Translations under genes and position numbers: made by a program | The notes under the pieces: model-generated | What the model saw: only the letters and a program-made list of their open reading frames with translations | What the model was told of the DNA's origin: nothing | The model's database searches: none | Shown: positions 1-64,000 of the stretch, piece by piece | Layout of the letters: every line of letters begins with the position of its first letter | Position numbering within the stretch: the first letter of the stretch is position 1 | Assembly: GCA_001600815.1 (NCBI GenBank) | Contig: BCKZ01000011.1 | Location: forward strand, 413,622-477,621 | Length of the DNA stretch: 64,000 bases | Source of the DNA: Alloascoidea hylecoeti | Taxonomy: Eukaryota | Reading direction: 5' to 3'

Positions 1-311
1 TACGCCAAAAGGCCACACGACCTCTTATCGACTTAGAGTTGTACAATGAACGTTAACTTGTTTCAATGCTATCTCAAAATTTTATTAAAAGGCAAATACA
101 ATTACCCTAGTTATAAGAAAACAGTTATCAAATAAAAGACAATTAATGAAAAAACCTTCCTATGATTATTCCAACGAATTAAATTCATATAAATCAATTT
201 TATAAATCATATAGTATGTGTGTGAAATAGCCTATTACAATGAACCCAAATGCTTAACATAAGCTCAAAAGAATTCGAATACTTTATAGATGTATTTTAT
301 ATGTTGATTAG

Positions 312-1614
312 TTATAATTGATCACTCGATGATGCATTCTTCATTGAAAGAAAAGTGTTCCAAAAAACGCTCACTAAAAAAACAGTCAAAATATTAGTAT
401 AAATAAGCATTATCAAACAAATAAAATTTAAACTCGGAATGATTACCAGGATTATATTATATGTAGATCACTTACCAGAAGAGGAAAAGGGAATTTGAAA
501 TCTTCTAGGAATTAATAGAAAATTGATAAATTGAACCCCGGGCCAAACTGAATAATTTGCAATAAGTGTTTGTAAATAAATCTTCCGTATCTTTACTTTA
601 AAAGCTTCTTTATCATTTCCTTCTAAAATAAAATTTGAATATGCAAAAAATCCATATAATGCTAAAATAGATTATTAAGTGTTAGAAATTAGATGTATAA
701 TAAGATTTCCTTTCTTTTTCTGGGATATGATGTTGAAATACTTACATATAGGTGAGAAACAAATTTGATCTGTCAATACTCTTTCAATAGTAGATAATAG
801 TTTATTTTCAGCATCATCATATGCACCATGTAAGATAGCATACCATGGAACTTGTAAAAATGCTTGAAATAATCCCCATACCATAAATCCCGCCAGTCTT
901 GAGAACTTGAAACTCGACTTTGTCTCAACTTTATTACTATTATTATCAGTCCTTTCTAAACCGGAATCCACTAAACTCAAAGAACTGCTATTTCTTGATC
1001 TAATTTCATTATCTCCTTCTTCATGATCATTATAATCTAAACTTCCACTCTCAAGTGCAATTAATATATCATTTTCATCATCTAACCCCACACTATCACC
1101 TTCATTATATTGTAGACTTTCAGTATTATCATTTAGTCGATTCCTTTTACTTATCATATCTATTGTTTGTGCTAAAGTATCAGATAATCCATAAAGTATT
1201 AAATTTGTAGTTATTGAAGATATTAATTTATTGCTTTCATAAATATTTTCAAATCGATATGATAATCTTATAACTAATAATGAGAATAAAATAATTAAAA
1301 AAATGTTTAAAAATGGGACATATAATATTGTTTTATATGACGATGAAATGATATATTTGTAAAAAATCCCTAGTATTTCATCAAATTTACCTATATCATT
1401 CCAAAATTTAGTTAATATAATATATAATAATGTAGGCTTATCAAGTTTATGCAAGCAATCAATATAACATACTTCTTATGAAAGGTTGACGATGTGGCAA
1501 ATTAAATTTGGTTGAACTCCGATTAGTGTATCTTTCTGATGAGTCTATATTTGAGCCTTCCTCAGACGAATAAATATGATCTTCTGGGTTTAAACTAACA
1601 GAGGACATTTTCAT
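312..1614 (-). CDS. Mpv17/PMP22 family membrane protein, 4 exons (1614-1473, 1390-746, 661-476, 373-312), ~344 aa
   Basis: Manual splicing gives one open frame. Introns: 1472-1391 (GTATGT..TAG), 745-662 (GTAAGT..TTCTAAC..TAG), 475-374 (GTAAGT..TACTAAT..TAG). The product has family motifs LYGLSDTLAQ, RVLTDQICFSP, NYSVWPGVQFINF and SVFWNTFLS. Confidence 0.9.
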
Positions 1615-1752
1615 TGTTAACTGGGAAGTAAAAGAAGAAAGAAAAGATTAATATTATGTGAATGTAAGGATGTTTGATCTTCTTGTGCAGATTTTTTGAA
1701 ACACCGTCCATCTGAAGTCAGGGTAACTTTATGGGAAATTGGTAAGATAAGA

Positions 1753-1764
1753 ATTCACGTGAAT
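1753..1764. promoter_or_regulatory. Possible bHLH (Cbf1-type) TCACGTGA site upstream of the Mpv17-family gene
   Basis: ATTCACGTGAAT palindrome ~140 bp upstream of the ATG; motif match only. Confidence 0.3.
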
Positions 1765-2236
1765 AACTTTTTCTGACACCTCCAAAAATCGATTTTTATA
1801 AACAGCCATTAAATACTCTACAAGGCCTTAAACAGTTCTTAAAGTAGTACATAATGTTCCGTAGACTCTACAGATTCTATTAGAATATTTAAAATGACAT
1901 TTAAAACCTAGTATTTAGTGTTGGCGACCTTAACATTATAAACGGGTACCACAGGGTCAACTTTGGAGAAGGAGCTCCACCCACTCTATACAATGAAGCA
2001 CGATTATCTTGCAAAATTTTAGTCCTTACAGTAAGACTTAAGTAACATGACTTCCTTATAACAAGAATATTTTGAGGGTCAAAGATCTTCTGAGTGTTTG
2101 ACAAACAAATCCTTTTCGGGGCACCAGAATTTGGTAGGCGACCCGAACATTGTGTTTGAATACAACACCAAAGGAGAATAATTGTATATTCTATAAATTA
2201 ATTGGATGAATATTAGGATTGTGTATGAAAGTAATG

Positions 2237-2279
2237 AGAATCAATGGAATTAGAATCAATGGAATTAGAATCAATGGAA
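2237..2279. repeat. 15-bp tandem repeat x~3 (AGAATCAATGGAATT)
   Basis: Directly visible. Confidence 0.9.
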
Positions 2280-2417
2280 AGAAATTGATCCAAATTTACA
2301 AACATATATATATATTTAAATAAAGAAAATTAAAGTCAATTAAAAGCTTAGAAATTATTCTTTTGGTTTTTTTTTTTTTTGTACGTTCACATTCTTGTAG
2401 CATTAGTCATTCAAAGA

Positions 2418-3020
2418 TTATTGTAGATCTGGATCTGGAAGGAATCCGGATAGGTCATAATATTGTATAAGAAATAGTAGATGATTCACTTCGTGAATAC
2501 TGTTGTCAAATACATGATTATTTTGAAGTACCGTTAAACCTAACATCCTTCCTCTAGGAAGCGAGATAGTAATGTCCACACAATATTCACCTCCACATCC
2601 AGCTCTATATTCACGGGTATCATTCAATAGATCGGCGATTGTAACATCTTCTGCAAATGAGTTAAGTACTGATTGAGATTGATAAATATTATTTCTGGTA
2701 TTAGCAGAAACTTCAGGTATATAGTGATTATTTCCTGCTGATAAGTCAATTGATTCTTGATTAATTCTAGATCTGGTCCCTGGGATGGAATCACTCTCAA
2801 AATAAGTTTCAGAACCAGGAGGTGTGTAAGTACTAACAAAACCAGTAGAATGTTGATTTTCACTGTATGTCCCTAAATTAAGACTTTAAGATCAGAATTT
2901 CTCAATGTCAGACTTGGACATACCAAATACCAAATGCTTTTTATTAATACTAGAAGAGAAACGTGCCATTCGATTGAAGTATCTAACTATGGTTTGTTTA
3001 ATTGATGACTTGTTTGACAT
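2418..3020 (-). CDS. Hypothetical spliced protein, 2 exons (3020-2924, 2872-2418), ~183 aa
   Basis: ATG at 3020 (MSNKSSIKQTIVRYFNRMARF...). A 51-nt GTATGT..TTTAG intron (2923-2873) joins in phase to a 455-nt stop-free exon ending ...GFLPDPDLQ*. No family recognised. Confidence 0.6.
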
Positions 3021-3777
3021 CGACGTTGAACTTACTATTCATCATAAATATGATTAGTATTTCATTTTTGTGAAAACCTATATTCCTTATATTTGGTTCA
3101 AAAGTACCTCAGGAATCTTTTTTTACTTGACTAATACATGTATATGTATAGCTATATGGTAAGCCTATTGTCAAATTCGATTTTTTCGTGTGGTTATTTA
3201 GTTCACTGCAGTAACCTCAATAAAGCTATCGCTAAAACCTTCCGTCTTTTGTAATTTCAAATCTACGAATGTGCTCCAACTATGCCATATCAATCGAGAT
3301 CATTAGTATATGTTATTTAATTAAACTTAAACTTCTATTCAGAGGTTATAGAAAGTTTAAGGAATATATTGGATGAGACAACTGTACGTAATGCTTATAC
3401 AAGCTTATAAGATTAAGATTTAATATATATTAATGCTTTCAATATGAATTATATAATATATAATGTCTAAGGTTTATGGTAAAGAAATTATTTTATGAAC
3501 ATGATAAAGTGTCAATCATTATAGTATAAGATGTCTGCATCTCAATGAGTTATTCAACACTAATGCAGTTAAAATAAAGATGATAAAAAGGAAAACAAAC
3601 AGAAACAAACAAATAAATAAGCTAGATAAGAAAAGACCAAACCATATTGGACGATTGAAGTAATTAAAGGCGCAGGATAAATGGTTGTTGTATATGTTTT
3701 GTGGGGTTTGTGGCATTTGATGATCGCCATATGATGAAGATATATAAATGATGCGGGTTAAGATTATAATTGATTAA

Positions 3778-5751
3778 TTAATTGTTGTTTAATTTGGATT
3801 CTTTTTCTTCCTTCTTTTTTAATCTTTTTAAATTCTTTAAATCACGTTCAGCCTGTTCTCTATCCATTCTTTTATTAGCCCAACCACGTAAACCTTCACC
3901 ATATTTTATTACAAATAGAGGAAATGGAACACCAAGTAGTAGTGCAATAAATGCACACATTGTATTGCCCCAACCATAATGTAACTTATCATACATTTTG
4001 TCAGCAAATAGAGGGAATGCAAACCCAAATAGAGATCTAAATACAGTAGCCGATGCAATAGCAGAGGCACTATATCTATTATTCATATCAATTAAATAGT
4101 TTTGAATTGTTTGAAACACAACAATTGTTGCAAAACCAAAAAGAGTTGTACCTAAACCTGGTACAAGCCAAAAGTCTTTTCTTTGTGCACCCCAACCATA
4201 CCAAATCAAACCGACTGGAATTAATACACCGCTAGCAATTAAACATGGAATTCTAAATTCTGGTTTTGAAACACCACCATTTTTTTCAGTTAATTTCAAA
4301 TAAACATTATTAATAATTCTTGTCCAAAATAAAATTCCAAGTAGATAACCAACACCTAATGGTAAATACATTAAACCAGCAATACCAACATTAAAACCAT
4401 AAACAGTTCCCCAAACTTTTGGAAATGTAACAATCATAAGATACATGAAACCATAAACAAAGGCCATAAATAAACCAAGACCAAACACCATTGGATGAGT
4501 AAATAATAGTTTGATTGGTCTTGAAACATTTAATGTTAACCTTGATAAGAAACTTTCACCATCAGAAATCTCATAAACAGATTTTAAATGCATATTACCA
4601 GTTTTCGCTCTTAAAACTTTTGATTTATTACTTAATAATGTTGGAGAGTAAGTTTCTTGTAGAAACAACCAACCAGTAACGGTACAAATTCCACAAATAA
4701 TAACAAGGAGATAAAAACACCATCTCCATCCACAATTTTCACTCAAAAACCCAGAGATAACAGGCGCTATAACAGGTCCAAGTGTTGGCCCTATAGAGTA
4801 CCATGCCATTGCAGAATTTCTTTGTCTATCGGTATATAAATCAGCAAGTACACCTGCACCGATCGAAATTGGTGGTGCAGAAGCCATACCGGCAAGAAAT
4901 CTAAAAACTAGAATTTGCGCAAGGTTCTGTGAAAGTCCACAACCTAAATTGAAACATGTAAGTAAAAAAATTGAAATGTTAAGAACAATTTTCCTACCAT
5001 ACATTTCAGATAATGGAGCACATATAAGAGGACATATTGCCCAAGCTAAAACATAAATTGAGACCACCAATGATGTAATGACAGTATTTGTAATATTAAA
5101 CTCTTCAGCGATTAAAGACATTGAAGGAGATAAAAGAGAAGAGGAAAAAGGACCAACAAATGTAAATAAAGCTACAATTGCAGTCATTCGAATTTTTTTA
5201 CCACTTGACCAATTTCTTGGGTATTTTGGATCATCTAAACCATCCCATGTAACTAATTCTGGATCTAATGAGTGGAATTCAAACCCATCATCTTTACTTG
5301 GTAATCCAGCTTCTGATAATTCATTTGTATATTCATCGATCATTGGTTTTTCTTTATTAGATTGAGTTTCTTCATCATCATCACGTAATTCTGATTTAAC
5401 CTGAGCAGCTCTGCTTGAATAGACGGATAAAATTGTTTGTCTTGTTTCAGTTCTTTTCAATGCAATCTCGTTTTCGGGCATATCACCATAAATTTCTTTC
5501 TCAGTGAAGCCCTGTGGATCAACATCATCAAAACTACCTGTCCTACTAACTATTGAATGGGATCTATTGATTGCATTATGAGTTGAGGTCCGTAATATAT
5601 TATGATGCGATTTATTTGTTTCTGTTGGATTAAGAGGTAATGGGGTATCAACACTACCCAAAGAACTTTTTGTAGCCAAAGAACTTTTTGAGCCCGATGA
5701 GGCGTCAGATTCCTTTGAGGAAATCCGATTTAAATTATCTTTCCCAGTCAT
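3778..5751 (-). CDS. MFS drug:H+ antiporter, DHA1 family (TPO/FLR1-like), ~657 aa
   Basis: First ATG at 5751. Motifs LVTWDGLDDPKYPRNWS, PLSEMYGRK, GWRWCFY, QETYSP and KPEFRIP, with multiple hydrophobic segments. Confidence 0.9.
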   Translation of the reverse strand: MTGKDNLNRISSKESDASSGSKSSLATKSSLGSVDTPLPLNPTETNKSHHNILRTSTHNAINRSHSIVSRTGSFDDVDPQGFTEKEIYGDMPENEIALKRTETRQTILSVYSSRAAQVKSELRDDDEETQSNKEKPMIDEYTNELSEAGLPSKDDGFEFHSLDPELVTWDGLDDPKYPRNWSSGKKIRMTAIVALFTFVGPFSSSLLSPSMSLIAEEFNITNTVITSLVVSIYVLAWAICPLICAPLSEMYGRKIVLNISIFLLTCFNLGCGLSQNLAQILVFRFLAGMASAPPISIGAGVLADLYTDRQRNSAMAWYSIGPTLGPVIAPVISGFLSENCGWRWCFYLLVIICGICTVTGWLFLQETYSPTLLSNKSKVLRAKTGNMHLKSVYEISDGESFLSRLTLNVSRPIKLLFTHPMVFGLGLFMAFVYGFMYLMIVTFPKVWGTVYGFNVGIAGLMYLPLGVGYLLGILFWTRIINNVYLKLTEKNGGVSKPEFRIPCLIASGVLIPVGLIWYGWGAQRKDFWLVPGLGTTLFGFATIVVFQTIQNYLIDMNNRYSASAIASATVFRSLFGFAFPLFADKMYDKLHYGWGNTMCAFIALLLGVPFPLFVIKYGEGLRGWANKRMDREQAERDLKNLKRLKKKEEKESKLNNN

Positions 5752-8035
5752 GATATTTCTGAATAGCAAATATTAAACTCAGAAACGAAGAAAAAGAGGA
5801 AATAGACTGGTATTTATATACGCGGAGATCTGACTATTTTAATACTTTTTGAGTTGTTTTGCTGACAAATTAACTTTTCACTGAAATAATATGCCATCAT
5901 GCGGCTTGTCAACTAAAAAAATTTATCACAATTTTTTGAATATTGAATATCGATATTTATATGGAAATGTAAAAATGATTCAAATAATCACTCTCAATTG
6001 CCAAATTCCAATCTCTAATATCCAATGTTCAAATATCAAATATTCAAACAAATAAATACAAAGATGTTGTTATTGAAATAGCTTCAGCACGGCGGGGATT
6101 TTGATCTCCTGGTGTTAAGGTTCACAAATCCCGCAGCATGTATCCTGTCGCCGTTAATCCCCCGACGTAGCTTGAAATTCCTGGTAATGTAAATATATAG
6201 ATCCAGCAATATTGCTGGTGACTCAGTGGGTAAATAATTTTTTTTGAAAAAGCTAAATATTTCTTTTCGTTTTGGGAATATTCCTTATTCCAAGATTAAC
6301 TAATTGATCTATATGGTATTCAAAATAATCATAGCCTATATATTATAATTAACAACCACCGATTTTCTTATAGATGCACAATTTTGATTTGACGCATGGT
6401 ACTATGAAATATTATATAAAACGGTGATGTGCTAGGCTGTCTTCTATATGCACCTACATCGAATATGGAAATAGTTCTGGTTTATTTCTTATTCAATCGC
6501 TTATATTCCATATTTCAGTCACTGGTCACATTAGAATCTACAATCCCAAGTGATATCCAAATAGCTCTGGTAGTTAAAACTTAACACCCGTATATCTATT
6601 ATTTACTATCTAGAAAAATCAAATATGTATCTTGTCAACACCTAACTTTTGCAGGTGTAATTAATTAACAACGTTAACTGGAAGCCTTACATTCGCTACA
6701 AAGTGCATGGCTAGATAATTATATAAGAAAAAACAAATCACTCATAATATATAAATGGTTATGAAGAGCATCCTGAAATTGAAATTAACTATTATTTATA
6801 TAGATACTAAACGACTTAGTAAACATTAAGGGCAATATATTATGAAATCTAGTAAATAACTCTCAAGCTTGGGCCATTCCATAAATTTTTAATTTTGAAT
6901 AAACTGGTTTTAGTATAACTTATCACTACAATCGCAACAAGCTGCAGTAGTTATAACAGCCTATTTAAGATCTGGAATACCTAGATCTCTAGCTGAAATT
7001 CTGAAGTATAATTGGTATTTGTGTCAATTGCAACGTTAACGTTTAATTAATTACATTAAAACATTACAGCTTCCATTCTTTCTATAGATCTATTCTCCTA
7101 CTGAATCCAAGCTTTTTTCACTATATCTTAGAATGAACATAATATTAAATTTGAAAAGGAGAAAAACAAAAATAAAATAACAAGTAAAAGTGCGATGAAT
7201 CCAAATCCTGTAGATTCAAAGTATTTCATCAATAATTTAACTTTTTCTTAAACAATTGAAATTAAAATAACGCCCAAAAGAAGTATAATCACTTAAAAAC
7301 ACATGTACAGCCACGTCTAAAGTTCAGCCTTTTTCCGGCTACGAAACCTATAGTTACCGACAATTTGCAGCTAGATACAACACCATTGTTCTGAGACCAC
7401 TGTAATCAATTGGAATCTTTTGAAAATACTTCTCTGTTTCTCTGGTTCTTCTCATTCATAAAACGCCTTTTACGTGCTAAAAATGTTCCATACCCATATT
7501 TTTTCAGAAGGGTTCCCAGTCATGTACCATATCAACAAAGCCTTTGTCCTTTCTAAATTCCATTGTACCCAATCTAAAGTTTAGATGTTTTTTCACCAAA
7601 ATGGAATCTTTATCATATTTATGATATGATGAATAGCGAGTTCAATCAAACAAATATTAATTATAGTTAGTATTTCAATCGAATAACACGTGTCTCTTCC
7701 AATAATGTAGTAGCTTTTTTAGTAGCTAAGAAATCACCACAAAGTCTTACTTTAGGGTTGTACAACGGAAATCTGCATTCAGTTACACTTTTCAAATTTG
7801 GATTTGCAATTGGAGATGTAAAGAGGGGAACGTATGATATTATTGAAACTTATTTTATACTTTATATTTGAATTAGAAAGTTTTACTAGAATGTTTTAAA
7901 TAATATACATTATTATTATTATTATACAAGATTTATGCGAAAATGATAAATAAAAGCAGTTATATAGTATGAGAATGAAGTTAAATGAAATCCGAAATGT
8001 AATAAAATATAAATATCAATCAATATTAATTATGC

Positions 8036-9087
8036 TTAACAAGTTTTGGATTCAGGGACTGATCCTGATGAAGGGATAATTTCAATCTGACTATCATAGG
8101 ACCCAATATTTGATGCTGATTGTGCAATTGAAGCTTGAGAGTTATTCAAATCAAATACAACATATGCACTTCTTAAAAATGAATTTCCTAGAATTGAAAC
8201 TGGTCCCGAAGTAGGAATCAATTTCAAGGTGCATTTGTTTGCAGACTTAGATGTCTTTAGGAGGTCTTGAAGAGGAACACTTATAGTGGAGCATCCAAAG
8301 GAGAATTCAATATTTCTAGAAGAATCACAAGGAAGTGAGTATCGGGAGTTGTGTTGATTATATTGAGTGCCCAATGAGGCGGCAATGTTAGCGATAACAT
8401 CAGCAGGGAGATAACTTAATGTTAATCCTGTGTCAAAAAGAACATCAAATTTCGATTCTGAACCTCATTCGAAATCCCATCCGAAATCTTAAGACCTGTT
8501 AACTCAACGGTTGTTCTTGTATCACTTGTGATTGGAACTGTGACTAAATCTCCAGTATACTTGGAATGGTCAACTCCTTCAGATAATATGGTTCCTTTGT
8601 CTTCTGAAGCTGAATCTAAATGGATGGGATATATTCGGGACTCAATAATTCCTGCATTGATCTCCTCCCAATGAAGCTAACCCAATACCGAACACTCCCA
8701 TACTGTTGTCAGAATGAGTATCAACTGCAAATGTAAAATCATTAACAGTTTCTCCCCCTAGAACGATATAGTCGGTAACCCAGTCACCTGTGGTAACACT
8801 ACAATCTCCATGTTCAACTCGAAAGTTATCGTTGATTTTGCTAATTGAAGTAGACTTCTATGATCGAAAGTTCCTAGTGATTGACATTTACCATTACAGT
8901 TAAGGTTTTCAGATACAACGACCCATAAATCGGAAGATTCAGTATCAAAATTAACGGTAATCTTTTGAGGAGGATTACCGATCTCGACATCAACCTAATA
9001 CTATTTTTCATTTTGTAGGAACACATCAAAAGCCGATTTCTGAGCTTTGATTGCGTCCAATTGTAAAGTAGTATAAGAGTTTTTCAT
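8036..9087 (-). pseudogene. Secreted aspartic protease (pepsin A1, yapsin/SAP-like) pseudogene, copy 1
   Basis: Reads NEK*Y*VDVEIGNPPQKITVNFDTESSDLWV, GVFGIG, FDTGLTLSYLP, ILGNSFLRSAYVVFDL. It has in-frame stops, frameshifts, first catalytic DTG changed to DTE, and a deletion in the signal/pro region. Confidence 0.88.
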
Positions 9088-9092
9088 TTTTG

Positions 9093-9146
<54 letters not shown>
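9093..9146. repeat. (AAT)n microsatellite immediately upstream of the protease pseudogene ATG
   Basis: Directly visible; much shorter in copy 2 (~18351-18372). Confidence 0.9.
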
Positions 9147-9841
9147 TATTTTATAATAATATATTTTATAATAATAGTAGTGAATTGAAGTGTATACACC
9201 TAATATGAATGTGAATGAATGAATGATAATTGGTGATATTTAAAATGTAGATAATTCTGAATATTAATAATCAATATTAATGTTGCAAATTAATTCATAT
9301 GATATATGACATACACTACTAGCTAGATCGGAGTAATATCGCTATAAGCATTAATATAGGTTTAGCAGTTCACCGACCTATTATCCGATTTCAATTCTCC
9401 GAGTTTCGAATTCCGAATTTCAAGATCAGTATTAATTATAAGGTTTTCAATAGCTGGCTGTTCCGAAATAATTCATATAAATGCACACACCAGCTATTAC
9501 ATGCTGGACTTGATTGTAAGGTTGATGTTATGCATGCATCTTAAATATTTATTGCCACACTGTCATAACAACAAGAGCTGTACATCGTAAACCTTAATCA
9601 AAGAGTTATAAATCAGCCGTGTACTGGGAACTTAATGTTTAATGTCAATATTCACTATTATATACATATTATAAAAACTTGTTAAAAAATGACAAGAATT
9701 AATGTTGCTATGACGGTACCATATTAATGAAGAAATAAATAGAAAATTTAAATTGACCAGAATTACTGTTTTAAATTACATTTCAATTAATTATCATTAG
9801 TTCAGTATTTGTCTTAACAGGCTTGCAATTGAATATTTTAA

Positions 9842-10067
9842 CATCAGGATCAGTCCCTGAATCCAAAACTTGTTAAGCATAATTANTATTGATTGATATT
9901 TATATTTTATTACATTTCGGATTTCATTTAACTTCATTCTCATACTATATAACTGCTTTTATTTATCATTTTCGCATAAATCTTGTATAATAATAATAAT
10001 AATAATAATGTATATTATTTAAAACATTCTAGTAAAACATTCTAATTCAAATATAAAATAAGTTCAA
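9842..10067 (+). repeat. Inverted ~225-bp copy of the protease 3' end and 3' flank (matches 7843-8070)
   Basis: Reverse complement of 7843-8070 with few differences; contains one N at 9886. Confidence 0.9.
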
Positions 10068-10777
10068 AAACTACACCATAGCACTTATAACCCTCTTCAA
10101 CTAATGTCGCAAACTGTGTGGTTCTCAAAGTGGCCCACGATGAGTCAAAATGTTTGGATATCTGTGGCCAGAGATTGGTAGTTACCTTTACTAGAAAGGT
10201 GATCACTCCATCCCAGTTAAAGATAAAAAGGAAAGAGCACACGAATGGATTTAAATATGTTGAAGAAGTCCTGCATAATTGGAAACTGGTATGTCATGGA
10301 GTTTTAAAAGATCATTCGATAATCTTTTGGGAAATAATGGAAAATTCCAATTAAATGAGCCACACACCTTTATCATGATCGATATCTAAAATGTGTACAA
10401 GGAGCCCACACCACTTAGCCATCGTTGGTGTGACCACCAAAGCCGAAACAAAGCAGGATCTTAAAAAATCACTATAGTATAGGCCTATAGTGTACACTGT
10501 ATAGATGAAGTATTTATCTACACAGCCGAAAATTTTTGCAATCAATGGTCCGAATATTAAGTTTAGATAGATGGAGGTCAAAACTAATTATAAAGTAAAA
10601 ACGGTTTATAAATAAGCTATCATTAGACTTATATAAGATTTACAGCGTCTCCCTTCACGTTCCTATTAACGGAGAGACAGCTGCAGCAAACAAAAACAAT
10701 CAATATTCTGTGATTAACAATAAAATATAAAGATAAAAGCATAAATATCACAATTATATGAAACATTAAAAACCAAA

Positions 10778-12355
10778 CTAAACAACCTCGGGAGATGGTG
10801 AGCTCGGAGATTCATCATGACTTGGAGAATTCTTTTCTTCTTCATGATCAAGCCCGCGTCCCTTTATATCTTCAAGGTTCTTATTGGTAACATCAGGTAA
10901 GACTGGAACCCACGAAGCAGTTCTCCAAGCTGGAATCTTTTCATCCCACATTTGATTAATTTCTTCCAATGATTTACCCTTGGTCTCTGGAAACAGCAAA
11001 AACACATGAATGGTCATACAGAAACAAAACACAGCAAAAATTATATAGGTTCTCCAAGTGATGTTATGAAATGCGGGCGGTGTAAACATACCAATAGCAA
11101 AATTCAAGATCCAATTGGCAGCTGTTGTAATAGCGGTAGCCTTGGCCCTTTGTCTAGTGGGAAATATTTCTGAGCAATATAACCATGCGCCTGGACCCCA
11201 AGTTGGAGCAAAAGTACACACGAAGAGATAACAACATGCAATAATAGCCCTAGACGCTTTCTTGTTATGGACTAACAAATTCACATTTTCATTTCCATCT
11301 ACTGAATCAACTTTATCACCCCAAGCAGCAAGCAGCCCGGCAATTGCAAGTAACCAAATCATCATAATAAATGATCCACAATAAAGCAATGGACGCCGAC
11401 CCCAGTGGTCAATGAAAATCAGTGCAGGTATTGTCATTATCGTGTTTAGAACATATTGAATAGAAGACGCTACCAAGTTTGTATCACCTGAATAACCTGC
11501 CGATGCAAAAATGTAGACAATATAGTACATAAGAACATTCATACCAGTTAATTGTTGCCAAATTTGACAAAAGATACCAACCATTGATCTATTAATGTTT
11601 TCTTTAGAGAATAACTCGAGAAAAGACATTTCCTTGGCTTCTTTTTCGATTCTAATAGCTTCCCGAATTTCTTCCAACTCAATAAGAACAACCGGATCAT
11701 CTGAATTGTTTTTGGCCTGAACTTTTGCAATGATATCTACAGCCTCTTGCCACCTGTCATGTGCTGCTAACCAACGAGGGGACTCTGGTAAAAAGAATAT
11801 GCCAATGAATAGCAATATACCTGGGATAATTTGCAAACCCCAGGCCAATCTAAATGCTCCAACACCTTTGATTTTCGAGCAACCAAAACTGAGATAAAAC
11901 ATTATTAAGATACCCAAGGTTACTGACCATTGAAAGAAACAACCAAGTCTACCTCTAATCCTTTTGGGGGAAATCTCGGAAACATATACTGGAACTTGAG
12001 CAGATGCGAACCCAATAGCAAATCCAGAAATTATTCTTCCGCAAATAAGCTGTGCTCTATTCTGTGATGATGATTGTACAGCAGCACCAATACACCAAAT
12101 GACGGAAGAAATTTCAATTGATAACTTTCTTCCGTATCTATCTGAAATCACACCCACAATCAAGGAACCCAAAAAGGATCCACCACTCATACTACTTGTG
12201 ATACCCCCTTGAGTAACAGAATCAGGAGAATGGAAGTATCTTAGATAATTATCATCGTCAACAAATGCTGATACACTGCTAATGTCAAACCCAAATAAAG
12301 CACCTCCAATGCATGCTATAAATGTTGTAAGATATACGTTGTAAATTGTTCTCAT
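10778..12355 (-). CDS. HGT1: MFS sugar porter, high-affinity glucose transporter HGT1-like, 525 aa
   Basis: GGALFGFDISS, QGGITSSMSGGSFLGS, DRYGRK, PESPRWL, WQQLTGMNVLMYYIVYIF, LVASSIQYVLN and PETKGKSLEEI resemble recalled K. lactis/Candida Hgt1 sequences. Confidence 0.85.
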   Translation of the reverse strand: MRTIYNVYLTTFIACIGGALFGFDISSVSAFVDDDNYLRYFHSPDSVTQGGITSSMSGGSFLGSLIVGVISDRYGRKLSIEISSVIWCIGAAVQSSSQNRAQLICGRIISGFAIGFASAQVPVYVSEISPKRIRGRLGCFFQWSVTLGILIMFYLSFGCSKIKGVGAFRLAWGLQIIPGILLFIGIFFLPESPRWLAAHDRWQEAVDIIAKVQAKNNSDDPVVLIELEEIREAIRIEKEAKEMSFLELFSKENINRSMVGIFCQIWQQLTGMNVLMYYIVYIFASAGYSGDTNLVASSIQYVLNTIMTIPALIFIDHWGRRPLLYCGSFIMMIWLLAIAGLLAAWGDKVDSVDGNENVNLLVHNKKASRAIIACCYLFVCTFAPTWGPGAWLYCSEIFPTRQRAKATAITTAANWILNFAIGMFTPPAFHNITWRTYIIFAVFCFCMTIHVFLLFPETKGKSLEEINQMWDEKIPAWRTASWVPVLPDVTNKNLEDIKGRGLDHEEEKNSPSHDESPSSPSPEVV

Positions 12356-15300
12356 TCAGTTTATATCAATTTCAAAGTAAATATAGAAATGAGTTTTTAG
12401 TAAATCTGAGAACTGTTCAAACACGAGAATCAGCTTATATTTATATTCATGATAAAAAGTAAAAATCATGAAACACAGTTAATTGGAATTGGAAGCTACT
12501 TAATTATAATTGTAATCTTGATTAACATACTCCTAGTCCTGGATAATTCATCGGAAAAAATTTAATATAAATATGGTCATGATATAATTTATCACCAAGC
12601 TTAAGAGGAATAATATTCGGTATATCCATTGGAGTGGTAAACTATCATTATATCGCAATTGATATTAAATAATTATACATAGTACATATATATTTAATTC
12701 TAAAATTTTCTGATTAATATTGTCATTCTTTAACTCTTAATTTTCTATTGGCATGTTAATTAAGCTTGTTACACTCGACTCAAGCTTCAAGATTCAATTG
12801 CAAAATGTCTCATACATATGCAATGATTATATTATGCATCCTTTCTCCACACTGTCTTACAGCTCTAGAAGATTAAATGATTTGGAAAATCTGGAGTAAT
12901 GTGATCATTAATATTATATAGACCTTATCAAATGATCCTTATGTATAGTGGTGTTACTAGTGTGTAACTGTGTATACGTATGGATCCGGAGTATTATCAT
13001 TAATATTATTAAATAAATATAAATATAATTGCGAATCTAAAAATCTTGGAGCTCTTAGTCAAATGTTTAAGCAAGTTGGATCCAGCCTTTATAGAACAGA
13101 GCAATTAGCGCTTCGATTTTCATACGAGTATGCTTTTTTTTTGGTTTCTTTATTGACATCAGGGTGGCTGTTCAGCACGGGACATCATGGTGTCTTATAC
13201 ACTGGTATAGTCGGTGCTCCTTCAGGCTCAATACTGGATTACTGGTCATGCTAACTCCCACGAGTCAGTGAGACAATAACCCCAAATTCCTCTTACTATA
13301 TAGCATGTATCGGATCATCAGAAAACTAGTTTTTCCTAGTTTGCATCCGTGGATAATTAGAAAGTAGAAATCTAAATATCAATATTGATATCGATGCATA
13401 TGCACTTTTTGCAATTATATAATATAAATAATATGGAAGCGGATCCCCACATCAATCTCATTAAGTTCATAATTATAATTGTATTCCAAATTCAGTGCCT
13501 AATACCAATTGCAATCAATTAATCAATTTTATTATCAGTTATGTATTTACGTACTGCTAAGTTATTTGGTCAGTTAATTAGATCTAGGTAGCTCTCATGT
13601 ATAATAATAGCGGGATATCAATACTTTTTTCAATGGTATAAAATGAAACCAACCTGTAATATCAATAATTGTATAATATATAATTAATTAAATATGCTTG
13701 TACCCATATCTATGATATAAGGTTATACAGGTGCACTTATATAATATAATTTCTACTTAAAAGTGTAACTAGTACTAGTTAACGGGATATATCCACGGCT
13801 AATAAATAGGAAATGCAGGGGCCCAATATACGGATCATTGAAACAATATAACTTATATTATATAATAAACCCGGAATGAATTTTGGAGGTGACTTCATTT
13901 TTCCCAGCCAATAATATTATTGCACATCCTATTTTGCATTGATAGAATCTGAAGATCAAGCCATTAAAACGGGTGACTACTTTGCATGTTTTTTATATTA
14001 TGCCCTTAGAAATTAAAGCTAATACGATAAACTTACATAATCCGACACTAGTGTTAAACTTACTTACTTTCTTATCATCTATATAAGCATTGATGTTATT
14101 ATCTTGTACTTGTACTCCAGAGTATTGAAATATTAATGAAAAATATGACAGCGTATACAACATCGTGATCATGATCATATATCGATATCGTTCGACTGTG
14201 AATATATGAAAGGGGACAAGCCGATAATTATAAGCTTAATGATCAATGGTAAATGATAGGTCGCTAATAGTACAATTATAATGATTTGTGCCTTTCAAGG
14301 TTACATTTCAGTCATATAGCAATTATAACTAACGAGTTATAATATATGTTAATTTTCAGTGACCTTTCAATGACCATTGTGGAGAATTTCCCCGAAAAAA
14401 TTCATTTTTACACCTAATATTAATTAATATTATGAATACTTAAAAATACTAAGCTATATATATATCTAATATATATCTAATTTTAAAACAGAAAAATCTA
14501 ATGATTATGTATTTTAAGCAATTATAAGGTTATGAACTTATGATCATGATATGCCATATTATTACAAGTAGATTTCAATTACGATTAATATTGGTTTTAA
14601 TTTAACAAAGTACTATAGCTATAGTATTAATTTAAGTAGATGTGGACTGGACTCTTTGTAGAGCCTACATACTACATTGCATATATTTCGTACACCCTAC
14701 CCCACGTCCTTAACCGGGGCCCCATTTTTTGATCGCTTCTGTGACAGTGACACACAATTACATCCCTGTAAATAAGTATTTTAATACGAATATATGTCAA
14801 GTTGTCAACGGGTTGCAATTGTTATAATTATTATTTATAGGGTGTATTACATAGGCCCATACGACGTTACAAATTGCAATGTCAATTACATATGAAAAAA
14901 TATTAGCTCTAATCAAGAGCCACATAGATTCTATTTTATAAGAGCTCCACACCTATAAGGTCTTAACAGTCTTATAATTAATTATTGCTTATAGCTAGTG
15001 TTCGTATAACATAGTACGTTATCAACTTTTCACTTGAAGCTGATCTTGTGTAGGCCTACGTGTTATGAAATATATATTATGGAAAAGAGGTACTATATAC
15101 TATATAGTACAATTTTAAAAGCCTTGGACCTGTCAAAAGCTTTGGGACAACCCTTAATGAGGCACCATTGAATGGTGACCCCAAGTATTGCGATGTGTAG
15201 ATTATTTAGTATATCCCGTGGCCTAAATTAAATAGATGTGACCCTGCTTTGGATTGTGTTTGGATGTTATTTTTTTACACCTAGTTATGTAAGCTACAGT

Positions 15301-16445
15301 ACATGCCCTCAACTTGAAACCAATTTTCACAAAAATTCATCCACGTATTGTACTATGATACATACATATACTACAAAGTGATAAGGTAACAGTTGTAATA
15401 CTTCAATTTAAAGAAGTCAACTATAATATTAATAATTTTGCTAGCGTGAAATATATTAAATTCGGATAAATCTATATAAAAGTTAAATCGGAGTCCTATT
15501 TTCAGGTAATCATGCACATGAAGTAGATATATCCTGCGCTTAGTCCCCAATGACTCTCTGTTGTACATGCCTTTGATTTCGGTCTCGCCATTTTCAGAGG
15601 GTACCAGGCGATACTAAACCGAAATCAGGTTCAAATTCAATCGATCAAAACCAAAACCGAAACAGACAGACACTGGTACCCATTAACTTGATGTCGTATG
15701 ATCGATCGTTCGGTTTTCATATATTTATAGTGATGAAGTCAAAATGATGGAACCTCCAAGAGTGCCCTACTAGTACACACACACACACGTATATCACTAC
15801 ATATTAAATAATCAGCAACATATACAGACATCAAAACCATAACGAATCTAGGAATGCCAAACTGTTGGAGGTCCGAAACCAAGTTTCGATTGTGATTCAT
15901 TTGAGATTTTCAAATTAAAGACCTTAAGTTTTCCTCGAATGCCTATAAATAGTGCATACTCGACCATATATGGCAAAGCTGGTCACATGTCTTGTGGATC
16001 TCTAAATTAGAGAAAGTCGTGTGATCATGTGATCATCTCCCGACCATAAAAGGGCCTGTGTTCCACTTGTCAGGGGAAGGTCAAGCTTTAATCGGACTAA
16101 TATCTACTAATACACAGTAAGACTAGCATCACGATTAATACGCCACTATAACAGTTTCTAATACAATTTATTCTTCAATCATGAGAACGCTATATTTTAC
16201 CAATATAGTTATCATATATATTAATCCGGGATCAGTTAGAATTATAGGATCCGGAGTCCGGACACAGTAGAGAATCTGATTTCGATAATGATGATTGTGA
16301 AATACCCGGTTTAGCATATAAAGATATATGTATACAGATGGTCTCAAAAAAGAACCAATTGCAGTTAACCATGTTTTGTAACTATAAATTCGTAATAAGC
16401 TTATAAAATGTGTAATTGTCAGCCATAAGTAATAGGTTCGATTTC

Positions 16446-16502
16446 ATTAGTCTGGAAGAGTTTGATTAGTCTGGAAGAGTTTGATTAGTCTGGAAGAGTT
16501 TG
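16446..16502. repeat. 19-bp tandem repeat x3 (ATTAGTCTGGAAGAGTTTG)
   Basis: Three exact adjacent copies with no spacers. Confidence 0.92.
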
Positions 16503-17184
16503 AAAAAAAAACATATTAGTGCTAGCATCAATATTGCACAGCCCAAATAAGTTGGAGTTAATTAGAAGTAGTATGATAGAACTAGAGAGTCATAAATAAT
16601 TTCTAATTGATATCTTCTGGATACTTATTTACCTAATATTATTTGAATAATACGAATTTTGCAGTATCCAGTAAGTTATAATGTTTTTAGGTAATTATTA
16701 CATGGTCATGTATACAGTTTTCTTTGGACGAATTATTCTGATTCCGGTTAAATTCCACAGGCAGCTGTTATATAACCCTTAGCCATTACTTATATATTAA
16801 ATCACCATCCTAAGTCTACGTCGAATAGAAAAGACAAAGCTGAGGTTTTTTTTGGTCGAGTTTCCCTTTTCATAGAACAACTTTATATATAATTTTAATG
16901 GCACGTCAGTGTATTTTTTTGACTCTTATTTTGATTGACGGTTCTGGTGAAGGAAAGATAAACGAGAGGTTTGAGTTTTACCATCTGTTCATGAAAGGTT
17001 TGACTATTATATATTTGAATTAGAAAGTTTTACTAGAATGTTTTAAATAATATACATTATTATTATTATTATACAAGATTTATGCGAAAATGATAAATAA
17101 AAGCAGTTATATAGTATATGAGAATGAAGTTAAATGAAATCCGAAATGTAATAAAATATAAATATCAATCAATATTAATTATGC

Positions 17185-18347
17185 TTAACAAGTTTTGGAT
17201 TCAGGGACTGATCCTGATGAAGGGATAATTTCAATCTGACTATCATAGGACCCAATATTTGATGCTGATTGTGCAATTGAAGCTTGAGAGTTATTCAAAT
17301 CAAATACAACATATGCACTTCTTAAAAATGAATTTCCTAGAATTGAAACTGGTCCCGAAGTAGGAATCAATTTCAAGGTGCATTTGTTTGCAGACTTAGA
17401 TGTCTTTAGGAGGTCTTGAAGAGGAACACTTATAGTGGAGCATCCAAAGGAGAATTCAATATTTCTAGAAGAATCACAAGGAAGTGAGTATCGGGAGTTG
17501 TGTTGATTGTATTGAGTGCCCAATGAGGCGGCAATGTTAGCGATAACATCAGCAGGGAGATAACTTAATGTTAATCCTGTGTCAAAAAGAACATCAAATT
17601 TCGATTCTGAACCTCATTCGAAACTCCCATCCGAAATTTTAAGACCTGTTAACTCAACGGTTGTTCTTGTATCACTTGTGATTGGAACTGTGACTAAACC
17701 TCAACTCCTTCAAATAAAATGGTTCCTTTGTCTTCTGAAGCTGAATCTAAATGGATGGGATATATTCGGGACTCAATAATTCCTGCATTGATCTCCTCCC
17801 AATGAAGCTAACCCAATACCGAACACTCCCATACTGTTGTCAGAATGAGTATCAACTGCAAATGTAAAATCATTAACAGTTTCTCCCCCTAGAACGATAT
17901 AGTCGGTAACCCAGTCACCTATGGTAACACTACCATCTCCATATTCAACTCGAAAGTTATCGTTGATTTTGCTAGACTTCTATGATCGAAAGTTCCTAGT
18001 GATTGACATTTACCATTACAGTTAAGGTTTTCAGATACAACGACCCATAAATCGGAAGATTCAGTATCAAAATTAACGGTAATCTTTTGAGGAGGATTAC
18101 CGATCTCGACATCAACCTAATACTATTTTTCATTTTGTAGGAACACATCAAAAGTGGATTTCTGAGCTTTGATTTCTGAGCTTTGATTTCTTTACCAGTT
18201 TTTCCTGTGATGTTTCTCAACACCGAAGGATCAGGTTTTAATGAATGAACGAGAGAATTGTAATCAATGGAATCCTTGAGCGACGGAAGTACCAATTAAT
18301 GAAGCTAAGATTGCGGCCAGTTGTAAAGTAGTATAAGAGTTTTTCAT
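17185..18347 (-). pseudogene. Secreted aspartic protease pseudogene, copy 2
   Basis: Signal peptide MKNSYTTLQLAAILASLIGTSVAQ, then stops (TGA, TGA, TAA, TAG-TAT-TAG), DTE instead of DTG, and frameshifts. The C-terminal 112 codons translate identically to copy 1. Confidence 0.88.
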
Positions 18348-21094
18348 TTTTAATAATAATAATAATAATAATAGTAGTAGTAGTGAATTGAAGTGTATAC
18401 ACCTAATATGAATGTGAATGAATGAATGATAATTGGTGATGTAGATAATTCTGAATATTTATAATCAAAATTAATGTTGCAAATTAATCCATATGATATA
18501 TGACATACACTACTAGATCGGAGTAATATCGCTATATAGATATAAGATCTTATACCGGTATACCCCTTTATCCGATTTGGATCTGTTTAAGATTTCTAAT
18601 TCTCTAAATTTCAGAATTTCAAGATCAATATTAATAATTTAATGATAAAATTTGCAATTGTTGGTTATTCCGAAATAATGTACATAAAAACCTTATGCAT
18701 GTCTCATGATATTCAATTTCTCAAAATATCGAACTATATTTCTTCCAAAAGACGAAATACAAGGAAACGAAATAGCTAAATATTTGTTTGATAAATGGCG
18801 TAATAATTAAAAACGAAAGCGACCCAAAAGGCTTACAAATATAGTCAAATCAGAGTGGAAAAACTGTACATCAACACAAATGCGGAATTAGCTGATGAAA
18901 TATATGTCAAAAAATGGAACGAAATAAGAGCGTGGAGATTATCGAAACCTTTGTCACCCAAACATTTAGTGAAACTACATCCTCAGATTTCCCGAATAGG
19001 GAGACGAAATGTATGCGAAGCATATGACCCAATATATTTAAGCTAACTAAGGAAATTAATTTCACTCTGGCAACTAAGTTTTAAACTCCAGTATGCCTAA
19101 AATACACATATGTACTATGACGAAAATTGTCCTCCGATATAGCTAATTAAGAGTGAAAAAACGGTATTTATATCGCGATATCATATAGATATATAACAAT
19201 TAATTATAACATTATAAGTGATAAGAGTAAGCTGGCGATTAAGTTATTTAAAGGAACCTATATCCTAATTTCGCTTTATCTAGCTGTAGGGTAATCCTTG
19301 ATGAACACTCCATTATGGCTTCTGGTATTCATACTTTTTTTGAGTGGGAAGCAAATAAATTAAAGTATTGAGTATTTGTAAATTCTTTAGATTTAAGTTT
19401 AGGAGAAGAGTCAGAGAATTGAACCTAGTGTTAATTTATATAAAAATTCTCATCCAATTCTCTTTTTTTACACAGTTATTAGTCTTAATGTATTTTACTT
19501 CTATTTTCAAGTTCAATAATATAAATATAGTTTAACCTTACGAGGTTGTTATAATTTATGTCTACAATCTAATAATACATTTAAGACTATCATCGCGATT
19601 AAGCATATGCATATTGCAATTGATATAGTTAACGCTGTTTATTAAGTGACCCCATTAGTATTTTGATCTCTTGGTTGACGTTCCGATCAATTATCACTAG
19701 TATGCGTACTGCTAACTTGCCAGTCATTCAGACAGAGAACATTTATAAATATCTTATTATATCAAAATCATAGATGAGTTAAATATAAAATTGAGTCCCA
19801 AAAATAGACCTATAACTTGTAGATCGTATATTGAGAATATTTATATAATCGAATTGGTTCTAGCTATATATAACTTCTATTATATAGCTTTTAGGGGAAA
19901 GTATTTACATATTTATGTAGGGGTTGTTTCAATATATGATCTAAATTTATATTTGCATCTAAGTTTTGGTTGAATGGATTTGATGTTAATTAATGAGCTC
20001 AAAAAATCATAAGTTTTCATTAAAGGAGCGCATTATCTTCAAGAAGTGAATTGACATTAACCCAGAAAACAACTACTAGTATAAGAAGATTGTTAAAATG
20101 ACATTACTAACGAACAAAAACCAAGATGTTTTTCTTCAAAAATATAAAATAAAAATAAAATAAAGTAAAATAGAACACATCCCAATTGCAATCACTTATT
20201 TAAGAATGGATTTCGGGTTTTTTTCCATATTTTTCTGGACAACACACAAAATTTAGATCACGTAAGAATGTATAATAATTTATGTAATATGAGCCATGGA
20301 CCTTGGTTGTACCTGGCAGCTGTGTTTGCTTGGCTATCATGTTTGACGCGTTTGGTCATAAAGAATCTGGATCACCTTATCTTATTAACTGGTGGTGCCT
20401 TCATTCTCTCTGAGCCGGCCGGCTTTGTTGGACAAAATTCCTGATATCAATAATCGTCGTTCATGTGATTGATGATTAGGTAATCAATTACGTAATAATT
20501 CTATCTTTGTGCCATCAAACTTTATTAAAATAACTGAATTTCTAAATTACAAATTCTTGACGATTTAAGCGCATGCGATCGATTGCCTGATTTGCGTTTT
20601 ACAGTGCTTGAGTTTTAGTTGATCGGATCATCGAAATCAACCAATATATGGCTATAAGAAAAGATGGTTTGAATAGCATAAACAATATCGAAATGAGGTT
20701 TAATTTATATCATTAGATGTATGAAATAATGAGTTAGAAAGGAAAGAAATCGGCCACCTGATTGTTTGATATAAGATCTAGGAATGTAAAAAATTAAAAT
20801 AATTCATCCTCCATAGACGGAACCAGTCAGAATTTGTGAGTAACAAGACAATCTGAATGTTAATAAAATCGATAATAATCTACCAGTAGATAATTATAAA
20901 AAAAGCCTGATCAAATCATAAAGGACACATAACAAAAATTTTATTATCCTCCTCTTTTTCTTCTTCATTCTTTAAATTATATATAAACCACGACTTTCAG
21001 GCTCGAGGCTGTTATAATAATAATAGGCATTTTATAATTTTCAAATCCAGATCTCATTCTTTCAAATAGTTATAAAACTCACGAAACAAACCAA

Positions 21095-22177
21095 ATGAGT
21101 GGCCATTATACAGTTAAATCGATGGATATCCTCCATACCATCATGTTTGATAATAAAGGAAAGGATAAATTAGCGAAATTTGTACAGTACGGAGCTAAAT
21201 TAATAGCTATATCCTCAAATGATGTTTCATCATTCTCGTCTAAGGTTTTAAAAAAAAAAGATACAAAACAATCGGAAAAAATTAATTTTATTGAAAGTGT
21301 TGATTCAGTTTCAAGTTCAACATCTAGTAGTGAATCTTCATCAGATAATGAAGACTCCGCAACTACCACTGGTATTACTGTCATTGACGATAAACAACAT
21401 TTGAAACGAAATATTACTGCAACAACAACAGTGACAACCAACATCATTAGTCATTCCAGATCTCAAGCATATAAACTTAAAGATCCAAATCTTATTTTAC
21501 TAGATAATACACTATTCACAATAATTTCCTATTTACAAATTCATCTATGCCGTTTTCTATTTAATACTCTAAAATCAATTCCAAATCGATTAGATGGTAT
21601 AATTAAAGGATTATCATTATATCGACATTTCCATCGGGTTGGGAAGTCATTAGATATGTTATTAAAAATGAAAAAACATTGGTTTTTATGTTTAAAGCAA
21701 GCATCGTTAAGTCCGGAGACTTCATTAGATACAATATTATTATTAACATTAACAAATGAAGCTCAATCAAGGAAATTCTTATCATTTTTCTTTAGTGTAA
21801 AACTCCTTCTATTATTTATGCAATTTTATCAATATATTAATGATGAAATTCATCTAGTGTTTAAACTTCATATTTTGGATAATGATAAAATTGATAAATT
21901 CGCCTACATTAATTCAAAGATCGCATGGCAGATAAATATTACATCAGATCTTATAGTTTGTTATAGTGAATATTTGAATCACACAAAAAGTTTTGATATT
22001 ATTCCAATTAATTTATATCTTACCATTTTTAAATTGTGTAATGATTTTTGTTATTGCTGGCTAGATATAGATCTATTTGGCCATGCAAATCCAAAAAAGA
22101 GAGAATACTTAATGGATCTATTTGCATTTGCATCAGCAGGTATTGGTTTATACCAATGGATTGAAGCTATTAATTAA
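21095..22177 (+). CDS. PEX25: Pex11-family peroxisomal membrane protein, Pex25-like, 360 aa
   Basis: N-terminal GKDKLAKFVQY, central LSLYRHFHRVG and hydrophobic C-terminus (LFAFASAGIGLYQW) fit the Pex11/Pex25 family. Confidence 0.65.
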   Translation: MSGHYTVKSMDILHTIMFDNKGKDKLAKFVQYGAKLIAISSNDVSSFSSKVLKKKDTKQSEKINFIESVDSVSSSTSSSESSSDNEDSATTTGITVIDDKQHLKRNITATTTVTTNIISHSRSQAYKLKDPNLILLDNTLFTIISYLQIHLCRFLFNTLKSIPNRLDGIIKGLSLYRHFHRVGKSLDMLLKMKKHWFLCLKQASLSPETSLDTILLLTLTNEAQSRKFLSFFFSVKLLLLFMQFYQYINDEIHLVFKLHILDNDKIDKFAYINSKIAWQINITSDLIVCYSEYLNHTKSFDIIPINLYLTIFKLCNDFCYCWLDIDLFGHANPKKREYLMDLFAFASAGIGLYQWIEAIN

Positions 22178-24706
22178 TGTCTTTATGGTTGAAAGTTAAT
22201 AGATATAATCATTGCCTCGAAGCAATGAGGAGGGTTTTTTAGGATATCGATTATATTGTTCTCTGTAAATAATCATTGAAATTGATTCACCATTTCATAA
22301 GGTTTTATGGCGGGGCCTCACATCTATAAGTTGCAGTTAAATTTTCAAGAAGTTTCTAACTTTATATATCTAGTAGTATAATTTATTTATCACAAGCTTG
22401 CAATTGCTTAATAAATATAATATAATTATATTCGTAGCATTGATAAATTTAGGGACTGCTAATTGATCACATAGCTATAGTACGTACCCTATTAATTAGA
22501 CTTGGAATTGCATTATAAAACCAAACCTTACTTCATTATACTTAGAGGTACGAGAGGAACAGCTGATTCGGATAATTGGTTTTTGCATGCTGCGAAGCAC
22601 CGGCTGGTGTTTTAGGTAGTAAGTATTATTCACGAGACCATACTAATTGGATAAAAGGTTAAAGCGAGAGTTTAATTTTCTGGATAAATATAAGGGTTTC
22701 ATACATTTATAATACACATGTATTAGCATACTTAATTAATCCAGCCATTTAAATTGTACTGCTATAAAGTTTATATACTTATAGGCCTATATTATATCAT
22801 TTATCCCCATACTACTGTAATACTATTATCAGTATTGCTATATATACCAATATCTAAATTAAATACTATCATCATTAGGTAGACAGGCGATCTATATAGA
22901 TGAGAATAAATATGATATTCAATTATATACAACTAACGGCCCCCAAATCTAGTAAGTATTATAGTAAGTAAGATTCCTGAAAGCGTATACCGGTAATTTA
23001 ATTGTTATAATATTCATGTACGGTCGTCATCGTATACGGAAGTTTACTATTTAGCTTTATCCAGGAATATCTTGCAATGCTTTTCATATTTTTTAATGTC
23101 AATATATTGATCTCAAACCCAAAAATTTTGAAGTCACCATCGTAAATCAGCAAAATATGATTCAAACATTAATGACAAAACGTCCGTGGGCCGAGGCTAT
23201 AATTAATTGCTAGCCATTATAATTAAACACACATAGCTTATACAATAGGAACTACTATATCATTGCAATTGTAATATTCACCAAATGATAATTTAATTAA
23301 GACAATATTTGTTGTCTCAAAAATAAAGAATGGAGAAGAATGTTAAGTTGTTGTGGAGAATCAACTGGAAAAAAGAAAAAGATCATTCATATATATAATT
23401 AACGGTTGTGCAGGAACGTTATAATTATATTGTAAATATGATTAGTTATGCTTCCATAGTTATCAACGGTTTTCGCATAGGTATCTTTATTTATTAAGCT
23501 TATATAAAACTTTAACGTAATAAGATAGCGATAAGCTTCCGGTCGTCAAAACAAAACCTTAAGCTTAAAAATACTGTCCGATCCATCTCTGGGATAATTA
23601 AATAATTATTGCCCTGATTATGTAAGTATTAGTGTTTCGGACAAATGTTCATGAATCTTCTTAGCATGATTCTAAAGCATTAACAACATTGACTTTTGTT
23701 CCTTGAAAGTAAGGGACAAATTATGTATAATTATAATAGTTTAAATAATACACATTGAAATATACATATCTTTCTTTATCTCTTGTAGTTAACGTTATAT
23801 AATTGGTTGTCTCTAATTTTCCAAATGAATTGAAAATGGTTGAAAATGCTTCTATCCTAATATCTTCCATCTTGATTGATTTAAATTAAATTTGAGCATT
23901 TTAAAACTAACATACAGATACGATTTTAGAGTAATATTCGTACACTAATTAAACGGTGTTAATAAAGCCTTTACGCTTTAACCTAGATTGTCACAATATT
24001 GTCTTAGTGTGGGTTATGAACTTATGAACCCTTGAACGTAACTGCAAATTTAAAGAGGTCCAGATCATCATATTATCATTTAATAGTATATCAGGATGCA
24101 AATTAATTTAACAACTCCAAAAAAAGAGAGAAAATATTTTCATTATAACGCCTTTGAGTCAATGAGTCATATATAATACAACACTTTTGTATATTCATGA
24201 ACCAATGCAATATTTAACTAAGTATATATCAAAACCTATTTCTATAAAGATACAAAAGAGAGATGAAAAAAAAAAAGATATAATTTAGAAAAAAATTATA
24301 AAATATGTAAATGAAGTAAATAAATATAAATAGCAAAATATATAGTGCAATTGTCAAAACAAAACAAAAAAAATCAAACATAAGTTAGGTTTTTTGTATA
24401 CTTATGTGCCTTGATTATTTCTTTGGTTTTTGAATTGAATGCTAGAATGAATGCAAAACGATAATAAGACATCTAAAATCAATTGAAAGTTAATGTTCGT
24501 TTTAAACTTCAAATGGATCATTATTAGAATTAAATAAATTAAGTGTACCAAGAAGTTATCATAATATAAAAAAATGAATGTTTTTTGTTGTAAAGATAGT
24601 GTAAAAAAAATGAACGTTTTTGTTGTAAAAATGATATAAAAAAAAGGATTGGTTTTTGTTGTAAAAGGATAGTAATAATGTTTCAGTATGGTTTACAATT
24701 GATGTT

Positions 24707-25720
24707 TCATAAACTGAAATATGTATTCAAGTCAAGTAAACTATCATAATTTGTTAAATCTTCATTTTGAGCTGTAAAAGTTTCTAAGGGACTTTGTAAT
24801 ACTTTTTCAATAATATCGAAAGCTAAATTATCCTCTAATTGGAATTCTGATAGTTCTTTTTCATCATTTTCTAACGCAATAGTTTCATTTGAATCTTGAG
24901 GTAAAGTTGTATTAAAATTTAATTGGTTATTTTCATGCGTTTTGGAAATTGGTGATTGTAAATATAAATATTCGGTTGGTTCAGTATCAAAATCTAGTAT
25001 ATCGACTTCAGGAATAACTTCATATGCAGTTGCACTAAGGGTTGTATTGTGCCGCAAATGGCCCGAGGAATGTCTTGCATGTCGTTGAAGGGAATTTACC
25101 TGCTGCTGAGTTGAGACATCTGCCTTACTGTTGGTATATGCTACCTGTTCAAAGGAAAGTGTGGAAAAAGACGGGGAAAGAGGTACATTACTGAAAGCTG
25201 AAGATACTGAAGAGTTTCGTGAACGTGAATGTGAACGTGAATGTGACTGTAAATTTATTCGGTTTAAAGAAGAGTTAGACGTAAATAGAAATGTGGGCGA
25301 CCTTGGAGATTTTGATGAATCTCCATGCCATAACCTTGGACTTTTAAAAGAGTGTTTTATATTAGAGAAGCCAGTTTGTATTGAAGCAATGGAGCTCTTT
25401 TTGCCGAGCCTGGATTTAGATTTTTTAGAAGATAATGAAGTTGCGAGAGATGTTAATGAAGATATTGAAGAGCTTGTATCGAATAAACGATGAGCGGAGT
25501 TTTCGTCAGTTGATATAATTGAGGAGCCTGTAGCCTTAAACGAAGACGAAGTTGAAGAGTTTCGCGAATGAATAGAGCATCCTTCAAAAGTTGTAGTTGA
25601 AGGTATATGATCATAACAGATGCTGCTAAAGTCGGTCATTGAAGTGTTTCTGTCGAGACTCGAAGGACTCGCACAAGGGTTGGAGTATAAGTCAAACATT
25701 GAATACAAATTTTCTTTCAT
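24707..25720 (-). CDS. Hypothetical Ser-rich, probably disordered protein, 337 aa
   Basis: Long ATG-initiated ORF with many RxxS/SP motifs and an acidic C-terminus; no domain recognised. Confidence 0.7.
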   Translation of the reverse strand: MKENLYSMFDLYSNPCASPSSLDRNTSMTDFSSICYDHIPSTTTFEGCSIHSRNSSTSSSFKATGSSIISTDENSAHRLFDTSSSISSLTSLATSLSSKKSKSRLGKKSSIASIQTGFSNIKHSFKSPRLWHGDSSKSPRSPTFLFTSNSSLNRINLQSHSRSHSRSRNSSVSSAFSNVPLSPSFSTLSFEQVAYTNSKADVSTQQQVNSLQRHARHSSGHLRHNTTLSATAYEVIPEVDILDFDTEPTEYLYLQSPISKTHENNQLNFNTTLPQDSNETIALENDEKELSEFQLEDNLAFDIIEKVLQSPLETFTAQNEDLTNYDSLLDLNTYFSL

Positions 25721-28700
25721 AAGATGGGTGGGAAGAAAAACAGCAGAGGAGGATGAAGATATAGTAGGGCCTATTTCGTACCATGCATGGAATAGAAAGA
25801 GAATTTAAATTTGTAGTATGGCTGTTTGAGAATGAGTGTCAGCACGCACTACCCGAAGCGCCTCCAGAATTTAAGCTTACCGGGGTTCAGCATGAAATCA
25901 TTAAACCTTTTTTTATCTGGGCTTCCTCCACCATAGTTTCTTTGTTTCAAACTTTCTTTTGTATTTGGCCATCAATTAGTAAAAACATTAGCATACAAGC
26001 CAGGTATCAAAGACCACCAACCCAAATAAAGACTGCTGGTCGTATCATGAGTTGTCAACACACCAGGTTTAGGAGTGGAAATGGATCCGTCGCAACTCTT
26101 TTGTAGTTAAAATGTGAGTTGTGTACTAATATCTTAATACTAATGTAGTTCCATGAAAACAAGGTTGCGAGCAGCAAATATCACGCCCACTAGTGGATCT
26201 CAATATATCTGATCCGCTAATACTATTACACTAGGAAACTATCCGACGTACTGGTACACAGCTGCTGGATATCAAAACTCAATCGATATCAACTATAACA
26301 AGGTTTTAATATGATTGTTGTTATGTTAACCATCGTTTTACTCTTTGTGATTTAAACAATGGTGAATTGCTATTGTGAAAATAAAAAACAGAAAATGGTA
26401 TTATTACAACTATCTATTGTTGTCGTCTTTATCGCTAGCTATATTTAGGACATGTCATAATACAACTCTTCATCCTTCACCTAGCTTCAGCCTCGGATTA
26501 TTTTTTACATGAACTAGGCATGCTCCTTGATCTTGCAATACCACTTTCTTAGAACAAACCTATTGGGGATAATCAACCTCTCCAAGTAGCACATTTCAAT
26601 AATTTTTGATTAGGTCAAATAATAAATACTCCGGCTGAGACTCCTCCAGTATGTGTTTCACTGTTCTACAATATGACATAAAATAATTATTCAGTAATAT
26701 ATATCCACGTGATGCTAGTTACGTAACTTACATTTACGCCTTACTAATCACGACTAACATTTTCGGACTGCATATGACACAGTGTTACGAGAATGTTTCT
26801 TACCGGCACATTATTTCAGACGAAAGAGACCCGTCTGATTAATTTTCATCGACCCTCTAAAATACAATATTTCGCCATTATCACATCAAAGAATTTGTAT
26901 ATTGATAAAAATATACGATGCAATCAATATACGGTATAAGTTATATATTAGTAAAACCTATGTAGGGTGGATTTAAACTTAACTATTGAATAAGTTTGCA
27001 GGTGAAAGTATACCACTATTTTATGTCCGGATATTTCGATTGTGAAATCGTAAAAGGCTACTGGGAAGGATCGTTAACAGAATGAGATGAAAGGATTGAA
27101 GATCTTTGAGAATAGTTAGACCAAATGGAATTTTGTGATTGATATCTGGAATGATTTGATAACCTTCCATGACCTAGAGAAACATTCTTTTTTTTCCTTT
27201 AGCGGTTAATCCTAGGTTATTGGTGTAGGCCTATAGATATTGGTGAGTAGTAATGAATTTATTTTAGTAGCTTTCCCTAGATATACTGTAGCTAAGTTAC
27301 TAACCGTAGTTAGCGGTACTTATAGATTTGGCGCCACAGTATACGCTTAGTTATATCCTACGAACTAATACCTGGACTAATATATCATATAGACATATAG
27401 GTGTTTATTACATCAATTGCAAGTATATAAATAGATTTGGCCCTTAAACCTATACAAAATTGAGTTTTTAGGTATCTGTGTACAAACACTTAACAGCAGA
27501 GTAATTTCAATAAATAAATATTATACATGTATTACTTGGTAAAGTGTAGGGCTCATCCTTTTGACGGTAAACAAAGCATGCAGCAAATATAGATTTCAAT
27601 ACATAGAAAACAATTTCATTGCTTGTTCTTATTGGTATGTAAGAATATATAAATTTAAAGTAAATAATAAATAAGTAACTTTATTGGGCATTACAATTTT
27701 TTAATTAGAAAGCCTATAGCTTAGAACTCTATTTTATTGGTGTTATAACTCCATTTAACAATACTATTATGCACAGGTTGTAAGTTATAATCTAAATACA
27801 GTATTAAAAAAATTAATTGTTATTAATATTCTTAATGTTTGTACAATATATGATATATTTATAACTTTGTCCAAAAGTGGGAGTCCATATTTTAGCCATC
27901 TTTAAATGAGCTCTCAAAATAAGATGGTGTTAATTATTATAAGTTTGATATTTAGGTATATCCACAGAGGGATTAAATTATAGTTATGAGGATTGTGAAT
28001 ACAGTATTCGCCAATTTAATTCGCCGAAGTTCATATTGGTTTACTATAGCTATGTACGGGTATAATACTCAATCTTAGTAATACCATAAAAAATCACTGC
28101 ATTAAGTATCTATAATTCCGATTATATAGAATTAAACACCAATCAATGAGCTACAGTATTCCCCTGTCTCAATATTTGGAATCTTAATCAATGAAAATAT
28201 AGCTATAAGATGCATGATTATATGCTAAAGGTAAAGAGTTCACATGAATTACAAAATTTCTAAACTACTGCTCAACTGCAGTTGTAGATGTCAATTACCT
28301 TAGAATACGATGAGATTTAAAACTAAAAAATGAAAAATGGAATGGCACAAGCTTAAGTGTTAATTACGGCTCATTTTGCATTAGTTAACTTGTTAGTTTA
28401 ATAAGCCATTTTTACATATAGCTATGTATGTTAATTATATTCATATTAATATACCTATGATATTAGTTAAATGTATCGGTAGATTCGGTACTAGCAACAA
28501 TACAGCTAAAATTAAAATTTAATCAGAAGTAAAGCTACTTATAAATAAGGGATTGTAATTGACAAGCGTAAGGTCTTAACTTAGATCATATGAAATTTAA
28601 AAAGGTTGTAATGCTTTACTATATTTGTATGAATGGAAACCTTCAACAAAGGCACGCCTGTTCTATTCCATGATTTACAAGCAATAACAATCCAGGGTAA

Positions 28701-29139
28701 TAGGTATAATGCTAGACTATATCTTACTAAAGGCCTTAGCTATAGCCTAGTGTTTTTTTTTTCTCATATAAAGATTTTATACCCCCCTACTGGAATACCA
28801 AAAGTTGTTACACTATAACTACAAATTGTAAAACCAGCAACAAATATAAATTATTATAAATAGTATCACTAAAATACACTTACAAACAGTATCATGAGTC
28901 TGATAATAATTACCATGAATTTTACCGAGGTGTGAGCTCTATTTTATGTTTAGCATCTAGCTCACAAAGTCCAAACTTTAAACGCAAATTTTTAGCATAC
29001 AGTGCCATACCAGTATAATATGATGCACATATGTTTATAGAATAACCTACATGTTTTTTTAAGGCCAGTGCCGTAGGGAATTATGAGAATTCAGGAGATC
29101 TATAAGTTTTGTTACGTTACGTTCAAGAACTCTAAAAGA

Positions 29140-30060
29140 ATGGGAATGATCGACGATTAGAACAAGTTAATATTCTCTACTGTTGAATACAAAAGATAAG
29201 ACAATCGTATAGGGAAAAAAAAGAGTTTCCAAAAAATTTAATATCTCAAAATCATTTATTCATGATTTGGGAACTTTTGTTTTTGGCTAAAAATGGGTTC
29301 CGGATCCAATTTAAAGGATTTCCATAGGCTATTTGATTTTGGAGCGTGTAAAAAATGATGCGTTTCAAATATTTCCCACAAAATACACGTTAATGAAGCA
29401 TCATAAAATTATGATAAGCGGATCATTGGAAAAGCTTCTTTACTTTATATCAAGAAACAAGAAACTTTGATGTTTCCAGATTTTTAACGGAGGATTCAAA
29501 ACATCTTCGTGAACGATGTGCATTACTTCAGGGTTCTCTCAATAAAACATTCCAAATTTCTCATATCTTGAACTTCGATGAAGCAGGTACAAAGTAAGTG
29601 TTAGACGATTTATTTTACCTGTGCGATGTTCAAACTAGTTAGGAAACGCAAATATTATTGCTTTATGCTTTGACCCACGAAAGAAGATAGGGGGATCTAT
29701 GTAACAAATCCAACATCGCCGATCTCCAAAAAAAAAGGATTTTATCGAAATATATCAGAAGTTAAGCGCTGAGACTGTAACCCTAAATACATTCGTTGGG
29801 CTTTGTAACGACTAGAATTGTCCCTTTTAACTTCCAGATGATCTTATGAAAGTTGGGAGAGGTTTGAGTGGGAAAAAACGAAAAGGAAGTGATCAAAAAT
29901 CGAAAAACATTTCATTTTATATATATGAAGATTTACCTGAACAATTGAAGTATGCTGAAATTGTACAAGAAGATTAGGAAGTGTAGTCGGCAAAGCTAAA
30001 ATCACGTAAAATTTCCGATGATGAATTACGCATTTGTACAAGCAGGGGTGTAACAAGCAC
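29140..30060 (+). mobile_element. Degenerate pogo/Tigger (CENP-B/DDE_1-like) transposase relic
   Basis: HTH-like RVSKKFNISKSFIHDL at 29222-29269, and LRERCALLQGSLNKTFQISHILNFDEAG ending ~29588, matching the I-x-N-x-D-E-T-G motif. Many stops and frameshifts; boundaries approximate. Confidence 0.55.
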
Positions 30061-30705
30061 TATTATAAATTTATAATCTCAGATTCCCACAGTACCCAAA
30101 GATCATTGAAAACTATTCGAAGTGGAACTCAGACATCCAGGAGAGGTACAGCATAAAATACAAAATTCCCATAAATATGAAATAATACCTCCTTTATAGA
30201 GTCATCAGCTTCTACTTAAGAATTAAGAGCATATATTATAATTCAATAATTAGCAGCATGACATTGCTTAAGGCCTTTCAACTTTATTTGATCTTCCAAT
30301 CTAATTGTTCTAGTGATAAATGGGCTTATAAATATAAATTAGTTCATATTTCCCTTCTAATAAGAAGCTCTAACTTGATTCCTCTCAATAACCTTACAGA
30401 AAGGTCTTTGCAAAATTATGCTGCCCAAAATTTCCTTTCCTCCTTAAAAATTTAAATTTATTTGTGGGAATTATTATTTAGATCTCCGGGAGTTTCTTTA
30501 ATTTCTTTGTCATTAGATCTCTTTATAGGTCGTAGGTCTGTTATCATTCACAATTACTGATATATACTAATTATGATACCTTGCAAAAATATAAATTGTA
30601 TTTCTGAACAGATCAATCGATTGCTAGTATTAATATAAGATGACTACACTTTGTAAATTTTCACGACACTTAATTCATTGTGTTTAAATATATAAAGTTA
30701 TATCT

Positions 30706-33288
30706 CTAACCAGGATTGGGAAAGTTACCAAAGGCAGGCCCAAATATTTCTCCCTTTGGTAAAAGAACCAAAGGAGTACCGGCACTGTCTGCTCCAGCAA
30801 ATGGTACTGTGTTTCCCCACCAATTAATTGTGACAATGTGTTTATAACCTGTTGCAAAAAACATTATTACTCCTCCAAATCCAATACCAGTCCCCAGGGC
30901 TGCGTACAAGATATAGTTATACTTCTGCCACCAACGGAGGTACTTATTTCTAAGGTAAAAATTGAATAAAGCCCCAATGTAAAAATTACCAATTGTATAG
31001 AAGAAACTACTAGGTGCCCATGCAGAAAATCCAGACAATACTAAAAGAACATTCCAACGTCTGAAATGTTTCTTATAATACTTTTCGGTCAACCAAACTG
31101 GGAATGGTAAGAAAAATCCAATAAGGAAACAATATTTCAACTTAGGATATAAACCATCAAAATAGATTTTAGGTCCTAAAGTACCCCATAAAATAGATGA
31201 TGCAAAACTTCTTCTTGCTGTTTGGCAAGTGAACTTTTGACTTTGTTCTGGGCTACAATAATTATCGATACCTGTAAATTCCCATCTTAAAAGCGCGATA
31301 TTAGTGAAGACTGTAACAAATGTTCCCAAGAATTGCGCACGGAACAGTGCTCTTGAAGGCATTTTAGCATAATGTGTTTGCTTTTGATTTGTGATATAGT
31401 TTTGAGCTTGTTCCCAGAAATTTCCAGCTAAAAATTCTGAAATCATAACAGCGTTGGCATTATGTAGTTTCAGGTATCCCATTAAAACTTTGACAAAGAA
31501 ACTAACAGTGAAATAATTATCAGTTTGAGCATATAGTAACCCCATTGGCATAATGAAAATAATATTAATGAGCAATACAAAGAAGATGGTCCAAACTGGA
31601 GTATCAGTTTCAGGATATACATGCACCATGACAATAAATAGAACGAGTGCAATGAGAATTGTGACCACGAACCACCAGGAAGGAACTTCTGGATGAACTT
31701 TCATAGCCCTTGTAAAAGGATCATCGTATTCTCCTCTTGCTTTTTCTCCACTTCTAAGTGAAATCCAGATAGATTTTAATCCAGTCCAGATCTGACCCCT
31801 ATAGTACAATGCAGAATATACTAATGCAGCAATGTAAAAAGCAAATTCACCACCGAAACTAACAAGTGTTCCAGCAGAAAGATAAGCCGGGGAATACTTC
31901 TCATATCCTTCTGGGTCAAATTTGTTATCTTTTGTTAAAATCTTAGATACGTCGTATCTTTTACCTGTATTATCGTACGCTCCGGTTCCATTTATAGGTA
32001 AATATTGTGTCCAGTATGACTTGGAAAAATATATACCACAGATAACTAGAAATCCCAAGAATTGCCCAACCATAGTAGTATATGTAGTGTACCAAGGGGA
32101 TACCATGCTAGCACCTCCAATGTTACTCCAGTCAAAAGTATTTATAGGGTTTAAACCAAGTCCATTGATAACACCAGTTACTGCTGCTAATTTTACATTT
32201 TTAGGTGAGATCCAATTAATCCAACTAAAATAACCTAATCCCTGGAAAACAAATTCAGGAAACCACCACCAGGCAAAACTAATAACCATAAAAATAAGAA
32301 AAAATGTATATCTGCTAAACTTCCAACCGTTAACGTTTTCCTTAGTTTCTGTCTTTACTAAAGCTCTATTCATTGCAAGGAGTGGTAGAATTCCATACCA
32401 TAAATTTTTTACAGGGTAAACTAAAACACTTCTAAGAAGACCTGCAAATCCATATCCCAAGAATTGACCTGTAAGTGTGAGTAGAGCCATATAGCCAAAA
32501 GAGTCTGCCCATTCAAATTTGAATAAAGCTTTTTGTTGAGTAACAACGGAGAAAGAATTAGGAGCACCATCTACGGCACTCATCATTTGAGTTGCGAGCA
32601 TCTGTTCTTTGAAGGTCCATGGACCAGGATTTAAACTATGACGGGTTCCAAACAAAGTGAACCCCCAGTCTGGGAGAATGTATTCAAATAATTTACCAGT
32701 AGGATAGATTAAAAGTTGGAGAGACAAAAACGGAAGACTGATACTAGGAAATCTATTGGTGAAAAACACCCCCACAAGAGAACCTGCATTAGCGTAAATG
32801 ATACCAATCACATACATTCGAATAGTTTCACAATGTTCCAGAGGATCATCTAACATTGAAGTTGAGGCTCTTACTTCAGGGTAAGGAGACCAATCACTTA
32901 CCATGGCACATTCAAATTTCACATCAAATTCATACTCATCATTTGAAAGATCTGGAAAGTTTTGGGGTCCTTCCCCTAATTGCTTTAACCTTTCAAGTAG
33001 AACATAATCAATATTGATATCTTCTTCGTGATATATGTATGCATCCTTGAGAACTTTTAGCGCTTCTTCAAAAGTTCTGGATTCTACCTTTTCGAGAAGA
33101 AAGTTGATTTCCTCAACTGTTAATTCCAATTCCATTTTTTTCGCTGCATGTTCCATGCGCTCCACCAGACGAGAGCCATCAACAATTTCGATACTTCCAA
33201 GAACTTTAGGATCTTCCCCCTCCTCATTTAAATCCTTCTCATTTAAATCCTTCTCATTTAAATCCTTCTCAGCAGTATCTGAAGACAT
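30706..33288 (-). CDS. OPT family oligopeptide transporter (OPT2-like), 860 aa
   Basis: WSPYPEVRA, LNPGPWTFKEQMLAT, GLGLNPINTFDW, HPEVPSWWF and WWQKYNYIL motifs. Confidence 0.92.
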   Translation of the reverse strand: MSSDTAEKDLNEKDLNEKDLNEEGEDPKVLGSIEIVDGSRLVERMEHAAKKMELELTVEEINFLLEKVESRTFEEALKVLKDAYIYHEEDINIDYVLLERLKQLGEGPQNFPDLSNDEYEFDVKFECAMVSDWSPYPEVRASTSMLDDPLEHCETIRMYVIGIIYANAGSLVGVFFTNRFPSISLPFLSLQLLIYPTGKLFEYILPDWGFTLFGTRHSLNPGPWTFKEQMLATQMMSAVDGAPNSFSVVTQQKALFKFEWADSFGYMALLTLTGQFLGYGFAGLLRSVLVYPVKNLWYGILPLLAMNRALVKTETKENVNGWKFSRYTFFLIFMVISFAWWWFPEFVFQGLGYFSWINWISPKNVKLAAVTGVINGLGLNPINTFDWSNIGGASMVSPWYTTYTTMVGQFLGFLVICGIYFSKSYWTQYLPINGTGAYDNTGKRYDVSKILTKDNKFDPEGYEKYSPAYLSAGTLVSFGGEFAFYIAALVYSALYYRGQIWTGLKSIWISLRSGEKARGEYDDPFTRAMKVHPEVPSWWFVVTILIALVLFIVMVHVYPETDTPVWTIFFVLLINIIFIMPMGLLYAQTDNYFTVSFFVKVLMGYLKLHNANAVMISEFLAGNFWEQAQNYITNQKQTHYAKMPSRALFRAQFLGTFVTVFTNIALLRWEFTGIDNYCSPEQSQKFTCQTARRSFASSILWGTLGPKIYFDGLYPKLKYCFLIGFFLPFPVWLTEKYYKKHFRRWNVLLVLSGFSAWAPSSFFYTIGNFYIGALFNFYLRNKYLRWWQKYNYILYAALGTGIGFGGVIMFFATGYKHIVTINWWGNTVPFAGADSAGTPLVLLPKGEIFGPAFGNFPNPG

Positions 33289-33402
33289 GGTATATGAGTA
33301 CTTCTAGTTTCAGATATTCAATTGACACCAAATATAAATTTTGGCAATAAGTAGTTTTATTTATAATTTCTTTAATATAATCGAGGTTGCAAGATCTGAT
33401 AT

Positions 33403-33528
33403 TATATATTTGCAATATTTAAAGTTTTTGAGTGCCTCATGATATATATTTGCAATATTTAAAGTTTTTGAGTGCCTCATATATATTTGCAATATTTAAA
33501 GTTTTTGAGTGCCTCATGGTATATATTT
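33403..33528. repeat. ~39-bp tandem repeat x3 in the OPT promoter
   Basis: TATATATTTGCAATATTTAAAGTTTTTGAGTGCCTCAT repeated three times plus a partial copy. Confidence 0.92.
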
Positions 33529-33720
33529 CACGTTTACTTCAAGCAAACTAAGAAAGGTTATATCTTTAATTAAGGTGCTGAAATCAAACATATTTGCTAT
33601 CTCGAGTTTAGTATTACAAAGTTTTGCTAACATTTTATAGAATCATATCTAGATACTAGTAGATAGTAAATAGTAGATAGTAGATACATAACATATATAG
33701 TATTGTATATCATATCATAC

Positions 33721-33756
33721 ATTAAATTAAATTAAATTAAATTAAATTAAATTAAA
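33721..33756. repeat. (ATTAA)7 pentanucleotide repeat
   Basis: Directly visible. Confidence 0.9.
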
Positions 33757-34230
33757 CTGATTGAAAATATAATTCCTTGGGAGCTGGAAGCTTAACTTTC
33801 TTTACCATATATCTCGAACCATATTTAATCACCCATTTGCATTATCCGATAAGTATATAGTTAGTAAATTTGAAAGAATTGATCATTAAATATACTTAGG
33901 GAACTGAGAAGAAACAAAGCCAATTCAAAATTATTCTGTGAATTATAAAGATATACTGAAAATTTGTAATATATATATATCATTATTTTCATATAGTTTA
34001 ATTATAAGGTTTATACGTATCTCAGCTGCAATGCATGGCTCTTCTTACCATGAATGGCTTCATCTATATAAATGACATATCGATAACGTTTTGCCATATA
34101 TATAAGGCTTTAACATAGTATACCCTGTACAGTAATTGAGATGATAGATTAAAATGAGAAAATGAGATTATTCAAATCAAAGGGAAGCCTATATATCTAT
34201 TTGATAATTGAGGCGACGGTAAGTTATAAT

Positions 34231-34680
34231 GGGCCAGCCGTGGAGTGCTTAGCGAGGTTTATTAAATGAGGCGAGTAATAGATCAGCCGTAGGTTGCTTG
34301 GCGAAGCTTATAATAAGTTCCACTGGTAGTTATAATGTGCTGTAGTATACTATATACTATCCCATCAGTAATTAATTAATGAAATGAATTCATTGATAGA
34401 TCTACAATTGCGATTTTATAATAACTAATCCTTTTTATACTTTAATTATATCTACTGTATTACCTTGATTTCGAATACTAGATTATCTATAAAGCTTTAT
34501 ATTATATTTATGGTTCAGCCGTGGACAGCTAGAGGTTTAAATGATGCGATAATAATGGATCAGTGGTGGGTTTCTTGGCAAAGCTTATATATTGTGGTGT
34601 AGTATTATCTTGTCAATAATTAATTAATGAAATGAATTTATTGATATATCTACAATTGCGATTTCATAATAACTAATTCC
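34231..34680. repeat. Diverged direct repeat (34231-34431 vs 34511-34680) with nested ~28-bp motif
   Basis: Both copies share TAATTAATTAATGAAATGAATTYATTGATAKATCTACAATTGCGATTTYATAATAACTAAT and carry CAGCCGTGG...AGCTTATA-like motifs. Confidence 0.8.
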
Positions 34681-34769
34681 ATTTATTCTCTTTTTTGACA
34701 CTTTCGAGTTCTGACTTCTATGAGGATACTACTAATACTATAAGGCTATTGTATTAGATTGATTTTGAT

Positions 34770-36650
34770 ATGGAAAACTTAAGAGAATATCCTCTTCTGT
34801 AGCTCTCTAATGGTTGTTAGCATACAGCCAGATCAGAATTAAACAGCGCTTTTTTATCGGATACCACTCCAAAAACCCACCCTAAGAATCCTTTTAGAAA
34901 AGCATGAATATGGAATATTTTCGGCTTGTAAAAGGCCATTTATGATTGTAAAGAAACAAAGGAAAAGAATGATCATTTAAAGATAGATTAGAGTGGTCTC
35001 ATGACGTTGGAATGGTTTTGTATTCAATAACGAATGTACGATCGCTACAGGATTCGGTTTCGGGAAAGTATATCCTCTACAAAAGTCAGGCCTTTAACAA
35101 AAAATTCTTTATAACGTAAAGAAGTCTTATGGCACGTATTGGAACTTGGAAAAATGGCCGCAATATATTGTATTATAATACTTCATGCCCCGCGATCGTA
35201 GAGTGGAAGCCCTAATGTACACACTAGACATAAGAAATCATTTCACATCGACTATGGATAGTAACATATGAAGAATTTACGGAACATTATGAACAATTTT
35301 AAGAACATCTTAAGGTGTGGAGAGTACTCAGTAACTGGTTATAATCTTTCCATTTATATGTGAAGTAGTGATCGGAAAGTAAAGCCCCAGTTTAATCTTG
35401 AAGTATGTTGGTTACATGGGCGAGAAAATATTAGGGTTATATTTTTGTTTCACACTTAACGCACAAACCTGTTGATAAACTGTATTTAAGAATATCTCAT
35501 CGAAACCATAATCATTTTTGATCAAATAAATGACTCAACTGACTACAATGCAAAAGAAATATCCTGTACACGTCCATTTGGTCAGATCAGGTCACACCTA
35601 TACTGAAATTTGTTTTGTAATAAAGCCACTGGTGCAAAACCACATTAGAGTATACATATACCAGACTTTCCAGCTTAATTGATAAAGTGCCAGTTATCTA
35701 CGAGAAATTGAAGGGGTCTAATAAGAGAATTACAAATAGTCCGACGAATAGGTGATATTCGTCTACTACAAAAAAGTTTCGTGGCCCACATCAAAGAAGT
35801 ATTATATTATAGACATGAAGGTGATATTTCTGAACACGACATTTCTAGAATCCCTAAATCAAATGAAAAAAAACAGGAGGAATGAAACAACCAACCATCT
35901 TGGTCCAAGCCTAAATCACATTGAAAACCATCTGGCACAAGATCAAAAGTGACCTGACAGAAGTATCCAGAATTGTCTCCAATGATTCTTCGACAGATTA
36001 AGGAATATTATTTGGTAATATTTCTTTGAGAATTGCTCCTTTAATCAAGATTTCATGTTCATACCGGTAAATTGTATAATATTTTAGAGTGAAACGCGAA
36101 ATTGTAAGACTTCCTAATGCCTTCCGTAGTGATCCTTTAAGGAATTGGAGTAACATTATATTCCTTTAAATGCAGAATTTTCTCCTATTCATGGCGCAAT
36201 TTTCAAAAATATTCAGCGACTTTTTGGGTGTTAATGCTATATCAGCCATAAGATAGTCTATGAAGACCAAGTAAATCTGTAAACCCCGTGTACTTTTCCT
36301 CCTCTCTATAACCCCTGAAGATGGGAATAAACAAAAAAAAACTCACGACCCCTTGATCTTGATTCAAGGAGCAAGGAAGCCAGAATCGAAAAATGCCTTT
36401 TGCAAGTATGGTTTGAAACATAAGGTACGGGAGCCAGAAGGGTCTGATCCCTTTTCCTATAAGAGGGATTTATTAAATTAGGGTAAAAAAGGTAAATCGA
36501 AGGCTCTTCATGAAACATCTCTTGCTATGGGGCAAAATGTGAAATTAACACCCTTAAAAGAAAGGGGGTTCACAGGAAAAAACTCAGCACAGCAACTGGG
36601 AAAAAGAAATATTCATATTCAAACTTATAAAGAGAATTTATGGCATTAAG
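34770..36650 (+). mobile_element. Heavily decayed coding relic, possibly a Mutator-like (MULE) transposase with SWIM finger
   Basis: Motif remnants in MULE order across frames: LEWSH..VLYSI..QDSVSGK (34988-35070), WPQYIVL* (~35155), LVTWARKY (~35408), EISCTRP (~35556). Many stops; boundaries approximate. Confidence 0.35.
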
Positions 36651-39600
36651 TAGAATCTATATTTACAATATTTAGTTTTTAAAATAAAAATGGTGATTGT
36701 GAGGAATATTTTGCTTTGATGGTTTACTTGTTCTTCACGGACCACGTGCGGATCACGGAATCAATGTGGACCTTATAATTAAGAAATTATTTAGAATCTT
36801 TTCTAGTAATTGGTTATCCTACAGAAAATTTTTTTAACATAGAGCTAATTATTTTCAGTACATATTACATATATAGTACATACCAGATTATGACAAGATC
36901 GCTAACTAATTACTGGAAAGTATTTTAGTTAATTTCCAATGTTGAGGGTCATCAATTATAGAAAATATCGCTAATTAAGACCCAAAATTTTCGCTAATCA
37001 TCTGCGATAGCACTATGAAATCGTATGAATAGTTGGAAAACTTTTAGTTTTTCTTTGTTTTTATTACTTAAAAGTCTTCAGTTTTTGGTTTATAATTAGT
37101 TGTTATCTTTGATACCAACTTGAGAACAGCAATCGGTCCTCAATCACTTAATAATACAATCGTATTTAATTAAAGCATTCAATATAACTTTTACTTCATT
37201 TATAAAATTACACTATAATTATAAGGTGCGCATCACTCAATTTGACTAACTATTTTCCCGCGAAATTTTCATGAATGAATGCATGCAACTGTGCATATTG
37301 ACAAGTCTGGAAGTATCTCAGTTGGACATTAATGCTCCCATCTAGATAAGGTAAGTTGCATTAGTTTGATGAACGTTCTATCAGTAGAAAAAGGAAATTA
37401 GATCTATGTAGAGCAGTAATAGGAAAAGGGTTAAAATGGAGTGAGTCCACTTTCTTCTAGGACCCACACCCTTTTATAGATTATGTAAGATCGTTAATTA
37501 TCGGCCGCACTGGTATGATCTATGGATATGCTGGGATATGTGAGACAATTCGGGAAAATCGATTATGGAGAAGGGCGATAATTAGTAATCAGCGAGGGCT
37601 AAATTAAGTGAAATGACTGGACCTTTGGCATAATATGAAATAGTTGAATAATACGAACACAAACAGATGTAAGAAAAAAAAGAAATATAAAATTTTAGGG
37701 TCAAAAAATTTGACAAAGAGAACAACAATCATTTTGAAATGGCAAGATTTATGTTTTCCATATGCAGATATTTGGTGTTATGGTCACATTTCTCGCAAGG
37801 GATGTTTAAATTTTTTTCCTATTATGAAAGTTAATAAAATTGAGTGACGCATTTCATATAAGATAATATAATATGTAAAGTTGAGGTTTTTTTTCATTTT
37901 AAATTTAAAGTGGGATAAAAACAAAATATATCTGGTTGTTAGAATAGCTTTCGAAAAAAATAAGTTGCTATTTTCAGATTTTGAGAGGAAATATATTCGT
38001 TAGCAACTACCCCAGCATGTGTCTTGAGGCGACTATCAATTACTTTTAGCTATAAATCTACATCAATAACGAAAGACATCATGTGGTGTACAACATCTTG
38101 TAGAAGTATCCCAGCTTCGAATGTTGATACTGTATATTAATCTTTACTGTTATGAAGTTATAATTAAACATCATCATTTTAGAAGGCATAATCATACTTA
38201 TTTTTTTTATCTTTGCTGCACAGTCCACACACTATCAATTGCAATATAACCTACAGCAGTCGCATATGAAATCATGTCAAGCTTGAGAGAATTCAGATTA
38301 GTAAAAGGCCCGCGGCCAGACCTCTTTTCAATGAAAAACTTAATAATATTTCTTCTTAAAATTAACTTACTGTATTTGTAATCCCAATTTTCCATTGAGC
38401 TCATTTCATCGCGAACTTCCGAATGTAACACATGCACAAAAATTGGCCATGATGATCCCTAAGCGTTAAGATTTCAGTTGTTCCAACTTAATCTCCATTT
38501 CCCTCTTTTGACAAATAAAAAATATTATTTTCAAAGACAAAAGTTCAATTTATAATCAGAATTGCATAGAACAGTGAGGAAGGTTCTTCTGTAGCTAGAA
38601 GTTGAAGCCTATGACATCGTAATACTAACTGACAATATAAATATGTCATCGACATCTATATCTACATACGAGCTCAGTATAAGATCCTTGAGCTCAATTG
38701 AAATAGATTAAATTTAAGGCCTAATGTAATTATATAAATATCCATTAATTGTTGTTCTTATAGTAGTTGTAATTAACGTTATAAGATCTTATATATTTTT
38801 TTTGTCAGAATTATACAAAGTAAGACAGTGAATTAATTATCTCGTCTCATATCTCGAGTTTTGAAAACCTAATAATTACAAAGGAATTTAAATTAAAAGT
38901 GAGGTCAATATTAATATAATCCTGATAATGAATTATTATAAAGAGACCTATAACATTATATGTATATTAGCCTTTTGATACCGAATATTAATTTGAATAC
39001 AATTTACAGTACATGATTATAGCTATAGATAATAGGTAATTATAACTTAAATGTCTATGTATGTCAGTGACTCTGGTGCCCTTTCTCAACTATTAAGTTG
39101 TAACTAATTCCCTTTTGCAATCGATGCTACATCTATAGCTATGAATTTAACTTATTGCAATTCTCTCTAGCTAATTATGTTAAAGAAAAAGGGCAATATA
39201 ACGAGTTTGTTAATCCAATTATAAAGTTGTTTATTTATAGGCCTACATTTCAACAGACCCTATATTAATTGATTTTATTTGTAATTCACAACTTTCAGAT
39301 GTATAAAAAGTTCATGTCATCTATAATAGCTTATACATGTATATCGAAATGATATATAGTTGCAGGACGTTCAGAGATATAGAGATGAAAAATATATAAT
39401 AATATGGATTCGAAAACAGCTGTAAAAAGAAAAACACATCAATCTGTTTCGAAAGTCATGTTCCTAGCTATAGAATTCTGTATGAGTAAATATATTAGCA
39501 TATATCTACATCATTATAAGTTATTCGTTTCCGTATCCGTGTTCGCGATGGTAGACATTTTAACTTCGAATTTCAAGTTCAGATTATATTATATTAATCA

Positions 39601-41253
39601 AATTTAAATTTTAAGTCACTTTTTATTCATGATCATAATAATTTATTAATAATATAAGCATATATAAAACTTAAATTCTGATGATTATTTCATTCATTAA
39701 ACATTGCAATTGCTTGAAAATATATTTATAAGTTATCACATATACCAGGTCCAGGTATAAGAAAGATTATTTCAATTTATAATTATAACTGTGGATATCA
39801 TCATGTCTTAAATCTAATTATAATTATAAACTCTGAGTCTCATTAATGTCTCATTTATTAAGCGAAGCTCCATTATTTTTAATTGAAGAACAAAGAATAA
39901 AGAATATAAAATTATATATTTCAAAGATTAAAATCTATCTTTATTTTATAATTGACCTATCAATATTGCTTTACTTGACCAATTACTCGTCTTTTGTAGC
40001 TAGCTAGATATACATAACCTTAAGCATTCTATGAGTTAGATCTTAAATTTATTTTGGTACTAAAAATTAAATTATCCGATATCAACAGGATAATGTCAAT
40101 ATGATTATATATGGCATGGATATACATTAATTTTATGCTCTCAATTGCCATAATTATAACCATTAACTATATTAAAGTTTGGTTTCACTATTAAATATTT
40201 TAACTTACTGAATTTTATAGTAATATTAATATTCATTTTGACATTAATATTATTGAATATCAGGCCTAGTCAATGATTCGTAAATTGGGTATTCAGAATT
40301 ACTTTACCAGGTGACCATTATCAATATTTTATCAATACCCAAAACCTGTTGTTATAATAAATAAGTATAGCGCTATACGTCTAAAATGATGCATATATAT
40401 TTACGATCTCTCAAAATCATTAGTTCATATAAACAAAACTCAATTGAAAGGTTGGACTTATAATTGTGGTTAGAAATTCGAATTGAGTTGAAAGATAGAG
40501 TAATACTATATGCTATAATTAATATATCCTATATATAGCTGAGATATTTCTATATAATTTTATTTTTACTGTGTAGATACTTCTTTACTTTTTACCATAT
40601 CCTTGGAAACTAAATTCAATACATTAATTAATTAATAAATCACCCCATTTTTTCAATTCTTCAAATCTCCTATAAGTTATATATATGGTTTCAATTCTAG
40701 TTCATAGGTAAAGCCTGTCAACTATCAATTGCTAGCATTTTTTCTTCTGTGCCTCACCTGTAAACACTCAGGAATCTAATGAGACACCCAGAAATGACCG
40801 TTCTAGATCTGAAAACTTGAAGCCTAACCTTCAATATATGTGTTTGTCTTAGAGATAACAAGGATTAAACACTTTAATGCAAAAACAAATTATATAATTA
40901 TTAATTTTGGCCATAATTAATATTAGAATTTGTAAGTTTTTCAAATTAATGATGAGATACGTCATCTAGCTTATATACTTATAATATGTAAGTCTATAAT
41001 AATAAGGCTCTATATAACGTATAAACAACTAGCATTAAATCTGCTTCAAATTTCATAAATCACAATCAATAATAATAATATTAACTTCATTATGAACAGG
41101 AATTACTATCGCTGGTACAGGCTGGTACATCTAGTATGGTACTATCATATTGATGTGTAATGATGATACCTATTAACGCTCTATAGCTATGCATATGTTT
41201 ATAATTAGATATGTCATGTCCATCCAAACATTTAAGTTTTAACTATAAGACTT

Positions 41254-41293
41254 ATAACATAAAATATAATATTAATATTATATTTTATGTTAT
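41254..41293. repeat. Perfect 40-bp palindrome
   Basis: ATAACATAAAATATAATATT followed immediately by its reverse complement AATATTATATTTTATGTTAT. Confidence 0.92.
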
Positions 41294-42188
41294 GCAAATA
41301 ATTCTTACAATTGTCTCACACAGAAACTATTTTTATATTTTATATTTTCAATTATAATTATAAGCCATTTGAATACAATGATCTATTTATATACATATGG
41401 TAATCATTTTAGGTGTCATCATACATGCATTGAAGTTGACTTGAAATTATCATAAAATGTTTAAAGAGAAAATTTAAAGTTAAAAAAATAATTCAGAGTT
41501 AAACACACTTTTCACCGTATGTGATTAATATTTCCTCAGTTAAATTAAATATAATGAGAGGTTTTTATTAGAAAATAACTTATATGAAAGGTTAAAAAAA
41601 ATGAATGATAAATAAATTCTTGTTATACTATACTTTAATAAAAAATATTTCATTAGTAGCGTTATATAATAAACTTATATAACGGCAGCGATAAATACAA
41701 TTGTCTATAGCTAATATCTAGGCCTATAGACTATGTCACTATAGTGAATTGAAGCTTCGAATTCAATTAGTTAGTTATAATCCTTCCAGATCCATATTCG
41801 CCGGCGCCCTCGGGTTAGTAAGCTGGAGAATTCATATGGTACGGGTTATAAACTAGCTGCAGTCTATAACTTATAAGTATAGCATGTGTATATATATTTA
41901 TGTCTCTATAGCTATTACTCTCTAATACTATATATTGAATATATTTTAAACTAAAAAAAAAGTTATAATTCAAGATAATAGTATTTAGATAGAATATATC
42001 CGATCGATAATTTTATGAATAATTATTTTTAGATCTAAAATTGGAAGAACTCGAGCCGAAGCGATTACAGAGAAAATATCCCACTAAACCAGCGGTTAAT
42101 CCCGTTTTAAGATATTCATATTTAAAAGAGATTCCATAATCATAGGTATAATAGGTGATGTCCATATAACCGATTTATGATTAATATA

Positions 42189-42403
42189 CAGTTGTTCCAC
42201 TTAATTTAGGCCATATTTTTAAGTAAATATTCGGCTACCTTTTGATGAATAATTATCACCCAATTACATTTTCTATACTATAGCTAAAAATTTCATATTT
42301 ATTATGGAAAAAATAATTGATGTAGATGTAGCTGACAATTATTCATCAAAAAGGAATACGAATTTTTACTTAAAAATGTGGCCTAAATTAAGTGGAAATA
42401 CTA
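42189..42403. mobile_element. MITE-like element, ~215 bp with ~65-bp imperfect terminal inverted repeats (Tc1/mariner-type end)
   Basis: TTCCACTTAATTTAGGCCATATTTTTAAGTAAA..TTTTGATGAATAATT at 42195 is mirrored by ..TTTACTTAAAAATGTGGCCTAAATTAAGTGGAA ending at 42397. The left end reads TA|CAGT. Confidence 0.65.
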
Positions 42404-44139
42404 GTGTAAAATTCCATAAGGCTCATCTCGTGATCGAGTTCAGCTGCAGCTCATTGATCTATACAATTTCTGCTACTAGATGAATTGTGTACCCTATAGC
42501 TATTCCAACTTTGTCAAGCCATTTTTAAGCGTCAGTGTTGCGTCACTCAAATCAGTTATTCAATTTAATCCACAGCACTGGAAATCAACGACAATTATAT
42601 GCAGATACCAATAGAAAATGAAACTGAAATTTGATTGAACAAAATAAACTGTATAAGAACTGGCCGGTGAACATGGTCATGATGGTTTGCAATTAATATG
42701 AAACATCATATGATAACAAAAAATTTAGCTAATTTTTATAGATAATAATGTCATCTGCAACATTATCAACTTATTAGAATTACAATTACAATAATATATT
42801 TTAAAAACAGCTGTTAATATTGAGGTTGAAATAAGCCGCGACCGGAAAAGATCAGGTGAAGCTTAGACTCAATTACGGATGGCTAAAGTTGGTGGGGATT
42901 ACATTGTATTTGATTTTATAAGTTTCAAATTTTTGAATATTTCAATCTGACCGTTTACTATACTTATGACTAACCGAAGCCAGTAACTAGCTAATAACTG
43001 AAAACTTCTAGAATATCAGTTGAATTTTCTAGAAGCTTAAGACGACCAAAATCATTCCCAAGACCTAATGCACTTCTAATAATATATTATTGGAGGCTTA
43101 AAATTTGTGAATTACAGTGAACAGTGAACACAGACACACCACTTTTTGTAATTACGAGGATGTCTGGAAGATGTAGTATGTACTGTTCAGCGAACTAAGG
43201 TGCCACACTACTAGTTCTGGGGCTAGTCCTGACTCCTGAGGCATTATCAGATATATAGCTGTTACTAGCTTATTAGTGTCATTGGACACTAGAAATGAAC
43301 TTTACAGTGAATGATGAGTCTGTCACAGGCGTGGGTGTAAATTAAATATTAAGAGAGATAACAGAATATTTTCTGTACGGCAAATAAACATTACGAGACT
43401 TGCTTAACTCAAATTCCCACATTTTCATATGCAGGTACCACTAATAAGGTATATGTATACCATAGATTATACATAAATAATACCATCGTCTGGTGTCTTG
43501 CAGATGTAAATTTCTTCTTCTCGTATACGTGATTATATAATTATATAACCACATTGGCTAAAAGTTTGAACTAGAACCAGCAATTGCAATATCGGGTTTT
43601 ATGATTATGTACTATGTAAAAATGAAATTACAACACTACTAGTAACAATGCTTGGATATCTTTTCAAATATTAAGCTTGTCAATTTCAAACATTTCCGCT
43701 ACAAATCAATTGCATTAGCAATCTATTATGATAATCTTGCACAAGACTGTTAGATATTCACTAAAGAATGGTTAATTAAAGTTATACCCTATTTACGTTC
43801 ATGGAAACTTTGCAACCATATATCAAAAGTATATCTAACAATAAATTCATTATATCTATTCGAAATCAATTATAGCAACATAATGTTCATCATAAACTTT
43901 TTTTATCGTGTGATATTAATATTATAATGAACGTAGTAAAAATAGACTTTATATCTAAATTAAAGTTAATCACATTTAAAACAAGAACAAAATTGTAGAA
44001 TAACAAAAACAAAATCGCCCTTTTAACCAAATTTAAAGATGTACAATAAGAAGAAAATAAATCACAAGTTTAAATAAAAATATTCAAAAAAATAAAAAAA
44101 ACAAAAACCTCCAAAAATCTCCTTGATAAAAGAAAAAAG

Positions 44140-45768
44140 TCATTGCCTACCATTATAGCCGTTAATAGTATGAGACGATGGAACCAAATGCTGCATCTGT
44201 GGTAGAGAATCCCTTTGATTATATCCTTTATGATATTCTGGCATCACTGATTGATGATGATAGTGGGATTGGGTTATAGATTGTTTTTGATACCCACCCA
44301 TATTAGATATTGAAGAATGATGAGATAAATGTGGATAAGACTGTTGTACCAACTTAACCTGAGGTTCAGGTCGATAATCATAGCCATATTGATAAGGTGG
44401 TTGCTGCTGCTGTGGAGAGTAATAAGTTTGTGAGCATGTTTGATCCTGTGTAGGGCTCTTATATTGATTAGACAACATCATACCATGACCAGAGTTATTT
44501 AAATTTGCCAAACTACTATAATCTCCACTGTATCTGCTGATCACTTTCTTTAAAGCATCAGCAAGTTTATGCCATAAGAATACCTTAACATCTTTTTCAA
44601 TATTTCTTGGTTTTGGTGTTCCAAATCCCATAATTAATCTGAAAAAGCCTCTTGCTTGAGCTTTTGAAACTGTTAATGGTTTAAAGCCTTGTAGATTACG
44701 ACGAATTCTATTCTTTTCTTCAACAGAAAACTTAGAGTCGATGAGTTTTTCAAGTAAATGGATAGTATCAACTGATGTAACATAGAATTGACTTAACTCT
44801 TCCCAATAAATACAACTGATGCATGTCATACTAGAATCGTATTCATCAACATCAATAGGCTCAAAACTAACTCTGATAGCTGTACCCACTTGCATTCTAT
44901 TAAATCGAACTATTCTTCTCTTCTGATGAATTTCTTTTGGTGTCCAATTAGAAGTCATAATATCCAAATCTCCAAAAATTTCCAATTTTGCTCCTTGGCT
45001 TGCAAGATATACTGGAACTCTAGGTGAGTCGTTTCCCATATTACCTGTCATACGGGTTAAATCATCAAACTCTTCTTCCTGCCGACGTTCTAAAGCGACC
45101 GTTCTAACTAGTGGAGGAGAAAATGTTGTATGTGCAGATGCCGATGTAGCAGGTGGAGGCATAGATATTGGTGTAGCAACCTGAACATCATTCTGAACAT
45201 GATGATGGTGATGATGATTATAATTAGTAACCGCAGGCTGGTGTTGTTGTGAAACTAATTGAGGTAATACAGGAAGTTTAATTGATTGATTAGGCGTAGC
45301 TTGCGTTTGAATAATAGATTTTGCATTATTTGCTTTTGCAAATGGCTCTGAATGACTTCTTATTGGATCATACATTCTATAGCTAGAACTTAAATAAGGG
45401 TTAGTATATTTCAAACAGATAAAGAAACAATGCTATGCATACTTTGTGAGATTTTGGGATGGTAATTGACCAGCACTCTGTGACCTATTTGAAGGTTTCT
45501 TAATGCCACCACTAGTATTAGATAAACTAGAAGATAATTCACTCAAAGGAGGTATTCTTGGTGTTGAACTTTTTGATGGACGATCAAGACTTAAACCAGT
45601 CAATGATGAAACAGAAGGTAGTTTCACACCTTTATTATTATTATTATTATTATTGGATCCATAATTGTGATATCCACTAGGAACCGAAATTGATGTTGAA
45701 AGTTTAGTTAAAGGATCTAAACTTTGTAACTGATTGTTGAAATGTGTGTTATTATATGGGTGGCTCAT
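44140..45768 (-). CDS. medA: MedA/Medusa (ACON-3/Ren1-like) developmental regulator, 2 coding exons (45768-45443, ~45382-44140), ~522 aa
   Basis: Core domain GDLDIMTSNWT..RRIVRF..CISCIYW..VTSVDTIHLLE..FSVEEKNRIRRNLQGFKPLTVSK..PKPRNIEKDVKVF. An intron with GTATGC donor (45442) and TACTAAC (45406-45400) joins the two ORF-track ORFs in phase. Confidence 0.85.
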
Positions 45769-48700
45769 GATAAGAATAAATTAATTATTCTGCTATTTGT
45801 TAGTACACGAGATAAAATCAATATGTAAGGAACAGACGAAGTGATATACATGCAGTGAAACAAAAAAATGAGTACAGAGATAATAACAAAAATGATACAG
45901 TTTTAAAGAGTAAATGTCAAAACTTTTCAAGCGGATTTTTAAAACCAAATTATTTACTTTTCAGTCTTATTTTTAAGGATAATTTTTAAATGAGCAAGTT
46001 CAATTCCAGTAAATAGAAGAATAATAGTTGACCAAGTATTGAAGTATAGTATAATTATTTGTGGTTGTGTAAATTTATTATAATTATAGTCAAAAATTCG
46101 TAATTGATTTCTAGAAGTAAATAGTCAAAACGCAAATCAAGGATATATGAAATTCTGTCAACAATTCGAAAATATAAATAGATAATCCCTTTTTTAAAAA
46201 GAAATTTTTGAGAGGAAATAATAGTCCCTATTTATTAAAAATATAAAGGGGAAACAAAAACACACTCCAGTTGATAATGAGGACAAAATTTATAGTTTAA
46301 ACTTTGGCTAATTTATTTTTTTATTTGTGTGTGGCATATTGACTCAGTTGTTTTATAAAGCAAGTAATTTCATTCAAATGTGATAAACGACATAAAAAGA
46401 AAAGTTTAAAAAACCGTATGACCAGATAAAATCTTAAGAAATGTCGAGCTATATTTTCTATTGGCATTTAGTTGAAGCACCTTAATGTTTCATTCGGGAA
46501 GAGCAAAATGCAGACAGTCACATGCAGTGCAGGAACATTGAAAATCAAAGTTATGACAAATCAGTATGTATAAAAAATAAAATCCAAAGAAATCTCAGAG
46601 GTTAATGTTAATCCTTTGATTGGATTGGTGCCAACAGATATTTTCCAGTAAATTTGCAGAAGAATAAAGATTTAAAACATTATTCATAAATATCCAAGAC
46701 CCGACTATAACCCAGATCAAGTTTATGTTGTTCCGAAAAAACTGTTGAATTTTAATTAAACCAGGTATAACCTGAAATTCGTAGCAACCAATTGTATTCT
46801 GAAAAGAGAATTAGATATATAAATTAAGCTTATATGTTTGCAGTATAAAAATATGGTGACGCATTAAATGCAATTAAGAGTAGATTTTCATTATATAAAT
46901 GACCATCCAAGAACCAAAATGTTTAAATTAACGTTGACAAGATGATTCACCACGACATGTTAAATAGTTGCTGGAACTTGCTGGTAATAATTAAGTTCAA
47001 GGTCCAAATCCACAAGTAAGTTATAGCTAGCTGATCACAAGAGGGTGTCTCAAAAATAGCAGTTAATCCACCTAAAGTTAGGAAAGATGAAATTAAATGA
47101 CTTTCAGTTTTTGGGGATGACATATAGTATAAAGTTATACTTTCTCAAAGCAAATGTTACCAACATATAAGATATATTAATAAGAACTTATCATAATGAC
47201 GCTGAATCCCTCTCTTAATTGTGTTCCTGAAAGAATAGACGATGTCTAATCAACATATGTACCAAAATAAATAAGGTTAGCATAAACATTCACGATGATA
47301 ACGAATATGGAACATTTTGCATCAACATTCAGGAACATTTTGCATGAACATTAAGGATAACCATGTGTGTGTAACTATTCATTAGAACATTTGATATAGA
47401 TTAACTACACGGTTGCATTGATTTCAACGGTGAGAATAAGTTTAAAGAGTTTGCTTAATCATTTGAGTGAATCGAGATTATAAATTTTGTAAAACAATTT
47501 TGACATTGGTAAATGAACATTGGTTGGTGTCATTTATCAGGTACGACGTTATCACTTATAATTGAGTTTGACTAAACCTCTTTTGGTCGAAACCATGAAA
47601 GGAAAATAGAGTGTTTGTAAACTCGAACATATACAAATAAAATAATAGAATAGAATAGAATACATCACAATAAAATATAGTCAAAGAATTGAAGGCCAAA
47701 TATATATTTGGCAAATATTAATAAAAATTTAAAGGCATAGGAAGAATATTGCAAAAGAATAAAAGGTAAATGGTACTTACATTGTTTTAAATAGAAGGAA
47801 TTATAAACACTGATCAATATCAATGTGTAGTAAAGTAAATACAAGAAGAAAATCTAAGACCAAGAGGAAAGGAGCAGACTAGAGACATTTATACCTCAGA
47901 CTCATAGTTGGGTATCAATACATATAATTATTATGTTAATCAGTGGGTTACAGCATCAATTTAGATTCGTAAACCCCAATGACAGCGAATGATTTTAATA
48001 TGAAGAGTGATAGAAAATTCAAAGGTGTTTGCTTTAAATAAAATAATATTATATTATTATATCGATTGAGGTTGATGTCTTACATATTATTATATTTTAT
48101 TTTATTACCATGATAACAGGAATAATATAAAAAGGGTGTGCGTATTGTTTCAGACTGCATGCATTTTGCATTTGAAGTTATGTTTCCATTTCTTGTGTCA
48201 CCTTTCTTTAACATCGACAGCGGATTCAGATCATGAGGTTTAAAGGTTCGTTCGTTCTAGATGTTCAAATTGATCCGCTTCTTCTTAAAATACCAATATC
48301 TAAAATATGATCATGACGTTTTAAGGAACATAGAAAGTTTACATGCCTATAGACAGCAGAAGTGAGTCAGGCACGCATCTAACCAAGATTCAAATTCTAT
48401 TAATAATATTGAAAACGAGAAGGTGGTTTTGCATAATATCCATATTAAAAATAAGTCCAAAATAATTGAGAATATTTATTATTCATTTTTCGTCTTGCTG
48501 TCCGAAAACGGTGGTGTCATTTGCTACAAGTTTTCATATTATTCAAATTGCGTATCTCCCGAGGAGTTCTGGAAGGTTTTTCATTTTATTCTATAAATTA
48601 TAGCTAGTAACAAATACATTCCATTCCATTCCGTTTTGACCTTACTTTGCTTTAGTTTGTGTCCGCCGCCGCTGTCGCTCGTTTTGTTCGTTGGTTCGAC

Positions 48701-49325
48701 CGTTCGTATAAATATTAATATTATTACATCTACTCATGATTCATGATTCGTATACAAAAACCGCCCTGATTCAATAATATTTTTCACTTTTTAATGAAAT
48801 AAAAAACTAAAGTTTGAGGATTGCATTTTTCCCTCCTAAAGAACCAATAATTTTAAAGTGCACCTTACAGTTTCGATAATGTAAAATGATTCGGATCAAT
48901 GAAAACTTATTATTCAGATTAATGAATCTGGAAATCAGATGATATTCCTATCTATGTCCATATTTCATATATGTCTATGCTTTCCTCATTTTATAGTTAA
49001 TATCGTTTCATGTTCACTAAAATTCTTGAGATCATGTCTTTAGTTTTGGGGACTTTTATTTTATTGTATTTTATTTTAATCATAATTAAATAATTAGTTT
49101 TGCAATGGAGCTCTTCCTTTAATTTTCAAATTTAGAGCGATATCGATTGAGCAGTGTTAAGTTGTTAAATGTTGACTGTCAACAGCAATTGTAAAATATA
49201 CATCCGTACACTTGTTTACCGCCGCAATGAAAAGTTATTCACTCTGAAACATTTTTCTTTTTCTCTTTATTTCTTTTTTTATTTTATCTTAATGGAATTA
49301 AGCCGGATATAATTCATATATCAAA

Positions 49326-50654
49326 ATGACGAATAAACGGAAACACCAAACTCATGATAAAAGTCGGAAGCAAACTCCAGGATCACCCGGTTTAGCAACA
49401 GTTTCTGTTGGGAAGGATCTAAAGCAAAATGAAATTAGTAAAACTACAAACCCAACACCTATCAATAAAGGCGTTATAAATGAAAAAGAGAAGAAACGAG
49501 GAGCATTCATAACGAGAACAATATGGACATTGGCCATGATTTCTGGATTCATTATCATATTAGGTGCTGGTCATTTATGGGTTATTGCATTGGTGCTATT
49601 AGTTGAATGCTTGTCATTTAAGGAAGTCATCAATTTATCAGGTCGACCTAAAAAAACCGATAAGATGCCAATTAATAGATCTTTAAGTTGGTTCTTTTTA
49701 GTAACCACCATATTTTATCTATATGGTAGAAATTTTATATTTTATTTTAAAAATATTATTCATGCTGATAAATTATTATATTCATTTGCAACCTATCATC
49801 GATTTATATCATTCAGCTTATATATTTTTGGTTTTGTTTTTTTCGTTAGATCATTGGAAAAGGGAAATTATAAATTTCAATTTAAACAGTTCTGTATTAC
49901 GTTAATGGCATTATTATTGATTGTTTGTCAAGCTCATTTGGTTGTTAATAATATCTTGTCTGGTTTGTTTTGGTTTTTACTACCTGCTGCTTTAGTTATA
50001 ACAAATGATATTTTTGCTTATTTATGTGGTATAACGTTTGGTAGAACACCGTTGATTTCAATATCCCCAAAGAAAACAATGGAAGGCTTTATTGGTGCTT
50101 GGATTTGTACAGCAATTTTTTCAATCTTATTGTGTCGGATTCTAATTAATTGGTCTTATGTTACTTGTCCTGTTATTGAATTTAGTGCTCATTTCTTATC
50201 AAAACATCATCAATTAATGTGTGAACCAAATCCTGTTTTCATACCAACAACTTATTCATTTGAGGATTATATTTTTGATATTCAACCAATTTATTTTCAT
50301 ACATTAGTTTTGGCAACTTTTGCTTCATTGATTGCTCCATTTGGTGGCTTCTTTGCAAGTGGTTTAAAAAGAACGTTTGAAGTTAAAGATTTTGGTGATA
50401 CAATTCCTGGTCATGGAGGCATAACAGATAGAATGGATTGTCAATTTATAATGGGTTCATTTACTTATTTATATTATAGTACTTTTATTGCAACTAACCA
50501 AATATCAACGGTTGGATCGATAATGTCTATAGTTTTGTCAAATTTAACTCCTAATCAACAGGCTCAATTGGTTGAAGCATTAGCAAGATATTTACATGGA
50601 AATGGCGAAATTAGTGATGATACATTTCAATGTATATATTCAAAGGTTTCTTAG
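49326..50654 (+). CDS. CDS1: Phosphatidate cytidylyltransferase (CDP-diacylglycerol synthase), 442 aa
   Basis: NDIFAYLCGITFGRTPLISISPKKTMEGFIG and SGLKRTFEVKDFGDTIPGHGGITDRMDCQF signatures. Confidence 0.96.
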   Translation: MTNKRKHQTHDKSRKQTPGSPGLATVSVGKDLKQNEISKTTNPTPINKGVINEKEKKRGAFITRTIWTLAMISGFIIILGAGHLWVIALVLLVECLSFKEVINLSGRPKKTDKMPINRSLSWFFLVTTIFYLYGRNFIFYFKNIIHADKLLYSFATYHRFISFSLYIFGFVFFVRSLEKGNYKFQFKQFCITLMALLLIVCQAHLVVNNILSGLFWFLLPAALVITNDIFAYLCGITFGRTPLISISPKKTMEGFIGAWICTAIFSILLCRILINWSYVTCPVIEFSAHFLSKHHQLMCEPNPVFIPTTYSFEDYIFDIQPIYFHTLVLATFASLIAPFGGFFASGLKRTFEVKDFGDTIPGHGGITDRMDCQFIMGSFTYLYYSTFIATNQISTVGSIMSIVLSNLTPNQQAQLVEALARYLHGNGEISDDTFQCIYSKVS

Positions 50655-53600
50655 TAATAAATATTTTCTTATTTCTTATATACATATGTTTTATCTGTGT
50701 TGTACCTGTTGAATAAAAATTAGTGATGTATTTCAAATTTTTTTTCATTTTTCTTTTCTTTCTATATGTGTGATGATGATATATTTTTAGACCCGATTTT
50801 ATAGAGTGTCTAGGGCAATTTAATTAACTAAACAAATAAATTTATGATGTTGAATTTACAAAGATCCAAGATTTTCACATACTATTCTTCCAAATTTAAA
50901 CTAAAAGGGCGAACAATTAACTATAAGCAGATGAATTTACAATCAATTGAAGTTGAATTTTCAATGATCTAAAACTTCCTCATAGCTATACTATTATCCA
51001 TGACATGTATGGAAGATTCCAAAACATCTTAACATATACTACCCTTGTTAACTAGATTTCAACTTCAATTAAAGTTAAACTATGGTAGATATAGCTGGTG
51101 GATTTTCAAATTCTCATGGGTTATATTATTACAGTATTATATTTCCTTAGAAACTGCAGCCTATATGACGGTGATATCAATTAATTATCAAGTATTGAAT
51201 TAGAAATGCTACAATACTAATATTAATGTTTGGTATACAGTATATCTTTAAATAAAAAATGATAGATGAAATTATTTCTCTACACTGAAATCAATTCTTT
51301 TTTAATTAATAGTGTATTCGGGTCATCGTTGCAATTGCTACATATTTACGTAATTAGCGTATAAATATTGATTTCTCATGAACAAGCAATTGCAAGTCCA
51401 ATTGTAGAACTATTAGTGTTGATCGTTAATATTAATATTATCATATTTGGTTCTAATCCACAATTCAATAACCTTGCAATTGAGGTCCAAAGTTATAGTT
51501 GTAAGTTTATAAGACACCTTATTTTATATATTTAATATTTTTAATTATGAAACAGGAAAGATTATTGCCTGAGTATGTGTACTACATTTTGTAGGATATA
51601 GATCATCTGAAAAATATTTGAAATGGTATTTTAATTGTCAATTATTCAGGCTGCTATAACTTGACAATTAACAGAATATTAATCATTTCTAATTCAAATT
51701 TAAATAATAATATAAATCATATGCATCCCTCCAGTCCACAGTTCATAATCCACAATCCACAATTGATTCAACAACCTTGCAAGATATTGAGAAATATAAA
51801 TAAGACATTTACTATTCATTTCGTAATTGGTTATTTATTTCCCGATCGTCATTATTAAGATCCTAACCGATATAAATCTTAGATTATAGATCTATTTCAA
51901 GTTAAAATTTGACACACTACAGCTAGAGCTCCTCTGTAATTAACACCCATAACTAGCTAGATAGCAGATACTATAACCAAAATTTATAATTAGCACTTGT
52001 AATTCATCTTCTTTAGAAAATACCTCGAACTCTCTTAATTGCTTCGTCCATTTTTTTTTAATTATATCCTTGTTATTGTCATCCCCTAATATAAATATAA
52101 CTGTGGCACGTTTTGCAGTGAATCATTATAAGATTGAAAATTATGCATCCAATTATTCGTCCTATAGCTTACTATATATAATTTCAGTATTTATTCTTAA
52201 ATACGTATTAAGCCTGGGTGATGGGTCCATCTAGAAGAATTTCCTAATAATAAGTTTATCTATATGGTATACGGTGAAAGTTTATACAAAATTTTAATGA
52301 AGTCATACAATTCGTACATCTAAACATGTAGGCATAGATGTTGGTAGCACTGGGTACATGCAAATGTGACTAAAAATTGTTCGATACGATTCACTGTGAA
52401 ATCAACAACCGTTTACTGTCAAATTTACCCATCTCATGCGTTTGACCAATTTCGCCCATCTTTCAACAACCACAAACCAACATTGTAAAGTTCGTGAACC
52501 ATCTTAAAAGAGGATTATTCATTAAAGTAGTATAAATAAAAATTACATAAATAAAAATTTCCTTGTTTTGGAGTAAGCAGTCTTTAATTGTTCGATCATC
52601 TATTGGACTACAGGTGATAGTTGAGGAACTTATGAATATAATATCGTTGGATCTTTCAATCTCTCTGCACCATAACATAATAAGGGATATAGGTAGTCAA
52701 ACATAGAGAGTCCTGGTTATATTAATGTAGTGCAAGTTTCACAATTTTCATGATTTTGTGTGAAATTATAAGAATTTATTCTTCGCGTATAACTCTGTGA
52801 CCGAAATGGGTTGGTCAAGCGAGATAATGTGATAAGTCAAGTGAATGGTATCCATCCTTTTATATATTTACATAACTCTCCGGATACGACAAAGATAAAT
52901 ACCTCTAGAAGATGACTAATTCGAGTTTTTCAGTGTACTTTCACTCCGTAATCTTTTGTGATGGCTTTGTATAAGCAACATCGAAGCGTTTTGAATACCA
53001 TAATGTATACTAGAATTTTAAACTTTCTCAATTTCTAGGCATTCTTTTTTTTTTTTTTTTTGGTTTTGCTATACGCCACCTTGATGTGAAGTTGAGTGTT
53101 TTTTGAAATTTTAAGTTTTATGGGGCATAAAATATCAAAGATGGATTCCTAAACTGGCGATTTTTACGAAACTTAAAAATATAATAATAATAAAAAATTG
53201 ATAAAATAATCTCTACAATGAGTCTACATTCTCAATTGTAAAGACCACTATAAATTAAGATTAAATTAAAGTTTTCTAATTAATCGTTGTTGGGATCTAG
53301 CCCTGTTATATTATTAAGAAGTTCCATATAATTCTATTTGCCACGGAGTATAAGTTATATGAGAAGGTTTTCTTGAACACAAGCTCGGGGAATTCATACA
53401 CAAGTAAACCAACACAAACATAATGTGTGTTTATACTATCTGTTTACCGTGTTTTTTTTTCCTTCGTTTTATTTAATGTGTGCTTGTCTTCTATTCGATT
53501 GTAATTGCAACTCCAAATGTGAATACAAAGAGGCAAGCTTTACTCAAAACCATAAATCTAATAATGAGCATCCTCAGCCGTATAGCACTAGCACTGATAC

Positions 53601-55019
53601 GGAGATATTAACAGGTGGTTTTGCGAGTAAGGAACAATGGTGAAATAATTGACTTGCCTTAGTTCTAATTATGATATTGGTGTAATTTTCCCAGTTATAA
53701 CTTATAGTAATTTACAGCAAAATGAAACAATATACCTATACCTAAACCTATACCAGTACTAGTGCTTGAGAACGAATGATTTAGGGTATTTCATTTACAT
53801 AGCTAGAATTACTGATAACGACATTGGTAGTAATTGAATATTTATAATCAGTGATATAGTTAATAGAAAATTTTAAAATAGAAACAAATAGCTTAATTTT
53901 TAAGTGAATTTATACCTATATCCAAAAATAACTACTGTACAATATACAGTCATTTAAAAAAAGTTATGAATAGATTTAAATTTTTCTATCATTTAATTTT
54001 TGACAGATGTTTTGGGAAATAATGTTTAATGTTTTCAATCTAAACGTTTCCTCTTTTGTTAAGTCAATAATATACATGTTAACTATTATTACATGATTTA
54101 TAATAACAATTATGTCATCATACACTTACAGATAAATGTGTTACCGTGTAAAAATAACCTTCTGACAATGGTATATTAACATATAACTCTCTCATTACAA
54201 AAAATGAAGGATTAAATAGAAATATTTGGATTCCATATAGTATCTCCTAATGTAGTAATATATGCATATATTTAAGCTTCATTCTATGAATATGCATGCT
54301 AGTTGGCGCTTAAGCTTTTTATAAAATTACCAAATGTAGTTAGAATAAATACTATAATAATTATTATTTTTGTTTTTGGATTATATTATTTAATTGAATA
54401 TGATAGAAAGATATGAAAAGATATATTCAATTGTCTGCGAAGCTATAAATATTTAATCAATCCAATCGATGCAGATGTATGTATAGTGCTGTACTGTAAA
54501 CTCTATTATTTCCCTGCTTGGAAAAACCGACATTCCAACAATATAATTAAGTTTAAATCAGTTCGAAACCAAAGTTTTTAAGTTTAGATTTTGTTTAAAG
54601 GAGGAAGTATGAGGATGGTTTAAAGATTGTTTTAAGAATAAATCAAAAAATTAAATTATTATGAATAATTGTTTGCGATGCGATATATTTTATAAAATTG
54701 CTATACAAAAGTATAGGAATTTAGAATTTAGATTTCAGATTTCAGATTTCAAATAATTTTAATGTCTATTTAACTAATGGTATTATTTATAGTTTCCATT
54801 TATTTAGAGGTATTATGAGTATGTTTTAGGAATGAAAATAAAATGATTCAGCCATTTTTAGAGATATTATGATAAGAATAGGTAATTTCTTTTAATAGAT
54901 GTTTACTGAAATGGTAATATTGATCAATTTGTAGTAATTTGTTCGTTTTGGGATTGTAATATATAAATAAATATATCTGTCACAAATTATAATCGTTTAA
55001 AATATTTATTCTTCTTTCT

Positions 55020-55140
55020 ATGACAATGTTACAGCGAAACCCAACGATATTTATGATCATATTAATATTTATTAATTTAACAAATGTATTATCAGCACCA
55101 TTACCAATATCATTAACACAAATTGATAAAGAAATAATAT

Positions 55141-55196
<56 letters not shown>

Positions 55197-56384
55197 CAAG
55201 ATATAGAATCTGGTGAATCTAATTTATCTACAGATACAGATGAAAGAAAAAAACAAAATGATAAAAGAGCAATTGTTTATGTTACAAAAGATCCTAATAT
55301 TGTTACATTTACAGATACAAATTGGATAGTTTATGTCACAGTTGATGTTACTGTTACTGATGGTCAAGCAGCAACACAAGTAACTACTACTTCACCAATA
55401 GTGCCAACTAAACAAACTACACAAATAGTGGCACCAACTACCACACAAAAACCAGTACCTACTACCAAAACAACCTCACAAATACTACCTACCACTACAT
55501 TACCTACTACAACATCAACCACAGCAGTACTTACAACATCATCCCCAACAGGTACAGGCAATGGACCAAAATCAGCAATTATCCCAAATGCAATATCGTA
55601 CAGTCCATATAACAATGACCATAGTTGTAAAACATATGATCAAGTATATCAAGATTTGTCAAAGATTCAAAAACTTGGTATTAAAAGCATTAGAGTTTAT
55701 GGCACAGATTGCAATTCACTGAATACGATTGAACCAGCAGCGGAATCTTTAGGATTAACAATAAATCAAGGTATATGGTTTGGTAATGGGGAGATTTATA
55801 AAGTCGATGGATTGGTTGAAGAATTAATTGGATGGGTTAAACAGTCAGATTCCAACGGAGGGCAAGGATGGGGGATATTTACGATGATTTTGATTGGGAA
55901 CGAAGCGATTAACCAGAATTTCTGTTCGGTAGATGAGCTAAGCAGCAAAATCAACACCATCCGGGGCAAATTACGAGCAGCAGGTTATACGGGGAAGGTT
56001 GGCACAGCAGAACCGCCGGTCAGTTACACCACCCACGCGGGGCTCTGTCACAGTTTGGATTTGGCCGGGATCAACCCTCATGCGTACTTCAACGCGGCGA
56101 TATCGGCGGCACAGGCCGGGGGGTATGTGCTCTCGGAGAAGGTGGCGGTCGAGGGTGTGTGGGGGTGTGGAGGCAAGGTTTCCATCACAGAGACCGGGTA
56201 CCCGGCAGCCGGAGCCGTGAATGGGCTGAACGTGCCGAGCGCGGCGAGCCAGAAGGAGGCGATCGAGAGTATTATGGAGAGCGTAGGTGGCGACGTGACG
56301 CTGTTTACGCTGTACAACGACTTATGGAAGGACGCAGGCCCGTTCGGCATCGAGCAGTCGTTCGGCATCGCTGATCTGCTGTAG
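55020..56384 (+). CDS. SCW11: GH17 cell-wall glucanase, Scw11-like, 454 aa
   Basis: Signal peptide, poly-Asn, KR site and Thr-rich linker, then SYSPYNNDHSCK, IRVYGTDCNS, IGNEA, ITETGYP and YNDLWKDAGPFGIEQSFG. Confidence 0.88.
55143..55193 (+). repeat. (AAT)17 coding microsatellite (poly-Asn in the Scw11 pro-region)
   Basis: Directly visible. Confidence 0.9.
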
Positions 56385-56496
56385 CCTAATTACTGGCGGT
56401 TTCATTGGCTGCGGGGGGAGTCACCCGGACTCTGCGGCCAGTATAAATAAAATTAAAGGCCCATTTTCCATTTTTCCTTCCGTGTGATATTCTGTT

Positions 56497-58782
56497 ATGG
56501 TGTTCAAATCGTTTGTGTGTGTTTCCCGCCACGCGGCCCTGGCCAAGAACCTGTTTGTCGCGTCCACAGCGGCGTCCGGCCAGCCGCTGTTCCGCAACAG
56601 CCTGTGGCCCAACCAGACGCATCCCCCGCGCTCCCGCCAGCTGCACCCTCACCCCCACCATCCCTCATCCACACACCCCGTCGCCAGCAGTCACTCCAAT
56701 GGGCATGCCCAATTCCCCAAATTCCAACACACACAAACACAGCAGCACGTGAAACCACAGACCTCGGAACTGGAAAAACACGTGCTCTCCATCGACTCTT
56801 GCTACCAATCGGGTGACTATCTAAAGGTGATAGACCATTATCACCATCTAAACCGTCAGAATTTGGTGGTTTCTTTGGATACTTATAATAAGGTCCTTAA
56901 GTCGATTTCTAAAATTAGATTAAATCAATTCCAAACAATGGAAGATAAATTATCATCGCTATTGACTGTTTATGCCGATATGCTATCTCATCTAATAACC
57001 CCAAATGTTAAGACTTATACAATCATTGTTAATACTCTGTTAGATGGCTCATTAATTACTTATCACACGCAAGAATTAATTCCTTCGTTTTCTGATGTTT
57101 TACCGAGACATTTAAATTCGAAAAATTTATTGAATCCAACTTTAAATGCTGTTTCAATGTTAAAAGAATCTGAAGTTTATTTCCAAGTTGCATTAGATGT
57201 ATTTTTAGCAAGTTTTATTGTTAAAAATGAAAAAAAATTTGATCCTAAAATTTATTATAAATTAATAAATTGTTTTACAATTTTTAATAAATCTTTAACT
57301 CATGAAGCATCAATTGAAAATGATAAAAAATTAATTAAAATTATTAATTTAATGGAAAAAAATAATATTTCTAAAAATGAACAATGTTATTTAGATTTAA
57401 TTAAATCTTTTGGTTATAAAAAAGATTTACAATCTGTTTTAACGATATTTGAAGATTATAAATTAAATTTAAATTTAAAACATGAAAAAGAATATCAAAT
57501 TTATGGTGCATTAATTGAATCTTTTGTTTTAAATAATGAAAAATCAAAAGCATTACAATTTATGGATAAAATTGTTTCAAGAGATGAAGGTGAAAATAAT
57601 ATTCATTTAGTATCTGGTTTTATATCTGGTTTAATATCAATTGGTGATGTTGAAACATCATGGAATTTTATACAACATTTACAATCAAATTCTACAACAG
57701 ATTTAACTTCATTACTAGATATGTCATTAATGAGTAGATTAATTACATGTGCGTGCCAAAATGATAATTTTAAATTAGCAACTTTAATATTTGATTTTAT
57801 AGTACCACAAAAACAAATCAATACACAATCTTTTTGGGATTTTAGATGTGATTATATATTACAATGTATTAAAGAAAATGATTTATCAAAAGTTTTAACA
57901 ATATTAAAAGAAACTGAAATAAGAGAAGCATTTTATGATGAATCAACAATATTAGTTGTTTTTAAATTCCTTGTTGAAAATGATTTAAATCATCAAGCAA
58001 TGGAAATGTTAATAAATCAATCAAAAAGAATTATAATTGAATTTTCAAATTATGATAATGAAAGATTAATTGAAGATTATCCATGTGTTTTAAAATATCA
58101 ACAAGAAATTTGTTGTGATTTATTTAATAAAATTGTTGAATTTTTATCATCAAATGGAAAATTAAATTTAAAAAATTGTTTAGAATTATCAAAAATTAGT
58201 TTTTTTAATGCAAGTTTATTTGAATTATCATCATCTAATAATAATAATTCAAAAAATGGTTCATTGATAATTTTAAAGAAAATTTGGAATTCAAGAATAA
58301 ATCATGATGATGAATTTTTAGAATTAATAAATAAAAATGAATTATTAATTCCTGAAATTGTTTCATTACATACAAATTATTTAATTGATCATCAATCTCA
58401 ATCTCAAAATTCAACTTTAACAAAATCAACAACAATAATAAATAATGATATTAAATATAATTTAATGATTTTTATAAAAGATTTAATTATTCAAAAACCA
58501 TTAATTTCAAAAAATTTAATTAATGATGTTACACAAGTTTTAAAATTAATTAATGAAAATGATTTATTAGATGATTGGATTAAATCAAATCCTGAATCAT
58601 GGTATAAATCTCCTTTAATATCACCATCATCATCATCAACAACAAATGGAGGAATTCAATTAATTAAAGATGATTCTGATTCAAACTCTTTAATTAATGG
58701 CATACCGTTAACTCCTTTATCTTTAAGTTCGGTTCCAATTGTTGGAATCCCAAGTATAAATGATTATGAATTTAATAAATGA
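56497..58782 (+). CDS. RPM2: Rpm2-like mitochondrial RNase P protein subunit / PPR-type protein, 761 aa
   Basis: MVFKSF start, LHPHP motif, and LEKHVLSIDSCYQSGDYLKV..LLTVYADMLSHLITPNVKTYTIIVNTLLDGS resemble the recalled N-terminal half of S. cerevisiae Rpm2. Confidence 0.75.
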   Translation: MVFKSFVCVSRHAALAKNLFVASTAASGQPLFRNSLWPNQTHPPRSRQLHPHPHHPSSTHPVASSHSNGHAQFPKFQHTQTQQHVKPQTSELEKHVLSIDSCYQSGDYLKVIDHYHHLNRQNLVVSLDTYNKVLKSISKIRLNQFQTMEDKLSSLLTVYADMLSHLITPNVKTYTIIVNTLLDGSLITYHTQELIPSFSDVLPRHLNSKNLLNPTLNAVSMLKESEVYFQVALDVFLASFIVKNEKKFDPKIYYKLINCFTIFNKSLTHEASIENDKKLIKIINLMEKNNISKNEQCYLDLIKSFGYKKDLQSVLTIFEDYKLNLNLKHEKEYQIYGALIESFVLNNEKSKALQFMDKIVSRDEGENNIHLVSGFISGLISIGDVETSWNFIQHLQSNSTTDLTSLLDMSLMSRLITCACQNDNFKLATLIFDFIVPQKQINTQSFWDFRCDYILQCIKENDLSKVLTILKETEIREAFYDESTILVVFKFLVENDLNHQAMEMLINQSKRIIIEFSNYDNERLIEDYPCVLKYQQEICCDLFNKIVEFLSSNGKLNLKNCLELSKISFFNASLFELSSSNNNNSKNGSLIILKKIWNSRINHDDEFLELINKNELLIPEIVSLHTNYLIDHQSQSQNSTLTKSTTIINNDIKYNLMIFIKDLIIQKPLISKNLINDVTQVLKLINENDLLDDWIKSNPESWYKSPLISPSSSSTTNGGIQLIKDDSDSNSLINGIPLTPLSLSSVPIVGIPSINDYEFNK

Positions 58783-61700
58783 ATCCATAGTTGATGTTAA
58801 TACATTTATTATGGTTATGATTATTATCGTTAAATGAATGAATGAAATAAAATATTATACAAATTTTGCATATATCACACACTTTAGTTTTTTTTTTTTT
58901 TTGAAAATCATCGATATCTTTTTTTCATATTATTGTTTATTTTATAGACCTAACCATTTTTAGTATCCTGTCTTTTGTCTTTGTGTTTTTAGAATCTTCT
59001 TTAATTGCAACACATTAATATCATTCTATATAATTTGTTTATCGCCAGATTCGCCATGTTCTTTTTTTGTTTTTCATCTATACAATTACAATTGCAATCC
59101 AGTCACTAACTAACAAACCATATTTGAAATATTTCATTTGTTTAAAATGAAGTTTGCTTTTTCATATATTTATTGATTGATGTATGTAATCAATTTCAAT
59201 TTCATTTTTTTCATTTACACATAATATTAATTTGAAATTATGTTTGATATCAATTACATCATTAATCATTAAACACTCAACCACACCACTCTTATAGTTT
59301 ATATAGATCAGTTTTAATTAAATTATGATTATTTAATAGTTAATATAATGATCTTAAAACTCGAAAAATATTGTAAGTTAATAATTTGACACAATTGTAA
59401 AATAAAAAAGTAATGCAGTATGCTTCTACTTAATTTCAGTATGTCTGTATATTTCGCTTCTTTTGAAGACACATTATTCGTAAAACTTAAAATTAGAAAA
59501 TGACAACAATTATCATGCACCGCCGAAATCCTTTGAGCTTTTACTGAGAAATTCCGGGAATTAACCACATCTTAGAGTCGAATCCAATTATTCTTTTGAT
59601 TGACATTGATCGGTTTCAATTTTGATATAGTAAATACCAGAATTATTATGCTTGGTAATTTCTCTATTCCTCCTGAGTGTGGTTTAATTATTTAAGCTTT
59701 AAGGACCATTATAATCAGATTACAAGTTATTAGGTATTCAAGCTTACAACTGATCATAGTACATTCATATATTTTCTACAAGTAGTTAGATTTTAGTTTA
59801 ATTATTTTTATTATCAACATTATATAAGATATTGGTAACCCGAAAGGGGGACACTGATTCTTTCACATTCTGAAATCATTTAACTTGCGATCTACTAGTA
59901 TATTTTCTAAAACATTATTTGTGGTCCCTTTTTAAAAGCCCATCCTTTTTCCATTGAATAGAACCCTTGATTTTCCTACTTCTCCATAGTACGAGCCTTA
60001 AGAAGATAGATAGACTCTTTTCTATAGACGTAGATGATGTCCATATGGGACTTGACAGCTAATCGTGGCATGCTGAAATTTGGAGTTTTAAGCTTGAAGC
60101 TGGTGAGCTCATAGCACAAAAAAGATTACAAAAAAATCATTGAATGTATATTATAAGAATTATGAAATCGAGTTGATTTTGATATTGGTACTATTTATAA
60201 TAAATTATATTTGTTTCTGGTTTGATGTAATAATTTTTAGTATCCGAGAATGGTACAATATTAACAATAATCATTGAGACAAGAGGAACCAGTTGCAGAG
60301 GTATGATCTTAATAGTAACTTAATTGACGGCAGTCAGCACAAATATTTAGTAAATCTCCTAAACAATTCTTTACATATATTATTGAAGGCTCTATTCCAT
60401 CTGATAAACAGCTTCAATTATAAATCATAGTTAATATGATGAAAATTAAGTTACATATGCATTCTTCAAATACAAGTTCCTAAAGAATAAAAAAAAAAAG
60501 CTCAACTGTTCTCAGTACCTGCAGTATATCATATTATTAATTTACAGTTTATATTAAATTTTGTTGTATCTATAATTGTAAATTAGTATAAATACGTAGA
60601 TGTTAATTTTCATTGTTTGTTCAATCCAGATTCCAGATATAGTTAAACCTTACTACTATCAAACTTAAATACAAAACAAGAAATACTTAGACTGAATAGA
60701 TGACCTAAACTTAAATTCTTACAGGTTGTAAAATAATATTTGCAGTTAGTTATGATTACTGGGATATACCAATATGTATTTCAGTTACAATAAAAAAATG
60801 TCTTTCGAAGAGTATTATTTTAATCACGTAAGCCATTGTTATTAGTCTTATAATGGTTTGTACATATTTTACATTATTATGGAATCTTTCATGGCTGTAT
60901 ACGGTACAGTGAAGTCATAAGCTTTAAAAATGTTCTTGATCATCATTATTAAATTAAATTCAAAAATTATGTAATTATTGACCTTAGATATAACTTGAAT
61001 ACACACTTAAACTTATTGAAATTGATTCAAATTAAGCTATATAGTCGGTCAGTTTAAATTTAGCAATTGATATTGAAATTGAATTTTGTTGTTGTTGATT
61101 AAGTGTTCTAGATCCATCATACGTATACCAAGCTTAATCTTGTATGAAACATAAATCTATTGAGCTTAATAAAGTCATCTAAACCTCATTAAAACAATAA
61201 TAACTGATAGAAACGACATGGTACAGGCTTCCTCGATCTTCGGTATGGGCGGTTCCCCTGAAGTATCTCAATTGAGTAGTTACCCTCCAGTGTTTCCTTT
61301 TAATGTAAATTTGATCCGGATATCGCAATTAATATTATCACTCCAAACACCAAATCTTTGAAGCATGTATATCCAGAATGAATCAACTACTTGTTGTGGA
61401 TGGATAGCTATCATGGATAAGTTATACGTACGATTATACATGTAATCAGTTCATATTAAATCCTGTATTTTTTCTTGCCTTGGGTAGACATTTCATATGT
61501 AGGTCAATCTAACGGTGAATGAATTCAAAATAGAGATCAACTTGAAATTGTTCTCACATGAATTTTCTTCGTTTATAATCTTTATTTGGACTTTACCTTT
61601 GAAATATACTTCACTATATAGCGATATAAAGTGAAATATTTAATTATAGCTACTGCCCTATAGGTTGTTATTATGAATATTTATATCGCTGTCATTAAAA

Positions 61701-64000
61701 GAGTCGCTACATCCTACATAACTATCCGAGTTTATATGTACCGAAAAATCTCTTTTTTCCCTAGCTAAGCTTGTAATCCCAATTGTGTTGCTTACAGAAT
61801 ACAACAAGTTGTCAGCAAGCAACATATTATTATAATGATGTTCAATACTTGTTTATACAGTAGCATGACCTTAACGAAGTTTATGCATCGATATTCTATT
61901 TAACGCCATCAGTTTTCAGCAAGGTACTCTTTTTTCTAAGAACAAAGTATATAAAATGGGATTATGTAATAAGCACTAAAATAAAGTTTATGTAATATAA
62001 GCCACGGTTTTGCTTGTGGCTGTGAGTGGTCGGGTGAGGATTTTTAGGTGTCATATTGGTCGCTTTGGGTCATATAGGATCACCGCATTATTTGGCGTTC
62101 CCTTCATTCCTTTGCGGAGCCCAATCAGCTTTGGTGGGCACTACTTGTTTTTTTTATGTTCACAATAGATTAGTTTTTCACCCTTCGTTGGGTACACATA
62201 TATGCTGAATGCCGGAGACTTACCCAGTAATTTGAAAATCCAGTCTAGTCGAATTGTTAACGTTTTATTCTCACTATATTTCTGATGTTTAAATAAAGAA
62301 AAGGTGGAGTATAAATCAATAGTTGTGCCCCACCCACACCGATATTTCAAAATGGTGTAATCAACTAGTGAGATCACTAACTTCAGATGATTGTGGAAAT
62401 TTTGAATTTGAAATTGTCTTAATATACTAGTTATTAGTTAAGATATGATATTATTCCTAGACTCCTACTCCTCGCATGTGCAATGTGGAATTTTACATTT
62501 ATATGCACATAGAACTAATTAGGCAATAATTATATAAAAGCTATAACATATTGATGATGAATCATGACCACGTTCAACTGGATCGGAAAATATTCTTTTA
62601 TATGTTTTTTGATTCTATTGTCTTGTTTCCATGTCTTTATTATTATGGATAACTTTTATTATCTCTTGTTCCAACCTTGTCAAGACTCACAATTGAAAGA
62701 TTGCGGGGGCATAAAAATATCGGCATATAAGTTTATAATTATTCATTTTATTATAGGTTATATAAATCTTGCTATCACACTAGTCGACCCGATTCAATAA
62801 ATAACCCAAGATAAGAATATTTATCAGCTCGCATAATATATTCAAGTGCATATGTGTAAGGTTTATATCATGGTAAGAACTATATCAGGAATGGATATTG
62901 AAAACACAATCAAGTGCTGGGAAGAATCAAAATAATAACCAAAGAATTCATCTATTCTATTCGAATATCCAAGAAACACTTATGATACCGGTTACTGAGT
63001 TGAGAGCTGGTCAGAAACTGTTGATCAACAACGTCAAGAGATTATGAAAGAGTTTCGTTTATTACGATCGTCATATTTAAGATTATGATTATGAAGTATG
63101 TGTTGGTGGAGGAAGTTCAAAAGGTATAAGTTATATTATGGTGAAGGGGTATCATGATCGAACTTCTACATTCAATTAGTCCATTTTGACCCTTAAATTG
63201 TTCAGTTGTACAATATATAATGCTGTATTTATATGTTAATTATCAATTGTGAAATAACTAAGTTGCAGGTTAAATATGAGGTATAGATCAGGTGGCTTTG
63301 GGCTATTTCAATTAACGTCAGAGGAGACTCAAACCCCGGCAAAAACTTACAAAACTTACGGGGTATACCCTTTATATAATTTTGATTGGAAAGATCTCAT
63401 TTTAAACTAGTAAGTACAATTATGAATAAAAAATTCAATATATCAGGTTTTTGGTTTATACATGTGAAATCTAAGCTATGACAAGTTATTATTGCCACTA
63501 AGAACTAAAGAAGATTCATGATTGTTGACATTTTAGAGAGTCCTCCATTTTTCAATTAAATCATTGATCATTGTGCTTTCGATCTTCCAGATATTCCAGA
63601 TATTGAGTGTATTTTCATTTTTGTTTAATCATTCTATCTCTTTTTACTTATTAAACTCCACAACATTATATTGAAATTTGCACTGCTGTGCTTCTATTTT
63701 CAGTTTCAGCTATGCTGACACTTTGAGTGGATATAATGGTTATGGAATAAGAAGATGGATTATTAGTTACAGCTAGCTATTGTAATTCGAAATTACTCTA
63801 TATTTTTATTTAATAGCTGTCAGTAGTTAATCAAGAATTCAAGCGCTCGGTTTGTAAATTGCAATTGTATGTTAACTAAAGATTAACGATTCTTTATAAA
63901 TAGTCGCAGATCTGAAGTTAATTATAATTATGTTTATTGTTTTACATTTGCAACAATGACAAATTCATAATCATAATTAAGTTTTTAAATTGTATTGTCT

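Follow-up and report, generated by a model that had tools for sequence, protein, structure and literature searches.

A graded, two-sided GC-rich island at the SCW11–RPM2 junction of Alloascoidea hylecoeti, with features suggestive of GC-biased gene conversion

We report a genuine, very GC-rich stretch of ∼1 kb in the otherwise very AT-rich genome of Alloascoidea hylecoeti, spanning the 3′ end of an SCW11-like gene, the spacer that follows it and the 5′ end of RPM2 (Table 1). We consider it somewhat more probable than otherwise that the island was produced at the RPM2 promoter by a stable hotspot of double-strand breaks, acting through GC-biased gene conversion with B ∼5. Within the window (the whole 64-kb stretch of DNA that was analysed), GC measured in 300-bp windows peaks at 0.637 (56001–56300), as compared to a mean of 0.303 (SD 0.051, maximum 0.427) for the remainder. 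In 150-bp windows GC is at least 0.43 throughout 55825–56898, with a top value of 0.707, and no other place in the window exceeds 0.493; the island is unique there, and no further gene junction within the window has a comparable one. The initial annotation had described a sharp island from 60-nt G+C counts (9/60 at 57301–57360 and 40/60 at 56101–56160), which are exact and agree with both of our window sizes. The strong GC contrast stands; the sharpness does not, since model fits and a runs test (below) find the edges to be graded.

Table 1. Coordinates of the island, its parts and the genes that it overlaps (positions within the window)
Feature	Position	Strand	Details	Basis
Whole GC island	55850..56910	none		Best step-model edges
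Island plateau	56066..56654	none	GC3 ∼0.81	Plateau-plus-tails model
SCW11-like GH17 glucanase gene	55020..56384	+	454 aa	ORF, translation, homology
Spacer	56385..56496	+	112 bp; SCW11 3′ flank, RPM2 promoter and 5′ leader	Sequence, base counts
RPM2, mitochondrial RNase P protein subunit	56497..58782	+	761 aa	Pfam, translation
G-rich half	55940..56400	+	G:C 163:113, skew +0.18
C-rich half	56500..56830	+	G:C 67:129, skew −0.32
C-run cluster on + strand (potential G-quadruplex on − strand)	56608..56679	−		Regex scan

Contigs from four runs of three studies were compared across the locus. Three runs (X1, X2 and X3) provide single contigs across 55205–58805 with 0–2 differences, none of them inside the island, that bridge both edges. 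The fourth run (X4), from a separate study, bridges the left edge with one 839-bp contig that passes from AT-rich sequence at 55534 to GC-rich sequence at 56372 with 0 differences; its contigs leave 56373–56467 and 56634–56843 without cover, gaps to which we attach no weight. The chimeric assembly against which the initial annotation had advised a check is thereby refuted. Short contig joints and loose ends were also seen and considered spurious, as their sides are just 21–25 letters of AT-rich sequence.

The best named matches of the SCW11-like protein are SCW11 and GH17 proteins of budding yeasts, with identity up to 52%, and its alignment to the homolog consensus extends through to the C-terminus; its last ∼170 codons lie inside the island. 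The RPM2 protein, with its first ∼120 codons inside the island, matches the Pfam family RPM2 (PF08579, E = 2.7e-18) plus PPR families, and its gene shows the in-frame order GC3 > GC1 > GC2. Protein searches retrieved no close relative for either gene: the best match was 52% identical for SCW11, and for RPM2 the sole matches were a 100%-identical copy belonging to this same species and another sequence at 27% identity. In the output of a gene caller RPM2 begins at codon 124, right at the island edge, so that similar islands may truncate annotations in AT-rich genomes. Within the spacer, GC is 0.63 in the first 56 nt and 0.30 in the last 56 nt; this AT-rich last part opens with TATAAATA (56441–56448), a TATA-like element of putative function.

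Along SCW11, GC3 climbs from 0.00 to 0.83, and along RPM2 it falls from 0.90 to 0.00 (30-codon windows), confirming that the island fades inside intact reading frames. Fourfold-site GC follows the same course, at 0.12, 0.44 and 0.80 in SCW11 and 0.82, 0.30 and 0.04 in RPM2 (in gene order), while at twofold sites G/C-ending codons make up 47–76% in the island as compared to 2–4% where the two genes are AT-rich. The change had been placed mainly at synonymous sites. It is indeed strongest in GC3, but GC1 and GC2 rise too, from ∼0.3 to ∼0.6 and ∼0.5, respectively, and amino-acid content shifts as well: the share of Gly, Ala, Arg and Pro is 0.32 in the SCW11 plateau, a value reached by 0/90 homologs (mean 0.22), whereas in the AT part of SCW11 the query lies under the homolog mean. 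The GC gain reaches synonymous, nonsynonymous and noncoding sites alike, and all site classes are ordered by their expected freedom to change. A gain that is greatest at codon position 3 in both frames, together with amino-acid changes, points to a pressure that coding constraint has filtered and not to a selected sequence.

The edges were compared under several models of GC3. A step model (GC3 0.69 inside and 0.09 outside) has an AIC of 945.3, as against 895.3 for a plateau with tails and 893–897 for the graded models (ΔAIC about 50). In the plateau-plus-tails fit GC3 decays on both sides with a length constant of ∼234 bp; a logit-Gaussian fit (AIC 893.1) places the centre at 56367 with an sd of 452 bp. 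Likelihood profiling puts the best centre at 56350–56400, abutting the 112-bp spacer upstream of RPM2, which bears out the symmetry claimed for the island. In the ramps A/T-ending and G/C-ending codons are intermixed, and a runs test detects no patchiness (75 runs observed versus 69.5 ± 7.2 expected, and 88 versus 72.2 ± 7.4). The logit increase of GC3 is equivalent to a population-scaled B of ∼4.7–6.6. Among the 8 other intact ORFs of the 64-kb window, no trend in GC3 at the ORF ends is significant, mean GC3 being 0.26 over the 50 opening codons, 0.24 in mid-ORF and 0.21 over the 50 closing codons.

The shape of the island, the site classes that it affects, the absence of a donor and the genuineness of the assembly are demonstrated by these data and by the homolog comparison given below. 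Symmetry, graded edges, involvement of all site classes and the missing donor together fit a process that acts in situ, depends on distance and favours GC. This much of the earlier interpretation holds, while the strand polarity that it included is weak (see below). Break formation at this site, the GC bias of its repair and its meiotic nature are what we infer. The SCW11–RPM2 spacer, which includes the RPM2 promoter, would be a long-lived double-strand-break site, most likely meiotic. Every repair would copy a stretch of the homolog surrounding the break, and wherever the two copies differ by A/T versus G/C the G/C version would be transmitted more often. Conversion tracts would begin at the spacer and stop at variable distances, so that the push toward G/C would be greatest by the spacer and weaken across the adjoining few hundred bases of each gene. 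In the long run nearly every free A/T would turn into G/C, amino acids would be pushed toward GC-rich codons where the proteins tolerate it, and selection would have preserved the AT-rich portion of the promoter with its TATA and T-tract.

Several points temper the hotspot reading. For B to be ∼5, outcrossing sex would have to be frequent and the population large. Because the 8 other ORFs show no rise of GC3 at their ends, the site would have to be singular and super-hot, rather than an instance of a general promoter effect. Ordinary genes in the window have a GC3 (0.19–0.31) below the non-ORF GC (0.295), leaving the neutral baseline uncertain. The four runs show no differences within the island, so that an AT-to-GC fixation bias there is a presumption of the hotspot reading. 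[quoted passage not shown]

The closest precedents share individual features with this island. In S. cerevisiae, meiotic breaks concentrate in promoter-containing spacers, and GC3 is likewise highest by the promoter spacer and drops from gene ends into the coding sequence, for which the same cause has been proposed (Marsolier-Kergoat 2011, PMC3020949). The effect there is small, with amplitudes of ∼0.12 at 5′ ends and ∼0.09 at 3′ ends as compared to ∼0.76 here; it decays over ∼1 kb (tract stop probability 0.0009 per bp) rather than ∼230–450 bp, and it is a genome-wide average, whereas ours is one locus among window ORFs of which the 8 others have no gradient (PMC3020949). The hotspots flanking and inside the MAT locus of Cryptococcus neoformans (Sun et al. 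2012, PMC3390403, citing Hsueh et al. 2006) likewise show a GC peak on an intergenic region between two fungal genes, experimentally tied to gene conversion measured in crosses; those peaks are modest and belong to a genome of middling GC, whereas the contrast here is extreme and known from sequence alone. In mouse Fxy (Galtier and Duret 2007, via PMC12290510), part of an intact gene has likewise undergone a GC surge that brought numerous AT-to-GC amino-acid changes, the cause being the very highly recombining region in which that part sits. Fxy straddles the pseudoautosomal boundary, and its surge is one-sided over a large region, unlike the two-sided ∼1-kb peak on a spacer reported here (PMC12290510).

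A switch from G-rich to C-rich on the + strand had also been noted, as the sign of a strand-polar process. In raw counts the left and right halves do differ (Fisher p = 1e-7). The C-rich half, however, codes for a His/Pro/Gln/Ala-rich N-terminal stretch of RPM2, and the skew at codon positions 1, 2 and 3 is +0.50, −0.08 and +0.11 on the left and −0.35, −0.44 and −0.22 on the right. Fourfold sites have G:C of 42:20 (left) versus 22:26 (right) (p = 0.032), and the synonymous skew stratified by amino-acid family gives p = 0.034; twofold sites lean in the same direction without significance. The switch is thus mostly amino-acid composition, with a marginal synonymous residue (p ∼0.03), and a strand-polar process finds weak support in it. 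Codon positions 1 and 2 account for most of the skew, which extends no more than about 500 bp to either side (∼55940–56830), and relative skew jumps of equal or bigger size occur elsewhere in the 64-kb window (e.g. at 55620 and 3800). Skew in the spacer taken alone (G:C 19:16 versus 7:10) is not significant, and third-position AT skew is alike on the left and right.

The polarity of the skew bears most directly on break-repair mutagenesis without transmission bias, an explanation that we regard as rather unlikely, if the strongest of the rivals. Recurrent breaks in the spacer, meiotic or mitotic, would lead to error-prone synthesis on single-stranded DNA, and this synthesis would itself give A/T-to-G/C and C-to-G changes on the strand ending 3′ at the break, making heterozygosity unnecessary. 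The mirror-image asymmetry agrees with that of human meiotic break hotspots, at which the forward strand carries the C>N and A>N changes to the left of the break and the reverse strand carries them to the right (Hinch et al. 2023, PMC7615360): here the + strand gains G and loses C on the left, with the reverse on the right. The human pattern was measured on de novo and rare variants and spans ∼2 kb to either side (PMC7615360), whereas the asymmetry of the island is deduced from composition and is confounded by amino-acid content, with a synonymous p of ∼0.03. Protein content leans the same way. Amino acids with G-first codons have a share of 0.48 in the SCW11 plateau versus 0.33 ± 0.03 in 90 homologs (maximum 0.40), and the RPM2 N-terminus has gained His, Pro, Gln and Arg and not Gly. 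Inferred single-step changes in SCW11 residues 278–454 gain G 11 times and C 3 times, with C>G 5 times and G>C 0, a small-sample tally of 24 unambiguous changes among 45 differing positions in which the homolog consensus roughly approximates the ancestral sequence. Against break-repair mutagenesis, taking GC at fourfold sites from ∼0.05 to ∼0.8 through mutation alone would require the AT-to-GC mutation rate to rise locally by roughly 100-fold, and the synonymous skew is marginal. Moreover, protein divergence (the ratio of query–homolog to homolog–homolog identity) is 0.86 in the plateau and 0.84 in the AT part, and the fact that it is not raised in the plateau fits fixation bias better than local hypermutation.

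Selection for GC-rich DNA at this place, whether for chromatin or insulator function between tandem genes, termination, R-loop control or a structured RNA, is less likely than the hotspot reading, and improbable in our judgment. The island does lie exactly at the junction of a terminator and the next promoter, and its C-run cluster is a potential G-quadruplex on the − strand. Yet the GC gain peaks at the third codon position in both frames and forces amino-acid changes, and the other gene junctions of the window lack islands. When an AT-rich genome has a GC island, a structured RNA gene is usually behind it. A tRNA search retrieved none, Rfam gave nothing at gathering score in the whole window and nothing at E ≤ 1 over 55600–57100, and the folding energy of 56300–56620 is not better than that of shuffles (z = +0.42); these results rule out such a gene as the cause of the island. 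The C-run cluster may be a consequence of the skewed composition, as may a 25-nt inverted repeat (76% complementary) with arms at 56151–56175 and 56642–56666, the latter arm within the cluster. The inverted arms are TG-rich and CA-rich, which resembles a telomere fusion, but that reading was rejected because both arms are coding and the left arm falls in the homolog-aligned part of SCW11. We likewise set aside GCGGGGGGAG (56411–56420), proposed earlier as a possible shared motif: it has a single occurrence at one locus with no comparison, and 16/100 shuffles contain at least one match.

A tract acquired by copying from a GC-rich source (a relative via introgression, a hybrid subgenome or a paralog) and later partly eroded would also produce a local GC jump within intact orthologous genes; its probability is slight, and again lower than that of the hotspot reading. 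The graded models are far ahead of the step model, the edges are not sharp, the ramps lack patchiness, and a uniform AT-biased decay would not yield edges that fade with distance. No donor is found among 90 homologs, the best plateau identity being 0.59, and mean identity to these homologs is similar across segments (AT part 0.45, ramp 0.47, plateau 0.49). In metagenome contigs scanned with the SCW11 protein, 583 pattern stretches matched and 0 encode a relative of this gene. The missing donor and the graded edges speak against horizontal transfer, which the initial annotation had argued against because both genes are ordinary yeast genes.

A GC-rich promoter replication origin of the Komagataella phaffii kind, with leading/lagging mutation asymmetry behind the skew switch, had been offered as an alternative; relative to the hotspot reading it is the less likely, and we give it very little weight. 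It predicts G > C on the left and C > G on the right, matching the observed skew. No GC-raising effect of origin firing is known, and GC3 of 0.8–0.9 decaying over about 250–450 bp is left unexplained by it. GC-rich origin elements do lie in promoter regions of the budding yeast K. phaffii, but they are <200 bp, with a 20-bp motif that has a TYGAAC core, and no recoding of neighbours is reported in the available part of that account (Liachko et al. 2014, PMC3945215). The island has no meaningful match to this motif: the core occurs 44 times in the window, under the chance mean of 58.9, and its sole copy in the island is RPM2 codons 2–4, in a scan that used the K. phaffii core alone, which may not be this species' motif. 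Replication skew jumps in S. cerevisiae are ∼9% and last for kilobases (PMC3459929), whereas the skew here is confined to the island and is mostly amino-acid composition. An origin therefore accounts for neither the GC gain nor the ∼500-bp-per-side confinement of the skew. Finally, an assembly chimera or contamination, for which the extreme composition jump within a single contig might be taken, is almost certainly not the cause, given the identical sequence in contigs of four runs from three studies and the two reading frames that cross the edges and align with homologs.

A bolder version of the hotspot reading is speculative, and we hold it only tentatively: the island may be the fossil trace of one meiotic break site that was extraordinarily hot and stayed in place over evolutionary time, with GC-biased repair about an order of magnitude above that of S. 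cerevisiae (B ∼5) and with a mirror-image strand asymmetry, C lost and G gained on the 3′-ended strand of each side, kept in both synonymous choices and amino-acid replacements. Known yeast footprints amount to only a few percent in GC3. In the literature that we searched on these themes we found no kilobase-scale spike of such amplitude in budding yeast, which does not prove its absence. A two-sided rise in GC3 from ∼0.03 to ∼0.9 within 500 bp, across two conserved genes, would represent a case of unusual clarity and strength, with its centre, width and strength directly readable from the island sequence and with protein composition measurably altered. There is dispute over whether the genomes of budding yeasts are shaped by GC-biased gene conversion (PMC9246145 and PMC2997560). 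Should the bolder version be true and more such spikes exist in the genome, sequence alone would yield a hotspot map at base-pair scale, and A. hylecoeti would offer a natural system for settling whether strong biased gene conversion operates in budding yeasts.

The GC-rich island that the initial annotation had placed over the SCW11-RPM2 spacer is real, and both of its 60-nt base counts proved exact on recount. In a window of 30.8% overall GC, 300-bp windows peak at 0.637 (56001-56300), as compared to a mean of 0.303 (SD 0.051) and a maximum of 0.427 elsewhere, and GC in 150-bp windows stays at or above 0.43 throughout 55825-56898 (top 0.707), with no value over 0.493 anywhere else. The local contrast is even larger, since 22 of the 25 lowest-GC 500-bp windows of the whole window directly flank the island (54651-55350 and 57001-58700). 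In 30-codon windows GC3 climbs from 0.00 to 0.83 along SCW11 and drops from 0.90 to 0.00 along RPM2; GC at fourfold sites runs 0.12, 0.44, and 0.80 along SCW11 and 0.82, 0.30, and 0.04 along RPM2. G/C-ending codons at twofold sites make up 47-76% in the island vs 2-4% in the AT parts, GC1 and GC2 are likewise higher in the island, and CpG observed/expected is 0.92 there vs 0.72 in the background. Outside the island, GC3 of RPM2 is 0.05, far under that of other genes (0.19-0.31).

Features in and around the island and elsewhere in the window
Feature	Position	Strand	Description
SCW11-like gene	55020-56384	+	454-aa ORF; nearest named relatives SCW11/GH17 glucanases from many budding-yeast orders, at most 52% identity
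Spacer between SCW11 and RPM2	56385-56496		112 bp
RPM2	56497-58782	+	761-aa ORF; Pfam RPM2 E = 2.7e-18, also PPR families
(AAT)n run	55143-55196		codes for ~18 Asn in a row in the N-terminal region of SCW11; a break point of public short-read contigs
Imperfect inverted repeat	56151-56175 / 56642-56666		25 nt, 76% complementary, near-symmetric about 56408
C-run cluster	56608-56679		predicted G-quadruplex potential on the - strand
Aspartyl-protease gene	8036-8994	-	split into four frames
Aspartyl-protease copies	7961-9052 / 17110-18174		frameshifted gene and second copy ~9.1 kb off, 98-99% identity
Inverted repeat	7909-8070 / 9842-10003		162 nt, 99% complementary; holds the sole N of the window (9886)

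The profile of the island is graded. With each third codon position scored as G/C or not, a step model at its best edges (55850-56910) gave an AIC of 945.3, as compared to 895.3 for a plateau of 0.81 over 56066-56654 with exponential tails of 234 bp, and 897.3 for a Gaussian. On the logit scale, the form expected when fixation bias opposes AT-biased mutation, a Gaussian reached 893.1 (centre 56367, sd 452 bp, height 4.72, background GC3 0.051) and an exponential 911.6 (centre 56385, length constant 647 bp, height 6.65). By likelihood profile, the best centre is 56350-56400, which coincides with the SCW11 stop codon and the left end of the spacer. Codons ending in G/C and in A/T are intermixed and unclustered in both ramps (75 runs vs 69.5 ± 7.2 expected, and 88 vs 72.2 ± 7.4), so the edges are truly graded, site by site. 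Within the spacer, GC is 0.63 in the first 56 nt and 0.30 in the last 56 nt, which open with TATAAATA (56441-56448) and have T-runs; this AT-rich half probably consists of promoter elements maintained by selection.

We compared SCW11 with 90 homologs over its AT part (residues 186-277), ramp (278-349), and plateau (350-454). Mean identity is 0.451, 0.473, and 0.492, respectively, and the ratio of query-homolog to homolog-homolog identity is 0.84, 0.75, and 0.86. None of the 90 is donor-like for the GC-rich plateau, where the best identity is 0.59. The combined fraction of Gly, Ala, Arg, and Pro rises along the three segments (0.17, 0.28, and 0.32, vs homolog means of 0.20, 0.19, and 0.22); the plateau value is reached by 0 of the 90 homologs, and the AT-part value lies under the homolog mean. 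Protein composition thus tracks DNA composition within one gene, a shift that marks pressure on DNA rather than selection on protein or codon usage.

Since all site classes have moved to GC, in a graded and symmetric ~1-kb profile centred on a promoter spacer, with no donor and no added protein divergence, we infer a process acting in situ that would be centred on the spacer and weaken with distance. GC-biased gene conversion at a stable break hotspot is the known process with such properties. This reading, already proposed in the initial annotation, is the best available for the island, and we favor it with moderate confidence. At the ends of eight other intact ORFs in the window there is no rise in GC3 (0.26, 0.24, and 0.21, not significant), so the hotspot would have to be singular. 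The logit rise of GC3 is equivalent to B, the population-scaled bias, of ~4.7-6.6 relative to the local baseline (by arithmetic, nearer 3 if baseline GC3 is 0.2); the required strength exceeds anything documented in budding yeasts, for which even the existence of GC bias is debated (PMC9246145). Also counting against biased conversion, ordinary-gene GC3 (0.19-0.31) is lower than GC in the non-ORF sequence (0.295), which is odd if third positions are near-neutral. The AT-rich flanks might, speculatively, reflect suppression of breaks near a hot site.

Several studies offer parallels. Breaks in Saccharomyces cerevisiae are concentrated in promoter spacers, GC3 falls from gene ends with amplitudes of ~0.12 and 0.09, and conversion tracts stop with a probability of ~0.0009 per bp (PMC3020949). 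GC-rich intergenic peaks at the Cryptococcus MAT locus are linked to measured gene conversion (PMC3390403), and in the part of mouse Fxy that lies in a very highly recombining region, GC has become very high and many amino acids have changed (PMC12290510). The listings from our literature search contained no report of a kilobase GC spike of such amplitude in budding yeast.

The initial annotation had also described a switch from G-rich to C-rich on the + strand. It is present in raw counts (G:C 163:113 in 55940-56400 vs 67:129 in 56500-56830, p = 1e-7), but the jump is carried mostly by amino-acid content, as skew is concentrated at codon positions 1 and 2 (+0.50, -0.08, and +0.11 at positions 1, 2, and 3 on the left; -0.35, -0.44, and -0.22 on the right; by comparison, position-1 skew spans -0.03 to +0.44 over ten segments of ordinary ORFs in the window). 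Ala, Gly, Glu, and Val are over-represented at the SCW11 end, and RPM2 is enriched for His, Pro, Gln, Ala, and Arg over its first 120 residues. Equally large relative jumps occur elsewhere in the window (e.g. 55620 and 3800), and skew within the spacer alone is not significant. A marginal strand polarity is left at synonymous sites: fourfold G:C is 42:20 left vs 22:26 right (p = 0.032; 0.034 after stratifying by amino-acid family), and twofold sites lean the same way, not significantly (A-to-G-type endings 76% and 47%, T-to-C-type 62% and 66%). The short inverted repeat and C-run cluster of the island may be secondary effects of this mirrored skew.

The asymmetry is more striking in the protein, in small samples. 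Residues with G-first codons form 0.48 of the SCW11 plateau (homologs 0.33 ± 0.03, maximum 0.40), and those with C-first codons are below homolog level. Residues 278-454 depart from the consensus (at least 50% of homologs) at 45 positions, 24 of which have an unambiguous single-step change; taking the consensus as ancestor stand-in, G was gained in 11 and C in 3 of this small sample, with C>G five times and G>C never. C>G leaves GC content unchanged, so pure GC bias does not explain this excess. Break-repair mutagenesis without transmission bias would account better for it, yet demands a ~100-fold local mutation rate while protein divergence is not raised, and we consider it unlikely. The skew polarity agrees with human meiotic break sites, at which the single-stranded strand is reported to carry the C>N and A>N changes (PMC7615360), and equally with yeast replication, whose leading strand is C- and A-rich (PMC3459929); its sign therefore cannot choose between them.

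Selection for GC-rich DNA or structured RNA is contradicted by the codon-position pattern of the GC gain; there are no Rfam or tRNA matches, and folding energy is no better than that of shuffles, making this improbable. Slightly less probable still is introgression or ectopic conversion, which the graded, non-patchy edges and the missing donor contradict. The GC-rich replication origin offered by the initial annotation found no support and is very improbable: it leaves the GC gain unexplained, the sole testable origin motif is uninformative, and the island skew is confined and of a size that fits poorly with the replication jump of ~9% lasting kilobases (PMC3459929).

The island is not an assembly artefact, and a chimera has a negligible chance given the matching contigs of four public runs from three studies, compared over 53500-59500. 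Three runs, which possibly include the window's source and so are not fully independent, each cover 55205-58805 with a single contig (0, 0, and 2 differences, none inside the island) that ends at low-complexity repeats (55129-55204 and 58806-58912) away from the island edges. The fourth, from a separate study and not marked as a possible source, gives an 839-bp contig from AT-rich 55534 to GC-rich 56372 with 0 differences, a 166-bp contig (56468-56633), and a further contig from 56844 onward. No sequence differences occur inside the island among the four runs' contigs. Both frames are uninterrupted across the island edges, and SCW11 aligns with the homolog consensus through its last residue. 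Over 53500-59500, the metagenome-derived run differs from the window only at 58243, 58260, 58515, and 59173, by three substitutions (A>G, T>C, and T>C) and one 1-base deletion, all in AT-rich sequence outside the island.

Outside SCW11 and RPM2, the window looks gene-poor and subtelomeric. Only 10 ORFs of at least 120 aa with an ATG start occur in the 64 kb, including MFS, sugar, and OPT transporters and a CDS1-like gene. This is very gene-poor for yeast, with 10-kb stretches without long ORFs (e.g. 33.4-44 kb). The aspartyl-protease copies are either pseudogenes of a subtelomere-like repeat or assembly errors.

The island is a new, unusually extreme member of a known footprint type. The public RPM2 gene call P0102 (638 aa, 636/638 identical) begins at a GTG at 56866, codon 124, the right edge of the island, and omits the 123 GC-rich codons of RPM2, including the N-terminal segment, a putative mitochondrial presequence. 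Composition-trained gene callers may thus cut genes short at such islands.
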